A stretch of DNA of 64,000 nt from Pirellulales bacterium (GTDB lineage: Bacteria; Planctomycetota; Planctomycetia; Pirellulales; JAEUIK01): NCBI GenBank assembly GCA_019745975.1, contig JAIESQ010000030.1, positions 2,513 through 66,512 on the forward strand. Reading direction: 5' to 3'. Below are positions 1-64,000 of this stretch, piece by piece (positions within the stretch are counted from its first letter, which is position 1; every line of letters starts with the position of its first letter). A program made the translations under genes and the position numbers. Under the pieces are notes generated by a model, which had not been told where the DNA came from, did no database searches, and saw only the letters and a list, made by a program, of their open reading frames with translations.

Positions 1-82
1 CCAGCTAGCACCGACCCGCATCAGGCTGCGGTGCTTCGAGCCGGGCCCCGGTTTGGCCCGCGAATCTTACGGAACGACGATC

Positions 83-334
83 ATGGCACATAAGAAGGGT
101 CAAGGCTCCAGCCGCAACGGTCGCGATTCGAACCCGCAGCGGCGCGGCGTGAAGCGATTTGCCGGCGAGCAGGTCTCCGCCGGCCACATTCTGGTCCGCC
201 AGGTCGGCAACAAGTTCCACGCCGGCAAGGGAGTTGGCCAGGGAAACGATTTCACGCTTTTCGCGCTGGTCGATGGGGTCGTGGCCTTCGATCGTGGCGG
301 CCGTCGGATCAGCGTCGTCGCTGCCGCCGGCTGA
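83..334 (+). CDS. rpmA: 50S ribosomal protein L27
   Basis: [17 protein letters not shown]-terminus diagnostic of L27; ATG at 83 chosen inside track ORF 53..334. Confidence 0.97.
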
Positions 335-418
335 CATCGCGGCTGGTTGCTTGCATTTGCGCGCCGCGCATGAGCCTATCCCCACGTCGCCGCCGGGCGG
401 GACTTGCATAGGCTCCGC

Positions 419-1423
419 ATGTTTGTCGATCGGGTGCAAATCTTCGTCGAAGGTGGCGGCGGCGGCGCCGGCTGCGTCAGCTTCCGCCGCGAGAAATACG
501 TACCGCGCGGCGGGCCCGACGGCGGCAATGGTGGTCATGGCGGCAGCGTGATTATTGTCGCCGAAGAAGGGGTCGACAGTCTGGCCGGCCTCTCACAACG
601 CAAGCATTGGCGCGCCGAGCCGGGGCGCCCGGGTCAAAGCGGCAACAGCCACGGCCGTGGCGCCGAGGATCTCGTGATCCGCGTACCGCCTGGGACCACG
701 GTCATCGACGCCGACGGGAAGTTCATCCTCAAAGACCTCGTCCGCGCCGGCGAACAGGTGGTCGCCGCCCACGGCGGCCGCGGCGGGTTTGGCAACACGC
801 ACTACAAGTCATCGACCAATCGGGCACCGCGTCAGTCGACTCCTGGCGAGGATGGCGAACGTCGCAATCTGATCCTTGAGCTCAAGGCGATCGCCGATGT
901 CGGCCTCGTCGGCAAGCCGAACGCCGGCAAGAGCACCCTGTTGAGCCGGCTGTCGCGGGCGCGCCCCGAGATTGCCGACTATCCGTTCACTACCAAGTTT
1001 CCTAACCTTGGCCGCGTGGCCATCGACGCTGATCGCTCATTCGTGCTGGCCGACATTCCCGGGCTGATCGAGGGAGCTTCCGAAGGTTATGGTCTGGGGC
1101 ACGAGTTTCTGCGGCACATCGAGCGGGCCGGCATTCTCGTGCATCTCGTCGAACCGTCGCCCACGGACGGCAGCGACCCGATCGAAAACTACTCGGCCAT
1201 CCGCCACGAGCTCGAAGCCTATAACCAGCAATTAGTCGTGCGGCCCGAAATCGTCGTGGTTAGCAAGTCGGAGTTGCCCGGTGCTGCGGAGGTCCGCGCC
1301 GAACTGTCGCGACGGCTAGGGCGTGAAGTGCTGGCGATTTCGGCGGTCACCGGCCAGGGACTGAACGATCTGGTGTTCGCCATCGCGCGCGAGCTTGACG
1401 CCGATCAGGCCCACGCGCGATAG
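419..1423 (+). CDS. obgE: GTPase ObgE/CgtA
   Basis: MFVDRV start, Gly-rich Obg fold, ADVGLVGKPNAGKST P-loop, YPFTT, DIPGLIEGAS; follows rpmA as usual. Confidence 0.96.
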   Translation: MFVDRVQIFVEGGGGGAGCVSFRREKYVPRGGPDGGNGGHGGSVIIVAEEGVDSLAGLSQRKHWRAEPGRPGQSGNSHGRGAEDLVIRVPPGTTVIDADGKFILKDLVRAGEQVVAAHGGRGGFGNTHYKSSTNRAPRQSTPGEDGERRNLILELKAIADVGLVGKPNAGKSTLLSRLSRARPEIADYPFTTKFPNLGRVAIDADRSFVLADIPGLIEGASEGYGLGHEFLRHIERAGILVHLVEPSPTDGSDPIENYSAIRHELEAYNQQLVVRPEIVVVSKSELPGAAEVRAELSRRLGREVLAISAVTGQGLNDLVFAIARELDADQAHAR

Positions 1424-1444
1424 TCTGCTTGAGCGATCTCTAGG

Positions 1445-2269
1445 ATGCCATCCACCGCGCCACTCATCGCCGTCGACATTGGCAACAGCCGGATGAAGTT
1501 CGGACTGTTTGTCGACGCCGCCGCACGAGCCAAGTCGACGGCGCAAACCAGCCCCCTCCCTGAGCCGGCGCGCACGCTTTACCTCGCGCAACATGATGGC
1601 GACGTCGAGCAGTTGCACGGCTGGCTCGACGATTTCGCAGTGGCCGACGCCGACTGGTGGATCGCCAGCGTCAACCGGCCGGCCGCCACGCGACTGATCG
1701 ACTGGCTGCGAGACCAGCGCGCTACCCCGCGCACGCGATTGCTCTATTCCGGCGACTTGCCGCTGGCGGTCGAGCTGCCGCGCCCCGACATGGTGGGCAT
1801 CGATCGCTTGTTGGGCGCGGTCGCCGCCAATGCGCTACGCGAGCCATCGCGACCGGCTGCCATCGTTCACCTGGGGAGCGCCATCACCGTCAACTTCGTG
1901 TCGGCCAGCGGCGCGTTCTGTGGCGGCGCGATTCTGCCGGGAATCGCCATGTCGGCCCGCGCGCTGCACGAGTTCACCGATCTGTTGCCGCTAGTCGAGC
2001 TCGAGCAACTGGCCGATCCGCCGTCGGCGCTGGGTACCTCGACGCCCCACGCGATCGAGTCGGGCGTGTTCTGGGGAGCAATCGGTGCCGCCCGCGAGTT
2101 GATTGCGCGCTTGGGGAACGATACGGCGGTCGCGCCGCAGGTGTTCCTGACGGGGGGCGCGGCCGCCAGCGTGGCCAGTTTGCTCGCCCCCGACGCCAGC
2201 TACCTGCCGCACCTGGTTCTCAGTGGTGTGGCGCTGGCGGTTCGACAACTCGACCAGGCACAGAGATGA
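1445..2269 (+). CDS. coaX: Type III pantothenate kinase
   Basis: VDIGNSRMK, GIDRL, GGAILPG and LTGG motifs. Confidence 0.9.
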   Translation: MPSTAPLIAVDIGNSRMKFGLFVDAAARAKSTAQTSPLPEPARTLYLAQHDGDVEQLHGWLDDFAVADADWWIASVNRPAATRLIDWLRDQRATPRTRLLYSGDLPLAVELPRPDMVGIDRLLGAVAANALREPSRPAAIVHLGSAITVNFVSASGAFCGGAILPGIAMSARALHEFTDLLPLVELEQLADPPSALGTSTPHAIESGVFWGAIGAARELIARLGNDTAVAPQVFLTGGAAASVASLLAPDASYLPHLVLSGVALAVRQLDQAQR

Positions 2270-3576
2270 GCGCCGCATTAGACGAACAACCGGCCGTCGA
2301 CGCCATTGCGGCCGTTGACCTAATCGTCGCGTTGCTCACGCCGGCGGGTCGTGGCGCCATCGCCACGCTCGAAATCGCCGGCACGGCGGCGCCAGTCATC
2401 GGCGAGCACTTTGCACCGCTGCGAAGGGCAACCGTCGCAGCTTTGTCGACTACCGACCAAGATGCCGATTTACCCATCGATCGCATCGTCGTTGGCTACT
2501 GGAATTCACAAGCCGGTCGCGAGCAGATCGTCGTCGCCCGGCGGGCGGAAGATCGCTTCGAAGTGCATTGCCACGGTGGGCACGCGGCCGTGGAGGCAAT
2601 CGCCGAAATGCTTTCGCGTTCTGGTGCGCGCCGAGTGAATTGGCGAGATAGGATCGCTCCGCGAGTAGCCGATTCGCTGACAACCGCGGCGCGACGGCTG
2701 CTCGCCGACGCACCGACCCTCCGCACCGCCAACATCTTGCTCGATCAGCATCAGGGGGCGCTGTCGCGTGCCATTGCCGATGTGCGTGCGAGCATCGCCC
2801 TCGACGACATGGACCGCGCCGCGGGTCAGTTGAAGGCTCTCGTCGCAACGGCCAGCGTGGGCTTGCACCTCGTTGAGCCCTGGCGTGTCGTGCTGGCCGG
2901 TCCTCCCAACGCTGGCAAGAGCAGCCTTTGCAATGCGCTCTTGGGTTACGAGCGCTCGATCACCGCCCCCTTGCCTGGCACAACGCGCGATGTCGTCACC
3001 TCGCGAACCGCCATCGCTGGCTGGCTGGTGGAATTCGCCGATACTGCGGGCTTGGCGGATAGTCACGATCCGCTCGAACTAGCGGGCGTCGCGCTGGCGC
3101 GCGAGCAACTGAATTCGGCCGATCTCGTGCTGTGGTTGATTCCGAGCGACGGCCCGAGTGACGCGTTGCTCCTGCCTGCTCGACTCGCGAACCGAGCACT
3201 CGTGGTGCAATCGAAGTGCGACCTTCAAGTGGATTACAACAATCTGCCACCAAGCGCTACGGTTGGCTTGTCAGATTTTGGGTCAGGCTCGGGGGCGACG
3301 TCGGTTGATCAGATTGCAAGCTTCGATCCCGCGTTCATTGCCACCAGTGCCCGTACAGGTGCAGGCCTTGCGGAGTTGTTGGCGGCGATCGCGCGGCGGC
3401 TGGTTCCCTCGCCGCCCGCCTCAGGTGCCGCGGTGATTTTCGCGCCCGGGCAACTAGGCGCGTGTCAGCAGGCGCTCGCGGCCCTGGCTCGCGGCCAAGC
3501 AGCCGAAGCACAAGCCGCGCTAGCAGGGCTGTGCCAGCAGCCGGCGCCTCGGGCCGCTAGCAAGAATCCCACCTAG
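2266..3576 (+). CDS. mnmE: MnmE/TrmE-like tRNA modification GTPase (short form)
   Basis: LTPAGRGAIA N-terminal motif, EVHCHGG, GPPNAGKSSL, PGTTRD, DTAG; ATG at 2266 overlaps the coaX stop (ATGA); the upstream part of track ORF 1657.. is a shadow frame. Confidence 0.75.
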   Translation: MSAALDEQPAVDAIAAVDLIVALLTPAGRGAIATLEIAGTAAPVIGEHFAPLRRATVAALSTTDQDADLPIDRIVVGYWNSQAGREQIVVARRAEDRFEVHCHGGHAAVEAIAEMLSRSGARRVNWRDRIAPRVADSLTTAARRLLADAPTLRTANILLDQHQGALSRAIADVRASIALDDMDRAAGQLKALVATASVGLHLVEPWRVVLAGPPNAGKSSLCNALLGYERSITAPLPGTTRDVVTSRTAIAGWLVEFADTAGLADSHDPLELAGVALAREQLNSADLVLWLIPSDGPSDALLLPARLANRALVVQSKCDLQVDYNNLPPSATVGLSDFGSGSGATSVDQIASFDPAFIATSARTGAGLAELLAAIARRLVPSPPASGAAVIFAPGQLGACQQALAALARGQAAEAQAALAGLCQQPAPRAASKNPT

Positions 3577-3720
3577 GGAGTTTTCGACACCGTCGATATA
3601 CTCCGCCCGCCGAAATGCCGCGCGCCGACCTCATCGGAAGATCGCCGGCGCGCATCTCGGCTGTTTCCAGGCACGACCGGGCGCCGGCCGCTGGCCTGCG
3701 GAGTTCTACGGAGGGAACTC

Positions 3721-5817
3721 GTGATGAGACGCATCGAGGCGATGTTGGTCGTCGCTCCTCGCGACATGCTCGCGCACTTCGGCCGCGCGCGTTGGCGTTG
3801 GGTATTGCTCGCGCTTGCCGCCGCGCTGTCGAGCACATCGAGCACCGCCATCAGCCGTGCCGACGAGCCCGTGCGGATACCTGCTGGCGCGGTGGCCACC
3901 GACGATCCCGACGCCGGCGGTCCCGCCAGCTCGCCTCGCAAGCCGCCTGGTCGCGGGCCGACGTCCAGCGAAACCAGCCTCCGCGTGCGCGGTGAAGGGA
4001 ACACTTCCGACGACGACGCTCCCGCGGTCGCCTCCGACGAAACGTCGTCGGCCAATAAGCGCCCCGACGACCGCGATCCGCGCAGCGCCCCGTTGCCCGC
4101 CGATAAAGAAGACGACAAGCCGATCAAACTCGAGGTTGAGGTCGCGCAATTCAATGGCGCGGCCCCTGGCAAGACCACGCGTGCCGAACTGCTCGGCTCC
4201 TGGGGCGCGCCGCACGAGACCACCAAGGTCGACGGCCAACTGCAACAAATCTATAAGATCGAGCCCTTCGAAGATGTCGTCGTCACCTTTTCGGGGGACA
4301 CGGTCGACAGCATCCTCGTCAACCTGATGCAGCCCTTTAAGGCCGACGAGCTGGCCAACGAACTCGAACTCGGCGACCTGCGAAGTGTGACCGTCTACGA
4401 TGAGCAGGGCGAAGCGCTCGGCCAGGCTTTCCCAGAACGGGGTGTGGTCTTCAGCTATTTGCCGAACGATCCGGAGCACAAGGTCTTTCAAGTGCTGGTC
4501 GAACCGCTGGGTGCCCAGGCGTTTGTGCTGCGGGCGGCGGCTACGCGGCATCGTCGCTACCGCGCCAGCCTGGCCGATCTCGACATGGCCATTTCACTCG
4601 ACGAGCGTTCCGCGGCGGCCCACGCGCTCCGGGCCGGGTTGCTGGCCGACCTGGGCCGACATCCCGAAGCGCTGCGCGCCGCCGAGCAAGCAGTCGCCTG
4701 CGACGCCGAGTCGGTGGAATATCACCTGGTGTACGCGCAACAACTCGAACACACCGGTCAGTTCGACAAGGCCTTGACCGAAATCCAGTCGGCTGAGCAG
4801 CTCGCGAAGGATGATCCCGCCTGGCAGGCCGCAGCTCTCGTGCAACGAGCCGACGTACTGGTCGCTGGGCCGCAGCGCGACGTCAAACAAGCAGTGAAGT
4901 TCTACCAACAGGCGATCGAACTTGCCGAACCGCTGGCCGACGACGAGCGCACCGCCGTCCGCCATCGGGCAGTCGACGTGCTGCTGCGTGCCCATCTCGG
5001 CACGGCGCGATCGATCGCTTGGGGCAATTGGAAAAGCAAGAGCGGCGCCGTCGAAAAATGGCTCGAACGCTCGCGCATCTGGGCCGAGCAAGCGGCCGAG
5101 GATGAAACGGCTCTCGAAGGCCAGGCCGCCTTCGCGATCGCGCGCGAGGCCTTGGCCGCGCTCGTCGGACTGCAAGGCCAGGTCGACCCGCAATCGTGGA
5201 CCGACGCGGCGCTCGAACAGGGGCGCAAGCTGATCGATGCCTCGGCCGATTCCTGGATGCGCCGCCGCTGGGAGTGGGAACTGGGCATGGCGCTCTACGA
5301 CACTCTGCAGGTGCTGCACATGCGGCGCGACTTCGAGCCGGCGCTCGAATACGGCACCTTGGCGGTCGCGTATCTCGAACGCTCCGGCGCAGAACGGCAG
5401 GCGATGCCAGGCCACGCCTATATGATGGGGCGGCTCTACTTCCGTATCGGCTCGATCTACGCCATCCAGCAACAGGACCATCGCAGCGCCATCCCCTGGT
5501 TCAACAAGGCGGTACCGCTCTTGGAAGAGCCGATTCCCGATTCGGCGCTGGCCGATGTCGGTCGCCAGGGCGAAACGTTCGTCAGCATCGCCGTGTCGTA
5601 CTGGCAGGCCAAGCAACGCGACGAAGCCTTGCGGCTGACGAACGAAGGCCTGCGACTCGTTGAGCAAGCGGTCCAGGACGGAATCCTCGACCAGTCGGCG
5701 CTGGCCGTTCCTTACACGAACCTGGCGAACATGCATCGCCAGTTGGGTGATGAAGGCAAAGCGCGCAAGTATCGCGAACTGGCTAGCCGCTTCGAAAAGT
5801 CGACGCGCCGCCAATAA
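3721..5817 (+). CDS. Exported tetratricopeptide-repeat protein
   Basis: Hydrophobic N-terminal segment, low-complexity linker, then repeated TPR-like helices (e.g. ALADLDMAISLDE, ALRAAEQAVACDA). Confidence 0.7.
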   Translation: MMRRIEAMLVVAPRDMLAHFGRARWRWVLLALAAALSSTSSTAISRADEPVRIPAGAVATDDPDAGGPASSPRKPPGRGPTSSETSLRVRGEGNTSDDDAPAVASDETSSANKRPDDRDPRSAPLPADKEDDKPIKLEVEVAQFNGAAPGKTTRAELLGSWGAPHETTKVDGQLQQIYKIEPFEDVVVTFSGDTVDSILVNLMQPFKADELANELELGDLRSVTVYDEQGEALGQAFPERGVVFSYLPNDPEHKVFQVLVEPLGAQAFVLRAAATRHRRYRASLADLDMAISLDERSAAAHALRAGLLADLGRHPEALRAAEQAVACDAESVEYHLVYAQQLEHTGQFDKALTEIQSAEQLAKDDPAWQAAALVQRADVLVAGPQRDVKQAVKFYQQAIELAEPLADDERTAVRHRAVDVLLRAHLGTARSIAWGNWKSKSGAVEKWLERSRIWAEQAAEDETALEGQAAFAIAREALAALVGLQGQVDPQSWTDAALEQGRKLIDASADSWMRRRWEWELGMALYDTLQVLHMRRDFEPALEYGTLAVAYLERSGAERQAMPGHAYMMGRLYFRIGSIYAIQQQDHRSAIPWFNKAVPLLEEPIPDSALADVGRQGETFVSIAVSYWQAKQRDEALRLTNEGLRLVEQAVQDGILDQSALAVPYTNLANMHRQLGDEGKARKYRELASRFEKSTRRQ

Positions 5818-5943
5818 GGTCGCGGCGACGACGCGGTCGCGACGGCTGCCACAGACGAAATTTGCCGAGTGTGCTAAGTTGCTCCTCGGTCCGCGAGCAC
5901 CCAAACGACTGCCTTCTCGAGATTCCGCGAGGTTGCCCTCCTC

Positions 5944-7416
5944 ATGACTCGCGACACGACGGGCCAGGATCACGACGTCCATCCCACGGGATGGACGAAC
6001 CCCATTCCCCCGCGCGCCTACCGCCTGTTGGTTCTGGGCGGCGGCTGTGCCGCGGTGCGAGCGGCGATCGAAGCGGCGCGCCTGACCGGCCCCGTCGCGC
6101 TGGTCGCGGCACGGATCGACGCGGAGCATGGGCTCGACGACGCCACGGCCGCGCGGCTGGATTTCTGGCAATTCGTGCAGTCGGCCGCCGCCGACCTGGC
6201 GCAACCTCCCGTTGGTGCAGCGAGCGCCGCGTTGGCAGTGCGCTTCGCCGAGTGGACCGCCCAGCAGCGCCGCAGCGACCGCCGCGCGGTGCAAGCGCGC
6301 CGCGCCCAACAGCTTGGTGATTTGGGGATCGAAATCCACTTTGGCAGCGCCGTCTTCACCGGGCCCGACACAATCGCTGTCCACGGTCGTGAGTTGAAGT
6401 TCGAGAGGGCGATTGTCGCTCCCGGACCCGCAGTGCCGAGCGACCCAATTCCTGCCGCGGTAGGCGCCGACGCCGGCCCGCTGCTGACGGTCGACGACTG
6501 GAATCGGCTAGAATCGCTCCCCAAGCGTCTGGCCGTTCTTGGTGGCGGACCCGGTGCCTTGGAACTGGCCGACGCCTTTGCGCGGCTCGGTTCCGAAGTG
6601 CATCTGATTAGCGCTCCCGGCGAGTTTATGTCCGGCGAAGAGCCGGGAGCCGTGGATTGCCTGGCACGGGGACTCCAGCGACAGGGCGTGCGCATCCATC
6701 GCGATTGCGCGCTGCGCGACGTCGAGCAACTGGCCAACGCGCGGCTGGTGACGATCGAACACCGCCACGAGTTGCGAAAACTCCTGGCCGATGAATTGCT
6801 CGTGCTCGGCCAGCAGCGGCAGTGGACCGCTCCCGGTGGCTTGGCTGCCGCCCGCCTGACGCTTCGCGACGCTGGCCTCGTAGTCGACGACCGGCTGCGA
6901 ACCTCCAACGCGCGCATCTATGCCGCGGGAGTCTGTTGCGCCACGCCGCGTCCGTTGGCAGATGCCGAGGCCTATGGCCGCCTCGCCGTGCGCAATGCGC
7001 TGCTTTCCGGCGGAGAACATTACTCGGCGGTCGTCGCGCCGCGCATCGTCAGGGCGTCGCCGCAACTGGTGCAAGTCGGTTGCACCACGCTCGAAGCGCG
7101 CGAGCTGGGGATGGAACTCGACACTTATCGCTGCGCGCTGCCAGGGCACTTCGAACACTTCGCCCTCATTCACACCCGGCATGGCACGGGGCGGCTGCTC
7201 GGCGCCACGCTCGTCGCGCCCGACGCCGCCGCACTGGCCCCCTTGCTCACGCTGCTGGTCAAGGAGCAGCTCTCGCTCGAGACGCTCGCCGAGCTCACGA
7301 CCGGGCACCTGGCCGGATTCGAGGCGCTGCGCTCGATCGCCCAGCAATACGCACGCCGTGGCTCACTGGCTGCCGATCGACCTAGCGCGTCGACCGAGCT
7401 GGCCGCACGCGTGTAA
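5944..7416 (+). CDS. Pyridine nucleotide-disulfide oxidoreductase family protein (degenerate, mercuric-reductase-like)
   Basis: HPTGWTNP..YRLLVLGGG N-terminus, LAVLGGGPGALELA NAD(P) motif, LRTSNARIYAAG; redox CxxxxC missing. Confidence 0.7.
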   Translation: MTRDTTGQDHDVHPTGWTNPIPPRAYRLLVLGGGCAAVRAAIEAARLTGPVALVAARIDAEHGLDDATAARLDFWQFVQSAAADLAQPPVGAASAALAVRFAEWTAQQRRSDRRAVQARRAQQLGDLGIEIHFGSAVFTGPDTIAVHGRELKFERAIVAPGPAVPSDPIPAAVGADAGPLLTVDDWNRLESLPKRLAVLGGGPGALELADAFARLGSEVHLISAPGEFMSGEEPGAVDCLARGLQRQGVRIHRDCALRDVEQLANARLVTIEHRHELRKLLADELLVLGQQRQWTAPGGLAAARLTLRDAGLVVDDRLRTSNARIYAAGVCCATPRPLADAEAYGRLAVRNALLSGGEHYSAVVAPRIVRASPQLVQVGCTTLEARELGMELDTYRCALPGHFEHFALIHTRHGTGRLLGATLVAPDAAALAPLLTLLVKEQLSLETLAELTTGHLAGFEALRSIAQQYARRGSLAADRPSASTELAARV

Positions 7417-7557
7417 TCTCGCCTTGAGCGAACTGGCTGGCATCGCATCCTCTGGGTTAGGCGCCTTCGCGGGATTCCGCCCTGACGATGATGCGATCCC
7501 CGCGGTAGCGTAGAATTGAGGAACCATCGATCGCCTGACCCCTGGCAACCTGAAACC

Positions 7558-9360
7558 ATGACGTCCGCTCCGCCAGAATTCGCCCAGCTCGAGCTGCTGG
7601 CGGAAGTCGACGCGCTCGTGGCCGACCTGCAGGCCTGGGCAAGTCACGTTCCCGATTGGCCGCCGGCACGCGGCTGTCGTGCTCTCATCGGCCGACTCAA
7701 TGAGCGCGCCGACGCGTTGCGCGTGCGCTTGGAGGCACCGTTGGTGGTCGCCACGCTCGGCGGCACCGGCACCGGAAAGAGCACACTGGTCAACGCGCTC
7801 GTGGGCGCCGAGGTGACCGCCAGCGGACACGAGCGCCCCACGACGCGGCAGCCCGTGCTGATCTGCAAACCAGGCGTGTCGCCGGCGTCGCTGGGCATCG
7901 ATCCGACCGAAGTGCGCGTGGTCGAGCGAGATCTGCCGGCGCTGCGCGATCTGGTGATCATCGACTGCCCCGATCCCGATACTACGGAGGACCCCGAGCA
8001 AAGCGGTACGAACCTGTCGCGGCTGCGAACGCTGTTGCCACATTGCGACGTGTTGCTGGTCACAGCCACGCAGCAAAAATATCGCAGCGCTCGCGTGCTC
8101 GACGAACTGGCGTCGGCCGCCCCCGGGGCGCGATTGGCCTTCGTCGAAACGCACGCCGACGTATCGGACGACGTGCGCGACGACTGGCGCCGCGCGCTGG
8201 AAGACGAATACCAGGTCGGCGAGATGTTCTTTGTTGACTCGCGCGCGGCGCTGGCCGACGCGCAACATGGCCTTGAGCCGCGCGGCGATTTCGCCCGCCT
8301 CGTCGAACTGCTGACGCGCGAGCTGGCAGGCATTGCCGGTCAGCGCATCCGCCGCGCCAATTTTCTCGATCTGGTGGATCATGGGCTCGACACTTGCCGC
8401 CGCCGCTTGGACGCGGCGCTGCCGGCCGTCGAACAGGTCGAAACTGCCCTGGCCGAACAGCGCTCGCGCCTCGCCGCGCAGTTCACACGCGAACTGCGCG
8501 ACGAGCTCTCGACGAGCCGCCGGCTGTGGGAGAATCGCCTGCTGGCCGAAGTCGAGCGTCGCTGGGGCTTCAGCCCTTTCTCTACCGTGTTGCGAATCTA
8601 TCAGAGTCTGGGGAGCGTGCTGGGGAGCGTCGCGCTGATGCGGGCCCGCACGCCCGCGCAAGTCGCTCTTTGGGGTGTCTGGGAAGGGGGCCGCACGTTG
8701 CGGCGCATGCGCGACGAGCGCCGGGCCAACGTCACGCCGCGCCGCGTGGCCGCCAGTTGGAACGACGAACAGGAGCTGCGCACCGCTGCGATTATCATGG
8801 ATGGCTACGTCGTCGAAGCAGGTCTCAAAACGACCGATACACAGCCGGCCCAGCTCGATCAGCAAGCCCAGCAGGCGGCCGAAGCCTTCGCCGCCACGGC
8901 CGCCGCGCAGCTCGACGAAACGATCGCCCGGCAAGCCGCCCGGCACATCGGTCCTGGTGTGCGCGCCTGGTACGAGATCCTGCTGGGGGCGATGCTAGCC
9001 ATGCTGCTTTATCGGTTGGGACGGAACTTCTTCTGGGATTCGTGGCTTGCCGCGAATCCGCGGCCGCTGTTTGGGCTGGAGTTCTTTGTTTCGGCGGCGC
9101 TCTGGCTCGTGTTGTGGTGCACGTTACTCGTCTGGGCCTTCACCATGCGATTGCGCCGCGGGCTGGCCAGCGAAATCGCGCAGTTGACCACGCGCTGCGC
9201 CACGCCGGCCGCCACCAGCGGCGTGTTCGCCGGCATCGAGCAGGAGTGCCGTGCCGTACGCCGCTGCAGCGATCAACTCGATCGGCTGAAACTCGTGGTC
9301 ACCAGCCTGCGCGCCGAAGTCGAGCAGCCGCGCGCTCGACTAGGGCACCGCCTGGTGTGA
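7558..9360 (+). CDS. Dynamin/Era-like P-loop GTPase domain protein with C-terminal transmembrane helices
   Basis: GGTGTGKST P-loop, DCPD G3-like motif, two C-terminal hydrophobic segments. Confidence 0.7.
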   Translation: MTSAPPEFAQLELLAEVDALVADLQAWASHVPDWPPARGCRALIGRLNERADALRVRLEAPLVVATLGGTGTGKSTLVNALVGAEVTASGHERPTTRQPVLICKPGVSPASLGIDPTEVRVVERDLPALRDLVIIDCPDPDTTEDPEQSGTNLSRLRTLLPHCDVLLVTATQQKYRSARVLDELASAAPGARLAFVETHADVSDDVRDDWRRALEDEYQVGEMFFVDSRAALADAQHGLEPRGDFARLVELLTRELAGIAGQRIRRANFLDLVDHGLDTCRRRLDAALPAVEQVETALAEQRSRLAAQFTRELRDELSTSRRLWENRLLAEVERRWGFSPFSTVLRIYQSLGSVLGSVALMRARTPAQVALWGVWEGGRTLRRMRDERRANVTPRRVAASWNDEQELRTAAIIMDGYVVEAGLKTTDTQPAQLDQQAQQAAEAFAATAAAQLDETIARQAARHIGPGVRAWYEILLGAMLAMLLYRLGRNFFWDSWLAANPRPLFGLEFFVSAALWLVLWCTLLVWAFTMRLRRGLASEIAQLTTRCATPAATSGVFAGIEQECRAVRRCSDQLDRLKLVVTSLRAEVEQPRARLGHRLV

Positions 9361-9473
9361 CGCGCCCAGAGGCTGGCCACGCCGACGCGAATCCTGTCGC
9401 CGGGGTCTGTGACGTCTGCGACCCCGGATTTCATGGTGAGACACCGACCTCGGCAGAGCTGGAGCAAGCGGCA

Positions 9474-9752
9474 ATGCCTAATGCCAAAGCATGTGCTTGT
9501 TGCGGCTACATCAACATCTTTTAGGAATGGGATGGCTGTGACGTATGCGACTGGGTTCACGATGCCGTCCAAGAGCGCGACCCAGATTCCCACGTCGGCG
9601 CGAACGGCCTTTCGCTAAGAGCCGCTCAACGGAACTTTGAAGAACTTGGTGCCTCGACGCCCGGTTTCGCACGCTATGCTGGCCCACTTGAGCTGAGAAT
9701 CTCACGATTTCAGCGAGACCCCAATTGGAAGCCCTTACGTGCCGCGCGCTAA
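9474..9752 (+). pseudogene. CPCC-family cysteine-rich protein interrupted by an in-frame TAG
   Basis: Manual translation MPNAKACACCGYINIF*EWDGCDVCDWVHDAVQERDPDSHVGANGLSLRAAQRNFEELGAS...; CxCCGY, CxVCxW and DPD..GAN..SL..A..NF match the CPCC pattern; TAG at 9522-9524. Confidence 0.7.
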
Positions 9753-9894
9753 TTCCAAGGCCGACGATCGCCATGTCACTAGCCTGAGCTTTTTTGCCTC
9801 CTGGCTTCGCACCTGCTACGACTACCGCCAGGCGATCGACGTTCACTACGATCGGGCGTTGCCCGTCGACAGCGGTTGACACGAGGAGACGCGC

Positions 9895-10977
9895 ATGCCA
9901 CGCCGCGAGCTGCCGTTCGGCGAGACCGTGATCGGCGTCGAGTTGCCCGAGCGCACGCAGTTCGTGCAGCCGGGCGCCGGCGGTGGCCGGCTCCCTCCAG
10001 CGGCCAACGAGGCGCAAGCCGTGCGCGATGCGCTCGCCGCGCCCTTGGCCAGCGACCCAATCTCGGCGCGCGTTAAGCCCGGCGCGAAGGTGCTGATCGC
10101 CTTCGACGACCCCACGGTCCCGTCGTATGGGCCGATCCGCCGGCTGGCAATTGAAGCCGTGCTCGACGAACTCTCGCGCGCCGGAGTCGATGAACAAAAC
10201 GTGTCGCTCGTGTGCGCCAACGCGCTGCATCGCAAGTGGACCAACCAAGAACTCTCGACCGGCTTGGGCGACGACCTGATCAAGCGCTTCGGCCAGCGCC
10301 TGGCGTGCCACGACGCCGAGGACGCGGACAACCTCGTGCATCTCGGCGTCACCCCCGAAGGCTACGACGTCGAGGTTCACAAGCTGGTCGTCGATTGCGA
10401 TCTCGTCGTCTACGTGAACGCCGGCTACTACCTGGGCTTTGGCGGCGGCTGGAAATCGGTTTGCGTCGGCCTTTCGACCTGGAGGAGCATTCGCTGGACG
10501 CATACGCCCGACGGCATGTCGATGTCGTTGCACAAGAACCGCATGCACGCGGTCTTCGACAAGATGGGCGCGTTTCTTGAGCAGCAGCTCGGATCGAAGG
10601 TCTTCAAGATCGAGTCGGTCCTGGCCAACCCGTTTCAAATCTCGCGGGTGTTTGCCGGCGGGGTCGACGCCACCCGCCAGGCGGCCATCGATCTGCTGGC
10701 GACTGTGAACGTGCCGCGCCGCAGCGGGGGCGAGCCGGCCGACGTGGTGATCTACGGCGTGCCGAACTGGAGCCCCTACGCGACCTTCGCCACGATGAAC
10801 CCCATCCTGACCTTGATCTCCTCGGGCCTGGGGTACTTGGGGGGACATATCGAAGCACGCGGCAAGCAAGGCTGCTCGGTCATTCTGGCCACGCCGGCCC
10901 GCGATGAGTGGGACCTGACCCACCATCCAGCGTATCGCGAAGTCTGGGACAACGTGCTCACCGATACGCTCGATCCG
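9895..10977 (+). pseudogene. Lactate racemase (LarA/DUF2088)-domain gene, 5' exon only, interrupted by a group II intron
   Basis: RBS GAGGAG; IAFDDPTVP, VCANALHRK and GGGWKS motifs; protein-like sequence stops at ...TDTLDP exactly where the intron GTGCG begins. Confidence 0.75.
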
Positions 10978-11659
10978 GTGCGCCAGGCAAAGCCTGGTTG
11001 TTCTTGTCAGTTGAAAGGTACTGATCATGGCACTTGCTCGTTCACCATGAAGTCGAGCGGCGTGCGGCAGGGCGACCGGCCGTGCGAAGCCCGCCAGCGA
11101 CGACGATGTCAGCCGTAATGCGCAAGCGTGAACCCGATTCGGCCTCGTTACAAGCGTGAGAGTGGCCAGCCGCCCGGATTCGGTGAAGCCTGACGCCGAC
11201 CGCCAAGCAACGAGCACGCGCAGCGGTCGGGCTCTCCGGGGTGATAGGGGACAGCGGGCATCGACAGAACAACCAGGAACCTGGGAGACCTGCGACGGCA
11301 GCCCGCGACGCTCCGTCGCGCGCAACCGGCGGCGGGAAAGCATAACCGCCCTCGGGCCGGCGCAGGAGTCGGAGGGGTTCGTAGTAGCGACGAAGCCGGG
11401 CAACGCCGGCCGAGCGAAGGAACCCTGCCGGAGAGTCGTGGCAGTCAACGAAGGACGTGCCGCTTGGGTCTTGCACCCGACTACGGAATTCAACGCGTCC
11501 TTTCGCGACCGCCACTGGTTGTTGGTCCAAGCGGATGCGGTCAACATTCGTGCATGTCCAGCAATGAGTGTCTTCGGGAAAGCCGGATGCGGTAGCTCCG
11601 CACGTCCGGTTTGAGGAGGGGAGAGGCGGCAGCAACGTGCTGCCCCTCTCCTACTCGAC
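10978..11659 (+). mobile_element. Group II intron (IIB-type EBS1/EBS2 layout) without an intron-encoded RT ORF
   Basis: 5' GTGCG; GGAACCTGGGAGACC at end of domain I; domain III-like GAGTCGGAGGGGTTCGTAGTAGCGACGAAGCCGGGCAACGCCGGCCGAGCGAAGG; domain V AGCCGGATGCGGTAGCTCCGCACGTCCGGTTTGAGGAGGGG; domain VI ending CTACTCGAC; no YADD-type ORF. Confidence 0.92.
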
Positions 11660-11694
11660 TGGTTAGTTCTTCTCGATCCGAGAAGTGCCAATGA

Positions 11695-11721
11695 CCACGG
11701 ATGGCACGAATGACACGGATG
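11695..11721. repeat. Short CACGGATG-type tandem repeat element
   Basis: CCACGGATG-GCACGAATG-ACACGGATG, three imperfect 9-nt units just downstream of the intron. Confidence 0.45.
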
Positions 11722-11829
11722 AATTCGGAAACGGAAAGAGTCGCGGGTTGCGGACCGAGGTGGCCAATCGCGATACAATGGGAGCGGGCTCAACGTGATC
11801 CGGTAGGGGAGCTGCCAACACGCAAAGCC

Positions 11830-12402
11830 ATGAGCTCGCTGCCCGAAAAGCTCGAAACGCCCGGCGCTGTGGCGGGGCAAAGCCGCCCGCTGCAATTCAG
11901 TCTGCGCACGCTGCTGGTGGTGATCTCGCTGGCGAGTGCCTTGTTCGCAGTGCTAAGCGTGGTACCGCCCGTGTGGTCATTCATGGCGCTGTGGGTCGCC
12001 CTGCTGGTGATCGCTCACGTCGCCGCGAATGCCTGGGGAAAGCGAACATTTGAGCCGGGCGCGGTTCGGCCGGACGACTCGCTTCCGCGCCACGCACCAC
12101 CGCGTCACGCAACATGGCCGACGCATCCGGCATCTTTGGCGGCAACCTCGGAAGGGAGTCGCCTGCGCCGCCACGCCACGCTCGAACGCTCGCGCTACGT
12201 GGCGACTTTTGTCACGGCAGGAATCGGCGGGCTGATCGGCTGCGTCGTGTTGGCGCTGATCCATCTGCATCAGGCGAGCTTCGCGGCGTGTGCCGTGTGG
12301 ACGGGGGCCTCGGCCGTGATCAGTGGCATCGCCGGGTTTGTCGGCAGCGGCTTCTGGCAGGTCGTCAGGCGCTCGACCGACGAGCTAGCACCGTTGCCGT
12401 AG
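11830..12402 (+). CDS. Hypothetical membrane protein (planctomycete 'FSLRTLL' type)
   Basis: LQFSLRTLLVVISL motif and four hydrophobic segments; ATG at 11830 preferred over 11701. Confidence 0.6.
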   Translation: MSSLPEKLETPGAVAGQSRPLQFSLRTLLVVISLASALFAVLSVVPPVWSFMALWVALLVIAHVAANAWGKRTFEPGAVRPDDSLPRHAPPRHATWPTHPASLAATSEGSRLRRHATLERSRYVATFVTAGIGGLIGCVVLALIHLHQASFAACAVWTGASAVISGIAGFVGSGFWQVVRRSTDELAPLP

Positions 12403-12450
12403 TCGTCGTTGCTCCGTGGCGCATCTCTTGCAGGGCCGTGTCGAGCGGTT

Positions 12451-12504
12451 CACTGCTGGGCAAGCCAGCAGTGGCACCCAGACCTGGCTTGGAAGCTACT
12501 TCCA
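12451..12504 (-). repeat. Partial copy of the MITE/REP-like family found at 15570 and 26153
   Basis: CACTGCTGGGCAAGCCAGCAGTGGCACCCA is the reverse complement of the core of the 15570 element, followed by a degenerate terminal repeat. Confidence 0.75.
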
Positions 12505-12684
12505 ACAAGCCGTCCTTACCTTGTTTGCCTGCGTTTCCCCTCCGCAGGCGAAACCACTTGCTAGCAAGCTCACGCGGGCTGAAATGCGCGGCTGATCGGC
12601 AAAGTCGGCTCAACCCGCAACGCCGCGCGGCCGATAACGATGGCGGATTCGACTCATTACGAACCGCACACTTGGAATGCGCTC

Positions 12685-15546
12685 ATGCCTGCACGCGCTG
12701 GAATCTTGGCCACGCTCGTCGCCCTGACGGTGTTTGGCGGTGTCGTCCATGGCCAGGAGAACAAGGACAAGGGCCCTTCGTTCACGGAGCGGTTCGATCG
12801 TTTCCGGAGAAATCTGTTCGGAGGTGGCGCGGAGCAGCGGAGCGCGGCTCCCGCGCAGCGTTCGCGCAACCCGAATCAGGGGAGTGAGCGGATCACTGGC
12901 GTGCCCGAATGGCCAGGGCAGAGCACGTCGTCGCGCGGTGGTCCGGCGCGGGGCAGCGGATCGCGAATGACCCAACAGCCGCGAACAGGAGCGCCGCGGC
13001 CCGACGCCGCGCGCAACGCGCGCATGCCGAGCGACGAGGGAGCCCTCGGTTCGACTGGCATGCCTAGCCCGTCCGCGTCGCCAAACACTTCGAGCCGCCG
13101 CACGGCGCAACCGGGCTACGAACGACAAGCTCTGCCACCGAATGCGACGCCGATCGCTGCTGGCCCGCGACCCGAAGACATCGCGCCTCGCCAACCCGCT
13201 CCCACCGCTGCGCCGACGGAGGTGTTGGCGGATCGCCCACCTGTGCGTGACGACGAAGCGCCGCGCATGGCCGAACGCAGCCAACCCCCTGCTGCCGAGC
13301 CGCTGTCGGCCGAGCCATTGGCTGTCGCGCCGTCGAGACTCGACGAAATCATGCCCGAACAAACGTTGCCGGAAGCGACGCCGGCCGGGGCGCCGACGCA
13401 TAGTGCCCAGCCAACGCGGCGCGCCAGCACGCTAGGCCAGCGCCTGGCCAGCGCTCGCCGCGCAGGTTCGTCGCGGTTGCTATCGGGCGAGGGAGCCGCG
13501 GCCGAGGGCGCCGAAACGGAATCGAGCACGAGCGACTCCGAATCAGCGGCTCCTACAAATGAGGCTCCGCCCAATAGCGAAGCAATCAAGACCGACTCGC
13601 CAGAGAGCGGTTCGGCCGGCGACGATGCAGTGAGTGCGGAAAACCCGGCCACGGAGGCAGCTCCTGCACACGAGAGCGACGCCCCTGCAACAACGACGCC
13701 ATCCGGCGATCACCAGCGGCACACGCCATCGTCGTCCGCGAGAGCGTCGAGCAACCAAGGGAATCGATCTCGACGCAGTTCAGGCCGGTCGTCGCCCGCG
13801 GTCCAACAGCCGGTGTCGGATTCGAGCGAAGCGTCGGCCGAAAGTTCGTCGGCTTCGAGCGAAGCTGACAGCAGCGACACAACCTCGGCCACCGAATCGT
13901 CGCCGGCGACAACTCCGGAAGTTGACTCGACGGTCACGGGCGAACCCGACGTGCTGGTGACGCGGCAGAGCCCCGTGATCAGCGTCGACACGGTGGGCCC
14001 GCGCAAGATCAAGGTCGGTATGCCGGCCGCGTACCGCATCGTCGTCAAGAACGCCGGTAGTCTGGCTGCCGAAGGCTTGCTCGTTACGGTGCGCGTGCCC
14101 GAAGGCGCCGATCTCGTCGGCACGCAGGCGGGCATTGGCAGCGTGCGGCCGGCCAAGTCGGCGGACCAGGGCGCCGGGGTGGAGTGGGTGATCGATTCGC
14201 TCGGCGCGCGAAGCGAGACCAGTCTGACGCTGCGGCTGGTGCCGCTGCGCAGTCGGCCGATTGAATTGGGAGTCGAATGGTCGCTGTCGCCCGTGGCCGT
14301 CAACACCCTGGTCGAGGTGCAAGAGCCAAAACTGTTGATGAGCCTCGTTGGCCCCGAAGAGGTTTACTACGGCAAGCGCGAGTCGTACAAGCTGACGCTT
14401 ACCAATCCCGGGACCGGCGACGCCGAACATGTCGTCGTCAGCTTGCTGCCGACCACGCCCGGCGAAGACCAGGCGGTGATTCACGAAGTCGGCACGCTCC
14501 GCGCCGGAGGCAGCAAAGTCGTGGAACTCGAGCTTACGGCCCGGCAGCATGGCACGCTGCGTCTGCGAGCTGAAGCCACGGCCGACGGCTCGTTGAGCAC
14601 GGCGGTCGACGAAGAGGTGCTTGTCCGCCGGGCTGAGTTGCGAGTCGAAGTCGACGGGCCGCAACTGCTTTATGCCGGCACGGCTGGGACGTACACGATT
14701 CACGTTAGTAATCCCGGCAACGCCGCGGCGCAGAACGTCAAGCTGACGTCGATGCTGCCGGCCGACGCCAAGTATGTGTCGGGGAGCGATGGCGCGACAC
14801 TGTCGGACGAGGGCAATCGTGTCGCCTGGTCAACCGCCTCGCTGCGACCGGGTGCGGAGTGGATCGTGAGCTTCCGCTGCGAGCTGACGGCGGCCGGCGC
14901 GGCGACCACGCAACTGGTGGCCACGGCCGACGAGGAAGTAGAAAGCGGCACGACCTTCGCCACCGAAGTCGAGGCCCTGGCCGACCTGTCGCTGGAGATC
15001 AAGGACCCGGCCGGCCCCGTGCCCGTCGGTCAGGAAGCGACCTACGAAATTCACATTCACAACCGGGGCACGAAGAGCGCCGCGGGCATTGGCGTCGTGG
15101 CCTTCTTCTCGCGGGGCATCGAACCGATGCAGATCGAGGGGGGCAAGCACCACGTCGGACCCGGACGGATCACATTCGCTCCGCTGCGGTCGATCGGCGC
15201 GGGGCAAGAGATCGTGCTCACGATCAAGGCGCAAGCCAACGAGGCCGGCAACCATTTGTTCCGGGCGGAAGTCGAATGCGAGGAGCTCGAAACGAAGCTC
15301 TCGGCCGAGGAGACAACGCGGTTCTACGGCGATGGTCCGGCGGCGCCGCACGCGTCGCGTCGCAAGCAACCCGTCGAACGGCGCGCGGCGGAGACTGGCG
15401 AGGCGGCCGACCGTGGCGCTCGCGAGCCGGCAGAAGAGTCGGGCAGCTTCTGGCCCGCCGCTGACGGGCAGGCTTCAGCAGGTGCAGCCGATGGCGGCAA
15501 CGCCTCGCCGGCCGATACGCTCGTGCCTGACGAGACGACGCCGTAG
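12685..15546 (+). CDS. Exported DUF11-repeat protein with long Ser/Ala/Pro/Glu-rich disordered N-terminal region
   Basis: Signal peptide MPARAGILATLVALTVFGGVVHG; repeated DUF11-like motifs (YRIVVKNAGSLAA, YKLTLTNPGTGDAE, YTIHVSNPGNAAA, YEIHIHNRGTKSA). Confidence 0.75.
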   Translation: MPARAGILATLVALTVFGGVVHGQENKDKGPSFTERFDRFRRNLFGGGAEQRSAAPAQRSRNPNQGSERITGVPEWPGQSTSSRGGPARGSGSRMTQQPRTGAPRPDAARNARMPSDEGALGSTGMPSPSASPNTSSRRTAQPGYERQALPPNATPIAAGPRPEDIAPRQPAPTAAPTEVLADRPPVRDDEAPRMAERSQPPAAEPLSAEPLAVAPSRLDEIMPEQTLPEATPAGAPTHSAQPTRRASTLGQRLASARRAGSSRLLSGEGAAAEGAETESSTSDSESAAPTNEAPPNSEAIKTDSPESGSAGDDAVSAENPATEAAPAHESDAPATTTPSGDHQRHTPSSSARASSNQGNRSRRSSGRSSPAVQQPVSDSSEASAESSSASSEADSSDTTSATESSPATTPEVDSTVTGEPDVLVTRQSPVISVDTVGPRKIKVGMPAAYRIVVKNAGSLAAEGLLVTVRVPEGADLVGTQAGIGSVRPAKSADQGAGVEWVIDSLGARSETSLTLRLVPLRSRPIELGVEWSLSPVAVNTLVEVQEPKLLMSLVGPEEVYYGKRESYKLTLTNPGTGDAEHVVVSLLPTTPGEDQAVIHEVGTLRAGGSKVVELELTARQHGTLRLRAEATADGSLSTAVDEEVLVRRAELRVEVDGPQLLYAGTAGTYTIHVSNPGNAAAQNVKLTSMLPADAKYVSGSDGATLSDEGNRVAWSTASLRPGAEWIVSFRCELTAAGAATTQLVATADEEVESGTTFATEVEALADLSLEIKDPAGPVPVGQEATYEIHIHNRGTKSAAGIGVVAFFSRGIEPMQIEGGKHHVGPGRITFAPLRSIGAGQEIVLTIKAQANEAGNHLFRAEVECEELETKLSAEETTRFYGDGPAAPHASRRKQPVERRAAETGEAADRGAREPAEESGSFWPAADGQASAGAADGGNASPADTLVPDETTP

Positions 15547-15569
15547 CGCGAATCTCATGGCGAGTTGGC

Positions 15570-15704
15570 TCGATGCAGTTTCAAAACCCAGTTTGGGTGC
15601 CACTGCTGGCTTGCCCAGCAGTGCATAGTTCGATAGAGCACTGCTAGACGCTTCTTGCAGTGGCACCCGACGTCGGTACATCGCCAGTTTTGAAACTGCT
15701 TCTA
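15570..15704. mobile_element. MITE-like element with terminal inverted repeats and internal REP-like palindromes
   Basis: Perfect 13-bp inverted repeat GCAGTTTCAAAAC (15575-15587) / GTTTTGAAACTGC (15687-15699); internal GGGTGCCACTG...CAGTGGCACCC arms; lies between convergent genes. Confidence 0.75.
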
Positions 15705-15789
15705 CCAAGAAGAAAAGACCCGCGCGGCAGGCACATCGCCCACCGCGCGGGTCAAGTTTTTTAGCAGACCATTGCTATAGCGACGAGCG

Positions 15790-17277
15790 CTATGACTTCA
15801 CCACCACGAAGAACTGCCTGGCTTGCGGCGTGCGCACCAGGAGCAGCACTCCCTCGTCGAGCGAGGCCTCGGCCAGCGCCTTGTCGAAGTCGGCGGTATT
15901 GGCCACCGCGGTTCGACCGACGCGGCGAATGAGCATTCCTTCGCGAATGCCCTTTTCGTAGGCCGCGGTCCCTTCGTCGACCGAAGTGACCAGCACGCCG
16001 GTCATGCCGTCGTAGCCGAGTTGCTTGGCTTCTTCGGCGCCCAGGTCGGCGACTTCGACGCCCAGCTTCGAGGCGGCTTTCGAACGTGGCTTCTCCACGT
16101 CGGGCGCGCCTTGGGTTTCGGCTTCGTCAGCTTGCGCGAAAGTGGCTGGCATGCGCTTGACCGTCACGCTCAGCTCGCGCGGTTTGCCGTCGCGCAGGAC
16201 TTGCACCGTTTGCTTCGTGCCAAACGGAGTGCGTTCGACCAGCTCGGTCAGCTCGGTCGGAGTGTGGACTCGAGCGCCGCCGAAATGCGTAATCACATCG
16301 CCATCGTGGAAGCCGGCTTCGGCGGCCGGCGTGCCGGGCATGACTTCGCCGACGATCACGCCGTCGGTGGTGTCGCTGCCGAACTGCTCGGCGAGCTCCG
16401 AGCTCATGGCGCCGATCTTGACGCCCAGGTAGGCGCGTTCGACCGATCCCTTTTCGATCAATTGCGGCACGACCCAGCGGGCGAGGTTCACCGGCACGGC
16501 GAAGCCGACGCCCTGGTATCCGCCGCTCGAAGAGGCAATCGCGGTGTTGATGCCCACGACTTCGCCATCGAGATTCACGAGCGGACCGCCCGAATTACCC
16601 GGGTTGATCGCGGCGTCGGTCTGCAGGAAACGCGCGCGACGAATTGAACCGAGTTCGCGGCCGCGGCCGCTGATGATGCCGGCGCTGACGGTCGTTTCGA
16701 GCTCGAAGGGGTTGCCGATCGCCAGCACCCAATCGCCGATTTCCAAGCTGTCGGAGTTGCCGAGCTTGGCCACCGGGAGATCGCCCCCGCCCGAGAACTT
16801 GACCACGGCCAGATCGCTATCCGGATCGGTTTTGACTTCCGTGGCCTTGAACTCGCGGTGGTCGGACAAGACGACGATGACTTCGTCGGCGCCTTCAACA
16901 ACATGGTTGTTCGTGAGCACGATGCCCGAGCGATCGATGATCACGCCGGAGCCGACGCCGTCGCGTTGCGGGGCGCGATAGCGGCCGTCGAAGTCCTTGA
17001 ACATGTCTTCGAAGGGGGTGCCGCGGAACGGATTTTCGCCGCCACCGCGGTTGGAAACTTCGCGCTGCTTGGTGCGCGCTTTGATTTTGACCACCGTCGG
17101 CATGGCCAGATTGGCCGCCTGACGGAAGGCCTTGGAGAGCTCGTGGGCGTGCGTGATGGCCTGTTGCGCCTCGGGCTGCTGGGCCCAGGCAAACGGCATC
17201 GCGCCGGCCACGGCCACGGCGGCGACCACGCTGAGCAGGCCAAGTCGCGTTCGGGTGTATTGGGGCATAAGTCTCAT
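15790..17277 (-). CDS. degP: DegP/HtrA-family periplasmic serine protease with two PDZ domains
   Basis: TNNHVV, DLAV, QTDAAINPGNSGGPL catalytic motifs; AGGAGG RBS before ATG 17277; signal peptide. Confidence 0.9.
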   Translation of the reverse strand: MRLMPQYTRTRLGLLSVVAAVAVAGAMPFAWAQQPEAQQAITHAHELSKAFRQAANLAMPTVVKIKARTKQREVSNRGGGENPFRGTPFEDMFKDFDGRYRAPQRDGVGSGVIIDRSGIVLTNNHVVEGADEVIVVLSDHREFKATEVKTDPDSDLAVVKFSGGGDLPVAKLGNSDSLEIGDWVLAIGNPFELETTVSAGIISGRGRELGSIRRARFLQTDAAINPGNSGGPLVNLDGEVVGINTAIASSSGGYQGVGFAVPVNLARWVVPQLIEKGSVERAYLGVKIGAMSSELAEQFGSDTTDGVIVGEVMPGTPAAEAGFHDGDVITHFGGARVHTPTELTELVERTPFGTKQTVQVLRDGKPRELSVTVKRMPATFAQADEAETQGAPDVEKPRSKAASKLGVEVADLGAEEAKQLGYDGMTGVLVTSVDEGTAAYEKGIREGMLIRRVGRTAVANTADFDKALAEASLDEGVLLLVRTPQARQFFVVVKS

Positions 17278-17615
17278 ACGCGAAATCCTCCTTCTGCTTT
17301 CCGACAATTCTCGATGACGTCGAATGACAAGGGCCGATTGAGAATGCACCGTCGATTCGATCGGGTGACGGTGCAGGGCCTGGCGCGTTCTACGAGTTGC
17401 CGGCAGCCAAAGTTCTCTCGATTCACTTAATTTGCCGCAAGACGAACTCGCGTGGCTGCTGGCGCTACAACGTCGATGACGCGCGATCGCGCCCTCTACG
17501 GAGGAGTGTTGCGCGAGGGGGGCTCCGTCTTTCAGTCGAGTTAACCGCGAGCTGCGGTCCAGCGCCCTGCGGCAGCCTGCCGAGACCGAGAAGCACGTGT
17601 ACGGGGACGTTAAGA

Positions 17616-17644
17616 TTGACAAAAACGCCGCAGCCAGCTAGGGT
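17616..17644 (+). promoter_or_regulatory. Putative sigma70-type promoter for rnc
   Basis: TTGACA-17 bp-TAGGGT. Confidence 0.4.
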
Positions 17645-17709
17645 TACGTAAACTGCAAGCCCTGTCGTCGATATGGGCGACCATTGAGCAAGCTGCCTGA
17701 GCATTTCGC

Positions 17710-18450
17710 ATGTCGCGTTCGGTCGAGCTTCCGGAAACGAGCGTGGAGATTCCATCGGAACTGGAGCGCTGCGAACGGCGGATCGGCTACACGTTTCAGA
17801 ACAAATCGCTGTTGCGGGCAGCCCTGACGCACGCTTCTGGGGCGCATCACCGGCTGGCCTCGAACGAGCGGCTCGAATTCCTGGGGGATGCGATCCTCGG
17901 CGCGGTGGTCTGCGAGTTGCTGTTCCACAGCTACCCTGAGAATCTCGAAGGGGAGCTGACTAAGATCAAGAGCATCGTCGTTAGCCGGCAGACGTGCGCG
18001 AAGATCAGCCAGGCGCTGGGGCTCGAGGAGTTCTTGATTCTCGGCAAGGGGATGACCACGCACCCGACGGTGCCACCGTCGCTGTTGGCCGACGTGTTCG
18101 AATCGCTTGTGGCGGCCATTTACCTCGATGGCGGTGATCCTGGCGCCCGCGCGTTCATTCACGAGCATCTCGGCCCCGAGATCGAGGCGGCCGCGGGCGG
18201 CGACCACGGCGGCAACTTCAAGTCGATGCTGCAGCAGCTCGCCCAGCGCGAATACGGCACGACGCCCACCTATCAATTGCTCGACGAGAAGGGCCCCGAT
18301 CACAGCAAGTGCTTCAAGATCTCGGCGCAAATCGGCCGCAATCGCTATCAGCCCGCGTGGGGCCGCAACAAGAAAGAGGCCGAGCAGCGCGCCGCGCGCA
18401 ACGCGTTGAGCGAATTGGGTGGCGAGCCGGTTCCGTTTCCGTCGGACTGA
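17710..18450 (+). CDS. rnc: Ribonuclease III
   Basis: NERLEFLGDAILG signature, ADVFES, C-terminal dsRBD (GRNKKEAEQRAA). Confidence 0.97.
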   Translation: MSRSVELPETSVEIPSELERCERRIGYTFQNKSLLRAALTHASGAHHRLASNERLEFLGDAILGAVVCELLFHSYPENLEGELTKIKSIVVSRQTCAKISQALGLEEFLILGKGMTTHPTVPPSLLADVFESLVAAIYLDGGDPGARAFIHEHLGPEIEAAAGGDHGGNFKSMLQQLAQREYGTTPTYQLLDEKGPDHSKCFKISAQIGRNRYQPAWGRNKKEAEQRAARNALSELGGEPVPFPSD

Positions 18451-18505
18451 CGAACCACGATGCCAGCGCGCGTCGTGGTCTTCCACGTGCTGCGGCCCGA
18501 TTGCC

Positions 18506-19330
18506 ATGTCGACGACTCCCACGACGACCGGCCGCGGCTTCTTAGCTGAGCTCTACCTGGGGCTGGCCGCACCGTGGCGAGGGCTTAGCTACTTGCAGGA
18601 TCATCCGGCGCTGTGGCGCTACGGTATGCTGCCAGTTCTGCTGAACATTTTGGTGACGCTGCTGGTGCTTGTCGGCGTGGCGGCGTCGGCTGTCGCGTTC
18701 GCGGTATACGTCCATCCGCGATTCGCCGACAGCGTTCTGGGGTGGATCGGCGAGGCGCTGAGTATCGTGGGTCTGTTGGTGGCCACGGCCGGCGTGGCGG
18801 TTGTCGGCTGGCTCGTGTTCGGCGCACTGCTGACCGACCACTTCAATGGCCTGCTCGCGCGGCGGATCGAGATTTCGTTGGGGACTCCGCCCGAGGAGCT
18901 GCGCGAGCTTCCGATGCTGCGCCAGATCGCCGATGCGCTCTGGACGGCCTTCGTCTTGCTCGTCATCAATGCCGGCCTGTTGCTGCTGAACTGCGTGCCT
19001 GTGATCGGTTCGATCGTGGCGATCCCGCTGGCGCTGAGCGTCGACGGCTACGTCTTCGGCCGGGACTACTTCGACTACCCGCTGTCGCTGCGCGGCTGGC
19101 CGCGGCCTCGGAAGCACGGGTTCGCCCGGCAACATTGGCCGGCCACGATCGGGCTGGGCGTAACCGTGCTGCTGGCCAATCTGGTGCCGATCTTGGGTGG
19201 AGTTCTGCTGACGACGGCCGTGGTAGGCGCGGTGCTCATGTACCGCGACCTGGCGCCGGCAGGGGGCAAGTCGCGCGAGCGATCGCGCACTGCACCGCGA
19301 CCGACGAGCTCATCGTGCCGCGCTCCTTGA
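18506..19330 (+). CDS. EI24/CysZ-like membrane protein
   Basis: Multi-TM protein with LLLNCVPVIG and DYFDYPLSLRG motifs. Confidence 0.7.
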   Translation: MSTTPTTTGRGFLAELYLGLAAPWRGLSYLQDHPALWRYGMLPVLLNILVTLLVLVGVAASAVAFAVYVHPRFADSVLGWIGEALSIVGLLVATAGVAVVGWLVFGALLTDHFNGLLARRIEISLGTPPEELRELPMLRQIADALWTAFVLLVINAGLLLLNCVPVIGSIVAIPLALSVDGYVFGRDYFDYPLSLRGWPRPRKHGFARQHWPATIGLGVTVLLANLVPILGGVLLTTAVVGAVLMYRDLAPAGGKSRERSRTAPRPTSSSCRAP

Positions 19331-19392
19331 GTTGAAATCGTTTCATGCGCAGGGTTGACGAAAATTAATATCTCCCGCGTGCCGCGAAAACC

Positions 19393-19420
19393 TTGACACG
19401 GGCCGTTACCGGCCTAGTAT
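19393..19420 (+). promoter_or_regulatory. Putative sigma70-type promoter for the PEP-CTERM gene leader
   Basis: TTGACA-16 bp-TAGTAT. Confidence 0.55.
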
Positions 19421-19707
19421 CAAAACCAAGGCTCTTACCGGATCGCGCAACCCTATTTCTGTTCCGGAGTCGCCAATGCGGGGCTAGTCAGCCACCAGGC
19501 GGTCGCGTTGCGTGATTGACTTGGCATCCGTCTTCTGCGGATGCGTTTTCACGGTTGGTTTCGGCATTGAGCGACGGCATTGGCCTGCGCGAATGTCTCG
19601 ACATTGGCTCTCGTCGCTCGGGAGCTGTCGATTGCCAAAATCTCCGCGCGCTTCTGGCTGACATCCCTTTCACGCGCCAAGAAAACGGAACAAGCGAGCA
19701 ATGCCAC

Positions 19708-21756
19708 ATGGAGACGTCTTGCCAATTCATTTCCCTCGTCACGTTGCGCCGTCTTACGATCGGATGCGTCTTGCTCATCGCGCCAGCGTCGGCGCTGGCC
19801 AACGACTTCTCTTGGACCAATCCGCTCGGCGGGAGCTTCAGCACCGCCGGCAATTGGAGCCCGATCGGTCCCCCCGGAGTTAACGACACCGGCATCTTCA
19901 ATCTCGGCTCGGCCGGCTATGCGGTCTCGGGGGGCAAACTCGCGAGCCTCCAAATCAATAACGATACGCTGACGGGTCTGACCACTGATGCCACGAAGCT
20001 GGCGATCGGTTACCAAGCCGGATCCGACGCGAAGGTGTCGATCAGAGGATCGACTTTGGACGTCGACATCAGCGCGAAATCTCCGCTGGGCGGACTGACC
20101 GTGGGTGCGGCGGGTGACGGCACGCTGGCGGCGTCGAAGTCGTCGCAAGTGAATATCCGGGGTCAGCTCGCGGTGGCCGAGGACAGCAAATCGCACGGGA
20201 TGATCACGGTCGACGATTCCACGTTCGGGACGCCAGGTTTCGGTAGCACCTCGATGATCTCCGCCACGATTGGCGTCGGCGGCAAGGCATCGTTCATCGT
20301 CCAGAACAATTCCGAAGTTAACCTCGTGGGGCCGCTCATGGTGGGTAAAAATGCTGGCGCGGTTGGGTCGATCACCGTCAACCATTCGACCTTTGGCACG
20401 CCCGGCTTCGGCAGCGACGATCTGGCCTCGGTCACGATCGGCGGTGCGGGCAAGGGGGCACTCTCCGTAACAAACGGAGGCCGAGCCAACCTAACCGGGC
20501 CGTTCACCGTTGGCCAATCATCGGGCTCGGAGGGGACCGTCACCGTCGACGGCACCAAGGCCGTCCTGGGAATTCCCGGTTTTGGCAGTGCCGGTTTTGG
20601 CCCAGCCAAGATTGGCGCCGGAGGCAAAGGATCGCTCTCGATTACTGGGGGCGGGGCAGTCTACCTGAACGGCGCCTGGACGATCGGACAAGATTCTGGA
20701 GCGGAGGGGTCGATTCTTGTCGACGGAACGGGATCGAAACTAACGCCGCCAGGATTCGGCTCGAATGCCCTGACCTCGTTCGCCGTGGCGGCGAGCGGCC
20801 ACGGATCGCTGACCGTTATCAACGGCGGACAGGCAAAAATTCCGGTGCCGGTGGTCATTGCGACCAACGCCAGCTCGCAAGGGGTCGTGACCGTTGCTGG
20901 CACGGGATCAAAGTTGGATGCGACGGCGCTGTACGTCGGCGGCTCCACGTCAAGCGCCGGCGGCGACGGTTCGCTAAGTATCACCGACTCGGGAATTGTC
21001 ACCGCTTCGTCCGTCACTGTCTGGTCGAGCGGTCTGGTCGATACGGCAAACTCTCTGCTCATCAGCAACGTCAACAACGGTGGACATTTTCACAACGATG
21101 GCTTCATTGTCGGCAATTTCACGAATCAAGCGGGCGGAGTGCTTTCCGGTGGAGGTGCCATTAGCGGCACGCTGCTCTTGAACGCCGGGAGCACGGTCGC
21201 ACCTGGCGACTCGCCCGGCACGCTTACTGCTGGCGCGATGACCTGGAACGGCGGCGCGGCGTTCGATTTCGAGATCAACCGCGCGCTGGGAAACGTGGGG
21301 AGCGACCCCGGATGGAACCTTCTCAACGTGAACGGCAAGTTGACGCTGGCCGGCACGAGCGCCGTGCCCATGCACGTGAATCTCCAGTCGCTGCTACCGG
21401 ATAACACGCCGGGCAACGTCTCGGATTTCGATTCGTCGAAGGCGTACTTGTGGACTTTCGCGACGGCATCAGGGGGCATCGCCGGCTTCGCGGAAGACAA
21501 GTTCGTCATCTACGCGGGCGGCTTTACAAACCCGCTCGGGATCCGCCATTTTGAAGTGCGCGAGATCGGCAACACGTTGGCGATCGCGTTCGTCGTGCCC
21601 GAGCCGAGCGGGCTGCTGCTGGCTGGCTTGGGCTTGGTGGGAGTATCCATCGCCGCCTGCCGCGGGCATCGACTGCGCGGTCGCTGGCCTGTAACACGCG
21701 GAAAATGCCTGCCCGGCGAACGATTCGGCGCGAACTTTGCGGGCCAGATTGCGTAG
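19708..21756 (+). CDS. PEP-CTERM sorted surface protein with Gly/Ser/Thr-rich beta-strand (T5SS/PEP-CTERM-associated-like) repeats
   Basis: Signal peptide ending ASALA, passenger-like repeats, GSTVAPGDSPGTL, C-terminal VPEPS + hydrophobic helix + basic residues. Confidence 0.85.
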   Translation: METSCQFISLVTLRRLTIGCVLLIAPASALANDFSWTNPLGGSFSTAGNWSPIGPPGVNDTGIFNLGSAGYAVSGGKLASLQINNDTLTGLTTDATKLAIGYQAGSDAKVSIRGSTLDVDISAKSPLGGLTVGAAGDGTLAASKSSQVNIRGQLAVAEDSKSHGMITVDDSTFGTPGFGSTSMISATIGVGGKASFIVQNNSEVNLVGPLMVGKNAGAVGSITVNHSTFGTPGFGSDDLASVTIGGAGKGALSVTNGGRANLTGPFTVGQSSGSEGTVTVDGTKAVLGIPGFGSAGFGPAKIGAGGKGSLSITGGGAVYLNGAWTIGQDSGAEGSILVDGTGSKLTPPGFGSNALTSFAVAASGHGSLTVINGGQAKIPVPVVIATNASSQGVVTVAGTGSKLDATALYVGGSTSSAGGDGSLSITDSGIVTASSVTVWSSGLVDTANSLLISNVNNGGHFHNDGFIVGNFTNQAGGVLSGGGAISGTLLLNAGSTVAPGDSPGTLTAGAMTWNGGAAFDFEINRALGNVGSDPGWNLLNVNGKLTLAGTSAVPMHVNLQSLLPDNTPGNVSDFDSSKAYLWTFATASGGIAGFAEDKFVIYAGGFTNPLGIRHFEVREIGNTLAIAFVVPEPSGLLLAGLGLVGVSIAACRGHRLRGRWPVTRGKCLPGERFGANFAGQIA

Positions 21757-21768
21757 AACGAGATTGTC

Positions 21769-22167
21769 ATGGCTACTGCCCTGCGCTATCTGCCGGTGTT
21801 CGCGAGTGCTCTGGTGCTGTCGTACCCCCAGGCATTTTGCTGCTGCCTGTGGGCGTCGCCTGCCGCTTCGGCCCCCGAGGTTACTTGCTGCGCGAAGTTG
21901 GCCGGTAAGGGCTCTGGGGAACGCGCGCGCCTCGGTCAGCGGACGCCGTGTGAGCCGGGCCTCCGCTGCTGCGGACAGGGCATCTCGGCACTGCCGGAAA
22001 AACCAGTAACGCAGGCGGATCAAGCTCACTTCACGCCGCTTCTGGCGGTGGTCATCGATCGGCCGCTGGTAAGCGTGATCGCTGCCGCGTCGTCGCAGGC
22101 CGAATCTGTTTTGCATGCTGGTCTCGATCCTCCGCTTCACGTGCAGCTCTGCGTGTGGCGTTGTTGA
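21769..22167 (+). CDS. Cys-rich hypothetical protein with N-terminal hydrophobic segment, ending PPLHVQLCVWRC
   Basis: 132-aa ORF with 10 Cys (CCC, CC, CC) directly upstream of the CC-repeat gene. Confidence 0.6.
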   Translation: MATALRYLPVFASALVLSYPQAFCCCLWASPAASAPEVTCCAKLAGKGSGERARLGQRTPCEPGLRCCGQGISALPEKPVTQADQAHFTPLLAVVIDRPLVSVIAAASSQAESVLHAGLDPPLHVQLCVWRC

Positions 22168-22322
22168 TTGTCGCGCGCTGATCACTGACGAGCTCGCCTA
22201 CGGGCTGGCTACAGTGATCGGATTCTGCGTCGCAGGTGCTCTATCGCTGGCGGCGTTGTTCGCGTGCACGGTGCGCGCGTTCGGCTCGCCAGCACCATCA
22301 ACAACGAACGAAGGATAATGCC

Positions 22323-22631
22323 ATGAATAAGAAGCTTATTTCCGGCACCGCGGCCCTAGTGCTGCTGGTGCTTGGCGTGGTCGTGTTCGCGGCGGCGGCC
22401 AATAAGCCGGCAGCCGAAGCCAAAAGCTGTTGCGCGGCCAAGCTGGCCTGCTGCGAAGACGGCGGCAGCGCCTGCTGCGTGGCCGACGAGCGGCTCGGCT
22501 GCTGCGAAAAAGGGATGAAGTGCTGCGCCGAGAAACTCGGTTGCTGCGCGGCGGTGCAGAAGTGCTGCACCGAGGGCTCGAAGTGCTGCGACGAGGCGAA
22601 AGCCTGCTGCGGCGCGAAGGCCAAGAGCTAA
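22323..22631 (+). CDS. Exported Cys-Cys repeat (metallothionein-like) small protein
   Basis: RBS AAGGA; MNKK + hydrophobic signal; nine CC pairs at about 7-residue spacing. Confidence 0.75.
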   Translation: MNKKLISGTAALVLLVLGVVVFAAAANKPAAEAKSCCAAKLACCEDGGSACCVADERLGCCEKGMKCCAEKLGCCAAVQKCCTEGSKCCDEAKACCGAKAKS

Positions 22632-22639
22632 CGCTCGAT

Positions 22640-22691
22640 GGGGACCGACCCGATTTTGCGAGGTCCTTCAAGCAAAACAGGACGGTCGCCC
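22640..22691. repeat. Degenerate GGGGAC...GTCCCC-type palindromic element
   Basis: Arms GGGGACCGACCCGATTTTGC / GCAAAACAGGACGGTCGCCC between convergent genes. Confidence 0.5.
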
Positions 22692-22810
22692 TACGACTGC
22701 AAAGCTGGCCGGCGTGGAGGTGGCGTCGACTGCCTCCACGCCCGGCCGGCGATCTTGCTTGTCCGACGCTCGACTTGCGCGCTTGCCCGCCAGGAAGAAT
22801 CAGCGCGCGT

Positions 22811-23701
22811 TCAAGCGTTGACCACCTCGCCGCCGTTGGGATGTAGCACTTGCCCGGTCATGTACGAGGAATCGCCGCAAGCGAGAAAGACGAAGGCGGG
22901 AGCGACTTCGTCGGGCTCGCCGGGACGTTTCATCGGCACGTCGGCGCCGAAGGTCGCCGTCTGTTCCTCGTCGAACGTCGAGGGAATAAGCGGCGTCCAG
23001 ATCGGGCCCGGCGCCACGGCGTTCACGCGGATGCCGCGCTCGGCCAGCGAGATCGCCAGGCTGCGCGTGAAGGTCACGATCGCTCCCTTCGTCGACGCAT
23101 AGTCGATCAAGTGCGGGCTGCCGCGATAGGCCGTGACCGAAGTGGTGTTGATGATCGCGCCATCGTCGGGAAGAAACTTGAGCGCCTCGCGAGCCATGTA
23201 GAAGTAAGCGAAGACGTTCGTTCGGAACGTCTTTTCGAGTTGCTCGTCGCTGATCTCTTCGAGATTATCGCGAGGATGTTGCTCGGCCGCGTTGTTGACC
23301 ACGATGTCGAGCCTGCCCAGCTTCTCGATGGTTCGCGCGACCGACTCGGCGCAAAAGCGGGGGTGGCCGACGTCGCCCGCCAACAGGATGCAGCGTCGCC
23401 CCTCGGACTCAATCGCGCGTTTGGTCTCCTGAGCATCTTCGTGTTCGTCGAAATAGGCGACCGCCACGTCGGCGCCTTCGCGGGCGTAGAGGACGCTCAC
23501 GGCGCGGCCGATGCCACTATCGCCACCGGTCACGAGCGCCACCTTGCCGGCGAGCTTGCCGGCCGGTTTGTAGGTCGGCGCTTGATAGCGCGGGCGGGGG
23601 TGCATGTCCGACTCGCGACCAGGCTGGCGGTCCTGATGTTGTGGTGGACGCGTTTGGGGTGTTTGCTCTTGATTCGATTGGTGGGTGGCTTGAGCGCACA
23701 T
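22811..23701 (-). CDS. Short-chain dehydrogenase/reductase (YdaD/YhdF general-stress type)
   Basis: TGGDSGIGRA, NNAAEQH, YASTK, VAPGPIWTPLI motifs. Confidence 0.9.
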   Translation of the reverse strand: MCAQATHQSNQEQTPQTRPPQHQDRQPGRESDMHPRPRYQAPTYKPAGKLAGKVALVTGGDSGIGRAVSVLYAREGADVAVAYFDEHEDAQETKRAIESEGRRCILLAGDVGHPRFCAESVARTIEKLGRLDIVVNNAAEQHPRDNLEEISDEQLEKTFRTNVFAYFYMAREALKFLPDDGAIINTTSVTAYRGSPHLIDYASTKGAIVTFTRSLAISLAERGIRVNAVAPGPIWTPLIPSTFDEEQTATFGADVPMKRPGEPDEVAPAFVFLACGDSSYMTGQVLHPNGGEVVNA

Positions 23702-23947
23702 ACCGGTACCTCAGTTCGGAACATCCATCCACGGGCGCGCATTTGCGCAGCAAATCCGCGAAGGCAACTGAGGTGCGATAGTTCACATCCCGCGCCTAGA
23801 CCGGAATATTCTTGTACCTAGGAGGCAGCGGCGGCGGGACGCAGAGCGTTGGTCGACACAAACTACTTGCCGCAAGGGACAGCAGTAGCGCACGGCCATG
23901 ACGATTCCGGGTTAGAGCAGGTGCTGGCTCTTAAACGACCACCCTGG

Positions 23948-26317
23948 CTACTGCAACTCCGCCAGGCCCACGTCGATATACTGCCCGCCGAGACGATTGT
24001 GGCAGTGCACGGCCCAAACGTTCTTGCCCGCACGTAGCGCCTTGCGCCCCTCGTCCGACAGCGCCACCCATTCGTAGTCGGTCGTGTAGCCGGTGGTCTT
24101 CGCGGCCAGCACGCCATTGACATAGATCTCGCACTCCTCGTCGTGATGTACGACGAACACGAGCTTGTCGGGGAGTTGGGCCGGTAGCGTCACCTCGCGC
24201 CGCAGCCAGATGTCGCCCGACTTCCAGGGGGTGCGCACCACTGCACCTGGCGTCCCTTCGGCGCCGAAACCGCCAATTCCCGACTTCCAGCCAGATGCGT
24301 CGAACTCGGGCTTCGTCCAATCGTCGGCCGGCTTCTTATCGGTATAGCGCCACTCGATCGATTCCTCGCGCGCCGTCGGCACGATGATTCGCTCGCGCGG
24401 AAACTTGCCCCGGTTGGCGGCGGCCACGCGGTTCGGGTCGACTTTTACCTCTTCGCGGTCGTAGGTCAGAAGTCCATTGATCTCTTGTTCGACGTCGGTG
24501 AGTTGCGTGTAGACCGCCGCGCTCAGGCCTGGCTTGTCGCGTAGTTGCCAAGTGCGGCGCAGCAGGTTCTGGTAGCCGAGCGTCAGCTCTTCGCGGCCGG
24601 CCGTGCCTCGGTAGCTCCAGGCTTTCCCGGTCCAGACGTGGTTCTCGATGGCCAGCCCTAGCCCGCCAAATTCTCCCAGCACGGCGGCGCGGGTGGGCTC
24701 CGGTTGCGGAGCGCCGGGGCCAGGGTAGGCATGCATGTCGATCACATCGCCGCACTTCTGATCGAACCAGCCGCTGGCGTTGGAAACGATGCGCGTGGGG
24801 TCAAGCTTGCGCACCTGCTCGACCAAGCGCGGCGTGTCGTATTGCCCCCAGCCCTCGTTGAACACCACCCACATGACAATCGACGGATGATTGCCAAGAT
24901 GCTCGATCATCCGTGCGAGCTCTCCTTCGAACTGATCCGCAGCCTCTTTCACCTTGTCGCCGTGCGGCATGTCCTGCCAGACGAGCAAGCCGAGCTTGTC
25001 GCACCAGTAGTACCAGCGGTCGGGCTCCACCTTGACGTGCTTGCGCGACATGTTGAAGCCGAGGCGGCGAGTCGCTTCGATATCGAACTTCTGCGCCTCG
25101 TCGCTGGGGGCCGTGTACAGCCCGTCGGGCCAAAAGCCTTGATCCAGCGGGCCGACCTGAAACAGCGGCTCACCGTTGAACGCCAGTCGCGTGACGCCGT
25201 CGAACTGTTTGAGCTCGATCTTGCGGAGGCCGAAATAGCTGGTGACGTCGTCGAAAGGTTTGGCGCCGTCCCAAAGGCTGAGCGTCAAGTCGTAGAGATG
25301 CGGACGCGTGGGGGACCAGAGCGTTGCATTGGGCAACTCGATTGTGAGCGGGCGGACGGCCTGACCCTCACCCCGCACAACCTCCCGGTCCCCTTCGCGG
25401 ATAATGGCCACGAGCTTCGCGGGCGTGTTGCTGGCCGACGCATATTGGTGCACGCGAATCGTCACTTGCCCCTTGTCGGCGTCGGGCGTGATCTGGAGCC
25501 GCTCGATTCCGGCGACCGGCACTGGTTCGAGCCACACCGTTTGCCAGATGCCCGTGGTCGGGGTGTACCAGATGCCTTCGGCCTTCTTGTGTTGCTTGCC
25601 GTGGGCTTGCGTGCCGGCGTCCGACGGATCGAAGACGCCGACGACCAGCTCTTGGGGGCCGTCTGGTTTTAGCGCGTCGGTAATGTCGAAGCCGAACGGA
25701 TCGTAGCCGCCGCGATGTTCGCCCACTGGCTTTCCATTGATCCACACGCGGGCGTGCCAGTCGACGGCGCCGAACCTCAGCCAGATGCGGCGATTGCGTT
25801 GGCTCTTCGCCCACTCGGCGGGTAGTTCGAACGTGCGTCGATACCAGGCGCGCTCGGTCTGGCGCGTGATGCCGGAGAGTGCCGACTCGATGGGAAAGGG
25901 GACGAGGATCTGTTCGCCCAGCTCGCGACCGATGGGGGGCGGTTCGGCTTCGTCGTTCGCATCGTTTGCATCAACCGTTGCGAACTGCCACAGCCCGTTG
26001 AGATTCAGCCAATCGGCACGGACAAGCTGCGGCCGCGGGTACTCAGGATGGACGCGATCCACAGTGACCTGGCGGCCCCAGCGCGTCATCAGCGGTGCTT
26101 TGCCCGGCTGCCACTCGGCGGCGCGAGCAAACGGAGCCAAACCCGCGATGAGAAGGAGCAGTTTCAAAACCTGGTGTGGGTGCCACTGCTGGCTTGCCGG
26201 CTTGCCCAAAAGCGAATAGTCCTGCACAGCACTGCTAGACGCATCTTGCAGTGGCACCCGACGCCGGTTCAAGGCAGGCTTTGAAACGGTGTCTAGCAAA
26301 CGATGAAGTGATGACAT
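23948..26317 (-). CDS. Exported glycoside hydrolase family 2 with C-terminal galactose-binding-like domain
   Basis: HPEYPRPQL, WLNLNGLWQF, FGAVDW, GPLDQGFWPDGLYTAP, NHPSIVMWVVFNEGWGQ; the N-terminus contains a MITE insertion, so the start is uncertain. Confidence 0.9.
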   Translation of the reverse strand: MSSLHRLLDTVSKPALNRRRVPLQDASSSAVQDYSLLGKPASQQWHPHQVLKLLLLIAGLAPFARAAEWQPGKAPLMTRWGRQVTVDRVHPEYPRPQLVRADWLNLNGLWQFATVDANDANDEAEPPPIGRELGEQILVPFPIESALSGITRQTERAWYRRTFELPAEWAKSQRNRRIWLRFGAVDWHARVWINGKPVGEHRGGYDPFGFDITDALKPDGPQELVVGVFDPSDAGTQAHGKQHKKAEGIWYTPTTGIWQTVWLEPVPVAGIERLQITPDADKGQVTIRVHQYASASNTPAKLVAIIREGDREVVRGEGQAVRPLTIELPNATLWSPTRPHLYDLTLSLWDGAKPFDDVTSYFGLRKIELKQFDGVTRLAFNGEPLFQVGPLDQGFWPDGLYTAPSDEAQKFDIEATRRLGFNMSRKHVKVEPDRWYYWCDKLGLLVWQDMPHGDKVKEAADQFEGELARMIEHLGNHPSIVMWVVFNEGWGQYDTPRLVEQVRKLDPTRIVSNASGWFDQKCGDVIDMHAYPGPGAPQPEPTRAAVLGEFGGLGLAIENHVWTGKAWSYRGTAGREELTLGYQNLLRRTWQLRDKPGLSAAVYTQLTDVEQEINGLLTYDREEVKVDPNRVAAANRGKFPRERIIVPTAREESIEWRYTDKKPADDWTKPEFDASGWKSGIGGFGAEGTPGAVVRTPWKSGDIWLRREVTLPAQLPDKLVFVVHHDEECEIYVNGVLAAKTTGYTTDYEWVALSDEGRKALRAGKNVWAVHCHNRLGGQYIDVGLAELQ
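26153..26295. mobile_element. Second full copy of the MITE-like element, inside the 5' end of the GH2 gene
   Basis: GCAGTTTCAAAAC (26158-26170) ... GCTTTGAAACGGTGTCTA (26278-26295); internal arms align with the 15570 copy; extra GGCTTGCC duplication. Confidence 0.8.
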
Positions 26318-26796
26318 GATTTGAAATCGCCCGTGGCGACGTCTCTGGATTTAGCGAACCCCGGCGACCGGCTAGAAGTGTAGCCGCCCGCAAGGCCCGA
26401 GTCTCCCGGCACACTCGTTATGACTATCACATCCGGACCAAGGGGAAGAATTAGTCGCCCAAATCAGCGCGACGGGGAGCCGCGCGGCAATTCTCCCGGC
26501 GACGTACGGTGCTAGACTTCCGACAGGACTGATTCTGCGAGCGCGGCGCTGCTGCATGCCACGCCACTCTGACGAAAATGCCCGCCGCACGGTTCCTGCT
26601 CAATTTCGCGGCCAGCGAAGCGATACCCTCGGCGATTTGCCGACGCGAGTCGCCCGCCGCAGGTTGCCGAAGTTGAGAACTGACTCATCACGGATTGAGC
26701 CGCTCGGGCATGGACGCGCCCAGGCATGGCGAAGCTCTCGAACATCCTGCGGGATGACGGGACGCGCGCCGCAACGCAATTCGGTGCTCTGCAATC

Positions 26797-29592
26797 ATGG
26801 CGTCCAACTCTGGTCGGCACGAGCCGAGCCGTCAGGCCGGTGTCGTGGCGTTTGTCTTACTGGCGGCCTCCGCGTTTCTGCTGGTGTCGTTGGCCACCTT
26901 TGACGCGGCCGATGCGCCGCGGCGGCTGGTGTACCCGCCCATCGCTGAAACTGGCAACCTTTGCGGCCGCGCGGGGGCTTGGACCGCCGCGCTGTTGTAC
27001 GAAGGGCTCGGCATTGGCGCCTGGTACTTTGCGTTGTCATTGGGTGCCTGCGGCGCGGTGATGATCGGCGGGCATGCCGTCAACGAGCCGGGCGTGCGGA
27101 TGTTCGGCTGGCTCTTGTCGCTGGTCGGCGGGACCGCATTGGTCGACGCCGCGCTACCCGGTTTGGCTGTGGGAACGGTGATCGGATCGGGAGGTTACCT
27201 GGGCGCAACCGTGCGCGGACTGCTTGAACCGCATTGCGAGATTGCCGGCGTTTACATCCTCACGACGGGGCTGGTGCTCGGCGGACTGGTGCTGGCGACC
27301 GACTACTTCCTGTTCCGCACCGTGGCCGTGACCACGCGCGTCACCGTGCGCCAGGCCCAGCGGGGGGCGGGTCAGCTTTCGCACGTCGGCAAGTTGCTGC
27401 CGACCGTCCGCGGTTCGCTGGCACGCAGCACGGCGACGACCGATCTGGAGCAGGGCCCAGCCGAGGCTGACGAGGAAGAGGACGAGGAATCGAGCGACTT
27501 GCGGATCACGCGCGGTGCGGCTAACCGCGACGAAGCTGCGGAAGCCGACACCGAAGGCGCCGATACCGCGGAGGAAGCCGGTGACGGCGAGCCGGACGAT
27601 GAGTCGGCTGCCACCGACAGCGACAAGAAGCCGGCCGACGCGCTGCGCGTCCGCCCGCCTCGCAAGAGTGAGCGCGAGGTCCTGCTGGCCGAGATCGAGG
27701 CCAACAGCCGGCCGTTGGAAGCGGTCGAATACGAAATGCCGTCGCTCGAGCTGCTGTTGGAAGGCACTCCGATGCAGTTCGACGAGCAAGAGAAGGACGT
27801 GCGCCGCAAGGCGAAGATCCTCGAACGCACGTTTGCCAACTTCGGCTTCCAGGTCAAAGTGGTCGAAGTCGAGACTGGCCCGGTCATTGCCCAGTTCGAG
27901 GTCGAACTCGAGGCCGGCCTGCGCTTGAGCAAGATCACCAGCCTGGCCGACGACCTGGCGATTGCCCTGCGCGTGCCGAGCGTGCGTATCGTGGCCCCCA
28001 TCCCCGGCAAGAACACCGTCGGCATCGAGGTGCCAAATGCCGAGCGGCAGCTTGTTCGCTTGCGCGAGGTGATCGAGGAATCGTCGGGCAAGGCCGCTAA
28101 GATGCGCATCCCGATCTTCCTGGGCAAGGACGTCTCGGGCAAGTCGATGATCGTCGACCTCGCGACCTTGCCGCACCTATTGATCGCCGGCCGCACCGGC
28201 ACCGGCAAGAGCGTCTGCTTGAACACGATCATCATGTCGATCCTGATGACCCGCCGGCCCGACGACGTGCGGATGCTGTTGATCGACCCCAAGATGGTCG
28301 AGCTCAGCAGCTACATGCGGTTGCCGCACCTGATGCACCCGGTGGTGACCGACATGAAGAAGGCCGAGGCGATCTTGGCCTGGGCCGTCGACAAAATGGA
28401 GGAACGCTACGCCCTGCTGGCCCGTGCCGGCGTGCGGCATATCAGCGTCTACAACCAGTTGGGGGAAGAGGAACTATTCGATCGCTTGCAGCCGGAGACC
28501 GACGAAGACCGCCAGCATATCCCCACGCATTTGCCGTATATCGTGATCGTGGCCGACGAAATGGCCGACTTGATGATGACCGCCGCCAAGGAGGTCGAGG
28601 GGCACATTATCCGTCTAGCACAGAAGAGCCGGGCGGTCGGCATCCACCTCGTGCTCGCCACCCAGAAACCGACGGTCGACGTGATCACCGGTCTGATTAA
28701 GTCGAACCTGCCCGCGCGCATTTCGTTCCAGGTAGCCAGCCGCACCGATAGCCGCGTGGTGCTCGACGAAATGGGGGCTGACAAGCTGTTGGGCAACGGC
28801 GACCTGCTGTTCCTCTGGCCGGGCACGAGCACGCTGTTGCGCGGACAGGGCGCCTACGTGAGCGACGACGAGATCAGCCATGTGGTCGACGTTGTCGGCA
28901 CGACGGAGCCGCAATTCGTGCAGGAGCTGGTCGCGCTGAAGCCGGCCGCGCCTGACGCCAAGGAAGGGCCGAACCGCCACAACGACGAGCTCTACGACTC
29001 GGCGGTCGATATCGTGATTCGCGAAGGTCGCGGCAGTGTGTCGCTCTTGCAGCGGTCGCTGGGCATCGGCTACGGCCGCGCCGCCCGCTTGATCGACTAC
29101 ATGGCCGAGGACGGGATCGTCGGCCAGTACAACGGCTCACAAGCCCGCGAGGTGCTGGTCACCCTGGAACAATGGCAAGCGATGACCAGCGAAGAAGCGG
29201 CAGACGATCGGCTTTCGGCGGCTAGCGCCGCGGCCTCGACGGGGCTACCGAAGCGCGCCTTGTTACCGCCGCCCGAGCCGCGCGTGCGATCGGGCGCCCA
29301 GGCATCTCGCAAGCAGCCGCCTTTCGTTGTCGATGACGAGGAAGGCGAGGAGGAAGAAGGCGAAGCAGACTCGTTCGACGAAGAATCCGAGGAGGACGAA
29401 TTCGAGGAGGCCCCCGACGCCGATGACGAGTCGGACGAAGGCGAAGCGGACGAGGACTACGGCGAAGACGACGCCGAGGAATCGGACGAAGACGCCGACG
29501 AATTCGACGAGGCCGACGCTGAGGAAATCGACGAAGACGAAGAGGACGACGCCGACGACCCTCCCGCCCCTCGCACACGACACAGGGCGTAG
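26797..29592 (+). CDS. ftsK: DNA translocase FtsK
   Basis: N-terminal TM domain, PHLLIAGRTGTGKS Walker A, IDPKMVEL, LATQKP, gamma domain (SLLQRSLGIGYGRAARLID), acidic tail. Confidence 0.95.
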   Translation: MASNSGRHEPSRQAGVVAFVLLAASAFLLVSLATFDAADAPRRLVYPPIAETGNLCGRAGAWTAALLYEGLGIGAWYFALSLGACGAVMIGGHAVNEPGVRMFGWLLSLVGGTALVDAALPGLAVGTVIGSGGYLGATVRGLLEPHCEIAGVYILTTGLVLGGLVLATDYFLFRTVAVTTRVTVRQAQRGAGQLSHVGKLLPTVRGSLARSTATTDLEQGPAEADEEEDEESSDLRITRGAANRDEAAEADTEGADTAEEAGDGEPDDESAATDSDKKPADALRVRPPRKSEREVLLAEIEANSRPLEAVEYEMPSLELLLEGTPMQFDEQEKDVRRKAKILERTFANFGFQVKVVEVETGPVIAQFEVELEAGLRLSKITSLADDLAIALRVPSVRIVAPIPGKNTVGIEVPNAERQLVRLREVIEESSGKAAKMRIPIFLGKDVSGKSMIVDLATLPHLLIAGRTGTGKSVCLNTIIMSILMTRRPDDVRMLLIDPKMVELSSYMRLPHLMHPVVTDMKKAEAILAWAVDKMEERYALLARAGVRHISVYNQLGEEELFDRLQPETDEDRQHIPTHLPYIVIVADEMADLMMTAAKEVEGHIIRLAQKSRAVGIHLVLATQKPTVDVITGLIKSNLPARISFQVASRTDSRVVLDEMGADKLLGNGDLLFLWPGTSTLLRGQGAYVSDDEISHVVDVVGTTEPQFVQELVALKPAAPDAKEGPNRHNDELYDSAVDIVIREGRGSVSLLQRSLGIGYGRAARLIDYMAEDGIVGQYNGSQAREVLVTLEQWQAMTSEEAADDRLSAASAAASTGLPKRALLPPPEPRVRSGAQASRKQPPFVVDDEEGEEEEGEADSFDEESEEDEFEEAPDADDESDEGEADEDYGEDDAEESDEDADEFDEADAEEIDEDEEDDADDPPAPRTRHRA

Positions 29593-29678
29593 ACCGCAAT
29601 TTTTTCGTAGTTTGCCGGCCCGTGGTGACTAAGATGTAACAAGCCAGCACAGTTCGCGCTCACGCAAGGTAGGGGCCG

Positions 29679-30953
29679 ATGGGAAGCTCGGCCCGCACGT
29701 CTTCCGGCCTCTTCTTGCAGCGGATGCCTTCGATGAGCGACACCGTCACCCTGCCGCGCTCGACGACCCGAACCAAGCGCATCCGATCGACGGGCGAAAA
29801 GAACGTTCCCCGTCACGACGCCCGGCTGACCGCAAGAGCTCGCTTTCGTGCGGCCGCGGCTGCCCGCAGTCCTGGTCGTCCGCACGCCCGCGTCTTGGTG
29901 ATTGGCGCCGGCCCGGCCGGCCTGGCCACCGCCGCCAGCTTGAAAATGATTGGTGTCCGCGCCGACCTCGTCGATCGCTCGGGGCGCATCGGCGGAGCGT
30001 ATGCCCGGCTCGAAGGGGGCATCGTGCTGTCGAGCCCCGCCAAAACAACGCAACTCCCCGGATTGCCGATCGACGCCAAGACGCGTTACATCACGATCGC
30101 GCAGTATCGTGACTACCTGAGGCGCTACGCCACGCATCATGCCTTGGTGCCAGATCGACAGATCATTGAAAAGATCGAGCGCGTCGGCGACAACTTCCTG
30201 GTGTACATGGCTGGCGAATCCCGACCGCGGAAGTACGAGGCCGTTGTCGTGGCCACCGGCATGTGCGAACACCCGGTTTGGCCGCGCATCGAGGGGCTGA
30301 CTGAAGGCCCCCGCAAGCAAAACACGCCGCGCGTCTTTCACTCGCGCGATTGGCCAGGGCACGCTGCCGTGGCCGGCAAGAAGATTCTGATCGTCGGCGG
30401 CGCGAGCAGCGCCATCGCAATCGCCGAACAGTGTGCCAAGGCCGGCACGCCTGTCACGGTGAGCAGCCGTCGCGAGCAGGTGCGCTTCTCGTGGGCCAAA
30501 CTGCGTGGCCTCGATTTCCGCGGCTTGATCTACCCGATAACGCGGCGCTTGCCACGCTGGCTGTTCGGCGAGCGTTGCGGTTCGCGGCCAGCGTTTACCG
30601 GCACCGACAATGGCTTTCGCAAGTATCGCCGCCAGGGGCTGATCGACGTGCAGGGGCCGGTCGTGAAGTTCACTGGCCGACAAGCGACCTTCGCCGACGG
30701 TTGGACCGAGCGGTTTGACGTCGTCGTGCTGGCGACCGGCTTTCAGTTCCGCATGCCGTTTCTGCCCGATGAAGTCGAGCGAGCCAGCGGCGGCCAACCG
30801 TTGGCCGACGAGGGTCAGAGCCGCTCGTGGCCGGGGCTCTATTTTGTCGGCATCCCCTGCGGCCGCACCGTCGCCAGCGAGTTCCTGCACGGCATGGCGG
30901 CCGACGCGCCGAAGGTCGCCGCGCAGATTCGTGCCCGCCTGCGGGTGCGATAG
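29679..30953 (+). CDS. Flavin-containing monooxygenase-like NAD(P)/FAD-dependent oxidoreductase
   Basis: VIGAGPAGL, VVVATG, FHSRDW, LIVGGASSA, LATGF motifs; start codon uncertain. Confidence 0.75.
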   Translation: MGSSARTSSGLFLQRMPSMSDTVTLPRSTTRTKRIRSTGEKNVPRHDARLTARARFRAAAAARSPGRPHARVLVIGAGPAGLATAASLKMIGVRADLVDRSGRIGGAYARLEGGIVLSSPAKTTQLPGLPIDAKTRYITIAQYRDYLRRYATHHALVPDRQIIEKIERVGDNFLVYMAGESRPRKYEAVVVATGMCEHPVWPRIEGLTEGPRKQNTPRVFHSRDWPGHAAVAGKKILIVGGASSAIAIAEQCAKAGTPVTVSSRREQVRFSWAKLRGLDFRGLIYPITRRLPRWLFGERCGSRPAFTGTDNGFRKYRRQGLIDVQGPVVKFTGRQATFADGWTERFDVVVLATGFQFRMPFLPDEVERASGGQPLADEGQSRSWPGLYFVGIPCGRTVASEFLHGMAADAPKVAAQIRARLRVR

Positions 30954-31101
30954 CTCCGCTGCCCTCGTAGTAGCGGGCCGCCGCGCGGCGGAAATTGCAT
31001 CAACGACCTCCACATAGAACACTTGCTTCCCGGTTCGCGATCCTATTTCACGCTGCCGGCGTCCGTCATAGAATAGATAAAGTGAGCAGTGGAGCAGCGG
31101 A

Positions 31102-31338
31102 ATGACGCTACAAATCTCTGCGGATGTCGAGCAGTTGATCCGACTTCAGATGGCGACAGGTCATTACCAGTCTGAGGACGATCTGCTACGCGACGCGTTG
31201 CAGGCGCTCGCCGAGCGAGCGGACGATGTCGCGGCGATTCAAGAAGGCCTCGATGACTTGCTGGCTGGCCGAGTTCATCTGCTCGACGAAGTTGACGCCG
31301 AGATTCGACAGCGCTTCGGCTTCACTTCGCGACAATGA
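31102..31338 (+). CDS. ParD-like (ribbon-helix-helix) antitoxin
   Basis: ATGHYQSEDDLLRDALQAL motif; 78 aa; ATGA overlap with downstream toxin. Confidence 0.8.
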   Translation: MTLQISADVEQLIRLQMATGHYQSEDDLLRDALQALAERADDVAAIQEGLDDLLAGRVHLLDEVDAEIRQRFGFTSRQ

Positions 31339-31670
31339 ACCGGCGCGTCGTTTTGTCGGCGCGCGCCAAACGCGAGCTCATCGCCGCGACCGAGTGGTGG
31401 GCGACGCATCGGTCGACCGAACAAGCGGACCGTTGGTACGCCGGCTTTCTCAAGACCCTTGAAGCATTGAGCGATACCGCTCCGCGGTATCCGCTGGCTC
31501 GCGAACGCGCGACGTTCGCTGCGGAATTGCGGCAGCTCAACTACGGTGTTAGCAAGCGGCCGACACACCGTGCCGTATTCGTAGTTCACGACGACGTTGT
31601 CGTCGTGCTTACGATTCGCCACCTTGCGCAACGCGACTTGAGCGGCGAAGAGCTTGCTGAACAGGAGTGA
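31335..31670 (+). CDS. RelE/ParE-family toxin
   Basis: VVLSARAKREL N-terminus and VVVLTIRH C-terminus; paired with upstream antitoxin. Confidence 0.8.
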   Translation: MNRRVVLSARAKRELIAATEWWATHRSTEQADRWYAGFLKTLEALSDTAPRYPLARERATFAAELRQLNYGVSKRPTHRAVFVVHDDVVVVLTIRHLAQRDLSGEELAEQE

Positions 31671-31726
31671 ATCGTTTTCGGGCGGTCGATCGACCTGGTG
31701 GAACAGCCGTCGTGCTCAAGCCATCC

Positions 31727-32098
31727 ATGTTTTCGCGTCACTGGTTTCGCTTTCGACTCAGCACGTGGACCGTGTTGTTGGTGATTCTCAGTGCAACACT
31801 TGGTCTCGAACCGACAATCATCCATACGACGCGGCGAACCCGAATGATCGAACGTTCGGCTGTTGATCTTGCTGCTGAAACCAGCCTCAGCCATTGGTAC
31901 TTGAGTCGTGGTTTTCCTAGTCCCTACTGGCGCTATGATGTCGTCAAGCAACCGAACTCGACGCTGTTCTGGCCTGCGCTGGCGCTCATGTGCTTCGTGA
32001 TAGCAAAGTACGCTTGGGCCGTAGGGATTGAAGCCGAGGGGGTGCTGGCCGAAGACCCCGAATTTGCCACAAGAGATGGCAGGCGGCCCCGCGGTTGA
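31727..32098 (+). CDS. Hypothetical membrane protein
   Basis: WFRFRLSTWTVLLVI planctomycete-like start and a second hydrophobic segment; atypical codon use. Confidence 0.35.
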   Translation: MFSRHWFRFRLSTWTVLLVILSATLGLEPTIIHTTRRTRMIERSAVDLAAETSLSHWYLSRGFPSPYWRYDVVKQPNSTLFWPALALMCFVIAKYAWAVGIEAEGVLAEDPEFATRDGRRPRG

Positions 32099-32123
32099 CA
32101 TCCCCCCGGACCGCACCTAAGCT
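32095..32123 (+). promoter_or_regulatory. sigma70-type promoter of the cimA leader
   Basis: TTGACA-17 bp-TAAGCT. Confidence 0.65.
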
Positions 32124-32170
32124 TGAGAACCGAAGTTTCGCTCGTTGAACCGCTGCCCAAGGCGCCAAAA

Positions 32171-32269
32171 GTGGCCCGAATCGCCGATCACCGAGTCGTC
32201 GCTCACCCCGTCGGGGTTCGGCCGATGATTGCCCGGATCGCGATTATTGGAGACCACCTCCGGCCTTAA
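32171..32269 (+). CDS. Putative Val/Ile-rich attenuator leader peptide of cimA
   Basis: GTG 32171 (or ATG 32225) to TAA 32269: MARIADHRVVAHPVGVRPMIARIAIIGDHLRP; followed by an intrinsic terminator. Confidence 0.7.
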   Translation: MARIADHRVVAHPVGVRPMIARIAIIGDHLRP

Positions 32270-32304
32270 GGCTCGCCGCGGCGAAACACTAGCCAAGCCA
32301 GCAG

Positions 32305-32336
32305 CCCTGAGGCCAAACCGGCCCCAGGGTTTTTTT
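32305..32336 (+). terminator. Intrinsic terminator (attenuator) upstream of cimA
   Basis: CCCTGAGGCC-AAACC-GGCCCCAGGG hairpin followed by a T7 run, 170 nt before the cimA start. Confidence 0.8.
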
Positions 32337-32507
32337 GTTGATGGAATGGTCGTAACTAGAGAACCCTGAACGATCGCACGCGACGACTCAACCGTTAGCC
32401 GCGGGACTCGTCCCGCGCGCTAGCTTGTGTGATATCGCGTCGAGCCCGCTAGCGCGCGGAGTAAACTCCGCGGCTAACCAGAAGGAATTCATCGATTGGG
32501 TGAACCC

Positions 32508-34109
32508 ATGACCCGCATCCAGATTTACGACACCACGCTCCGCGACGGTTGCCAGGGCGAAGGGGTGAACCTCTCGCTGCAAGACAAGCTGTTGATCACC
32601 GAGCGGCTCGACGCGCTGGGCTTCGATTTCGTCGAAGGGGGTTACCCACTCTCGAACGAAAAGGACGCCCAGTTCTTCCAGCGCGTGCGCGAGCTGCCGC
32701 TGAAGCGCACCCAAGTGTGCGCCTTCGGCATGACGCGGCGCAAAGGGGCGACGTGCGACGCCGATCCCGGCATGGCCGCCCTGCTCGATGCGCAGGCCAA
32801 AGTGCTGACGATTGTCGGCAAGACGTCGGACTTTCATGCCACCGAAATCTTGCGCGTCTCGCTCGAAGAAAACCTGGCGATGATCGCCGAGACCGTGCGC
32901 TACCTGCGCAACGCCGGCCGGCGCGTGATTTACGACGCCGAGCACTTCTTCGACGGCTGGAAGTCGAACCCCGACTACGCCCGGAAGACCATCCGCGCGG
33001 CGGCCGCCGCCGGCGCCGAGCTCGTCGTGCTCTGCGACACCAACGGCGGCAGCATGCCCGAGGAAGTTGCCGACCTGGTGCGCGAAGCCGCCCGCTCGGT
33101 CAGCGTGCCGATCGGCATCCATTGCCACAACGATTGCGAGCTGGCCGTGGCCAACTCGCTGGCGGCCGTCGAGGCCGGCGCCGTCCACGTGCAGGGAACC
33201 ATCAACGGACTCGGCGAACGCTGCGGCAACGCCGATCTCGTATCGGTCGTCGCCAATCTGGGGCTCAAGAAGCGCGGTTACGAAGTGCTCGCCGCGGGTG
33301 GCGTCACGCACCTGACCGACCTGTCGCGGTTTGTTTACGAAACGGCGAACTTGCACCTGCGGGCGAACCAGCCGTTCGTCGGCCAGAGCGCGTTTGCCCA
33401 CAAGGGGGGCATGCACGTGCACGCCATCAACCGGGCCACGCAAAGCTACGAGCACATTGCCCCCGAGAGCGTCGGCAACGAGCGGCGCGTGCTGGTGAGC
33501 GAGCTGTCGGGCCGCTCGAACATCGAAGCGCTCGCCAACCGCCACGATCTGCCGCACGATCGCCAGCTCTTGGATCGGGTGCTCGCGCAAGTCGTCGCGC
33601 TCGAGAACCAGGGGTACCAGTTCGAGGCGGCTGAAGCCTCGTTCGATCTCTTGGTCAAGAAATGCGCTGGCTCGTTTGCCGCTCATTTCGAGCGGCTGAG
33701 CTACCGAGTGAACGTCGAGAGCGGGCCCGACGGCTCAGTGACGACCGAGGCGACCGTCAAACTTCGCGTCGGCGACCGGTTGCTGCACGAAGTGGCCGAA
33801 GGAGACGGCCCGGTCAACGCGCTCGACGCGGCGCTACGCAAGGCGCTGGCCGAGCCGTACCCGAACCTCGCCAGCATGCGGCTTGTCGATTACAAGGTGC
33901 GCGTGATCAATTCCGACGCGGGCACTGCGGCCGGAGTGCGCGTAATGATCGAAAGCCAGGACGACGGTGCCTTGTGGGGCACGGTGGGCGTGAGCGAAAA
34001 CGTCATCGAGGCGAGCTGGCTCGCCCTGGTCGACAGTTTCGAGTACAAGCTCTACAGAGACGAAGCGAAAAAGAGCCCCCGCGCGACGGCGGAGCTGGTG
34101 GAGAGCTAA
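32508..34109 (+). CDS. cimA: Citramalate synthase (LeuA/CimA family)
   Basis: [66 protein letters not shown] typical of the bacterial CimA clade. Confidence 0.88.
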
Positions 34110-34117
34110 GGTCGAAA

Positions 34118-34190
34118 GGGGACGGGAGTCGTTTCTGAGCTACGATTCTCGAACTCTCCATGTCGACGAACAGAAACGACTCCCGTCCCC
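34118..34190. repeat. Perfect 20-bp inverted repeat (GGGGAC...GTCCCC family)
   Basis: GGGGACGGGAGTCGTTTCTG (34118-34137) / CAGAAACGACTCCCGTCCCC (34171-34190), 33-nt spacer, between cimA and valS. Confidence 0.85.
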
Positions 34191-34230
34191 GTTTTTGGGC
34201 CGCGCGCATCGACTACCAAGCGAGTACACG

Positions 34231-37200
34231 ATGTCCTCCCCGACGACTGCCGAGGAACTTCCCAAACAATACGACCATCGCGCCGCCCAATCGCGCTGGT
34301 ACCGCTTCTGGGAGGATCGCGGCTACTTCCATAGCGAGCCCGAGGCCGGGCGCAAGCGCTTCTCGATCGTCATCCCGCCCCCCAACGTGACCGGCGCGCT
34401 GCACCTCGGCCACGCCTTGAACAACGTGCCACAAGACATCATCGTGCGCTTCAAGCGCATGCAGGGGTTCAACACCCTTTGGATGCCGGGGACCGATCAT
34501 GCCGGGATCGCCACGCAAGCGGTGGTCGAGCGGCGGCTCTTGTCCGAAGAGAAAAAAAGCCGCCATGACCTGGGGCGCGAAGAATTGGTGCGCCGCATCT
34601 GGCAGTGGAAAGACGAATACGAAGCCCGCATCCTCGGCCAGCTCAAGCAGATGGGCTGCAGTTGCGACTGGCAGCGCACGCGCTTCACGCTCGACGAGCA
34701 GTGCGCTCGCGCGGTGCGGCACACGTTCTTCGATTTCTTCCGCAAGCGGCTGATCTATCGCGGCAAGCGGTTGGTGAACTGGGATACCTACCTGCAAACC
34801 GCCGTCAGCGACGACGAGGTGTTTCACGAAACCGTGAAGGGGCACTTCTGGCACTTGAAGTATCCCGTGATCGATCCACGGCCGGGTGAGCCCGAGTTCG
34901 TGACGATCGCCACCACGCGCCCCGAGACGATGTTGGGCGACACGGCCGTGGCCGTGCATCCCGATCCGGCCGCGGCGCTCGACGCCGCTGAGCAGGCGCT
35001 GCGCGAAAAGCTGACCGCCGCCGCTGCTAAGGAACGCCCTGAGATTGAAGTCGCACTGGAAAACCTGGCAGCGCGCCGCCGCACGCATTTGCCGGAGCTG
35101 TTGAAACTGCGCGACATGGCTCGCGCGGGTCGGCAACTCGAACTGCCGCTCTTGAAGCGACCGATTCCACTGGTGGCCGACGAGTGGGCCAAGCCGGAGC
35201 TGGGCTCAGGCGCTGTGAAGATCACGCCGGGGCACGACCCCAACGACTACGAAGTGGGCCTGCGGCAAAAGCTGCCGATGATCAACATTCTCAACGCTGA
35301 TGGCACGCTGAACGAGAGTGCCGGGCCATATCAAGGTCTCTCGATCAACGAAGCGCGCCGCCGCGTGGTGGCCGATCTCGAAGCGGCCGGCCTCTTGGGC
35401 GAAATCGAAGATCGCGAGATCGAGCTGGCCCACAGCGACCGTTCGAAGACGCCGATCGAGCCGCGCCTGGCCGACCAGTGGTTCGTGCGGATGCAACAAC
35501 TCGCGCAAACGGCCATGGACGCGGTGACCGACGAGCGCGTGAAGATCTTTCCCGCGCGGTACGCCAAGAGCTATCTCGACTGGCTCGGCGAAAAGCGCGA
35601 CTGGCCGGTGAGCCGGCAACTCTGGTGGGGGCACCAGATTCCGGTGTGGTACGCGCCGGCCGAAGTGAAAGAAGAGGAGCTCGAGCGCGGTTTTGGCGGC
35701 CGCGACGACATCGCCTGGGAGCGCGACGCTGAGACGAATCGCTGGCTGATCTGCGCTCGCGACGAGAACCTGCCGGCCAACGCCCTCGCGCCGCACGAAT
35801 TGGTGCGCGAAGAAGACGTGCTCGACACCTGGTTCAGTAGCGCGCTGTGGCCGCACAGCACGCTCGGCTGGCCCGACGACACGCCGGAGCTGCGCTACTA
35901 CTACCCGACCGACCTGTTGATCACCAGCCGCGACATCATCACGCTCTGGGTGGCGCGGATGGTGCTCACCGGGCTGTCGAACGTGGGGGATGTGCCGTTT
36001 CGTCACGTGTATATCCATCCCAAGATTCTCGATCGCTATGGTGATACGATGTCGAAGTCGAAGGGGAACGGCGTCGACCCCTTGGACGTGATCGACAAGT
36101 TTGGCGCCGATGCCCTGCGGTTCGGCATCGCTTATCTGGCCACCGAAACGCAAGACATTCGCATGCCGGTGGAGTTCGAGTGTCCGCATTGTCAGAAGCT
36201 GGTGGAGCAGACTCGCGAGAACCGGTTGCACGCGCGGATCAAATGCCCCGCTTGCGGCCAGGCGTTCGGCACCCAGTGGGCCGAGAAGGATGCCGACCGC
36301 CAGTTGCCGCGCGGCGCCGTGGTGAGCGAGCGGTTCGAGTTCGGCCGCAACTTCTCGAACAAGCTGTGGAACGCCTCGCGATTCGCGATCATGAACCTAG
36401 CCGGCTATGAGCCAGGCACCGTGACCGACGACGAGCTGGCACTCGAAGACCGCTGGGTGCTCAGCCGGCTGGCCACCGTGACCGCGGGCGTCACGACTGC
36501 GCTGGAAGAATACAAGTTCGCCGAAGCGGCCCGGCAGCTCTACGACTTCGCCTGGGACGAGTTCTGCAGCTTCTACCTGGAGATGATCAAGGGGCGCTTG
36601 CAAGACGAAGCGCAGCGCTTGGCCGCGCAGCGTGTGTTGGCCCACGCCCTCGACAACTTGCTGCGGCTCTTGCACCCGTTCATTCCCTTCGTCACGGAAG
36701 AAGTGTGGCAGCGCTTGGCGGCGGTGGCGCCGGCGCGCGGGATCGCCGCGCTTGAGGAACCGGCCGAGAGCATCATGATCGCCGCCTGGCCGACGCCCGA
36801 TGGCGCGCGGCGCGACGCGGCCGTCGAGTCGCGGTTCGCCCGCTTCCAGGAATTGCTCAAAGGACTACGCGACGTGCGCTCCCGGCAAAGCGTGCCGCCG
36901 AAGACGATCGTAAAGTTCGCCGTGCGCTGCGATGCCGAGACGGCGCGCGAGTTGTCGTCGCTGGCGCCGTACTTCGCCTCGCAAGCAGGCGCGGAAGCAA
37001 CCGGCTGGGGGGCCGACGCGGTTGTGCCAGCCACGCACGCCAAGTTCCTGGTGGCTGGCTGCGAAGTGTTCGTCGACCTGGCCGGCTTGATTGATGTGCC
37101 GGCCGAAATCGCCAAGAACGAGCGCGAAGTCGAGAAAGTCACCGGCTTCATCGCTGCCAAGCAGAAGAAGCTGGCCAACGCCAGCTTTGTGGAGCGGGCA

Positions 37201-37302
37201 CCGGCCGAGGTTGTGTCCGCCGAGCGCGCCAGCCTGGCCGAACTCGAGGCCCGGCTCGCTTCACTTCAAGAGGCGCTAGCAGCCCTGCGGCGGCAACAGT
37301 AA
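34231..37302 (+). CDS. valS: Valine--tRNA ligase
   Basis: PPPNVTGALHLGH, PGTDHAGIATQ, ATTRPETMLGD, SRQLWWGH, TMSKSKGN, C-terminal coiled coil. Confidence 0.96.
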   Translation: MSSPTTAEELPKQYDHRAAQSRWYRFWEDRGYFHSEPEAGRKRFSIVIPPPNVTGALHLGHALNNVPQDIIVRFKRMQGFNTLWMPGTDHAGIATQAVVERRLLSEEKKSRHDLGREELVRRIWQWKDEYEARILGQLKQMGCSCDWQRTRFTLDEQCARAVRHTFFDFFRKRLIYRGKRLVNWDTYLQTAVSDDEVFHETVKGHFWHLKYPVIDPRPGEPEFVTIATTRPETMLGDTAVAVHPDPAAALDAAEQALREKLTAAAAKERPEIEVALENLAARRRTHLPELLKLRDMARAGRQLELPLLKRPIPLVADEWAKPELGSGAVKITPGHDPNDYEVGLRQKLPMINILNADGTLNESAGPYQGLSINEARRRVVADLEAAGLLGEIEDREIELAHSDRSKTPIEPRLADQWFVRMQQLAQTAMDAVTDERVKIFPARYAKSYLDWLGEKRDWPVSRQLWWGHQIPVWYAPAEVKEEELERGFGGRDDIAWERDAETNRWLICARDENLPANALAPHELVREEDVLDTWFSSALWPHSTLGWPDDTPELRYYYPTDLLITSRDIITLWVARMVLTGLSNVGDVPFRHVYIHPKILDRYGDTMSKSKGNGVDPLDVIDKFGADALRFGIAYLATETQDIRMPVEFECPHCQKLVEQTRENRLHARIKCPACGQAFGTQWAEKDADRQLPRGAVVSERFEFGRNFSNKLWNASRFAIMNLAGYEPGTVTDDELALEDRWVLSRLATVTAGVTTALEEYKFAEAARQLYDFAWDEFCSFYLEMIKGRLQDEAQRLAAQRVLAHALDNLLRLLHPFIPFVTEEVWQRLAAVAPARGIAALEEPAESIMIAAWPTPDGARRDAAVESRFARFQELLKGLRDVRSRQSVPPKTIVKFAVRCDAETARELSSLAPYFASQAGAEATGWGADAVVPATHAKFLVAGCEVFVDLAGLIDVPAEIAKNEREVEKVTGFIAAKQKKLANASFVERAPAEVVSAERASLAELEARLASLQEALAALRRQQ

Positions 37303-37511
37303 CTCCTGAAGGCAATTCGACCTCGCGTTCTCCCGACCGCACCGGTTTAAGCGGTCATGCGGGGAGAAATCCGCTGCGACTGGGCAAATGTTGGGTTGTC
37401 CCCTTCCGCAGAATTATTAAACTTGATTAAGAAACCGCCCGATACCTAGTCCGACTCTGATCGCGACTGGTCCAGTCGGGGCCGGCACCCTACTCTCGGG
37501 ACATTTCATCG

Positions 37512-37868
37512 ATGCAACCGGCACCCGCCAACACGGCCGATCGCTTCGCCGGCGGATTCCGGATGTTGCTGGTGGTGTTGCTGTTGCTGGGGGTTCCCGG
37601 CATTGGACAGTCGATTTCGACGCGTACGCGCGTCGCCGAAGAAGAGGAGCAAAACGAGCGCGATTGCTCGGAGTCTTTTGCCTGTGCCACGGCCGACGGA
37701 TTGCGACTGCGCGGCCGCACGGTCGCCGCTGACAAGCGATCGGCACGAGCCTGCTGGTGGCTGGCGACTGGGCAGGTTCATACTGCCAGCGTGGTAGATT
37801 TCCCCGCCGGTTCGCTGCAGTTGGCGGCCGGCGCACTCAATGGCTGCGGCGCTTTCTTGCGCTGCTAG
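37512..37868 (+). CDS. Small hypothetical protein with N-terminal TM segment, ending LNGCGAFLRC
   Basis: 118-aa ORF upstream of the carbonic anhydrase-SulP pair. Confidence 0.5.
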   Translation: MQPAPANTADRFAGGFRMLLVVLLLLGVPGIGQSISTRTRVAEEEEQNERDCSESFACATADGLRLRGRTVAADKRSARACWWLATGQVHTASVVDFPAGSLQLAAGALNGCGAFLRC

Positions 37869-38039
37869 CGCGCCGCGATTCTGAACGGCCGGCCGCGCTG
37901 GACATCGATCGACCAACGTGTCTCAGCGCCGATCGTTGCTGCTGCGTCGACCGCGGCAATCACACGACGGGCTCAGTCAGCACTCGACGCGGCTTGATGG
38001 ATGAAGGGGAATTCCACACCAACATTTTAGTGTGTAATC

Positions 38040-38717
38040 ATGCAACAACTCGTCGCAGGCATCCACCACTTCCAACAGCACGTGCAGCCCGGGCAGCGCG
38101 AGCTGTTCGCCAACCTGGCACGCGGCCAAAACCCGCTGGCGCTATTTGTCACTTGCTCCGACTCGCGGATTGTGCCCAACCTGATCACGAATACCGAGCC
38201 GGGCGATTTGTTCTTGCTGCGGAACGTCGGCAATCTCGTGCCGGCTTATCACCCGCTGCACGCGGACACGAGCTCGGCGGCGGCGGTGGAATTCGCGGTC
38301 GCCGTCCTAAAGGTGCCGGCGATTGTCGTCTGCGGGCACAGCAATTGCGGTGCGATTCAGGCCTTGCTGCATCCCGAGAAGCTCGACGGCTTTCCCAGCG
38401 TGTCGGGCTGGCTCAAGAACGCCGAGGCGACGCGTCGCGTCGTACAGGAGAAGTACGGGCACCTCAGCGACGAACAGCGCGTGAACGTGGCCGTGCAAGA
38501 GAACGTGCTTGCGCAACTCGAGAACCTTCGCACGCATCCGGCCGTGGCCGCGGCACTGGCGCGCGATCGCCTGGCCTTGTACGGCTGGGTCTATAAGTTC
38601 GAGACTTGCGAGGTCTTCACGTACAACCCGAATGTCGAGCAGTTCGTGGCGGTCAATGGCGATGAAGCACCTTCGCTGGCCACGCGGTACGGCGCCCGAG
38701 CGATCCAGTCGATTTAA
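38040..38717 (+). CDS. Beta-class carbonic anhydrase
   Basis: TCSDSR, RNVGN and GHSNCGA zinc motifs. Confidence 0.93.
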   Translation: MQQLVAGIHHFQQHVQPGQRELFANLARGQNPLALFVTCSDSRIVPNLITNTEPGDLFLLRNVGNLVPAYHPLHADTSSAAAVEFAVAVLKVPAIVVCGHSNCGAIQALLHPEKLDGFPSVSGWLKNAEATRRVVQEKYGHLSDEQRVNVAVQENVLAQLENLRTHPAVAAALARDRLALYGWVYKFETCEVFTYNPNVEQFVAVNGDEAPSLATRYGARAIQSI

Positions 38718-38728
38718 GGAGACCGCGC

Positions 38729-40726
38729 GTGGCCTCACATGTTCAACCTAGCGCAAGTTTATCGGCATCTGGAAAGCACGAGACCGGGCTGAGTCGCTTG
38801 CGGCGCGATTTCTCGGCTTCGATCGTGGTGTTTCTGGTGGCGTTACCACTGTGCATGGGTCTGGCGTTGGCCGCCGGCGTGCCGGTTGGGTCGGGCCTGA
38901 TCACTGGCATCATCGGCGGTCTGATCGTTGGTTCGCTGACGGGCTCGCCTCTCCAGGTGAGTGGCCCCGGCAACGGCGTGATCGTGGTCGTCTACGATCT
39001 CGTCCAGCAGCACGGTTTGCCGATGTTGGGCATCGTCGTCCTGGGGGCCGGCGTGCTGCAATTGCTGGCGGGAACTCTGCGGTTGGGGCAGTGGTTTCGG
39101 GCAGTTTCGCCCGCGGTGATTCAGGGCATGCTGGCGGGCATCGGCATTCTGATCGCGGCCAGTCAGTTTCACGTCATGGTCGACGACAAACCGCAAGGCA
39201 ATGGATTACAAAACCTCGTCACCTTGCCGCGTGCCATTCAGAACGGCCTGCCGTGGCCGACGCTGGGCAATCGCGGCGACCGCGACCGCAAGTTGTTTTT
39301 GCTGCAACAAGCCGGCGCGCTGCACGAGCATCAAGCCGAGTTGCAAGAACTGGTGGCGGAGCACATCGCCCGCGACTCCAAGTCGGCCGAAACGACCGCG
39401 CTCGATTCGGCCACGCTCGATTCCTGGATCGAACGACAAAGCCACATCACATCGCAGCTCGGCGAGCTGCTGGCGATGGCCGAGCGCGACCGCGAGGCCG
39501 ATCCGCGCAAGCGCGGCGAACTGCCCGCGGTCGCCTCGCAAGCCTACCGCGCGGCGCAAGATGCGCTCGATGAGTTGGACAGCAAGCAAATCGCCAAGCT
39601 GAACGACTCGCAGGCGGCGGCGGTCGCCGCGCTAGCCGAACTGTTGGCACAGCTCAAGAACCACGATTGGGCGGCGAAGGTCGGGCTGTTAACGATCGCC
39701 ATCATCGTCCTGTGGCGCGGGGCGCTGCCGAACTTCTCCAAAGTGATTCCACCACCCCTCGTGGCCATCCTGGTGGCAACATTGATCGCCGGAATCTTGA
39801 AGCTTCCGGTGCTGTATGTCGAAGTGCCCGACCGGCTCGCCGACGCGGTGCACGTAACGTCGTGGTCGGTCTTGGCCGAAGCGCCCGTGATGGATTTGCT
39901 GCCGTTCGTGTTTGTCATCGCCCTGGTCACCAGCGCCGAAACCTTGTTGTGCGCGACGGCCGTTGACCGGCTGCACAATGGACCCCGCACGCGCTACGAT
40001 CGCGAACTGGCCGCGCAAGGCTTCGGCAATGTACTGTGCGGACTGCTCGGCGCGCTGCCGATGACTGGCGTCATCATTCGCAGTGCCGTCAACGTCAGTG
40101 CCGGGGCACGCACCCGACTGTCAACCATGCTGCATGGGCTCTGGATCTTGCTGTTCGTGTCGGTGCTGGGTTTCTTGCTGCGCTTCGTGCCGACCTCCGC
40201 GCTGGCCGCGATTCTCGTTTATACCGGCTACAAGCTCATCGATTTCAAGGCGCTGCGCGAGCTGTGGGCGTATGGCAAAGGCGAAGTGCTCGTTTATAGC
40301 GCGACATTGGTCCTCGTTGTCTCGCGCGACTTGCTCACCGGCGTGTGCGTCGGCGTGGTGCTGTCGGCGGCCAAGCTGCTTTACGACTTCTCGCGTTTGA
40401 CGGTGCGCGTCGAGCGGGCCCGGCAGGGCAAGGTGTGGACGGTGCGGTTGGCCGGGGCCGCCACGTTCTTGCAGTTGCCCAAGCTCGCCGAGGCGCTCGA
40501 CAGCGTGCCGGCCGACGTCGAGGCACGCGTCGTCTGCGAGCGCTTGCGGTACATCGACCACGCTTGCCTTGAAGTGCTGACCGACTGGACTAAGCGCCGC
40601 AGCGCGCACGGTGCGAATGCCAAGGTCGATTGGGAGTACCTGCAGCAGAGGGCGCGGGACGGTTCGCCCGCCAAGCCGGCGGCCGAAGCGCGCGAGCAAG
40701 TGCTCGTCGAGTCTTCGCACTTCTAA
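38729..40726 (+). CDS. SulP/SLC26 anion (probably bicarbonate) transporter with STAS-like C-terminus
   Basis: ASIVVFLVALPLCMGLA, GSPLQVSGP, PMTGVIIRS; AAGGAG RBS; adjacent to beta-CA. Confidence 0.9.
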   Translation: MASHVQPSASLSASGKHETGLSRLRRDFSASIVVFLVALPLCMGLALAAGVPVGSGLITGIIGGLIVGSLTGSPLQVSGPGNGVIVVVYDLVQQHGLPMLGIVVLGAGVLQLLAGTLRLGQWFRAVSPAVIQGMLAGIGILIAASQFHVMVDDKPQGNGLQNLVTLPRAIQNGLPWPTLGNRGDRDRKLFLLQQAGALHEHQAELQELVAEHIARDSKSAETTALDSATLDSWIERQSHITSQLGELLAMAERDREADPRKRGELPAVASQAYRAAQDALDELDSKQIAKLNDSQAAAVAALAELLAQLKNHDWAAKVGLLTIAIIVLWRGALPNFSKVIPPPLVAILVATLIAGILKLPVLYVEVPDRLADAVHVTSWSVLAEAPVMDLLPFVFVIALVTSAETLLCATAVDRLHNGPRTRYDRELAAQGFGNVLCGLLGALPMTGVIIRSAVNVSAGARTRLSTMLHGLWILLFVSVLGFLLRFVPTSALAAILVYTGYKLIDFKALRELWAYGKGEVLVYSATLVLVVSRDLLTGVCVGVVLSAAKLLYDFSRLTVRVERARQGKVWTVRLAGAATFLQLPKLAEALDSVPADVEARVVCERLRYIDHACLEVLTDWTKRRSAHGANAKVDWEYLQQRARDGSPAKPAAEAREQVLVESSHF

Positions 40727-40744
40727 GCCGGCTTAGCGCGGGCT

Positions 40745-41524
40745 TCAGTATGGAAATCGCTCGTCGAGCTCGGCGGCGGCCAATTCAACAAGAAACGGTG
40801 CCAACCGCTGGACGAGCACTTCCATCGCGCGATGCCCTTTGTCGGCGCTGGCCTGGTGCGGGTTGCCAGCTCCCGTGTTGGTCGTCAGCAGATGCCAGGG
40901 GCGCGTGATCGAAACCCAACCTGCATTGATGGCGGCGAATCGCGTTTCGGCAGTTTGTCCCTGGTCGGCGGCCAAGGTTCCATCGGCCCGGCGCGCGACC
41001 AGATGTGGAAAATACGCCAGCGCCAGCGACGTCTCCATCTCGCCCGCATGGTCGTCAGGCGCCGCGAAGATCTCGCGATAGACGTCTTTGAGCACCTGAT
41101 ACCAGTTGCAGAGAAAGAGCTTGGCCGGCGAGCGGCCATAGAGTTCGCGCAGCACCGGTTTGAGATCGTTTCCGCCATGGCTGTTCAGCAGCACGATCTT
41201 CACGATGCCGTGCCCCACGAGCGATTCGACCAGGTCTTCGATCACCCGGGCCAGTGTCGACGGGTTGAGGTTCAGCGACAGCGGACAGGCCATTTGATTC
41301 GTCTCGGTGCCGTAGGGAATCGTCGGCAAGAGCACAACCTTGGCGCCGCGCTGCCAGGCGGCTTCGCACAGCCGGGCGCCGATCACGTCCCCTTCCAGCG
41401 TGTCTGTGGAGTAGGGAAGGTGCAGGTTGTGCGGTTCCGTCGCCCCCAGCGGCAGTACGGCAACCTGATAGGGTTGCGCCCGCACGTCGGCATACGTGGC
41501 GTCGGCAAGCTTCCAAGGAGGCAT
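40745..41524 (-). CDS. Creatininase/creatinine amidohydrolase family protein
   Basis: PLGATEPHNLHLPYSTD, NSHGGN, HAGEMETS motifs. Confidence 0.88.
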   Translation of the reverse strand: MPPWKLADATYADVRAQPYQVAVLPLGATEPHNLHLPYSTDTLEGDVIGARLCEAAWQRGAKVVLLPTIPYGTETNQMACPLSLNLNPSTLARVIEDLVESLVGHGIVKIVLLNSHGGNDLKPVLRELYGRSPAKLFLCNWYQVLKDVYREIFAAPDDHAGEMETSLALAYFPHLVARRADGTLAADQGQTAETRFAAINAGWVSITRPWHLLTTNTGAGNPHQASADKGHRAMEVLVQRLAPFLVELAAAELDERFPY

Positions 41525-41587
41525 ATCGGCAGGCTTCAGGTTTCAGGCTTGAGATTTAAGACGATGCGAATCATGAAACTCTGGGTC

Positions 41588-43144
41588 TCATTGCGCCGCG
41601 GCGGCGGCCTGCGGTGCGGCTGCGGCCGCATCACTGGGCAGCTTCTTCAAGAACGCGCGATAGTCGTCGTCGAGATCGGAGTACGATTCGCCGACCAGTT
41701 CGGCCAATGTCGAAATGCGGTCCTCGCCGGCGTAGATCGACGACAGGTACTCGATGAGCGCGTCACGGTAGCGCCCATCGTGAGCGTGCATGAGAAAGTG
41801 CGACAGGCCCGCCGATTGGCTATAGAGCATGGCGATCCGCGGATCGCGCTGCAGCGCGTCGATCCCCAGCGTGACCAACTCGCCCAGGGGAACATAAAAA
41901 CCATCGACGAGCGCGCGATGCCGAGCCGCTTCTAACCGCGGGCTGCGCGTGCCGCCGAGCGTGTCGAACGTGTCGTGCAGCTCAAACGACTCCATATAGC
42001 AGGCGATCCCTTCGAGCACCCAGAAGTTCGCGCGGCGGCCGGCTGTCTCCGCCAGGGGGCGAGTCTCGGCAAACAGTTGATGCGTCGCCTCGTGATAGAG
42101 CGAGGTGTGATCGGGCCGCCCTTCGTCGTCCGTGTCGGGAAAGAAATATGCCGTGCGTGTGTCGCTCAGGTACAAGCCAGTCGTTTCGATATCGACCGGC
42201 AGCCGGCTGCCGACGGCCGCCTGGTACTCGTCACGATCGCGAAAGTAAATGGCCTGGTGGCGCACGGTCGAGCCGCGCGGCTGGCCGCGCCCTTCGAACA
42301 TCCGCACGAGCTGATCGGGCGAAGCCCCGAACGTGGCAAACGCCTGTTGCCAGGCGCGGTAGAGCCGCTCGAGTCGCTGGCCGAGATTGACGCCGGCTTC
42401 CAAACTCACGTTCGTCGTCACAGTGTAGTGCTCGGTCTCGACCCGCCAGCCGTTGCGAATGTTGCTGCGCGCGCGCGCTTCATCCTCGGCCGTGATCCAG
42501 CGGCCGCCGTAATACCGCTCACCTGCCTCGTAGCGTGGTACGCTCGCCTGCGGCAACCAGCCAAAGCGATCGTGCCACACATAACCGGCGCGCAACCGCT
42601 TGATCTCGAAGGGCGTGTGCCAGGCCCCGCGGAATCGCGTATAGCCCAGCAACCGCCGGGCCTCTTCGTGATCGGTGTTGGCGCGCAGTGCCTCGAGCGC
42701 GAGCTCGTACGCCAGCGACGGCCGCTGCCCGCGAATCGACTGCCGTGCCAGTTGAAACAGCGCGTCGGCCTGCGCCACGCGCAACGCGCTAAAGCGCTTG
42801 CGCCAGTCATCCGCGCGTTTGTTCTCGCTACCGGAGAGCGCCTGTTGCCCGGTGTCGTCGAGCACGACTACGTAAAGCGTCCACGGCTGCCGCTCGATGA
42901 CGGCCGCGCGTGTGGCGGCCGCCTCCGGCTTCAGATCCCGTGCGTCGCACCAGGCAGCCAGCTCTGCGAGCTGCTGGCTGTAGCTTGCTTCAAGCTGAGC
43001 GCGCGCCTTGGCCAGTGGGTCGGTTTCGGCCGCGGCAACCGTTTGCCGCAAGAGCAGCACCGACGCGCACCACGCCGCGACCAGGCCGAGCAGCGCCACG
43101 GTCGATCGACGATGCTCGAGGCGGCGAGGACGATTCAGCTCCAT
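41588..43144 (-). CDS. Exported DUF1570-like / zincin-like protein
   Basis: Signal/TM segment; HEATHQL (HExxH) and WVLEGIACYME. Confidence 0.6.
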   Translation of the reverse strand: MELNRPRRLEHRRSTVALLGLVAAWCASVLLLRQTVAAAETDPLAKARAQLEASYSQQLAELAAWCDARDLKPEAAATRAAVIERQPWTLYVVVLDDTGQQALSGSENKRADDWRKRFSALRVAQADALFQLARQSIRGQRPSLAYELALEALRANTDHEEARRLLGYTRFRGAWHTPFEIKRLRAGYVWHDRFGWLPQASVPRYEAGERYYGGRWITAEDEARARSNIRNGWRVETEHYTVTTNVSLEAGVNLGQRLERLYRAWQQAFATFGASPDQLVRMFEGRGQPRGSTVRHQAIYFRDRDEYQAAVGSRLPVDIETTGLYLSDTRTAYFFPDTDDEGRPDHTSLYHEATHQLFAETRPLAETAGRRANFWVLEGIACYMESFELHDTFDTLGGTRSPRLEAARHRALVDGFYVPLGELVTLGIDALQRDPRIAMLYSQSAGLSHFLMHAHDGRYRDALIEYLSSIYAGEDRISTLAELVGESYSDLDDDYRAFLKKLPSDAAAAAPQAAAAAQ

Positions 43145-43226
43145 GAATCAACTCTACTGGCTGCCAAGCGATCGTGCTACTCACCGTGCATTCAAGGAAG
43201 GTGAACAGCAAAGTCAGAAATGCGAG

Positions 43227-43303
43227 GGGGACAGGTACATGGTTTCGGACGACGTGAGTTGGCGAAGAACGACCTTGGTGAGCCGAAAAATGTACCAGTC
43301 CCC
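43227..43303. repeat. GGGGAC...GTCCCC-type palindromic element
   Basis: GGGGACAGGTACATGGTTTCGG / CCGAAAAATGTACCAGTCCCC arms in the intergenic region. Confidence 0.7.
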
Positions 43304-43334
43304 GACTTTGCAGTCCTCATGCGGTCCGACGCGA

Positions 43335-44210
43335 CTACTGCCAGCGGAATCTCGCGCGGATCGGAAAATGATCGGATAACGGCCGCTGCGGATCCGGAAA
43401 CTCCAGCCGCTGCCAGGCGACCGGCGTCAGCGCATCGCCGTGATAAAAGATGTGATCGATCCGCGTCCCGCGCTGGTGCGTTGCTACGCGATCGTCGCGA
43501 CCGTCGTCGCTGGCCAGTTCCGAAGCCGTGTACGAGTCGCGCCAGCCCCCCGATGTCAGCCTGGCATAGTCGCCGCGCTTCTGGTCGGTGTTGAAGTCGC
43601 CCAGAAACAGCATCGGCGCGCCCTGCGCGGCGAACTTTTCGAACTGCCGGCTGCACAGCTCGGCCATCTTCAGTTGGCTGGGCATCGAGTTGTCGAAATG
43701 CGTGTTGAAGACCAGCAGTTCCTTGTCAGCGACCATGTCCTGCAGCCGTGCCCAGACCACCAGCCGCGGCAACGTATTGCCGAAACCGGTCGAGACCTTC
43801 TCGGGCGTCGGCGACAGCCACCAATGCCCGCGCTCCTTTTCCGTGAACCGCGCGCGCAAGTACATGAGCGCGGCGTCGGGGTATCCTTTGTCGGTCGGCG
43901 CGCGGCGATAAAACACCGCCTCGAACTCGGGCAATTGCTCGGTGAGCCACTTCATCTGTCCCGGCGAAGGTTCCTGCAGGCCGATGAGCTGCGCGCCGGA
44001 CTGCTTGAGGAGTTGCACGCACGAGTCGCGGCGCTCGACCCAGCGCGGAACTCCCGGTCCCGATCCGAAATCGACGAGGATATTAAACGACACGACTGTT
44101 AAGTCGGTCGCCGTCTCTTGAGAAGGAGGGCTCAGCGGCGGGGTTTGCGCCGCGGCGACCGCGGCAAATCCCAAAACACCGAAGCAAAGCACGCGGTGTG
44201 TGAATCGCAT
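43335..44210 (-). CDS. Exported endonuclease/exonuclease/phosphatase family protein
   Basis: VSFNI, IGLQE, NTHFD, LGDFN, IDHIF, SDHFP motifs; signal peptide. Confidence 0.9.
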   Translation of the reverse strand: MRFTHRVLCFGVLGFAAVAAAQTPPLSPPSQETATDLTVVSFNILVDFGSGPGVPRWVERRDSCVQLLKQSGAQLIGLQEPSPGQMKWLTEQLPEFEAVFYRRAPTDKGYPDAALMYLRARFTEKERGHWWLSPTPEKVSTGFGNTLPRLVVWARLQDMVADKELLVFNTHFDNSMPSQLKMAELCSRQFEKFAAQGAPMLFLGDFNTDQKRGDYARLTSGGWRDSYTASELASDDGRDDRVATHQRGTRIDHIFYHGDALTPVAWQRLEFPDPQRPLSDHFPIRARFRWQ

Positions 44211-44346
44211 GGATTATGGTGGGGTTGGAAGCTGACAGCCGACTGCCGATCGCCGGCGACTCGGTTGTGTCACCGTTAGTGGGCAATTATAAACCGGCCC
44301 ACGACCCCGTGACATCCGGCGGTCGGCGAATGCCCTTGGTAAGCAC

Positions 44347-46116
44347 ATGATGACCGGTACCGTGCCGCCGACATCAATTCGCCAGCGAGTTGTGCCCGCC
44401 GCGCAGTTGTTGCTTGTCGCGCTCGTGGCGGCGCCGCTCTTGTTCTGGAATTTGGCGGCGCGCTATCTGTGGCAGGACGAAGCGGCCACGGCCGTCCTCG
44501 GCCAGCGCCTGTTCGAATACGGGCGACCGTACAGCTACGACGGCCGCAACCTGATCACGATGGACTACCCGCCGCTCGACGAGGATGAAGCGCCACCGCC
44601 CAGCGACTCGGCGGCCAGCGCGATCGATTATTTTGTGCGACGCGGAGATTTTCGCGCCGATACCACCTGGATCGGTCAGCCGTGGGGGCAGATGGTGCTG
44701 GCGGGATTATCCACGACAGTTTTGGGTAAGTCGACGCTGGCGGCACGCTTACCGTTTGCACTCTGCGGGTTGCTTGTACCGATCGTATTGTGGGATGCCG
44801 TGCGGCGGCGGTTTCCCGACGTGGCGCTGCGCGCTGCCATGTTATTGCTGTTGTTGGGGAATGTCTTTTGGGTGTTGCACATGCGACAGTGTCGCTACTA
44901 CGCCCCGGCGAGTCTGCTGTTGCTGTGCACTTTTCTGGCCTACCTGCGCTGGAGCGAAGCTCGTCGCTGCGGGTCGCTCCTGTTCGTGGTCGCCGGCTTC
45001 AGTTTGTTTCAATGCGACTTCGGCACGTTCTGGCCGGTCGTCGGCGCACTGGCGCTCGATGGCGCGTGGACGTTTCGCGGCCGGCGGCGCGAATTGGCCC
45101 TGGGCCTGACGGTCTTGGCCTGCCTGGTCGCGCCCTGGGTGTGGTACTACCAGCTTTTTGGGCGACTCAAGCCGCGGTTGGCCGAGTTTTGGGCAAGCTT
45201 CATCGCCACGATCTATAACCTGAACGAGTACCAGTTTCCGCTCTTGGCGGTCGGCGTGCTCGTTCCGCTCATCGTCCACCGCCGCGCCAAAGGATTCGAC
45301 ACGCCGCGCCAGACGCGATTCATCCTGCTGGCCCTCGGCGTCGGCGTGGCGGTGATGATTTGGATGCCGCTGGTGACGCCGTTTCCGTTTTATCGCTATC
45401 TGGTGGCGATGACACCGCTGTCCTGCTTCATCCTGGGATATCTCTGCGCGGGAGTCGCCGATTTGATCTTCGGAGAACAGGCGTCACTCGACCTGCGCGT
45501 GGCCGCCGTGCTGCCGATTGCCGGCCTGCTCGTTTGCACGCGCGTCGTGCCGCTGCCGGTCGACATCCCTTTGCAGACGCTATTGCAATGGTCGCGCGAA
45601 GACGACGAGCCGCCCCAGAGCATTTCGCTCGCGCTGTTCCGCCCGGAGCTATTTGGCCTATACATCGATCTGGTGGATATCGGCAGCGATCCGAACCGCG
45701 ACCTCATCGAGTACCTGCGCCCGCGCCTGCGTCCTGGCGACGCGGTGCTGATCAACTACGAAGACATCCCGCTGATGTTCTACACCGACGCCGAGATTCG
45801 CGGGGGCATTCCGGCCTTTCGCGTCGAGGATCGCGCCGCGCCGCAACCGCGCTTCGCCATTCTGCGGCCGCAACTTACCAATCAGATGCAGCCGTTTTAT
45901 CGCGAATTGGAACGACACACGTGGAAAAGAGTGGCGGTCGAAATCCAGGCCTGGCCCTGGGGCAACATCCCGGACCCCTTGTACCATCGCGGACGCTATC
46001 TAGGGACCAACGTGTCGCACCTGGACATCTTCGAAGCGGCGTCGCCGAGCGCGGGAGGTCTCCCCTTCGTGCGACCCGCCGACGAACCGGACGACAAGGT
46101 TTCGTCGCCGCGCTGA
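44347..46116 (+). CDS. GT-C fold (ArnT/PMT-like) membrane glycosyltransferase
   Basis: LWQDEAATA, ARLPFAL, RQCRYY and many TM helices. Confidence 0.65.
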   Translation: MMTGTVPPTSIRQRVVPAAQLLLVALVAAPLLFWNLAARYLWQDEAATAVLGQRLFEYGRPYSYDGRNLITMDYPPLDEDEAPPPSDSAASAIDYFVRRGDFRADTTWIGQPWGQMVLAGLSTTVLGKSTLAARLPFALCGLLVPIVLWDAVRRRFPDVALRAAMLLLLLGNVFWVLHMRQCRYYAPASLLLLCTFLAYLRWSEARRCGSLLFVVAGFSLFQCDFGTFWPVVGALALDGAWTFRGRRRELALGLTVLACLVAPWVWYYQLFGRLKPRLAEFWASFIATIYNLNEYQFPLLAVGVLVPLIVHRRAKGFDTPRQTRFILLALGVGVAVMIWMPLVTPFPFYRYLVAMTPLSCFILGYLCAGVADLIFGEQASLDLRVAAVLPIAGLLVCTRVVPLPVDIPLQTLLQWSREDDEPPQSISLALFRPELFGLYIDLVDIGSDPNRDLIEYLRPRLRPGDAVLINYEDIPLMFYTDAEIRGGIPAFRVEDRAAPQPRFAILRPQLTNQMQPFYRELERHTWKRVAVEIQAWPWGNIPDPLYHRGRYLGTNVSHLDIFEAASPSAGGLPFVRPADEPDDKVSSPR

Positions 46117-46155
46117 AAGCGACAACCACGACGCCAGCGGTTCTCTGATAGGCTC

Positions 46156-47208
46156 TTAGAAGTCGTACCACAACCCCAGGCCGAGCTGTTGCTCGAAGCG
46201 GCTGTAGAACGAGAACTGCCGGCTCTTGCCGTTGTAGAATTCGAAGCCCACGCGGAACAAATGCCCGCCCTGCGTCCCGCGCCAGCTCCAACCGCATTGA
46301 GCGACGAAGTTGCCGCTGAAGTTCAACTGCTGGCGCAAGTAGCCGTTGAGCGCGAGGAATGGGCCTCCTTGCCAGCCGGTCGGCGCGGCGGGCGCGATGT
46401 CAATCCCGAATTGAAACTCCCAGGGTTTGCTGCCGCCGTCGACGTAAAAGCCCCAGGCCGGTTCGAAATAGAGCCGCACATCGGGCACAGGGCGATACGC
46501 CACGCCGAAGACCAGGCAATCGCGACTGAAATTCAGCCGCGGAAAGCCGGGGTGGCGAATCATGAACTCGTCGCCCAGGTGCGAGCTCAGATGGTAATAG
46601 CCGAACTTGTATTCCCACGGCCCTCCGCTGTAAGTGAGCGGCACGCCCGCCCGATAGTCACTCGCGGCAAGGTCACGCTGTTGGCTGGGGATCAGTCGCG
46701 GTGTCGCGGCCCCTTCGAGATCGAGCTGCCAGCCTTTGGGAAAGAACGGGTTCTGGTTGCCGTAGCGCAATATTCCCACGCGACCGCCGAGCGTGATGTC
46801 CCAGATTCCTCCGCTTTGCAAATCGGTGGTCCAAATCGAGGCCAGGCGCGACTCTTTCACGCCCGCCAGATACGCGCGATACACGAGCCCGGCCGGTAGG
46901 ATCTGCCAGGTCCAATCGTCACCCGCGGCGAAGCGCGGATCGTCGCGGGGTTCGAGCGCCGAGAAGCCTCCCCAGCGGCGCGTGGCCGTGTGTTCCCAAG
47001 CGGTGGTTTCTTGCGCGATCCCTTGGCCGATGGATTCACTCGAAGTTATTGGCGCCGACCCAGGAACTGCCGACGGGGCTGCCAGCCTGCCGACGTGCGG
47101 CTCGTCGATCGGTGGCAAGGCCTCGAGTTGCGAGTACGCCAGCGAAGGCCATAACGAAGCCAGGCCGACAGCGAAGGCAAGCAAAAAGACTCTGCCAAGG
47201 TGCGACAT
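46156..47208 (-). CDS. DUF1207-domain outer-membrane-type protein
   Basis: YRAYLAGVKESRL, SDYRAGVP, YHLSSHLGDEF; C-terminal aromatic residue (WYDF); start uncertain. Confidence 0.75.
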   Translation of the reverse strand: MSHLGRVFLLAFAVGLASLWPSLAYSQLEALPPIDEPHVGRLAAPSAVPGSAPITSSESIGQGIAQETTAWEHTATRRWGGFSALEPRDDPRFAAGDDWTWQILPAGLVYRAYLAGVKESRLASIWTTDLQSGGIWDITLGGRVGILRYGNQNPFFPKGWQLDLEGAATPRLIPSQQRDLAASDYRAGVPLTYSGGPWEYKFGYYHLSSHLGDEFMIRHPGFPRLNFSRDCLVFGVAYRPVPDVRLYFEPAWGFYVDGGSKPWEFQFGIDIAPAAPTGWQGGPFLALNGYLRQQLNFSGNFVAQCGWSWRGTQGGHLFRVGFEFYNGKSRQFSFYSRFEQQLGLGLWYDF

Positions 47209-47873
47209 GGCGTGCATCGAGTGGGTCTGCTGGCAGGCGTGGGGACGGGCGGAACTGGGGCGGGTCGCCGTGCGCGTTGTGGTCCGCGGCGCGCGGTTCA
47301 TTCCGAAATATCGGCACGACTGTCACAAGCCTCAGCGCTTAACTCGTAATCCGCCGAGCGGTTGTCGGCCCGTTGTGGTGGACCTTTCCGCCTGGGGAAT
47401 CTCTGCGGTGCGCAAGGCACGCGCTCCGCGTTTTGCCGGCCCGCCGATGGCGACGAGCCGAAGCGCGCGGCTCGTGCCCCCCGCGCTGTCAACAATTGTC
47501 ACGGAAGATGCTGTCATGCTAGCAAGCTCGGCGTGCTAGCATGCGCGACGATAGGCTCGTCGATGATCGCCGCGAAACCATCGCGAAGCGCGTTTCAGCT
47601 CTGCCAGCGCGGGCCGCATCGGCGGCGCGGCGCGCGAGCACAAAGCAATCGAAGTGCGCAACAGACGTCGTCGCGCGCGTTGCGAGACTTCAAGATCAAT
47701 CCACGCGATCGAGTCGCGTTTGGCGTGCAGGGCGCACTCGTCGAGGCAGGCGATGTGCCTGCGCTCGGTGCGGCCGTTTTTCCGCAAGCGCGCCGCCGTA
47801 GCACTTGTCAAGCAGTTCGCGCGAGGAAGCGCCGCAACCAGCGCGCTTGTAACATCGCGCGCAGAAAACGCGC

Positions 47874-47901
47874 TTGACAACTGGCGCGCGCTTCGGAGAA
47901 T
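47874..47901 (+). promoter_or_regulatory. Possible sigma70-type promoter upstream of the folK leader
   Basis: TTGACA-16 bp-GAGAAT. Confidence 0.35.
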
Positions 47902-48074
47902 GTGTCGCTGTGCGTCAGACTTTGTTTCCCTTGCCATTCACTGCCGCCCTGCTGGCGGCGAGATTTTGTTTGCGGGTCAGTCAGCGTTTTGTTGAGCTCC
48001 GATTCCAGGCGGCGATGACCCACCACGGCACTTTGAGCACCTCGTTTGGCTCGGAGTTGTCGTAACTGTGGTTG

Positions 48075-48246
48075 TGGTGGCATCGACGGAGCGGAGTCCA
48101 GTGGACCTCCAGGCATTCAACTGCGCACTGAGCAGGCGCGTGGAGTTGCAATCGTCCATTGCTTTGGGGGGCGGCGACCTGAAGGATCGACTGTCGGCGA
48201 CCTCGGTCGTGGCCAGGATGTCCCCCCCAAGGTTTTGGTGCTACCA
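48075..48246 (+). ncRNA. Candidate structured RNA (unassigned) upstream of folK
   Basis: Closing helix TGGTGGCATC/GGTGCTACCA encloses several hand-identified hairpins; no family recognised. Confidence 0.3.
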
Positions 48247-48267
48247 ATTCGCTGGTAGGTTGGCAGG

Positions 48268-49302
48268 ATGGCCACCTGCCTGATTGGAATGGGTGCAAAC
48301 CTCGGCGATCGCGCCGCGACCTTGGATGCCGCGGTCGATCGCCTCGGCCAGCTAGCGTGTACGCAGCTTCGCCTGCGCAGTCGCTGGTTCGATACTCGCG
48401 CCGTCGGCGGCCCGGAGGGGCAGCCCGGTTTCTTGAACGGCGCCGCCGTCATCGAGACGAAACTTGCGCCCGAGCAAGTCGTGCGGTCGTTGCTCGACAT
48501 CGAAAGCCAGTTCGGCCGACACCGCTCGGGGCGCTGGCAGCCCCGCGAGCTCGATCTCGACTTGTTGCTCTACGACGAGCTGGTAATCAGCCGCCCGGAG
48601 TTGACCGTTCCGCATCCCTGGATGGCGGTGCGCCGCTTTGTGCTCGAGCCGGCAGCCGAGGTTGCACCGAATTTGCTCCACCCGTCGACGGGCTGGTCCG
48701 TGGCGCGGTTGCTCGAAAACCTCAACACGGCACACCAGTATGTGGCGGTTGCCAGCTCCGACAATGCGCTCGCGGATCGGTTCGCAGCCGAGTTGGCCCG
48801 CCGTGCAAATGCCAATCTACTCTGTTTGATGCCCGGTCTGACAGACGCTCAGGCAAGCGGTAGTTCAGCCAGAGAAGTCGCGTTAGAATCAGTCAGACGC
48901 TGGGCTGAACAGCTCGCGCCCGAGCGTTGGCCTCCGGCCGCGGCGCCGCGCGGCGGCACGTGGGTGGTCTCGAATCGATGGATCGGCGAGTCGTTCGTTG
49001 ATGCCCATATGGCGCAGGCCGCGCATGCGCCGGCGCCCCATCGCGGTTTGATGTCAACAGAAGGAATCGCTGCAAGCTGGTCCGAGATCACAAGCCGCGT
49101 GGTGATGCCGAAGTTGATCCTGCGCGTCGAGCGATCGCACAAGTCGGTCAGTGTAGGGCCTACCGTGCCCAGTGCTGATCGCGCCGCTAACTTGGCGGCC
49201 GAGCTCGCGCGACCAGGACATGGCCCGGTGCTGCAACTGTGTGCCGCCGACTGGGATCGCGCGGTCGACGACGGACTGGCGGCGCTAGCGGCGGCAAGCT
49301 AG
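48268..49302 (+). CDS. folK: 2-amino-4-hydroxy-6-hydroxymethyldihydropteridine diphosphokinase with C-terminal extension
   Basis: LIGMGANLGD, FLNGAA, PRELDLDLL, PHPWMAVRRFVLEP. Confidence 0.9.
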   Translation: MATCLIGMGANLGDRAATLDAAVDRLGQLACTQLRLRSRWFDTRAVGGPEGQPGFLNGAAVIETKLAPEQVVRSLLDIESQFGRHRSGRWQPRELDLDLLLYDELVISRPELTVPHPWMAVRRFVLEPAAEVAPNLLHPSTGWSVARLLENLNTAHQYVAVASSDNALADRFAAELARRANANLLCLMPGLTDAQASGSSAREVALESVRRWAEQLAPERWPPAAAPRGGTWVVSNRWIGESFVDAHMAQAAHAPAPHRGLMSTEGIAASWSEITSRVVMPKLILRVERSHKSVSVGPTVPSADRAANLAAELARPGHGPVLQLCAADWDRAVDDGLAALAAAS

Positions 49303-49338
49303 GGTCATCGCCTTAAGCGTAATTTCGGTCCGCAGTAG

Positions 49339-50238
49339 ATGTCCGACGTCCTGTCATCATCGGCCAGACCAGCAGTCGTCACGACGATCTCGGAGCTACG
49401 CGCCGCTGTCGCCGCCGCGCGCCGCCGCGGGGCCACCGTCGGACTAGTCCCCACGATGGGGGCACTGCACGCCGGGCATGCCAGCCTGATCCAGGCCGCG
49501 CACCAGGAGTGCGATTTCACGGTCGTCAGCATCTTTGTGAATCCCACACAATTCGGCCCGCAGGAGGACTTCACCCGCTACCCTCGCACCTTCGATGCCG
49601 ACCGAGCCTTGGTCGCCGAGGTCGGCGCCGACTTGATCTTCGTGCCCGCGGTCGAAGCGATGTATCCCGCGGGCTTCTCTACGTATGTCGAGCCGCCGGC
49701 AGTCGCGGCCACGCTCGAAGGTCAGTCGCGTCCGGGGCACTTCCGCGGCGTGGCGACGGTTGTGCTGAAGCTGCTGAACCAGGTGCGCCCCGATATCGCC
49801 TACTTTGGCCGCAAGGACTTTCAACAATGCGCCGTCGTGCGGCGGATGGTTCGTGACCTCGATTTGGATGTGCGGATCGTCATCTGCCCCACGGTGCGCG
49901 AGGCCGACGGGTTGGCGCTGAGCTCGCGCAATCGCTATCTGTCGGCCGATGCCCGGCGCCAGGCTCTCGTGCTGTCGCGGAGCTTGCGTCTGGCAGCCGA
50001 ACTCGTGGATGCTGGCGAGCGCGACGCCAACACGATCCTCGTGCGGATGCGCGAAGTGATCGCCACGGCGCCGGAAGTGCGGCTTGAATACGTCGCGCTC
50101 GTCGACCCCGACACGCTCGCCGAAGTCAGCGAAGTTTCGCGACCGACGGCCGCGCTGTTGGCGGCACGCGTCGGCGGCACGCGGCTGATCGATAACGAGT
50201 TGCTCGGGAGTTGGTTCGAGGCAGTCTCGACGCCTTAG
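49339..50238 (+). CDS. panC: Pantoate--beta-alanine ligase
   Basis: VPTMGALHAGH, SIFVNPTQF, RPGHFRGV, FGRKDFQQ, GLALSSRN, RLIDN. Confidence 0.96.
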   Translation: MSDVLSSSARPAVVTTISELRAAVAAARRRGATVGLVPTMGALHAGHASLIQAAHQECDFTVVSIFVNPTQFGPQEDFTRYPRTFDADRALVAEVGADLIFVPAVEAMYPAGFSTYVEPPAVAATLEGQSRPGHFRGVATVVLKLLNQVRPDIAYFGRKDFQQCAVVRRMVRDLDLDVRIVICPTVREADGLALSSRNRYLSADARRQALVLSRSLRLAAELVDAGERDANTILVRMREVIATAPEVRLEYVALVDPDTLAEVSEVSRPTAALLAARVGGTRLIDNELLGSWFEAVSTP

Positions 50239-52916
50239 CTCGCGGCATCGCGGCGCGTGCCGAGTAATCGCGAGATACCCAGCCGAACGAGCGCTGTAGG
50301 CGATTGCAAAAGTTGCCGCACACGCTTTCGCTGCGGCACAAAATGTTCGGGCGTACCGAAATCGAAGGTGCCGGGCGCTCGCGGCGCCGGGTCAGGCTCG
50401 TAACGACGAAACCAGGCGTCGCGTGCCCCTTCGATCAGCAAAAGCGAGATCGCGCGCGTCGAATCGCGCGTGGCGAATTGGGCCCAATCGTGCCAGGCAC
50501 GGTCGGCCAGCTCACGGCCGCGCGCCAGCAAACGGCCGCGCGTCGGCTCATCGACGTGTGCGGCCGCCAGGCGCAACACATTTGCTTTGCGCAACTCCTG
50601 AACCGGCCAGGCCTCGGTCGGATACTCGAGCTCGCTCCGGCGATCGAAGTAAGGTCGCTCGTGTTCCAGCATCCAGCGCGCGTAGTGCGCCAGGCTCGCC
50701 TGGGCATAAGCGTAGTGCTCGTCCTGTTCGCCGGCCTCGGCTTTAACATCGAGGTACCGCGCGAGTGCAACGAGAAAGACCGTGTAGCTCCAGCGCTTCT
50801 CGGCGTTCAACAGTTCGAGCGCGTCGATCTCGTCGGCGGGATGCACGACTCGACGAATCAGTCGCTGGGCATATTCGAGATACCGACGCCGGCCGCTGGC
50901 CAGCCAGCCGTCCAGGAGTGTGTTGAGCGAATTGCCGGCGCCGCGCCCCGGCCCGTGGTAGTCGACACTGGCGGTCATCGAAGCCAGTCCGGTCGGGCCG
51001 GAATCGAGCCAACCCAGCATCGTCCGGCGACCATCGTCCATGGCGATCGTCCAATCCGCCAACGATAGCACCGCTTCGCGCGCTTGCGGATCGCCAGTCA
51101 GATACCAATAGTACAAGAGCCCGCTGGTGAAATTGTGTTCCGGTCCGGGACCACCGCCGTACGCAGCGCCGTTCGCGCCGCGGTTCTGCCGCGAGTACGT
51201 GCGATGAGTGGACGTCGCCGCTGTTCGGTAATGATCGGTGAACCAGAACAGACCACCATTGTACGCCGCGCGATCGCGCTCGGTGTGGTACAGATCGATA
51301 TCGATCACGTGCCGCGCAAGCGCATCGCCGAGTTCGAACCACGCCGGGTCGCCACTGGCCAACCAGGCCCGGAGCGATCCCAGCAGCCCGTCGAATTGAT
51401 TGTTGTAGTGCGAGATCGGCAAGCCTGGCCCGGCGTAGTGCTGTGCTTCGTGGTCGGCAAACCAATCGCCGAAGTTGCGCCAACCGTATTCATCGATCAG
51501 CTCGCGCCGCGCGACCAGTCTGCGCGGGCCGTGCACTGCCTCGCGCAACACATCCGCCAGCGGGGGATCAATCTGGTTGGCGGGAAGCAGGAACGCGACG
51601 GCATTGCTCGCGGCATTCCAATCTGGAGAGGTTGCAGCCCGTGCCGGGCGATGCACCCAGTCCAGCGAGTCGAGGAGCTTGTCGTGGTCTTCGGCGCTCG
51701 CGCTCGCGGCAAAGTTCAGCCACACGGCGTGCGTCTTCTGCTCGCCACCTTGCAGTTCGTGGAACCAGCCTTCGAATTGTGGAAACAGCTCGATGTCGAT
51801 CCCCGCGGCGTGGCTCGTCAACCGCTTGGGAAACTGCTGCCAGAATTCGGGCACCGCCACTGCGCAATTCAACACGCGTCCTCGGCGTGCGAGCACCGGC
51901 GTCGCGCGATCGCCGCGGATCTTTCCTTCCGCCTGTCGCACGACATACCCGCGGTATTGCAGCGGCACGCGACCGCTGCGGTCGACATGATTGATCGACT
52001 GCCAGTTTTCACCGCCGCTGGAGACTTGCTCGATTGCCAACAATTCGGAACCGGGGGCATTTTGACTCGGCTGATCCAGGTCCACCCACCAGCTAAGGCG
52101 ATCGTCTCCTGTTGCTCCCTGTTCCGCGTCGCTCGTCGACTGCGCGGCGCCTCGCGCGCCCGGGCGAACCAACAGTTCCAGCGAACGGAACAGCACCGAA
52201 CCAGAGTCGCCGAGGTCCCACAGTCCGCCGCGATGCGCGGCGCGGCGCGGGTTGTGAATTGTCAGCCGCACCCGGACAAGCCCGCTGCCGGCGAAAAAAC
52301 AGAGCCGGCAGACGAACCGCAATTCGGCCGCGCCAGCAAATTCCCCCTCGAGCACGATCGTCGCGCGCAAGGGGCCGGCGGCTTCAATCGCGCTGGCGGT
52401 AATGCGGCCGTCCGCTAGTCGTCGCTGGCGCGAGAGCAGCTTCGCCGAGAGGACCTGTGCGGGGTGTTGATCGGAAACGCCGCTCCCTGTTTGCGATGTG
52501 CGAACTTCGAGCACCTCGGCCAGTGACCGTCGGTCGACGCGAAACCATTTGCTTCCGGTTTCGACAAGTAGCGCTTCGGGCGATTCGGTCACCCGAAGTG
52601 CAGATGTTGGCGTCGAGCGCGCGGTCGGTCGGTCGACAACCTTGACGAGCGTCCACGCCGCTTCAGTCGATTTCGCTTCGAGCGCCAATTCCGGCAGCAG
52701 AAAATCGAGAAGCAACCATTTGATGCTGCCGTCGGACCAGCTCGCTAGCAGCTCGCCTTGCGTTGGCACGCACTCGTCTCGCTGGTCGCGCAATTCCAGA
52801 GCGGCGACGTCGTGCAGCCAGCCGCGCGGCAGTGGAATGCCGGTGGTGACAGGTTGCGGCGCGCGCGGCGCACCCGCTGCCATGCAGATTCGTAGCGCAG
52901 CATCCGACGAGGTCAT
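50235..52916 (-). CDS. Large hypothetical protein, possibly exo-rhamnogalacturonan-lyase (PcRGLX/YetA)-like
   Basis: PVTTGIPLPRG, DGSIKWLLLDF, YGWRNFGD, HVIDIDLYH motifs. Confidence 0.45.
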   Translation of the reverse strand: MTSSDAALRICMAAGAPRAPQPVTTGIPLPRGWLHDVAALELRDQRDECVPTQGELLASWSDGSIKWLLLDFLLPELALEAKSTEAAWTLVKVVDRPTARSTPTSALRVTESPEALLVETGSKWFRVDRRSLAEVLEVRTSQTGSGVSDQHPAQVLSAKLLSRQRRLADGRITASAIEAAGPLRATIVLEGEFAGAAELRFVCRLCFFAGSGLVRVRLTIHNPRRAAHRGGLWDLGDSGSVLFRSLELLVRPGARGAAQSTSDAEQGATGDDRLSWWVDLDQPSQNAPGSELLAIEQVSSGGENWQSINHVDRSGRVPLQYRGYVVRQAEGKIRGDRATPVLARRGRVLNCAVAVPEFWQQFPKRLTSHAAGIDIELFPQFEGWFHELQGGEQKTHAVWLNFAASASAEDHDKLLDSLDWVHRPARAATSPDWNAASNAVAFLLPANQIDPPLADVLREAVHGPRRLVARRELIDEYGWRNFGDWFADHEAQHYAGPGLPISHYNNQFDGLLGSLRAWLASGDPAWFELGDALARHVIDIDLYHTERDRAAYNGGLFWFTDHYRTAATSTHRTYSRQNRGANGAAYGGGPGPEHNFTSGLLYYWYLTGDPQAREAVLSLADWTIAMDDGRRTMLGWLDSGPTGLASMTASVDYHGPGRGAGNSLNTLLDGWLASGRRRYLEYAQRLIRRVVHPADEIDALELLNAEKRWSYTVFLVALARYLDVKAEAGEQDEHYAYAQASLAHYARWMLEHERPYFDRRSELEYPTEAWPVQELRKANVLRLAAAHVDEPTRGRLLARGRELADRAWHDWAQFATRDSTRAISLLLIEGARDAWFRRYEPDPAPRAPGTFDFGTPEHFVPQRKRVRQLLQSPTALVRLGISRLLGTRRDAAS

Positions 52917-53088
52917 CTTCCGCCCCAGGCAGGCGTCTACGAGAAGTTACAAGAGTCGGCCGGAACAACGAATGAAGCCGTCCCCGTTCTGCCGCAGACG
53001 CCGATAGCGCTCTTGAGCCTATTCGACCGTACTTCGCCGGGAGAATCGGGGCAAGCGGCAACGCCGTCTATTCGCTATGGCCGGTACA

Positions 53089-54348
53089 TCAGGGCGACGG
53101 TTCCGGAGACGTTTGAAAGTCGTGACCGCGCCGTCCGGCGATTACGACCATCACCAAGGCCACGAGCATCAGGGCAGCCGCGGCTACAAATGGCCAGGCG
53201 GCGCTGGTTTCCGACGCCGCGAACAGCCGGTTGCCCATCACCGGACCCGCGATCCGCGCCATCGCCTGCGCGCTTTGATTGATGCCGAAGATACCTCCTT
53301 GCTTTCGCGGATCGCTCCGTCGCGACAACAGCGCGTTGAGCGACGCAGGCAGAAAGGCAAACCCGATGACCTCGATCGTCAGCGCCACGAACATCAGCCA
53401 CAGGAGCCGCAGCTCGCTCGACAGCGCCAACAGCACGTAGCCCACGATCGTGATCCCGGCGCCCGAGGCCGCCAGCACAGCGTCTGGCACACGGCCGCCC
53501 AGCCGCCGCACTAAGCCCCCTTGCACGGCGCTCAGCACAATGCCGATGTAGGTATAGAGGAAGTACAGCGAAGTTTGCGAGAGCTCGAAGCCCCCCTTGG
53601 GCTCGGTCACGAACAGCGACAGCGTCGACTCGAAATTCGAAAACGACAACAGCGAAACAAAGCCGGTCAACAGCAGCAAACCGATCGACGGAATCGAAAG
53701 CGCGTCGGACAGCGCCGCGGCATTGAACCAGCCCCCCGTCGCGCGCTGACTTCCGGCGTGCAGCGATTCTGGCAGCATAAAAACAGCCAGCCCGAGCGCC
53801 ACGGCCGAAAGCGCCGCCGCCAGATAGCCCGGATACGGACTGGCCGCTTGATCGGTGCTCCACACGGCGGCCACGCCTAAGAGCGGCCCGAAGGTGAAGC
53901 CCAAACCGAACGCGGCGCCGATCAGCGCCATCCCCTTGGTGCGATTCTCCACGGTCGTCATGTCGGCGATGTAGGCCTGCGCCGTGGGGATTGTCGCACC
54001 ACAGATCCCCGCGCCAATGCGCGCGACAAAGAGCCAAAACAAGCTCTGCGCGAGGGCTGCTTGCCCAAAGGCGGTATAGGAGAACACCGAACCGGCGAGC
54101 CCAACCATTAAGATCGGCCGTCGACCATAGCGGTCGGACAACCGACCCCAAATCGGCGCGAACAAGAACTGCGCCGCCGAGAAACTCGCCAGCAGCAAGC
54201 CCGGCACTTTGCCCGTCGTGTCGTGCGAGAACATCTTGCCGTAGATGGGCAACAGCGGCAGCACCATGCCGAAGCCCAGCAGGTCGATGAAGACGGTCAA
54301 GAAGATGACCAGCAGAGGGCCTTTAGACGGAGCGGTGGGCTGAGACAT
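53089..54348 (-). CDS. MFS transporter (TetA/DHA1-like)
   Basis: DLLGFGMVLPLLP, GRLSDRYGRRP motif A, about 12 TM. Confidence 0.9.
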   Translation of the reverse strand: MSQPTAPSKGPLLVIFLTVFIDLLGFGMVLPLLPIYGKMFSHDTTGKVPGLLLASFSAAQFLFAPIWGRLSDRYGRRPILMVGLAGSVFSYTAFGQAALAQSLFWLFVARIGAGICGATIPTAQAYIADMTTVENRTKGMALIGAAFGLGFTFGPLLGVAAVWSTDQAASPYPGYLAAALSAVALGLAVFMLPESLHAGSQRATGGWFNAAALSDALSIPSIGLLLLTGFVSLLSFSNFESTLSLFVTEPKGGFELSQTSLYFLYTYIGIVLSAVQGGLVRRLGGRVPDAVLAASGAGITIVGYVLLALSSELRLLWLMFVALTIEVIGFAFLPASLNALLSRRSDPRKQGGIFGINQSAQAMARIAGPVMGNRLFAASETSAAWPFVAAAALMLVALVMVVIAGRRGHDFQTSPEPSP

Positions 54349-54531
54349 CGTGAGCCGAGTGCTGGTTGACAAGTCTTAGTCGAGTGCGACGCCCAGCATA
54401 GTCGTTGCCCCGCTGTGCGGCCAGACGAGGGCGCGCCGCCGCCGCACAAGTGTCGCGCTTGGCGAATGAGGAGCTGTCGCTTGCGCTCCCGCCGGCTCGC
54501 CACGCCCGGGCGACTTCCCTAGAATTGCTCC

Positions 54532-55806
54532 ATGGAACTACGTTCGCTTGACGAGCGCGATCGTTTGTCGAGGCTCGCCCGCATCGAGCTGGAGCGCCAT
54601 CAACTCCAACGCCTCGCGGAGTTGCTCGCGGCGATCCTCCCCAACAACGCCTTCTATACCGAAAAGTACGCCGATCTGCCGCTGCCACCGCAGTCGCTGT
54701 CCGACCTGGCGGCGCTGCCCTACACGTTCAAGGAAGAACTGCTCGAGCCACGACAAAATGGCCGGCTCGCCAGCAACCAAACCTGGCCCCTGACGCGCTA
54801 CGTGCGCTATCATCAGACTTCGGGCACGCGCGGCCGGCCGCTGGCGATCGTCGATTCGTTTGACGACTGGAGGTGGTGGCTCGACTGCTGGCAGTTCGTG
54901 CTCGACGCGGCGGGCATCAACGCTGGCGATCGCGTGCTGATGGCCTTTTCATTCGGCCCCTTCGTCGGTTTCTGGAGCGCGCACGATGCGCTTTTGCATC
55001 GTGGCTGCCTGGTGATTCCTGGGGGCGGACTGAACAGTGCGGGCCGCCTGGAACTAGCGCGCCGCACCGGCGCCAGCGTGCTGTGCTGCACGCCGAGTTA
55101 TGCCTTGCACCTGGCCGAAGTCGCCGCCGAACAAAAAACCGACCCGGCCGCGCTGGGCATCCGCAAACTCTTGTTGGCGGGCGAACCCGGTGGCTCCGTC
55201 GCAGGCACGCGCGCCAGAATCGCGGCCCTCTGGCAGGCCGAGGTGTTCGATCATGCCGGCGCCAGTGAAGTCGGCCCATGGGGAATCCCCGATCCGCGCG
55301 GCGGCGGGCTGTTTATCAACGAGGCCGATTTCCTCTGTGAGTTTCTCGCGGTTGAAACCGGTCGCGCGGCCGAAGAAGGCGAGCTGGCTGAACTGGTGCT
55401 CACGACTCTGGGACGCGCCGGCTGCCCGGTGATCCGTTATCGCACGGGCGATCTCGTGCGCCCGAGTTGGCGGTCGGACGCCGCCTGCCGCTTCGTCCAC
55501 TTACCGGGGGGCATTGTCGGCCGTGTCGACGACATGGTGATTGTCCGCGGCGTGAATATCTTCCCGACGGCGATCGAACACATCGTACGGAGCTTTCCCG
55601 AGGTGATCGAATACCGCGCGACGCTGTCGCTGCGTCAGGGGCTCGACGAGCTGTCGATCGAAATCGAGGACCGGCTCGAGGAGCCCGCCCGCGTGGCGGC
55701 CGAGTTGCAATTGCGCTTGGGGCTGCGCGTTGATGTCTGCACGGTGCCGCTGGGGAGCCTGCCGCGCTTTGAAGGCAAGGGGAAGCGGTTTGTCGACTGC
55801 CGGTAA
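54532..55806 (+). CDS. Phenylacetate--CoA ligase (PaaK)-family AMP-binding protein
   Basis: QTSGTRG, TPSYA, AGEPG, DHAGASEVG, RYRTGDLV, GRVDDMVIVRGVNIFP; substrate unknown. Confidence 0.8.
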   Translation: MELRSLDERDRLSRLARIELERHQLQRLAELLAAILPNNAFYTEKYADLPLPPQSLSDLAALPYTFKEELLEPRQNGRLASNQTWPLTRYVRYHQTSGTRGRPLAIVDSFDDWRWWLDCWQFVLDAAGINAGDRVLMAFSFGPFVGFWSAHDALLHRGCLVIPGGGLNSAGRLELARRTGASVLCCTPSYALHLAEVAAEQKTDPAALGIRKLLLAGEPGGSVAGTRARIAALWQAEVFDHAGASEVGPWGIPDPRGGGLFINEADFLCEFLAVETGRAAEEGELAELVLTTLGRAGCPVIRYRTGDLVRPSWRSDAACRFVHLPGGIVGRVDDMVIVRGVNIFPTAIEHIVRSFPEVIEYRATLSLRQGLDELSIEIEDRLEEPARVAAELQLRLGLRVDVCTVPLGSLPRFEGKGKRFVDCR

Positions 55807-55823
55807 CAAATTTGCGGTGTTTC

Positions 55824-55851
55824 TTGACACGGAAACGGAAAGCGATAGTAT
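55824..55851 (+). promoter_or_regulatory. Putative sigma70-type promoter of the methyltransferase
   Basis: TTGACA-16 bp-TAGTAT. Confidence 0.55.
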
Positions 55852-55892
55852 TCAACCTAAATTAGGTTAGCGATTTGGGGTGTGCCTGCGCA

Positions 55893-56855
55893 ATGGCCGA
55901 ACTCTTCGAATTTGAGTCGCGTCCGGTCGTTATCGGCGAATGCTATTCGCCAGAAAACGATGCAACCGTTTACCTCGGTGACCGATTAGAGTTGTTGAAG
56001 CAGCTACCCGACGGCTCGGCGGCGCTTGTCGTAACGTCACCGCCGTACAACATCGGCAAGTCTTACGAGCGCACGATCGCACTCGACGACTATGTATCGT
56101 CGCAGGCGGAGACAATCCGCGAGTGCGTGCGGACGCTGGCCGAGGACGGCAGCCTGTGCTGGCAGGTAGGCAACCACATCGCCAAAGACAGTGAGGTTGT
56201 CCCGCTCGACATGGTCCTCTACCCGATCTGCAAGTCGCTAGGCTTGAAAATGCGGAACCGCATCGTCTGGCATTTCGAGCACGGTTTGCATTGCACGAAG
56301 CGATTCTCGGGACGTTACGAAACGATTATCTGGTTCACCAAGTCAGATAACTACTACTTCGATCTGGACCCTGTGCGCGTCCCGCAAAAATACCCTGGCA
56401 AGCGCGAATATAAGGGACCCAACGTCGGCCAGCTTTCTGGCAATCCGCTCGGCAAGAATCCATCGGATGTCTGGATTCTGCCGAACGTCAAGAACAACCA
56501 CGTCGAAAAGACAATTCATCCCTGCCAGTTTCCAGTCGAACTGATCGAGCGGTTGGTGCTGTCGATGACCAGGCCGGGCGGCCTTGTTGTCGACCCCTAT
56601 ATGGGCGTCGGCAGCGCGCTGTGCGCTGCGCTGCGGCACGGTCGCCGAGGAGCAGGCGCCGACCTCGTACCTGAGTACGTGGCCGCGACGCGCGAGCGGA
56701 TCACCGCCGCCTTCGACGGCACACTTAAAACTCGGCCGCTCGGCAAACCTGTCTACGTGCCCGGACCCAATTGCAAGGTTGCCAAGAATCACTGGGAAAC
56801 TGCCGCCGACGAGGCTGGCGACAAGTCGGAATCGCAAGAGTCGACGCTTTTCTAG
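55893..56855 (+). CDS. Beta-class (probably N4-cytosine) DNA methyltransferase
   Basis: TSPPYN catalytic motif precedes VDPYMGVGS SAM-binding motif; HPCQFP. Confidence 0.9.
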   Translation: MAELFEFESRPVVIGECYSPENDATVYLGDRLELLKQLPDGSAALVVTSPPYNIGKSYERTIALDDYVSSQAETIRECVRTLAEDGSLCWQVGNHIAKDSEVVPLDMVLYPICKSLGLKMRNRIVWHFEHGLHCTKRFSGRYETIIWFTKSDNYYFDLDPVRVPQKYPGKREYKGPNVGQLSGNPLGKNPSDVWILPNVKNNHVEKTIHPCQFPVELIERLVLSMTRPGGLVVDPYMGVGSALCAALRHGRRGAGADLVPEYVAATRERITAAFDGTLKTRPLGKPVYVPGPNCKVAKNHWETAADEAGDKSESQESTLF

Positions 56856-57583
56856 CGAACGCGCTTTCTTGTTCTGCGCAACGGCTCTGTATACAAGCCC
56901 GCCGCTCCCTTCGGGCCAGGCAATGCGCCTTGACGACCGCGGGCAATTTCACCTGCCTGAAGCATCCGTTCTCGTTCCGTGGCGTCGGCGAATCTCCGGC
57001 GCTTCCTCGCACAAGCGCGTTGTTCTCTATCAGTGGGTCCGATACCGAGGATCAGCGTTGGAATGTCCACATCGGCCTCGCCTCGCGCTCCCATGTCCAT
57101 CACGATCTGACTGAAGGAGCTGACGCCGGTCGACATATCGCGCAGCATACTTTGAATTGCGACGATTTCTATTCCGCACTCAATCAGCCCCCGATTTGCG
57201 AATATCGGCATCTTGGAAAAGATGTCGTAGCCCATGAAGGCGTATTTGCCAAACTGAACTTCGAGTCCGACCTTGTTCTTGATTCCATCCATCTCGCGGA
57301 ACTCTCGCTGCCCCAAGTTGATGCGAGGCTCCCGAAAACCCTTCTTCGACTTCGGTGCCGGTTCCGTCCAACCCAGCTTCGTTAGGTAGCTCTTAATGGC
57401 CAAATTGAGCGACTCTGGATGAAAGATCAGCGGTGGCTTCGTCTTCTCCTTCGAGAGTTTTCGCAGGCAGGCGGCTGCACTCGTTGCTTCGACCGCTTTG
57501 TAGACTTCAGCGAGCTCCGCTCCGTGTCGCTGGCGGATGAAGGCCTCGCCACCCTTGTGCGAATAGACGTCTACGACTCTCAT
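56852..57583 (-). CDS. Type II restriction endonuclease, BglII/BstYI family
   Basis: YSHKGG N-terminus; EMDGIKNKVGLEVQFGKYAF (D...ExQ active site); convergent with the MTase. Confidence 0.82.
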   Translation of the reverse strand: MRVVDVYSHKGGEAFIRQRHGAELAEVYKAVEATSAAACLRKLSKEKTKPPLIFHPESLNLAIKSYLTKLGWTEPAPKSKKGFREPRINLGQREFREMDGIKNKVGLEVQFGKYAFMGYDIFSKMPIFANRGLIECGIEIVAIQSMLRDMSTGVSSFSQIVMDMGARGEADVDIPTLILGIGPTDREQRACARKRRRFADATERERMLQAGEIARGRQGALPGPKGAAGLYTEPLRRTRKRVR

Positions 57584-57819
57584 CGCTTCTCGGCGAGTTG
57601 TCGGAGAATTTCGTGCGGGTCGCTGCCTAACGCACGTGCAACATCCAGAAACTCGACCACGTCAAGTCGACGCTCGCCTCGTTCGTACTTGCTGACGAAC
57701 GTCTGCACGCGGCCCAACTTGTCGGCGAGCGCTGTCTGCGACAGCCCCTTGGCCCTGCGGGACTCAACGAGCAACTGGCAAAACCGCTGGTAGCGGCGCG
57801 TGTAGATGGAACCCGTCAT
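57580..57819 (-). CDS. XRE-family HTH protein, probable R-M controller (C protein)
   Basis: RRAKGLSQTALADKLG...VSKYERGERRLDVVEF; ATGA overlap with the REase start. Confidence 0.8.
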   Translation of the reverse strand: MTGSIYTRRYQRFCQLLVESRRAKGLSQTALADKLGRVQTFVSKYERGERRLDVVEFLDVARALGSDPHEILRQLAEKR

Positions 57820-57832
57820 GCGGGCGAGGATA

Positions 57833-57863
57833 AGCCCATTTTCGGCTTAGCCCAAAATGGGGT
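57833..57863 (-). promoter_or_regulatory. Tandem operator-like boxes upstream of the controller gene
   Basis: AGCCCATTTTCGGCT (57833-57847) and AGCCCAAAATGGGGT (57849-57863), two quasi-palindromic 15-mers just upstream of ATG 57819. Confidence 0.55.
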
Positions 57864-57919
57864 GGCAGATCGCCCCAGAACGGCGGCTCTACTTGCAGCA
57901 AAAGTTGCGGCCGCCGCCC

Positions 57920-59752
57920 CTACCGCTTGATCCCGTATTCGTCGATCTTGCGGTACAAGGTCGCGCGGCCGATGCCCAAGAGTTTGGCCGCCTCGGGTAT
58001 GTTGCCCGACGTGCGCCCCAGCGCCTCGACGATCAGCTTCTGTTCCCAAACGTCGATCCGCAACGTATCGAGCTGCGCCGCGCCGCTGTCGCGCAGTCCC
58101 AGGTCGCCCGGTTCGATGCGGTTGCCGGCCGCCAGCACCACGGCGCTGTCGATCACGTTGCGCAACTGCCGCACGTTCCCCGGCCAGTTGTAGGCCAACA
58201 GCCGCTCGCGAGCTTCGCTCGACAGGGCCAGATTCGGCCGGCCATGTTGCGCGCAGAAGTGCTCCAGAAAGAAGTCGAGCAGCAGGCCGATATCGCCTCC
58301 GCGCTCGCGCAAGGGGGGCACGTGCAGCTCGAACACGCTCAGCCGATAGTACAAGTCTTCGCGGAATTTCTTCTCGCGCACGTATGTGCCTAAATCCTGG
58401 TTCGTGGCGGCGATCACTCGCACGTCGACTTGAATCATCTCGGTGCCGCCGACGGGCAGAAACGGATGCCCTTCGAGAATTCGCAGCAGCTTAGCCTGCC
58501 CGGCCAGCGTCATTTCGCCGACTTCGTCGAGAAACAGCGTTCCGAGGTCGGCCTGCTCGAACACACCGGCGTGATCGCGCTCGGCGCCGGTGAAGGCCCC
58601 CGCCCGATGGCCGAACAATTGGCTCTCCATCAGCGTCTCGGGAATGGCAGCGCAATTGACCGACAACAAAGGCCGGTCGGCCCGCGTGCTCGTGCGGTGC
58701 AGCGCCCGGGCGACGAGCTCCTTGCCCGAGCCGCTCTCGCCGCGCACCAGCACCGATCCGGTCGTGCGCCCCAGCCGGGCGATCTTCTGCTTCAGTTCGA
58801 GCATCGGCGGGCTCTCGCCGATTAGCTCGTCGAACCCGCCCGATTTCTGCTTCAAACGCTGGTAGTCGACCTGCAAACTTTGCTCCTGGCGCGCGCGAGC
58901 CAGCGCCACGGCGGCGATATTCGATAGCGAGATCGCAAAATCGAACTGCGCCTGGCGAAAGCGGCCACTGGCCAGGTAGACATGGATCGCGCCGAGCACG
59001 TGTCCCCCATGCACCAGCGGCACGCACACCGCGTCGGCGAAGTGCTCGGGCTTGTCGCCTTGCTTGAGCGATCGCTGGTTGGCAACCCACACGGCCCGCT
59101 CTTCGGCCAGCACCACTTGCGTGAGCGACTCGCTCAAGGGGACGCGATCGGCCATGTGCTCCGGCAACACAACATGCGGCCGCAACTGGTTGTCGTCGCT
59201 GACCCACAGAAAGCCCACCATCGAGGCGGCCAGGTGATCGCGCAACAGGTCGAGGGCGATGCGAATCACATCGTGCGGCGACGTGCAGCCCAGCAGCTTG
59301 ATGCTCAACTGATAGAGCAACAGCAAGTCTTGCGCGCGCTCGTTGTCGCGCACGGCTGCCAGCACAAGGGCGCCGGTATCGCCCATCCCCACGCGCACGT
59401 CGCGGACCACGGTCTGAGATACTTCGGGATGATCCTCCTCGTCGTCCGACGGAGGATTGAGGCTCTGGTGAAAGGCGAACTCGGTTTGGCCGACGCGGAT
59501 GACATGCCCCTCGGCCAGTGCGGCATCGTCGATTTTCTGGCCGTTGACGAACGTGCCGTTGCGGCTATCACCGTCGCAGATTCGCCAGACTTCGTCTTCG
59601 CAAACGACCACGGCATGTACGCGCGAGCAAAGGGGATCGGTTAGCACCACCCGGTTGTCGGTGCCGCGACCAATGCGATTGGTCCGATGGGCATCGAGCA
59701 CATAGTGCTTGCCGGCTCGCGGACCGATCGTCATCGTCAGGTAGGTGTACAC
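57920..59752 (-). CDS. sigma54-dependent activator with FHA, GAF, AAA+ and Fis-type HTH domains
   Basis: IGRGTDN...CSRVHA (FHA), GESGSGKE, GAFTGA, LFLDEVGE, WPGNVRQL, LGIGRATLYRK; the track 5' extension to 60250 overlaps the chelatase and is rejected. Confidence 0.9.
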   Translation of the reverse strand: MYTYLTMTIGPRAGKHYVLDAHRTNRIGRGTDNRVVLTDPLCSRVHAVVVCEDEVWRICDGDSRNGTFVNGQKIDDAALAEGHVIRVGQTEFAFHQSLNPPSDDEEDHPEVSQTVVRDVRVGMGDTGALVLAAVRDNERAQDLLLLYQLSIKLLGCTSPHDVIRIALDLLRDHLAASMVGFLWVSDDNQLRPHVVLPEHMADRVPLSESLTQVVLAEERAVWVANQRSLKQGDKPEHFADAVCVPLVHGGHVLGAIHVYLASGRFRQAQFDFAISLSNIAAVALARARQEQSLQVDYQRLKQKSGGFDELIGESPPMLELKQKIARLGRTTGSVLVRGESGSGKELVARALHRTSTRADRPLLSVNCAAIPETLMESQLFGHRAGAFTGAERDHAGVFEQADLGTLFLDEVGEMTLAGQAKLLRILEGHPFLPVGGTEMIQVDVRVIAATNQDLGTYVREKKFREDLYYRLSVFELHVPPLRERGGDIGLLLDFFLEHFCAQHGRPNLALSSEARERLLAYNWPGNVRQLRNVIDSAVVLAAGNRIEPGDLGLRDSGAAQLDTLRIDVWEQKLIVEALGRTSGNIPEAAKLLGIGRATLYRKIDEYGIKR

Positions 59753-59899
59753 CGGCGTTTGGCTATGCGAATAATGCGCTACCGTGGCGCTATGGGGGTG
59801 CGCTGCCGCGGGACCGTAAATATCAAATGTTCTGCAGCCAGTAGTATAGCAGTCGTCCGGGTGTTCGCTTCGTGGTGAATAATGCGAGAACGCCAGAGC

Positions 59900-60694
59900 A
59901 TGGCAGCTTCCATCTCGGATACGCATGCACCCGCCGGCGATGCAATTCTGGTTATTGGGCACGGCACGCGCGAGCCGCAGGGAATCGCTCAGCTTCACCA
60001 GTTCGTCGATCAATTGCGCGACGCCCTGGCACCCCGGCTGGTTGCGCCGGCATTCCTCGAATTCGCGCAGCCGACCATTCCCGAGGCGATTGATACCCTG
60101 ACCGGCGCTGGCGCCACGCGCGTTGTCGCCGCGCCCCTTCTGCTGTTCGCGGCGGGGCACGCCCTGCGGGATATTCCCGAGCTGTTGGCCGACGCCGAGC
60201 GGACCCATTCGCGGATCGAGTTTCGTCAGGCGCGGTGCCTCGAATGCCATCCGGCGGTTGTCGAACTTTCGGCCTTGCGATATCGCGAAGCGCTCGCCGC
60301 CGCTGATCGCTCTGGCGCAGACGACCGCGACACGCTGCTCTTGTTCGTGGGGCGCGGCAGTCGCGAGCCGGAGGCCAACGCCGAGATGTTTCGGTTCGCC
60401 CGGCTACGGTTCGAGGCCACGCCCGTCGCCTGGCTCGAAGTCTGCTTCACGGCCTTGGCCGAGCCGTCGCTCGAGCGGGGCCTGGAGATCGCCGCCGCGC
60501 TGCCTTTTGGCCGCGTTGTCGTGCAACCCCATCTCTTGTTCGATGGCCAGTTACGGCAACGGATCGAACACGGGGTCGCCGCCACTCGTCGCAGTTGCCC
60601 CCAAAAGGAATGGATCGTCACCGAGATCCTGGGACCGCACCGCTTGCTGCTGGAGGCCGTTAGAGAACTTGCCGCCACCGCTGCCAGCCGATAG
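59900..60694 (+). CDS. Sirohydrochlorin chelatase (two-domain CbiX/SirB-like)
   Basis: IGHGTR, AFLEFAQP, PLLLFAAGH, VGRGS, QPHLLFDG. Confidence 0.85.
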   Translation: MAASISDTHAPAGDAILVIGHGTREPQGIAQLHQFVDQLRDALAPRLVAPAFLEFAQPTIPEAIDTLTGAGATRVVAAPLLLFAAGHALRDIPELLADAERTHSRIEFRQARCLECHPAVVELSALRYREALAAADRSGADDRDTLLLFVGRGSREPEANAEMFRFARLRFEATPVAWLEVCFTALAEPSLERGLEIAAALPFGRVVVQPHLLFDGQLRQRIEHGVAATRRSCPQKEWIVTEILGPHRLLLEAVRELAATAASR

Positions 60695-60991
60695 GGTTCA
60701 ACTGGTGATGCTGGCGTCAGGCTTGGCCCAGAGTTCCCACACTGCGATTGAACGGGATGGAATCGTCAACGAACCGCTTGAACTTGGGAACAGTTTGCGG
60801 TTCGCTGCGTAACGAAATGTCGATGAGAACGAGCGGTCTTAAACGCGTGTCCCGGCAGGCAAACTGAGGCGACCGTGGACGGCGCTTGACCTTGATTTTG
60901 GCAAACTTTGCGGATAACATGCGGTAACTTGTTGCGATTTAGGGACTTAGTGATTCTTCACCCGTCATTTTCTTGCTGGCGAGGGATTGGC

Positions 60992-63094
60992 ATGCGTCAT
61001 CCGAAGAACTGTCCGGTTCGGCAGCGGCTAATTGGGGCGCTCGTTCTTGTGGGAGCGCTGGGCTTTGTCGCGACGGTCACCTGGGCCGAGGCGCCCGCCC
61101 CGCCAGCAACAATTTCGGTGGAGGCGCCCCCCGTCCCGCTGCAGCCGACCGCCGAGGATCGGGCGATCACGCGCGCCGTCGTGCAGCTCTTGCGGCGCGG
61201 TCATCTCTCGGGCCACCCGCTGGACGACGAAATCGCCTCGCGCACCCTGGAGACTTTTCTCAAGTCGCTCGACGCCATGAAGGGCTACTTCTATCAGGCC
61301 GATATCGACACCTTCGAGGCCCAGAAGGCTGAGATCGACGACAAAGCCCGCGATGGCGATACCACGTTTGCCTACGACATCTTCAACGTGCTGATCCAGC
61401 GCGTCGATGAGCGGCTCAAAGTGATCGACGAGATGCTCGCGCAGCAGCCGGACTTCAATATCGAAGAAGAGATCATTCGCGACCCCGACGCGCTCACCTG
61501 GCCGGTGAACGCCGCCGAAGCCCGCGAGCGCTGGCGCAAGCGCATCAAATACGATCTGCTGGTGCTCAAGGCCGAAGGCAAGGTGGGGGAAGAAGCCCGC
61601 GCCAAGCTCACCAAGCGCTACCACGGTTTCGCCAAGCGCCTGCGCCAGACCGACGCCGACGAACTGCTGGAGATGTACCTGACCGCCCTGACGACCAGCT
61701 ACGATCCGCACACTTCGTACATGTCGAAGGAGACCCTGGAGAATTTCCAGATCTTGATGCGCTTGAATCTCGAAGGGATCGGCGCGGCGCTACAGTCGAG
61801 CGACGGTGAAACGACCGTGAGCAAGGTCATACCGGGCGGAGCGGCCGACAAGGATGGACGGCTCAAGCCCGAGGATCGCATCATCGGCGTCGGCCAGGGG
61901 GAAAACGGCGAGATCGTCGATGTCGTGGAGCGCAAGCTATCCGACGTGGTCGAGCTGGTCCGCGGCAAGGCCGGCACGATCGTCAGGTTGCAGGTCATCC
62001 CGGCGGGGCAGACCGTCCCCGTGGTCTATGACCTGACGCGCGCTCAGATCGAGCTCAAGGATAGCGAAGCCCGCGCCGAGGTGGTCGACCTGCCCGCCGC
62101 CAATGGTCGCCCGCTGCGCGTCGGCGTGATCGATCTGCCGAGCTTTTACATGGACATGGACGCGGCCCAGCAGCGTCGCACCGATTACAAGAGCACGACC
62201 CGCGACGTGCAGAAGATTCTCGATGGCTTCAAGCAACAACACGTCGACGCCGTGATCATGGATCTGCGCCGCAATGGCGGCGGCTCGCTCACCGAAGCCA
62301 TCAGCCTCACCGGCCTGTTCATCGATCAGGGCCCGGTGGTGCAGGTCAAAGGGGCCGACGGTGAAGTGCTGCAGCACGACGACACCGAGCGCGGCATGGC
62401 CTGGGATGGTCCGCTGGTGGTGCTCACCAGCAAGGGGAGCGCCAGTGCCAGCGAGATCTTCGCCGGCGCCATTCAAGATTACGGCCGCGGGCTCGTCGTT
62501 GGCGATCATTCGACTCACGGCAAAGGGACGGTGCAAACCCTGCGCGATCTGGGGCGCGAGTTGTTCTTCGGTCCCAACGCGCCGACGCTCGGGGCCCTGA
62601 AGATCACGATGCAGAAGTTCTATCGCCCCAACGGTGAAAGCACGCAGAAGCGCGGCGTCGTGGCCGATATCGAGTTGCCCTCGCTCACCGATCACTTGCC
62701 GATTGGCGAAGCCGACCTCGATTACGCGATGGACTTCGACCGCGTGCCCGCGGCCCCGTTCCGCAAGGTCAACCTGGTCGACCAGACAATGGTCAACAGC
62801 CTGCGCGACTTGTCGAAGCAGCGCATCGCGCAATCGAGCGAGTTCCAGAAGGAAGAGCAGAACATTTCCAAGTACGAAGAGCGCAAGAACCGCAAGACGC
62901 TCACGCTCAAGGAAGACAAGTTCTTGGCTGAGCGTGCCGAGCTCGACGCCGAGAAGGAAGAAGAAAAGAAGCTCGACGAAGAAAACGGCGGCGCCACCCG
63001 GCCCGTCGTCGATCCCAAGGACTATCACCTCAAAGAGGCGATGGCCATCACGGCCGATTACCTGCGGCTGGTGCGCGTCGTACAGGCCAACTAG
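60992..63094 (+). CDS. prc: Carboxy-terminal processing (tail-specific, S41) protease
   Basis: YDPHTSY, LEGIGA, PDZ, DLRRNGGGSL, SASASEIFAGAIQDY, GKGTVQ; signal peptide. Confidence 0.9.
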   Translation: MRHPKNCPVRQRLIGALVLVGALGFVATVTWAEAPAPPATISVEAPPVPLQPTAEDRAITRAVVQLLRRGHLSGHPLDDEIASRTLETFLKSLDAMKGYFYQADIDTFEAQKAEIDDKARDGDTTFAYDIFNVLIQRVDERLKVIDEMLAQQPDFNIEEEIIRDPDALTWPVNAAEARERWRKRIKYDLLVLKAEGKVGEEARAKLTKRYHGFAKRLRQTDADELLEMYLTALTTSYDPHTSYMSKETLENFQILMRLNLEGIGAALQSSDGETTVSKVIPGGAADKDGRLKPEDRIIGVGQGENGEIVDVVERKLSDVVELVRGKAGTIVRLQVIPAGQTVPVVYDLTRAQIELKDSEARAEVVDLPAANGRPLRVGVIDLPSFYMDMDAAQQRRTDYKSTTRDVQKILDGFKQQHVDAVIMDLRRNGGGSLTEAISLTGLFIDQGPVVQVKGADGEVLQHDDTERGMAWDGPLVVLTSKGSASASEIFAGAIQDYGRGLVVGDHSTHGKGTVQTLRDLGRELFFGPNAPTLGALKITMQKFYRPNGESTQKRGVVADIELPSLTDHLPIGEADLDYAMDFDRVPAAPFRKVNLVDQTMVNSLRDLSKQRIAQSSEFQKEEQNISKYEERKNRKTLTLKEDKFLAERAELDAEKEEEKKLDEENGGATRPVVDPKDYHLKEAMAITADYLRLVRVVQAN

Positions 63095-63109
63095 CTGACA
63101 GCCGGCGAG

Positions 63110-63646
63110 CTACGAAGGCTTCCGCCGCCCAAGCACTTCCAGCCGATAGCCGGTGACTTCGATGCCGCGCGCTTCGAGCCGCCGCGCCAGATCGGGGTCG
63201 AGCTTGGCCAGCAACTGCGAGTCGAACTGCGTCGGCAGGTCTTCGACCGCGCCCGTTTCAACGTCGCGCAAGTGATAGTGGGCATCTTCCCGGCAGTCGT
63301 AACGGGCTGAGCCGTCGCCGTAGGTCAGCTTGTTGGCCAGGCCGGCCTGTTCGAGCGCTTCGAGCGCCTTATAGACCGTTGCCAGACTGATCCGCGGGAC
63401 GCGCGCCCGCACGGCCTGATAAACCTCTTCAGCCGATGGATGCGACTCCACGCTGCGCAAGTACCCGTACACGGCGCCGCGCTGGGCAGTGTAGCGGCAC
63501 CCTCGGGCTTCAAGAACGCGCCGCCAGTGGCGCTCGCCCAGCGGGCCAGGTGAAACTGCCATCAGGGCGTGGTTGTCGTGGGGGTGAACCGCGCCTGCCG
63601 CGTCGCTCAACTGTTCCGAAGTGTTGTCGCGCATTGGAGTTGCCAT
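63110..63646 (-). CDS. Fur-family (PerR-like) transcriptional repressor
   Basis: YTAQRGAV, HPSAEEVY, ISLATVYKAL, RYD, HYH; start uncertain. Confidence 0.85.
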   Translation of the reverse strand: MATPMRDNTSEQLSDAAGAVHPHDNHALMAVSPGPLGERHWRRVLEARGCRYTAQRGAVYGYLRSVESHPSAEEVYQAVRARVPRISLATVYKALEALEQAGLANKLTYGDGSARYDCREDAHYHLRDVETGAVEDLPTQFDSQLLAKLDPDLARRLEARGIEVTGYRLEVLGRRKPS

Positions 63647-63884
63647 CCACTGGCACTATAGCGCTGTGGTACATAGGGGTCAAGCGCGCCGACCCTGCAA
63701 CAACGGTTGCGCGGGATTGGTCCGCGTGTTGACCGGCCGCTTTTCGGGCACCTATAATCCGTCGCTCATCGACAGCCGCCCCGCTGCTTCTGGCGATGCG
63801 TTCTCTCCGCCGTGGTGACGCGCCGCGTGCCGCCTTGCCCATTCTCATTCGTCCCTCCTTTGACTCCACCGAGCTGGCAAACGC

Positions 63885-64000
63885 ATGAAGATTCACGAAT
63901 TTCAGGCTAAGGAACTCCTGCGGTCGGCCGGCGTGCCAGTGCCCAAAAGCATCGTCGCGCGAACGCCCGAGGAGGCCGCCGCTGCGTTCCAAGAGTTGGG
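63885..64000 (+). CDS. sucC: Succinyl-CoA ligase beta subunit (5' part, runs off the window)
   Basis: [21 protein letters not shown]-terminus read manually; absent from the ORF track. Confidence 0.9.

Follow-up and report, generated by a model that had tools for sequence, protein, structure and literature searches.

The window analysed here, a 64,000-nt stretch of a Pirellulales genome, carries the first part of a gene for a LarA-like protein that is interrupted, in the sense orientation, by a 682-nt group II intron on the forward strand (10978–11659; Table 1). The intron starts with GUGCG at 10978 and ends with CUCGAC (...CCTACTCGAC at 11659), so that both termini fit the group II consensus GUGYG/AY; sister copies of the element start with GUGCG or GUGUG. 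When the whole window was scanned against Rfam at gathering thresholds, the single match was RF00029 (domains V and VI) at 11578–11659, a full-length match to the model (1–77) with 40.8 bits against a gathering score of 40. A second scan with a permissive filter, limited to 10800–11900, added RF02005 (group-II-D1D4-6), also above its gathering score. The internal ORFs of the intron, of 152 aa on the forward and 197 aa on the reverse strand, gave no Pfam match. Because of the two Rfam matches and the lack of any Pfam match in the internal ORFs, the element is a group II ribozyme that lacks an intron-encoded protein (IEP). The original prediction had described an RT-less group II intron, and the covariance models bore this out at or above their gathering scores; its coordinates for the intron, IBS1, IBS2, EBS1 and EBS2, and its count of 361 codons from 9895, were all correct against the sequence. 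The stretch 10978–11659 is thus a bona fide group II intron with no IEP of its own.

The fold of the ribozyme is conserved among its relatives. An RNAalifold consensus of intron positions 1–453, built from 13 family members from different MAGs that are 71–95% identical, contained 129 pairs, 58 of which showed compensatory changes among these 13 relatives. The elements of domain VI and of catalytic domain V are all present in the Rfam alignments, and in the RF00029 alignment a UA bulge in CCUACUCGAC sets the branch-point A.

Both splice sites were fixed to the base, with no target duplication, because an empty site is available. An uninterrupted ENA contig (L028) encodes P0002, a 457-aa protein that is the nearest homologue of the LarA-like product (94% identity), and the sequence of this contig at the corresponding place reads CTCGATCCG/TATGTCATC, or in a longer reading ...CTCGATCCG/TATGTCATCAGC... 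(here and below, a slash within a target marks the insertion point). This equals the end of exon 1 in the window joined to the start of an exon 2 that lies on another contig of the assembly, C124, and it places the insertion at the codon boundary after codon 361, as had been proposed. Downstream of the empty site, the L028 flank gave matches to dispersed repeats only and none to C124. In RNA-type runs, neither ligated exons nor lariat joints were found; all that these runs yielded were pieces of related copies, either intron or junction sequence, with canonical flanks.

Table 1. Features of the interrupted gene and the intron, in window coordinates
Feature	Position	Strand	Evidence and remarks
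Exon 1, LarA-like (Lar_N/DUF2088) gene	9895..10977	+	Codons 1–361 of an expected 457; PF09861, E 1.4e-38
IBS2 candidate, UACGCU	10965..10970 (−13..−8)	+	6/6 pairs with 11153–11158 (5 Watson–Crick and 1 G–U)
IBS1, GAUCCG	10972..10977 (−6..−1)	+	6/6 pairs with EBS1; covaries across lineages
Domain I core, RF02005 match	11015..11251	+	51 bits against a gathering score of 49, E 3e-13; helices backed by compensatory changes
Asymmetric internal loop UUACAAGCGU, carrying EBS2	11148..11157	+	Unpaired in the RF02005 alignment and the RNAalifold consensus
EBS1, CGGAUU	11175..11180	+	Terminal hairpin loop in the RF02005 alignment and the RNAalifold consensus
Domain IV remnant, ~140 nt	11431..11570	+	Relatives have a ~1.4-kb RT/maturase ORF here; BLAST breaks, alignments and the branch of a Logan contig at 11430
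Domain V	11580..11612	+	AGC triad 11581–11583; RF00029 alignment
Domain VI	11615..11657	+	Bulge with branch-point A11653; distance to the 3′ splice site 7 nt
Non-cognate 3′ flank, repeat-target type (TGGTTAG...)	11660..11740	+	Read-through of 17 codons only

Intron copies, their usual target and exon-binding sites

The genome assembly (204 contigs, 6.98 Mb, none shorter than 2.8 kb) was searched by BLAST with the 682-nt intron as the query. The sister copies looked for by this search were present: three full-length copies with the same ends and 98.7–100% identity (on C186, which is the copy in the window, and on C151 and C85), five partial copies that run off contig ends, and fragments of 63–76 nt at contig ends, about 19 of them 5′-terminal and about 23 3′-terminal. 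Copies and fragments are 97–100% identical and, with ~42 contig-end fragments, represent at least 25 copies at different sites; intron ends account for most of the contig breaks of the assembly. Depth was read from Logan contigs (k=31) for three drinking-water metagenomes in which the locus is present. The k-mer depth of the intron was 100–180, compared with 4.8–7.9 for its flanks, a ratio that corresponds to roughly 20–35 intron copies per genome equivalent. With at least 25 near-identical copies at different sites and depth ratios of 20–35, the ORF-less form has probably transposed recently.

Most of these insertions share a target. The 22 recoverable 5′ flanks have the consensus nATCCG at −6 to −1, usually after ATCCGTGnn, and the 3′ flanks frequently start with TGGT or TGnnATCCGTGGT. 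Since the similarity between flanks reaches further upstream (...AACGAnnTCTCATCCGTGnAATCnGTGAnATCCG/), the intron usually targets a dispersed element of 9-nt periodicity, and most copies lie in this repeat, ATCCGTGnnATCCG/TGGT; a canonical-type target reads ATCCGTGCAATCCG/TGGTT. Only eight unoccupied GYGnnATCCGTGGT sites are left in the genome. The site in the LarA-like gene (UACGCU-c-GAUCCG/UAUG) departs from the canonical target outside IBS1, and from its sequence we read the copy there as a probable ectopic retrotransposition into a look-alike site. The earlier view that the intron had homed into this gene needs correction: this is one of at least 25 copies, their usual target is the dispersed repeat, and the LarA-like site is ectopic.

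The proposed EBS1–IBS1 interaction, complete at the LarA-like site and with EBS1 in a terminal loop, was upheld across copies and across lineages. Within the genome, five or six of the six possible pairs form at 19 of the 22 sites. Among relatives, EBS1 matches the 5′ flank of its own copy at the same alignment columns in about nine lineages, among them CGGAUU with AAUCCG in the intron's own genome, CAGAUU with AAUCUG in the same-genus genome G002, CAGAUA with AUCUG in the long-read MAG CAVVXK01, CAUGAG with CUCAUG in Pirellulaceae (L092), CGAAUC with GAUUCG at a Dehalococcoidia-labelled locus (L081), CGAAGG with CCUUCG in Isosphaeraceae (L090), CUGAGU with ACUCGG in CAVXCB (L040) and CUAGUG with CACUGG in CAWFAF (L086). 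We regard this covariation as the decisive evidence for the predicted EBS1.

For EBS2, the location can be separated from the register. The 10-nt internal loop lies just 5′ of the EBS1 hairpin and is flanked by invariant or covarying helices, and the location of EBS2 in this loop is established. The candidate AGCGUG (11153–11158) has five of its six bases in the 3′ half of the loop, and the sixth, G11158, opens the adjoining helix. Its pairing with IBS2, which at the LarA-like site is separated from IBS1 by a 1-nt spacer, is perfect at that site only among the 22; in the same register, canonical sites form four of six pairs (−13, −11, −10 and −9) with mismatches at −12 and −8. Flank position −13 is T in 22/22 sites and −10 is G in 19/22. 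In CAVVXK01 EBS2 pairs best in another register, as GCGUA with UACGC, drawing on the 5′ portion of the loop. An alternative EBS2 at UUAC / UACNN of this loop fits CAVVXK01 but was not favoured for the genome studied here, where it has no pairs at the LarA-like site and two to four at canonical sites. The exact register AGCGUG is therefore probable, so that of the original EBS2–IBS2 assignment the placement in the loop stands and the pairing is plausible. Position +1, where IBS3 would lie, is T or C in 27 of 27 3′ flanks.

Domain IV and the RT/maturase of sister copies

BLAST alignments between the intron and its ORF-bearing relatives break at intron positions 453 and 594, that is, around domain IV. 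The short form retains a hairpin and ACUACGGAA, which are common to the start of the ORF region in the ORF-bearing form, and it also keeps GUGCAUG before domain V. We infer that the base of domain IV probably holds a protein-binding site, retained in the remnant.

In the 204-contig assembly there was no match to PF00078 (RVT_1) or PF08388 (GIIM), nor any tblastn match to the IEP of a relative. This is not evidence of absence, because contigs shorter than 2.8 kb were lost. Exact-pattern scans of genome and metagenome contig collections for the ORF-bearing branch GTGTTTCCAACAGACGTAAGGAGG also gave no match, and in G002 and G006, two genomes of the same family, no IEP was found beside the copy fragments (L033 and L034). 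A 1430-nt Logan contig is present in two of the metagenomes, X1 and X3, at depths of 16.5 and 14.9 (~3x single-copy). It matches the window over 11401–11430, and beyond intron position 453 it continues instead as AGAACGTGTTTCCAACAGACGTAAGGAGGT..., which is homologous to the same place in ORF-bearing relatives (e.g. AAAGTGTGTTTCCACAAGACGAGGAGG in L081). In these relatives, the sequence at this place codes for the N-terminal end (MFPQEEGERRLDE...) of an IEP of 475 aa, which matches RVT_1 (E 8e-39) and GIIM (E 2e-12) and lacks an endonuclease domain; among solved structures, the nearest to this IEP is the GsI-IIC RT (E 1e-60), with T.el4h and LtrA further away. Judging from its identity up to position 453 and its depth, the 1430-nt ORF-bearing contig probably belongs to the intron's genome, and the depth ratios suggest ~30 ORF-less against ~3 ORF-bearing copies. 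An IEP acting in trans, as the original prediction required, thus has candidate sources in the ORF-bearing variants of the source metagenomes, though none in the assembly.

The LarA-like gene and the window junction

LarA-like homologues are 455–457 aa long. In a tblastn search with P0002, residues 1–361 were found in the window and residues 362–457 at G000:C124:77–364. This exon 2 (96 codons, 94.8% identical, YVISDRYLDDYAK...) follows immediately on the 76-nt 3′ end of an intron copy with which C124 begins. The 17-codon read-through after 11660 was rejected as the true C-terminus, because every homologue extends a further 96 residues, which C124 encodes. The 3′ flank in the window is therefore not the continuation of the gene; it contains an unoccupied inverted target (11694–11722) and a hairpin, CTTCTCG-ATC-CGAGAAG. 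Since exon 2 is on C124 and the 3′ flank in the window is of the canonical type, the window junction combines the 5′ flank of one intron copy with the 3′ flank of another. Splicing of a contiguous exon 1–intron–exon 2 would restore ...TLDP/YVIS... in frame and give a protein of 457 aa.

Whether this junction arose in the assembler or in the chromosome is a matter of near-even odds. The ~42 contig ends that break within the intron point to a chimera formed through the 682-nt repeat, as do the variant alleles of the window copy, which are common to other copies and so make the assembly paths ambiguous, and the position of exon 2 behind the intron end with which C124 begins. Gene order is in line with this: the genes that flank the intron on its two sides are not adjacent in any of four relatives. 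The gene left of the LarA-like gene is located elsewhere in 4/4 relatives examined, and in two same-genus genomes the orthologue of the window's right flank adjoins homologues of C157. On the left flank synteny ends right after a 614-aa gene, and C157 itself ends in other repeats, so that synteny fits a chimera and a rearrangement alike. If the junction is such a chimera, which we would call an even bet, exon 1, intron and exon 2 are truly contiguous and the gene would be expressed after splicing. However, the assembler carried three copies through with a distinct combination of alleles in each, which hints at support from read pairs.

Alternatively, the junction may be real, produced by homologous recombination between the LarA-like copy and a canonical-site copy in inverted orientation; this would have inverted a segment of the chromosome and left the gene as a split pseudogene. 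Both products expected of this event are seen, namely exon 1–intron–foreign flank in the window and foreign flank–intron–exon 2 on C124, and ~30 near-identical 682-bp repeats are good substrates for recombination. The gene is also accessory, being missing from both same-genus genomes. We place a real inversion just short of even, as it draws on the same evidence as the chimera, the data fitting both, and a low-depth metagenome assembly (~5–8x in the runs found) favours an artefact. With exon 2 non-contiguous in the assembly, the LarA-like intron copy may sit in a broken gene.

Proposed trans-mobilisation of the short form, and its relatives

Taken together, we propose, with a probability of roughly 85%, that this is an intact, recently mobile, ORF-less and non-autonomous intron of IIB type, which uses the IEP of sister copies in trans and has spread in this way to ~30 copies. 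It would have arisen from a ~2-kb parent that lost its RT/maturase ORF from domain IV but kept the ribozyme together with the domain IV base, which probably holds the protein-binding site. The intron RNA would recognise its DNA and RNA targets mainly by pairing of EBS1 CGGAUU with nAUCCG, helped by the EBS2 loop. An RT/maturase with RT and X domains and no endonuclease domain, made by a few full-length sisters, would bind the short form in trans, presumably through the domain IV remnant, assist its splicing and copy the reverse-spliced RNA into DNA. Mobilised in this manner, and presumably still competent to splice, the short form would have spread mostly into the ATCCGTGnnATCCG/TGGT repeat. 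The LarA-like copy would be an ectopic product at the look-alike UACGCU-c-GAUCCG/UAUG, inserted in the sense orientation at a codon boundary, where splicing would restore the 457-aa frame.

Two other explanations of the element as a whole were weighed. It has no IEP of its own, the RNA-type runs were without ligated exons, and introns lacking an IEP have generally lost retromobility according to a review (PMC4424553), all of which would suit a decaying fossil that neither splices nor moves. Such a fossil is hardly credible given at least 25 copies of 97–100% identity with exactly shared ends, catalytic elements that are all intact, a structure kept by compensatory change, and an EBS1 that has been retargeted along with the flanks between genomes. 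Alternatively, the ribozyme might splice autonomously and need no maturase, like C.te.I1 of Clostridium tetani. The lack of an RT in the assembly is in line with this, but the source samples contain ORF-bearing variants identical up to position 453, and proliferation to ~30 copies needs a reverse transcriptase; we consider an autonomous ribozyme very improbable.

The intron belongs to a wider family. A 23-nt domain I pattern retrieved 63 loci from GTDB representative genomes, most of them in Planctomycetaceae, Isosphaeraceae and Pirellulales MAGs. Among the loci fetched from CAVVXK01, ~20 were ORF-less (~685 nt) and six ORF-bearing (~1.99 kb), with BLAST alignments again breaking at 453 and 594; in this MAG, too, the target is a repeat with 9-nt periodicity (ATCGGCGnnATCTG/), and some insertions are in tandem. 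The family, with ORF-less copies in excess of ORF-bearing ones, is found in many Planctomycetota MAGs. The ~140-nt domain IV remnant is partly alignable even where the ribozymes are only 71–76% identical. Because the break points are the same, the remnant can be partly aligned and ORF-less copies are several-fold in excess, an old MITE-like lineage would fit: an ORF-less form that, rather than having arisen repeatedly by recent independent deletions, co-evolves with a few RT-encoding partners across Planctomycetota and colonises the 9-nt-periodic repeat as a safe haven. We offer this tentatively, at somewhat less than even odds. As the repeat drifts, the short form appears to retarget its EBS1 (ATCCG in its own genome, ATCTG in others).

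The closest analogue is, we presume, the family of Thermosynechococcus elongatus (vestitus) BP-1, TeI3/TeI4 and their ORF-less derivatives, reportedly described by Mohr, Ghanem and Lambowitz in 2010. Like the planctomycete family as proposed here, it is of IIB type, with dozens of copies in one genome, most of them ORF-less and served in trans by a few copies whose RT/maturase lacks an endonuclease domain. It differs in host, the present family belonging to Planctomycetota, having most of its copies in one dispersed 9-nt-periodic repeat and being known from sequence alone. Furthermore, the planctomycete-family IEP is distant from the solved T.el4h (E 6e-42, weaker than to IIC RTs). Engineered ΔORF introns, such as Ll.LtrB targetrons with their IEP supplied in trans, offer another parallel, and in experiments engineered ΔORF introns give tandem insertions, as seen in the relative CAVVXK01. 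In the EcKTE56.groEL ΔORF intron, similarly, the ORF was removed from domain IV, the ribozyme was kept, and mobility is retained with the RT in trans (PMC12584367). These are laboratory constructs, whereas the planctomycete intron is a natural and widespread deletion form.

Natural ORF-less introns in protein-coding genes are also known. For those of Trichodesmium erythraeum dnaN, splicing relies on the RT that a related full-length intron encodes at another locus (RIR maturase), as proposed for the present intron, but that single essential gene contains four introns, and copy number is low (PMC12584367), whereas here a single insertion in an accessory gene accompanies a large intergenic population. 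C.te.I1, another bacterial ORF-less group II intron in a protein-coding gene, is single-copy in a genome without an IEP and undergoes alternative splicing (PMC4424553, PMC3919590), in contrast to the multicopy planctomycete intron with its IEP-bearing sisters. More generally, bacterial ORF-less introns nearly always occur in genomes with related IEP-encoding introns, and for one cyanobacterium, action in trans on splicing has been demonstrated (PMC4424553; PMC12584367). The planctomycete case appears to follow the logic of this known, though rare, phenomenon among bacteria in a new phylum. Its main target is a dispersed repeat, and its ORF-less copies outnumber the ORF-bearing ones by a very wide margin.

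When Planctomycetota genomes are annotated or their MAGs assembled, these results call for caution, since contig ends, chimeras and seemingly truncated genes can be caused by introns. The many natural pairs of EBS1 and target could inform retargeting rules for an IIB-type intron without an endonuclease. In the genome studied here, the short form is the dominant mobile repeat, responsible for ~40 assembly breaks and located inside a protein-coding gene, and it recurs across the phylum. It offers a natural system for the study of trans-mobilisation and of the persistence of ribozyme-only elements.

Host gene and downstream flank of the window intron

The LarA-like gene that hosts the intron (window 9895-10977) is an accessory gene located in a synteny break. 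No close orthologue was found in the two same-genus genomes, G001 and G002 (best E about 1e-13 to 1e-16), and orthologues in other genera were at 53-57%. The final 9 nt of exon 1, CTCGATCCG, are seen again 12 nt beyond the intron, within a perfect hairpin (CTTCTCG-ATC-CGAGAAG). As the repeat is rich in ATCCG, this recurrence may be due to chance. An unoccupied, inverted copy of the canonical intron target also lies downstream.

Features in the window, its genome assembly (G000) and related loci (slash, insertion point)
Feature	Location	Strand	Details
Final 9 nt of exon 1	window 10969-10977		CTCGATCCG
Hairpin with CTCGATCCG copy	window 11669-11685
Unoccupied canonical target	window 11694-11722	minus (inverted)	ATCCGTGTCATTCGTGCCATCCG/TGGT; 35 nt downstream of intron
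Dispersed-repeat example	G000:C157:1-750
Dispersed-repeat example	L028 (contig with uninterrupted LarA-like homologue)		downstream of LarA-like gene
3′ end of a different group II intron (L026)	G000:C170:1-152		IEP ORF tail ending ANRWVPAPKILHPHPNDRFYAKHPK and stop, then DV/DVI; RF00029 42.2 bits
Tandem ORF-less introns	L089:2304-3669		CAVVXK01
Tandem ORF-less introns	L093:4537-5902		CAVVXK01
Additional domain II insert	L067:3781-3962		~140 nt

Dispersed repeats and a repeat joined to an intron copy

Throughout G000, the intergenic regions are crowded with dispersed repeats of 50-220 nt; these fall into several families and give hundreds of BLAST matches at 70-90% identity. Contigs of the assembly are also broken by these repeats. 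One repeat end, TCTACTGTCCCAAGTTATCGTCGTTGCTTA, was found at five contig ends (C69, C92, C144, C145 and C174), and in one drinking-water metagenome (X3) it joins an intron copy after window position 11385, where that metagenome's contigs show a loose end. The arrangement suggests that an IS-like element, with TCTACTGTCCCAAGTTATCGTCGTTGCTTA at its end, has inserted into a copy of the intron.

Other group II introns and variants of the family

The start of contig C170 carries the 3′ end of a group II intron distinct from that of the window; the body of this intron was not assembled. In a second drinking-water metagenome, X1, a 1927-nt Logan contig (depth 147) has a domain V with 3 mismatches from the window's (11577-11618), and its domain VI (CGGGGACGGGAGACGG...) differs from that of the window intron. 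This contig, which is absent from the G000 assembly, suggests that the sample contains a second intron family at high copy number.

Among relatives of the window intron, ORF-less copies at two loci of the long-read MAG CAVVXK01 (L089 and L093) form tandem pairs, with copy 2 inserted 9 nt past the 3′ end of copy 1 (flank ending in CTACTCGACCGAAATCTG before the insertion point). One ORF-less relative has an additional GC-rich, hairpin-like insert in domain II. The family also has members (L060, L069, L099 and L081) in MAGs whose labels are proteobacterium, Alphaproteobacteria and Dehalococcoidia; either binning contamination or horizontal transfer could account for this.

Follow-up and report, generated by a model that had tools for sequence, protein, structure and literature searches.

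The gene for a GH2 glycoside hydrolase in a 64,000-nucleotide stretch of DNA from a Pirellulales bacterium (the window, meaning the whole stretch that was analysed) contains a MITE copy that lies in frame, and without stops, between the ATG at 26317 and the hydrophobic core of the signal peptide. We consider it probable that this copy is translated within a long leader that would be cleaved from the enzyme, with initiation at or near ATG 26317. The argument for this read-through is statistical and family-wide: across the 116 full-length copies in the same genome, the reading frame is maintained in those that adjoin genes. The features of the GH2 gene and its element, and the second copy in the window, are as follows.

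23948–26317, minus strand: GH2 glycoside hydrolase ORF, 789 codons from ATG 26317 (ORF list and Pfam)
26315–26317, minus strand: candidate ancestral start ATG, 7 codons 5′ of the element, kept in the ortholog on metagenome contig L021
26152–26296, unstranded: MITE copy, 145 nt, 16% diverged from the family consensus (family alignment), codons 8–56
26278–26296, minus strand: TIR at the gene-5′ end, CTAGACACCGTTTCAAAGC (consensus CTAGAAGCAGTTTCAAAAC)
26270–26272, minus strand: TTG at codon 16, the start in public gene call P0001 (774-aa product)
26242, unstranded: extra C (+1), diagnostic of a 25-copy subfamily, GACG[C]TTCTTGCAG, absent in L021
26195–26245, minus strand: codons 25–41, DASSSAVQDYSLLGKPA, in the other open frame of the consensus, between both indels
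26191–26206, unstranded: tandem duplication of GGCTTGCC (two units, 26191–26198 and 26199–26206), +8 nt
26165–26167, minus strand: TTG within the TIR, codon 51, which would yield MKLLLLIAGLAPFARA; kept in L021 and also in the TIR consensus
26152–26170, minus strand: TIR at the gene-3′ end, GTTTTGAAACTGCTCCTTC, coding for V-L-K-L-L-L
26120–26164, minus strand: predicted signal peptide n/h/c, K-LLLLIAGLAPF-ARA (sequence inspection)
15569–15705, unstranded: second MITE copy of the window, 137 nt, +1 subfamily, adjoining no coding-like ORF

A Pfam search of the ORF returned four GH2 domains above cut-offs (PF02837, PF22666, PF00703 and PF02836, named Glyco_hydro_2_N, _N2, Glyco_hydro_2 and _C). 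Codons 1–69 read MSSLHRL LDTVSKPALNRRRVPLQDASSSAVQDYSLLGKPASQQWHPHQVLKLLL LIAGLAPFARA AEW without a stop, which bears out the open frame seen in the initial annotation, here read as MSSLHRL-[element]-LIAGLAPFARA-AEW on the minus strand. By inspection, signal-peptide cleavage is predicted after ARA at codon 66. The order of n-region, h-region and small-x-small residues in K-LLLLIAGLAPF-ARA/AEW (the slash marking the predicted cleavage site) is seen, again by inspection, in the orthologs as well, whose signal peptides end ...LKLLLLIACLAPLARA/ADW in L021 and ...CFLLAATCGRA/ADW in G002. Public gene calls for the GH2 gene and two orthologs gave three non-equivalent starts: P0001 begins at the TTG inside the element, P0002 at an ATG 3′ of the signal peptide and P0003 at an ATG within the leader, without the n-region. 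When residues 1–70 were compared with 5.8 billion proteins, the sole match was the window's own product. A metagenome scan with the mature N-terminal region found no further close orthologs, its matches being at most 60% identical, and scans of Rfam, sigma-70 promoters and terminators returned no matches.

The window belongs to a draft metagenome-assembled genome (G000; 204 contigs, 63% G+C) in which BLAST identified 116 full-length copies of the element and many fragments. The family consensus is 136 nt long, lacks a transposase gene and has a perfect 19-nt TIR, CTAGAAGCAGTTTCAAAAC at the start and GTTTTGAAACTGCTTCTAG at the end. CTAG stands at both flanks, each of its bases being found in ~60–87% of copies; it forms part of a weak TnnCTAGnnA palindrome and is compatible with a duplication of either 2 nt (TA) or 4 nt (CTAG). 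With these TIRs and 116 copies, the identification of the element as a MITE, inserted in frame between the ATG and the h-region of the signal peptide, is upheld. A search of the draft assemblies G000, G001 and G002 for TIR pairs 0.3–5 kb apart enclosing a transposase found no autonomous IS with the same TIRs, a negative that carries little weight in drafts; the DDE_Tnp_1 loci carry other ends than the MITE TIRs, and two long TIR pairs in G000 were rejected as candidates, as they consist of two MITEs flanking ordinary genes. The family thus has the features of a MITE save an autonomous partner. A 73-nt core of the element is widespread in the order. G002 yielded at least 20 copies that we fetched, with ~28 TIR matches per strand, and G001 holds few copies.

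Inside the element are two REP-like hairpins in inverted orientation, CACTGCTGG..CCAGCAGTG and CACTGCTAG..CTAGCAGTG. An inverted REP doublet is common to this element and to the REPINs of REPIN/RAYT systems, and Y1 transposase (Y1_Tnp) genes are present; however, REPINs have neither TIRs nor a target duplication, whereas this element has TIRs and CTAG flanks. From its sequence, the element seems to be a REP doublet that was taken up between the ends of a transposon. Those ends, with CTAG on both flanks and a TIR starting GAAG..., presumably resemble IS5-family elements with CTAG (YTAR) targets.

Of the 116 copies, 82 measure 136 nt and 19 measure 137 nt, with other lengths found in single copies. 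At CTAG, the modal 136-nt form adds a net 132 nt, or 44 codons, and is therefore frame-neutral. Frames 0 and 2 of the consensus are free of stops on both strands, and five to six stops fall in frame 1, a frame that is impossible within an ORF because CTAG there reads TAG. This stop pattern arose in 0.06% of composition-matched shuffles and in 2.5% under a perfect-palindrome model (p 0.0006–0.025). In both orientations, frame 0 of the consensus ends V-L-K-L-L-L. The frame used at the GH2 gene is open in 72–76% of family copies, and since most copies are open in that frame we dismissed the 47 stop-free codons as evidence in themselves. A 25-copy subfamily, which includes the copy at 15570, is marked by the extra C and neighbouring substitutions in GACG[C]TTCTTGCAG. 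The 137-nt subfamily is scarce in genes, the cause of which could partly be history rather than selection.

The GH2 copy shows three of the four diagnostic states of this subfamily, including the C at 26242. Measured between CTAG-equivalent ends, its length is 136 + 1 + 8 = 145 nt, which gives the same frame as 136 nt. The two indels lie 35 nt apart; frame 0 gives way to the other open frame over codons 25–41 and resumes thereafter. The GGCTTGCC duplication occurs in one of the 116 full-length copies, that of the GH2 gene, and is absent in the L021 ortholog, so the consensus does not contain it; its presence there would have undercut the claim that the duplication keeps the frame open. An unrelated 9-nt duplication is found in one other copy. 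The initial annotation had noted that the GH2 copy is 8 nt longer than the one at 15570 and that an insert of the latter's length would cause a frameshift. Both points hold (145 versus 137 nt), as the 15570 copy carries +1 over the frame-neutral 136. The claim that the duplication keeps the frame needs rewording: without it the GH2 copy would be out of frame, but the modal 136 nt is already frame-neutral. The 8-nt duplication offsets the +1 in this copy, not any intrinsic length problem of the family.

The closest ortholog, on metagenome contig L021 (2.9x coverage), is 90% identical in amino acid sequence (dS 0.58, dN 0.057). The element occupies the identical position there and shares its degenerate 3′ end with the window, the 3′ terminal CTAG having gone in both, but has neither the +1 nor the +8. 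The L021 frame, too, is open from this ATG, and 73 codons precede MTRWG compared with 76 in the window. The insertion is thus older than the split between the window and L021 lineages, and both descendants are in frame. ATG 26317 and the first eight codons are kept in L021, with one synonymous change in the first 24 nt. Divergence between the window and L021 was as follows.

Frame-0 parts of the element: 11–13% (7 synonymous and 7 nonsynonymous changes; omega ~0.2–0.3)
Synonymous sites of the gene: pS 0.40
Stretch between the indels: about one-third, counted by eye on the alignment
60 nt 5′ of the ATG: ~10% (~90% identity)

For this copy alone, the chance that the window and L021 would agree in net frame was ~1 in 3. 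An insert-free ortholog of the kind that the initial annotation had wished to compare does exist in G002 (same genus, 84% amino acid identity), but its 5′ region is not homologous to that of the window: its leader, MNRSNLARRVTGSSTSISSTCMLCFLLAATCGRA/ADW, is unrelated, another gene lies upstream, and alignment of the two 5′ regions scored under the shuffle mean. The proposed pre-insertion leader MSSLHRLLLIAGLAPFARA is therefore a candidate only, G002 being the sole insert-free ortholog. We also rejected CTGCTAGCC of G002 as an empty target, which is unsupported as the 5′ regions do not align.

The association of the family with coding sequence can be assessed independently of the GH2 copy. We defined coding-like ORFs as those of at least 200 codons with GC3 > GC1 > GC2, a pattern shown by the true frame only. 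Such an ORF starts at the element end in 58 of the 116 copies in G000. Element-end phases 0, 2 and 1 relative to coding-like downstream ORFs were found 35, 24 and 4 times (chi-square p = 8e-6); elements in 5′ UTRs are expected to show no phase bias, so this distribution speaks for a location in coding sequence. From the phase-1 count, roughly 50 copies (~44%) lie within coding sequence. The element was open throughout in all 35 phase-0 gene-adjacent copies, compared with 117 of 197 other copy-frames (59%; p = 1e-7), and a frame-preserving length was found in 55 of 58 gene-adjacent copies versus 30 of the 58 others (p = 1.3e-7). Divergence from the consensus was equal in the two groups (0.110 gene-adjacent, 0.109 others). 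Among copies of the +1 subfamily, 4 of 6 that are gene-adjacent had a second, compensating indel versus 2 of 19 others (p = 0.015), and C201:4550 provides a second clear path from frame 0 to 2 and back to 0 in a leader. Frame is thus maintained family-wide in gene-adjacent copies.

Most of the copies that lie in genes are in N-terminal leaders. An in-frame start codon lies 5′ of the element in 51 of 59 gene-adjacent cases. By inspection, the element end runs into a hydrophobic stretch in most cases, followed by an AXA motif, a lipobox or a Tat-like or prepilin-like motif. A crude hydropathy score with a strict threshold was exceeded at 24% of element ends versus 2.7% of random in-gene windows, an enrichment that is only modest when set against ordinary N-termini. 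Internal copies are few; one of them separates a Wzy_C domain from TPR repeats.

Comparison with empty sites, in both directions, places ancestral starts 5′ of the element in other copies: start codons and N-terminal residues are homologous on that side, and homology resumes 3′ of the element. At the G000-specific C204:131212, the element splits ...CLLGGI and VMVLIGAIA..., which in G002 are continuous (...RLVHGVMVVALGCAIA...), and at the G000-specific C116:10841 the ATGCG start context is identical to that of G002. Conversely, in G002 (phases 6/3/1 among the 20 copies fetched), L112, L120 and L125 have signal peptides with the element just 3′ of starts homologous to G000 starts, and the methyltransferase-like L117 has the element 24 codons past a conserved N-terminus, the sequence being homologous on either flank. 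L111 of G002 is a UTR-type insert.

These results are consistent with the following sequence of events. An old, CTAG-flanked 136-nt MITE would have inserted between the start codon of the GH2 gene and the core of a Sec signal peptide before the window and L021 lineages parted, such that its closing V-L-K-L-L-L runs into the h-region. In the window lineage, the +1 and the 8-nt duplication cancel each other and keep the frame. We infer that translation proceeds from ATG 26317, or from a start 5′ of codon 25, through the element, and that the leader of ~66 residues is removed after ARA on export. The mature enzyme would be unchanged, so that the insert could be tolerated. Leaders in general would accommodate the element for this reason, since export discards them. 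Two features weigh against such a leader: ~66 residues with an h-region 50 residues from the N-terminus would be atypical, and a stable RNA hairpin would fall inside the translated region. The predicted folding energy of the GH2 copy is −58 kcal/mol and that of the consensus −88 kcal/mol (z = −12). We asked the same of the family and ruled out a weakening of hairpins in gene-embedded copies, which are not less stable than others (median −76 versus −72 kcal/mol).

The strongest alternative, offered as such in the initial annotation, is that the true start is the TTG in the TIR (26167 to 26165), producing MKLLLLIAGLAPFARA; the MITE would then have supplied the start, the lysine of the n-region and three leucines, while everything from the ATG to the TTG, 50 codons, would be a 5′ leader that is not translated and merely happens to be open. 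Initiation there would give MK-LLLLIAGLAPF-ARA/AEW, by inspection a canonical n/h/c signal peptide of 16 residues, and all homologs of the GH2 protein align only from residue ~50–67. In more than 20 copies, moreover, the TIR consensus TTG-AAA-CTG-CTT-CTA meets a hydrophobic stretch and an AXA motif or lipobox, and the GH2 frame is open anyway in 72% of all copies. However, starts in the TIR should tolerate frame-breaking copies near genes, and only 3 of 58 gene-adjacent copies break the frame, while the phase-0 copies among them are open throughout in 35 of 35 cases. Phase-2 copies, which have no TIR start codon, still precede h-regions (24 copies), the TTG sits in the stem of a stable hairpin, and the two indels of the window copy cancel. 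We rank the ATG above the TIR TTG because selection on the frame speaks against a rescue of frame-breaking inserts by the TTG alone, and we regard the TTG start as unlikely, although it is the alternative that deserves most weight.

A start within the element but 5′ of both indels, at the TTG of codon 16 or the GTG/TTG of codon 21, would leave some of the element untranslated. The window and L021 each have a potential start at both codons, codon 16 was picked by the gene caller, and, lying 5′ of the +1 and the +8, either would explain the frame compensation equally well. Nevertheless, no ribosome-binding signal supports codon 16 or 21, the empty-site comparisons of other copies put a conserved start 5′ of the element, and ATG 26317 is conserved together with the first eight codons, which leaves such a start improbable. 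An assembly artefact behind the duplication or the continuous frame, with no biological frame keeping, could be suspected in a draft metagenome-assembled genome of 204 contigs but is very improbable, given that two assemblies made independently (window and L021) both have the frame open, that short-read assemblers rarely make an 8-nt tandem duplication plus a separate +1, and that the family-wide statistics do not need the GH2 copy.

The best-known repeats that are read in frame within coding sequence are those of Rickettsia, in which insertion at protein surfaces is taken to explain why they are tolerated. We searched for homology between these Rickettsia palindromic elements (RPEs) and the present family with four consensus peptides and the GH2 leader, and found no NCBIfam or Pfam match. 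As summarised in PMC10969869 from Ogata et al. (2000, 2002), RPEs are palindromic repeats of ~100–150 bp, a large share of whose copies lie in frame and stop-free in genes. On that account, the two families share their palindromic structure, a length of ~100–150 bp, the addition of a conserved peptide and retention in orthologs. Unlike RPEs as described there, the present family is bounded by clear 19-nt TIRs with CTAG at the flanks and resides in a free-living planctomycete (Pirellulales by database names); its coding copies are found mostly in N-terminal leaders or signal peptides, which are presumably cleaved off, whereas RPEs, again on that account, lie in the mature protein. The suggestion of an RPE-like domestication is apt family-wide as regards the likeness to RPEs, but toleration in a cleaved leader fits the data better than domestication.

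ERIC, the Coxiella elements QMITE1/2 and the MITEs of Anabaena offer occasional in-frame cases, mostly as C-terminal extensions or in hypothetical ORFs (PMC10969869, PMC5896051). Like the present family, these are non-autonomous elements with TIRs that make in-frame fusions or extensions; this family differs from them in that coding sequence harbours ~44% of its copies, with statistical evidence that frame is maintained. The word 'signal' is absent from the main text of both papers. Our literature search returned general reviews of intragenic MITEs, none on planctomycetes or signal peptides, and in the literature searched we came across neither an account of a MITE family that clusters in sequences coding for signal peptides nor a mention of the present family in planctomycetes.

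We tentatively propose, while judging it less likely than not, that the family is shaped for life in coding sequence through its CTAG target, its addition of 44 codons and its stop-free phases in both orientations. The same tentative reading holds that V-L-K-L-L-L may rebuild the n/h junction, and that signal peptides and other N-terminal leaders may serve as safe harbours. If so, the element could lengthen, re-start or create export signals and thereby rewire the planctomycete secretome. The placement in a probably cleaved leader would itself offer a different account of how selfish DNA persists in genes, by residing in the part that is discarded on export. The finding also bears on annotation, where start calls for the GH2 gene and its orthologs conflict, and on secretome prediction in planctomycetes, in which leaders of at least 60 residues would be missed or misread. 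Finally, the ~50 leaders that share a 44-residue insert would constitute a natural test set for the length and structure of the Sec n-region.

Public gene calls for the GH2 gene, whose signal-peptide leader carries a copy of the CTAG-flanked MITE, and for two of its orthologs place the start codon at three non-equivalent positions:

P0001 (the window's GH2 product): TTG at codon 16, within the element
P0002 (ortholog): ATG located past the signal peptide
P0003 (ortholog): ATG within the leader, leaving no n-region

The divergently oriented neighbour of the GH2 gene was identified from reading of its translation alone:

26797-29592, plus strand: FtsK/SpoIIIE-like ORF, 931 codons

The C-terminal tail of this ORF is rich in Asp and Glu and, at about 110 residues, unusually long. 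The upstream neighbour of the GH2 ortholog in G002, a genome of the same genus, differs from that in the window.

Element copies were also found inside other genes of the window's genome, G000:

C136:14531-14666 (locus L129): in-frame element copy midway along a 917-codon ORF
C193:57-6008 (locus L127): very hydrophobic 1,984-codon ORF with two element copies

The L129 copy is flanked by a Wzy_C (O-antigen ligase-like) domain (residues 368-512) and by C-terminal TPR repeats, and is a genuine internal insertion rather than a leader insertion. Both L127 copies (1474-1609 and 3881-4016) are in frame; a search of this ORF against Pfam returned no match. In G002, a methyltransferase-like gene (L117; LDLCCGSG motif) has an in-frame element 24 codons past its conserved N terminus, and its product is a non-secreted protein that retains the 44-residue insert. 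The L117 ortholog in G000 (C194:~75180-75260) is continuous, without the element. A further G000 copy (C162:37347-37482) lies in phase 2 in the leader of an exported protein, and an element-like peptide, ...GAALGATAGLPSSAT, recurs about 250 codons beyond it, which suggests a second, partial copy within the same gene.

Across the whole of G000, 25 copies form a 137-nt subfamily with the diagnostic GACG[C]TTCTTGCAG. This subfamily is nearly missing at gene-adjacent sites, save where a second indel restores the frame. The window copies concerned in this observation are those at 15569-15705 and 26152-26296.

A candidate source of the mobilising transposase was found in G000:

C203:75113-76005: IS of about 890 bp, DDE_Tnp_1 transposase, ends CTAAGAACAAGTCTTCA

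This IS is a weak lead, because its ends bear only a loose resemblance to the MITE TIR. In G002, two perfect TIRs spaced 575 nt apart (C27:84038-84612) may belong to a related non-autonomous element of greater length. Among relatives G004-G040, the 73-nt core of the element, comprising the two REP-like hairpins (consensus positions ~27-99), was found in many genera of the order. The TIRs were restricted to the window's genus. Judged from this distribution, the MITE appears to have arisen when a REP doublet was captured between the ends of a transposon.

Follow-up and report, generated by a model that had tools for sequence, protein, structure and literature searches.

The cimA locus and its upstream leader

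The window (the whole 64,000-nucleotide stretch of DNA analysed here) belongs to a metagenome-assembled genome from drinking-water metagenomes, whose organism has been seen in DNA runs only. It carries a citramalate synthase gene (cimA) followed by a valyl-tRNA synthetase gene (valS), and upstream of cimA lies a leader composed of a promoter, a short ORF and two RNA helices that share one strand. The following features were distinguished (positions of the window; + denotes the strand as given):

32095..32100, +: -35 hexamer TTGACA, read in the sequence and unchanged in two congeners (G001 and G002)
32118..32123, +: -10 hexamer TAAGCT, 17 nt after TTGACA, from the sequence and the congener comparison
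32171..32269, +: leader ORF of 32 codons plus TAA (GTG 32171 to TAA 32267-32269), MARIADHRVVAHPVGVRPMIARIAIIGDHLRP, read in the sequence
32195..32218, +: Val codons GTC 32195, GTC 32198, GTC 32210 and GTT 32216, from the codon list
32228..32248, +: Ile cluster ATT 32228, ATC 32237, ATT 32243 and ATT 32246 (I-A-R-I-A-I-I), the predicted regulatory codons, from the codon list
32262..32272, +: antiterminator 5' strand (region 2), GGCCTTAAGG(C), that is GGCCTTAAGGC, containing the leader stop codon
32273..32303, +: spacer between stop and terminator with a small GC hairpin, TCGCCGCGGCGA, read in the sequence
32304..32314, +: terminator 5' arm (region 3), (G)CCCTGAGGCC, common to the antiterminator and terminator helices
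32320..32336, +: terminator 3' arm GGCCCCAGGG (32320-32329; region 4), then U7 (32330-32336), from folding and comparison
32393..32481, no strand: palindromic repeat of about 88 nt, an insertion between terminator and cimA, matched about 28 times in this genome and about 40 times in G001
32508..34109, +: cimA, citramalate synthase (533 aa), the regulated gene in our reading; TIGR00977 667 bits (cut-off 450), Pfam HMGL-like and LeuA_dimer
34119..34196, +: second inserted repeat, a hairpin and then T5, ending at the valS start codon, from folding and recurrence
34195..37302, +: valS, valyl-tRNA synthetase; NF004349 1052.7 bits, TIGR00422 911.7 bits

An earlier note on this stretch, made from the letters alone, had named cimA and placed valS directly downstream of it. 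The TIGR00977 score agrees with the first assignment, and the second is true both here and across the order, in which the two genes are adjacent and on the same strand in 65 of 83 genomes; valS is probably co-transcribed with cimA. The same note had proposed a promoter TTGACA-17-TAAGCT, a leader ORF running from GTG 32171 to TAA 32269 and a terminator hairpin with T7, all of which are present where it had placed them.

Transcription would start near 32130, about 7 nt past the -10 box. This box agrees with TATAAT at three of six positions, and a generic promoter/terminator consensus scanner listed neither the promoter nor the terminator of the cimA leader. In the two congeners the -35 and -10 hexamers, the ORF frame and the hairpin are kept, and the promoter spacer has diverged. 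When the promoter was counted as TTGACA with at most one mismatch, N16-18 and TAnnnT, it was found in 48 of 50 homologous cimA leaders, compared with 2.4% of shuffled sequences.

The leader ORF contains five Ile and four Val codons, the fifth Ile codon (32180) lying outside the cluster. It starts with GTG here and in G002 and with ATG in G001, the frame being open in all three, and its start codon is preceded by a weak AAGG-like match to a Shine-Dalgarno sequence. The C-terminus of the leader peptide, I-[AV]-I-I-G-D-H-[LF]-R-P-stop, is conserved among the congeners, and the N-terminal parts of the homologous leader peptides vary freely. From promoter to terminator the unit spans about 205 nt, and the folding energy of the leader region is lower than that of shuffled sequences (z = -2.8). 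The hairpin was also considered as the terminator of the upstream ORF (31667-32098); this reading was rejected, since a conserved promoter lies between the two and the element travels with cimA elsewhere.

Both inserted repeats lie outside the leader. The first is missing from G002, in which the terminator is about 30 nt from the cimA ATG; here and in G001 the distance is 171 nt because of the insertion, and the repeat is, by sequence comparison, outside the ancestral attenuator. The second, between cimA and valS, has 20-bp perfect arms (34119-34138 and 34171-34190; -49.1 kcal/mol, z = -5.4) that were found on more than 30 contigs of this genome, and its hairpin with T5 may lower read-through into valS.

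Alternative RNA helices

Region 2 is complementary to region 3 over 10 pairs with one A.C mismatch. Region 3 also forms the 5' side of the terminator stem, in which CCCTGAGGCC (32305-32314) pairs with GGCCCCAGGG across the loop AAACC, again with one A.C mismatch. Folded alone, the terminator hairpin (32305-32329) has an energy of -18.4 kcal/mol, and when 32250-32336 is folded as a whole, the minimum-energy structure is the antiterminator (-31.5 kcal/mol). The minimum-energy fold of the full-length leader pairs region 2 with the ribosome-binding site region instead, so the structure of the leader in the untranslated state is uncertain.

Both helices covary among relatives. For the pairing of the stop-overlapping segment with the terminator 5' arm, which the earlier note had put forward as an antiterminator, 87.5% of the alignment cells are paired and six of eight pairs show compensatory changes; none of 500 shuffled alignments matched the observed paired cells, both-sided changes and covariation score, and control alignments slid out of register were 22-47% paired. 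The cognate duplexes (-21.0 kcal/mol) are more stable than non-cognate ones (-18.6 kcal/mol), and none of 5000 permutations was as low. The terminator helix, over 51 sequences, is 90% paired, with compensatory changes in seven of ten pairs.

Leader folds and best-duplex z-scores against shuffled sequences revealed no conserved partner of region 2 that could serve as region 1 (an anti-antiterminator). The upstream segment that best complements region 2 does so no better than chance as judged from shuffled sequence (mean z of -0.53, below -2 in six of 50 leaders) and varies in position; in the minimum-energy folds of the leaders the usual partner of region 2 is a distant 5' segment that differs from leader to leader. 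A four-segment scheme of the trp type is thus not demonstrated from these sequences, and we claim no such attenuator here.

Conservation across the order

The earlier note had suggested aligning cimA upstream regions across Planctomycetota as a check, and a comparison within the order found both Ile codons and hairpins conserved. The cimA gene was identified in 112 of 121 genomes of the order. Among 100 cimA upstream regions fetched from the order, 74 contain a hairpin followed by a T-run; a simple detector found no terminator in the other 26, in four of which the cimA start could not be located. In 54 of these 74, the segment that best complements the terminator arm lies 23-35 nt ahead of the hairpin and has a central stop codon, so that the geometry of a stop in the middle of the antiterminator strand recurs at 54 loci. 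At least 19 of the 28 surveyed families of the order show this architecture ahead of cimA.

With the reading frame set solely by the stop codon embedded in the antiterminator, Ile accounts for 22.8% of the last 15 codons of the 54 leaders (a mean of 3.4 Ile per leader), compared with 1.0 and 1.7% in the other frames, an enrichment of about 13- to 23-fold in one frame only. Val makes up 10.9% of the same codons (2.5 and 2.1% in the other frames). The earlier proposal of Ile/Val sensing is supported for Ile, and its Val part is matched by a mild enrichment. The leader Ile codons favour ATT over ATC (138:46), the reverse of the preference in the neighbouring cimA coding sequence, and in 49 of 50 leaders the last of them precedes the stop by 5-8 codons. 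The distance from stop codon to hairpin is 30-42 nt in the 50 homologous leaders, and the T-run begins a median of 65 nt before the cimA start. The terminator and the competing helix are the best-conserved parts of the element, and the sequence 5' of the Ile cluster is not conserved.

Sister leaders and a phylum-wide model

A genome-wide terminator scan returned many ordinary terminators, and the follow-up was limited to those with residue-biased upstream ORFs (uORFs). In this genome two further leaders have the same RNA design: (i) a Leu-rich leader, MLRLVLLLGLRLLGLTVAGP followed by the stop, before leuA, and (ii) a Phe/Tyr/Trp-rich leader, MQSTFVTRYWFWFTPSGHGAGGGL followed by the stop, before a DAHP synthase gene. 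The codon run is thus swapped between leaders of one design. Elsewhere in the phylum, Leu leaders again precede leuA and Phe/Tyr/Trp leaders precede DAHP synthase genes, and we also found a leader with FFFF ahead of chorismate mutase, one with IAIII ahead of ileS and one rich in Ile/Leu/Val ahead of ilvB.

To describe these leaders we built a model, R1, of a planctomycete stop-in-antiterminator attenuator family whose members precede a gene for amino-acid biosynthesis or for an aminoacyl-tRNA synthetase. Its layout is a stop codon in a GGCCUUAGGG-like strand, a spacer of 30-42 nt, and a (G)CCCUGAGGCC...GGCCnCAGGG(C) terminator with a U-run. The cimA leader of the window, itself part of the seed alignment, scores 68.1 bits; the non-seed leaders of this genome score 29.9 bits (leuA) and 18.8 bits (DAHP synthase). 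At E <= 1e-3, R1 matches 81 of 301 planctomycete genomes, and of its 29 top-ranking loci about 22 precede leuA, cimA, DAHP synthase, ilvB, ileS or chorismate mutase.

A broad reading, which we consider conceivable and rather doubtful, is that these leaders form a phylum-wide, paralogous family of three-element attenuators in which a change of codon run would be enough to move the switch to a new target: an Ile run in front of cimA-valS and ileS, a Leu run in front of leuA, a Phe/Tyr/Trp run at DAHP synthase and at chorismate mutase, and an Ile/Leu/Val run at ilvB. Such attenuators would have no anti-antiterminator, and their naked RNA would default to read-through, so that termination would need a ribosome halted at the stop codon within the antiterminator strand. 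Slow peptide release at the strongly conserved ...E-x-R-P-stop (a Pro-stop; compare TnaC ...DHRP-stop) would hold the ribosome there, and in the cimA case the Val codons and the cimA-valS linkage would report Val-tRNA charging to valS. In the present data, selection on the Pro-stop at the peptide level is inseparable from RNA pairing, because CGG-CCN-UAR-GGG is also the helix strand.

Proposed mechanism and alternative explanations

The cimA leader very probably attenuates transcription by a ribosome-mediated (leader-peptide) mechanism. Its signal would be charged tRNA-Ile, and possibly also tRNA-Val, and its target cimA and probably the cimA-valS pair. The codon counts point clearly to Ile as the main sensed residue, and the four Val codons may have a secondary sensing role. 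After transcription has begun near 32130, a ribosome would translate the 32-codon leader. When Ile is ample, it would reach the stop TAA 32267 and cover region 2; region 3 would then pair with region 4, and RNA polymerase would terminate at U7. When Ile-tRNA is scarce, the ribosome would stall on the ATT/ATC cluster, 6-13 codons before the stop, leaving region 2 free to pair with region 3 as the antiterminator, and transcription would continue into cimA and on towards valS. Ribosome footprint sizes are taken here from general knowledge; the footprints, the response to Ile and the coupling of ribosome position to helix choice are predictions from the sequence. The naked leader RNA probably defaults to read-through, in which case termination would require translation of the leader.

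Three other explanations were weighed. Terminator and antiterminator alternatives would fit a riboswitch-type mechanism equally well, and the helices could belong to a ligand-, tRNA- or protein-binding RNA switch (a riboswitch, a T-box-like element or protein-dependent antitermination) in which the ORF is incidental. The constrained 30-42-nt spacer with its small hairpin would be in keeping with this, as would Streptomyces leaders with candidate peptides, whose behaviour was not that of classical attenuators (PMC1262725). However, an Rfam cmscan of 31000-33000 at E <= 10 returned no T-box, riboswitch or amino-acid leader family and just two unrelated sub-threshold matches elsewhere, there is no conservation 5' of the Ile cluster, and the 13- to 23-fold Ile enrichment is confined to the stop-fixed frame. 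Moreover, the codon runs found on this one scaffold (Leu, Phe/Tyr/Trp or Ile) agree with the pathway encoded downstream, which is not what a ligand pocket predicts. We therefore judge an RNA switch highly improbable. The completeness of the promoter-to-terminator unit, together with the 171 nt that the inserted repeat places between its terminator and cimA here and in G001, would also suit an independent small unit that does not regulate cimA: an sRNA, or a gene for a small hydrophobic peptide, with a promoter of its own and a constitutive terminator. In Sinorhizobium, released attenuator RNAs and leader peptides are reported to be able to act in trans (PMC6614838, PMC7298713). Yet in at least 19 families the unit accompanies cimA, at the short median distance given above, and in G002 the 30-nt gap leaves no room for a second promoter. 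A conserved, covarying antiterminator would make no sense beside a constitutive terminator, and the peptide is conserved only in the Ile run and the RNA-constrained C-terminus. The chance that the unit is independent of cimA appears just as slight.

A third account, in which the uORF acts mainly on translation or Rho-dependent polarity (re-initiation or mRNA stability) and not through the intrinsic terminator, draws on the observation that short uORFs near structural genes are common in Planctomycetes, where re-initiation has been proposed to raise translation (PMC4833913). Here the uORF stop is about 240 nt from the cimA start, too far for re-initiation; across the leaders it lies 30-42 nt before a canonical GC-rich hairpin with U6-8, and it is precisely the terminator and its competing helix that are most conserved. 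We give this account the least credence of the three.

The attenuator proposed for cimA is of an ordinary, textbook kind, and on the comparative evidence it is real. Metatranscriptome contigs covering the leader of a relative (G074) are short, of low depth and too fragmentary to place a 3' end. In the Streptomyces ilvB and leuA leaders, mutation of candidate regulatory codons gave results that misfit classical attenuation (PMC1262725), and the behaviour of these similar-looking leaders means that architecture alone is not proof. Also weighing against the attenuator reading are the missing region 1, the competing full-length fold, the weak Shine-Dalgarno match, the 26 upstream regions without a terminator and, in this genome, the two inserted repeats. 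The earlier note had known of no attenuator for planctomycete cimA; likewise, our literature searches found no description of leader-peptide attenuation in Planctomycetes/Rhodopirellula or of attenuators or leader peptides of cimA/citramalate synthase.

If this is confirmed, Planctomycetota, in which little is known of gene regulation, would use classical ribosome-sensed attenuation to govern the synthesis of branched-chain and aromatic amino acids. Citramalate synthase, the entry of the threonine-independent isoleucine route, would be the point at which isoleucine controls its own supply, with valS tied to the same switch. R1 offers annotators a recognisable motif of RNA plus uORF, and natural scaffolds that differ mainly in the codon run would be useful for studying how attenuator specificity changes. 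The gain is one of breadth and annotation and not a new principle.

Comparison with known systems

The closest classical counterparts are the enterobacterial ilv leader attenuators (ilvL of ilvGMEDA and ivbL of ilvBN), along with the trp, leu, thr, his and pheA leaders; Rfam holds Leu_leader (RF00512), Thr_leader (RF00506), His_leader (RF00514), Trp_leader (RF00513) and Phe_leader (RF01859). Like these, the cimA leader has a short ORF with a codon run for the end-product amino acid of the pathway, an intrinsic terminator competing with an antiterminator whose strand a ribosome at the stop would cover, and the first enzyme of the pathway as its predicted target. It differs in (i) its phylum, Planctomycetota, and the lack of similarity in sequence or to any Rfam covariance model, (ii) its target, cimA of the citramalate route and not ilvG or ilvB, (iii) the stop codon in the middle of the antiterminator, with no conserved 1:2 pairing found, and (iv) the use of the minor codon ATT for Ile.

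In Deltaproteobacteria, e.g., Geobacter, Vitreschak et al. (2008) reportedly described a T-box specific for Ile ahead of a leuA-like gene for citramalate synthase. Its logic would be the same, in that low charging of tRNA-Ile relieves a terminator before citramalate synthase. However, a T-box reads the uncharged tRNA directly, whereas in the cimA leader, which has no T-box match, a translating ribosome would read Ile codons.

Synthetase genes behind leader-peptide attenuators are also known, as in the case of pheST of E. coli. That system (referred to in PMC1262725) resembles the present one in having a synthetase gene downstream, here valS after cimA and, in another planctomycete, ileS behind the IAIII leader; unlike in pheST, valS stands second, behind a biosynthetic gene, and the leader is mainly Ile-rich with a mild Val enrichment. 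In Actinobacteria, candidate leader peptides with terminators have been reported upstream of ilvB, together with classical attenuators of trp, trpS and leuS (Seliverstov et al., 2005; PMC1262725). Like the cimA leader, these are comparative-genomics predictions outside Proteobacteria, with Ile/Val/Leu-rich peptides and attenuated aminoacyl-tRNA synthetase genes. They come from a different phylum, form a different sequence family and do not include cimA as a target (PMC1262725). In the actinobacterial ilvB leaders, whose ORF overlaps the terminator, there is no evident antiterminator (PMC1262725), whereas the cimA leader has a covarying one.

Organization of the cimA leader region

The promoter, leader ORF, stop-codon segment and terminator that the earlier note had claimed upstream of cimA can all be read in the sequence where it had placed them, and its assignment of cimA, with valS downstream, is borne out by profile scores. 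The genome originates from drinking-water metagenomes, in which DNA runs represent it. Contigs from RNA runs that cover the leader of a relative, G074, are short and of low depth.

Features of the cimA leader region in the window
32095-32100 and 32118-32123, + strand: promoter, TTGACA, 17 nt, TAAGCT
32171 (GTG) to 32267-32269 (TAA), + strand: leader ORF, encoding MARIADHRVVAHPVGVRPMIARIAIIGDHLRP
32262-32272, + strand: stop-codon segment GGCCTTAAGGC
32305-32329, + strand: terminator hairpin CCCTGAGGCC/AAACC/GGCCCCAGGG, followed by T7 (32330-32336)
32508-34109, + strand: cimA, citramalate synthase (TIGR00977, 667 bits; cut-off 450)
34195-37302, + strand, TTG start: valS, valyl-tRNA synthetase (NF004349, 1052.7 bits)

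A simple consensus scanner listed neither the promoter nor the terminator of this leader; the -10 box TAAGCT is far from TATAAT, and a single A.C mismatch interrupts the terminator stem. Folding of the 216-nt leader is more favorable than that of its shuffles (z = -2.8), and an Rfam scan found no family matching it, even at E <= 10. Just upstream of the promoter, a 78-aa ORF (31102-31338) precedes and overlaps a ParE-family toxin ORF (31335-31670; Pfam PF05016, E = 5.6e-7); the two (31102-31670) may constitute a type II toxin-antitoxin pair.

Two competing helices

The helices were analyzed in an alignment of 51 leaders. The antiterminator, i.e., the proposed pairing of the stop region with the terminator 5' arm, is paired in 87.5% of cells (22-47% in slid controls), with both-sided changes at 6 of 8 pairs, while the terminator helix is paired in 90% (slid controls 26-56%), with such changes at 7 of 10 pairs. 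For either helix, none of 500 shuffles matched the observed paired cells, two-sided changes or covariation score. These counts are not probabilities, because the leaders are related by descent; the slid controls and the variety of pair types nevertheless lead to the same conclusion. Compensatory changes support both predicted helices. Covariation links the nucleotide immediately 5' of the stop codon to position 6 of the arm (U-A 22, G-C 8, U-G 4, A-U 2). Cognate duplexes of stop-codon segment and arm average -21.0 kcal/mol, vs. -18.6 kcal/mol for non-cognate ones; none of 5000 permutations gave an average as low as the cognate one. When 32250-32336 is folded locally, the antiterminator has the minimum energy (-31.5 kcal/mol), compared with -18.4 kcal/mol for the hairpin of the terminator alone.

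Conservation within the order

In two congeneric genomes (G001 and G002) the -35 and -10 hexamers are identical to those of the window, the spacer between them having diverged. The leader ORF is in frame with the same start position (ATG or GTG), and the peptide's C-terminal end, I-[AV]-I-I-G-D-H-[LF]-R-P-stop, is preserved, as is the terminator.

Across the order Pirellulales, cimA was found in 112 of 121 sampled genomes, and 100 upstream regions were taken for the survey; 74 of them carry a hairpin and T-run ahead of cimA. Leaders were sought solely by the position of the best complement to the terminator 5' arm. In 54 regions this complement precedes the hairpin by 23-35 nt and contains a stop codon at its center. 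Leaders of the full design are present in 19 of 28 surveyed families. The promoter of the earlier note recurs as well: TTGACA (at most one mismatch), N16-18, TAnnnT is present at 48 of 50 loci, vs. 2.4% of shuffles, 64-237 nt upstream of the leader stop (at least 110 nt for all but one).

Codon content of the leaders

The reading frame was set by the stop codon within the terminator-arm complement, isoleucine playing no part in the choice. In this frame the last 15 codons of the 54 leaders comprise 22.8% Ile and 10.9% Val; the remaining two frames over the same nucleotides contain 1.0 and 1.7% Ile. At least two Ile codons (mean 3.4) occur in 50 of 54 leaders. The anticipated conservation of Ile codons and hairpins thus holds, that of Val being only a mild enrichment. 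The N-terminal portions vary freely in length and sequence, and the C-terminal consensus is I-I-x-E-x-R-P-stop. In 49 of the 50 leaders measured, the last Ile codon precedes the stop by 5-8 codons, and 30-42 nt lie between stop and hairpin (50 leaders). Leader Ile codons are mostly ATT (138 vs. 46 ATC), whereas ATC is preferred in the adjacent cimA coding sequences (70 vs. 16) and in four long genes of the window (96 vs. 25). A GGAG-like motif of Shine-Dalgarno-like appearance (nGGAGnn, covering the Glu codon of the consensus) is conserved 8-12 nt before the leader stop (columns 22-28 of the family leader alignment, A3).

Repeats and the cimA-valS pair

In the window's genome and G001, a palindromic repeat of ~88 nt (GTTAGCCGCGG...CCGCGGCTAAC, 32393-32481; ~28 and ~40 matches, respectively) is inserted between terminator and cimA. 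It is missing at this site in G002, where ~30 nt separate the terminator from the cimA ATG, which argues that the ancestral order is promoter, leader, terminator, cimA, without space for a second promoter.

Same-strand adjacency of cimA and valS in 65 of the 83 genomes of the order in which both were located makes it probable that the switch governs valS too, and the mild Val enrichment fits this. The cimA-valS distance measure is 888-1201 nt in 56 of the 65 (1055 nt here). A member of a second multicopy repeat family lies in the 85-nt spacer (34119-34196) and ends at the TTG with which valS begins: a hairpin (-49 kcal/mol) whose arms match perfectly over 20 bp (GGGGACGGGAGTCGTTTCTG/reverse complement), followed by T5. 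The arms recur on >30 contigs of this genome with differing loops; the hairpin and T5 may lower read-through into valS.

Related leaders with other codon runs

The cimA leaders were used to build a covariance model (R1). At E <= 1e-3 it has hits in 81 of the 301 genomes searched within the phylum, and amino-acid genes with matching leaders lie downstream of ~22 of the best 29 loci.

Leader types matched by R1 and the genes they precede
Phe/Tyr/Trp-rich: DAHP synthase
Leu-rich: leuA
Ile-rich: cimA
FFFF: chorismate mutase
IAIII (L157, MHKTTDSIAIIITSPKNR*; G261:C31:144053-144142): ileS
Ile/Leu/Val-rich (L145, MKKQLALVLVVALALIIIGGVQY*; G377:C4:6252-6359): acetolactate synthase ilvB

The last two loci belong to other families of the phylum and have the same attenuator design as cimA. 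The window's genome itself contains two of these leaders. The Leu-rich one (MLRLVLLLGLRLLGLTVAGP-stop; contig C197, + strand, ~6700-6820; R1 score 29.9 bits) combines the stop-in-antiterminator design with a terminator and is followed, after ~290 nt, by leuA (NF002086, 650.7 bits). The aromatic one (MQSTFVTRYWFWFTPSGHGAGGGL-stop and terminator; contig C100, - strand, 7352-7468; R1 score 18.8 bits) is followed, after ~50 nt, by a gene for DAHP synthase with an N-terminal regulatory domain (NF006421, 466.9 bits). One RNA scaffold whose varying codon runs match the downstream pathway is the strongest argument for the ribosome as the sensor. On contig C180 (+ strand, near 13960), a gene for a PLP enzyme of Cys/Met metabolism is immediately preceded by a G+C-rich stretch (...TGTCGCG) and T7, which may represent a riboswitch or a further attenuator with a putative stem.

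Proposed mechanism and comparison with known systems

Judged from sequence, a leader-peptide attenuator is the best-supported model of the cimA leader. With ample Ile-tRNA, the ribosome would reach the TAA at 32267 and mask region 2 (antiterminator 5' strand, 32262-32272), so that regions 3 and 4 (terminator arms, 32304-32314 and 32320-32329) would form the terminator and transcription would end at 32330-32336. With scarce Ile-tRNA, it would stall at 32228-32248, leaving region 2 free to pair with region 3, and transcription would run on into cimA. Leader folds and duplex scores revealed no conserved region 1 (the anti-antiterminator), upstream complements of region 2 being no better than chance and variable in position; read-through is therefore probably the default of the untranslated leader RNA, and termination would depend on leader translation. 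By slowing release, the conserved R-P-stop ending might hold the ribosome on region 2, a reading that we treat as a hypothesis because the helix constrains the same nucleotides.

Full-text literature searches yielded no account of a cimA attenuator, nor of any attenuation by leader peptides in Planctomycetes. The nearest published comparative study concerns Proteobacteria and Actinobacteria, and the non-classical behavior of similar-looking Streptomyces leaders is a caution (PMC1262725). Attenuation by a leader peptide is a known mechanism, of which the cimA instance in Planctomycetes is, as far as these searches show, new; the cimA attenuator is real, conserved and ordinary in mechanism.
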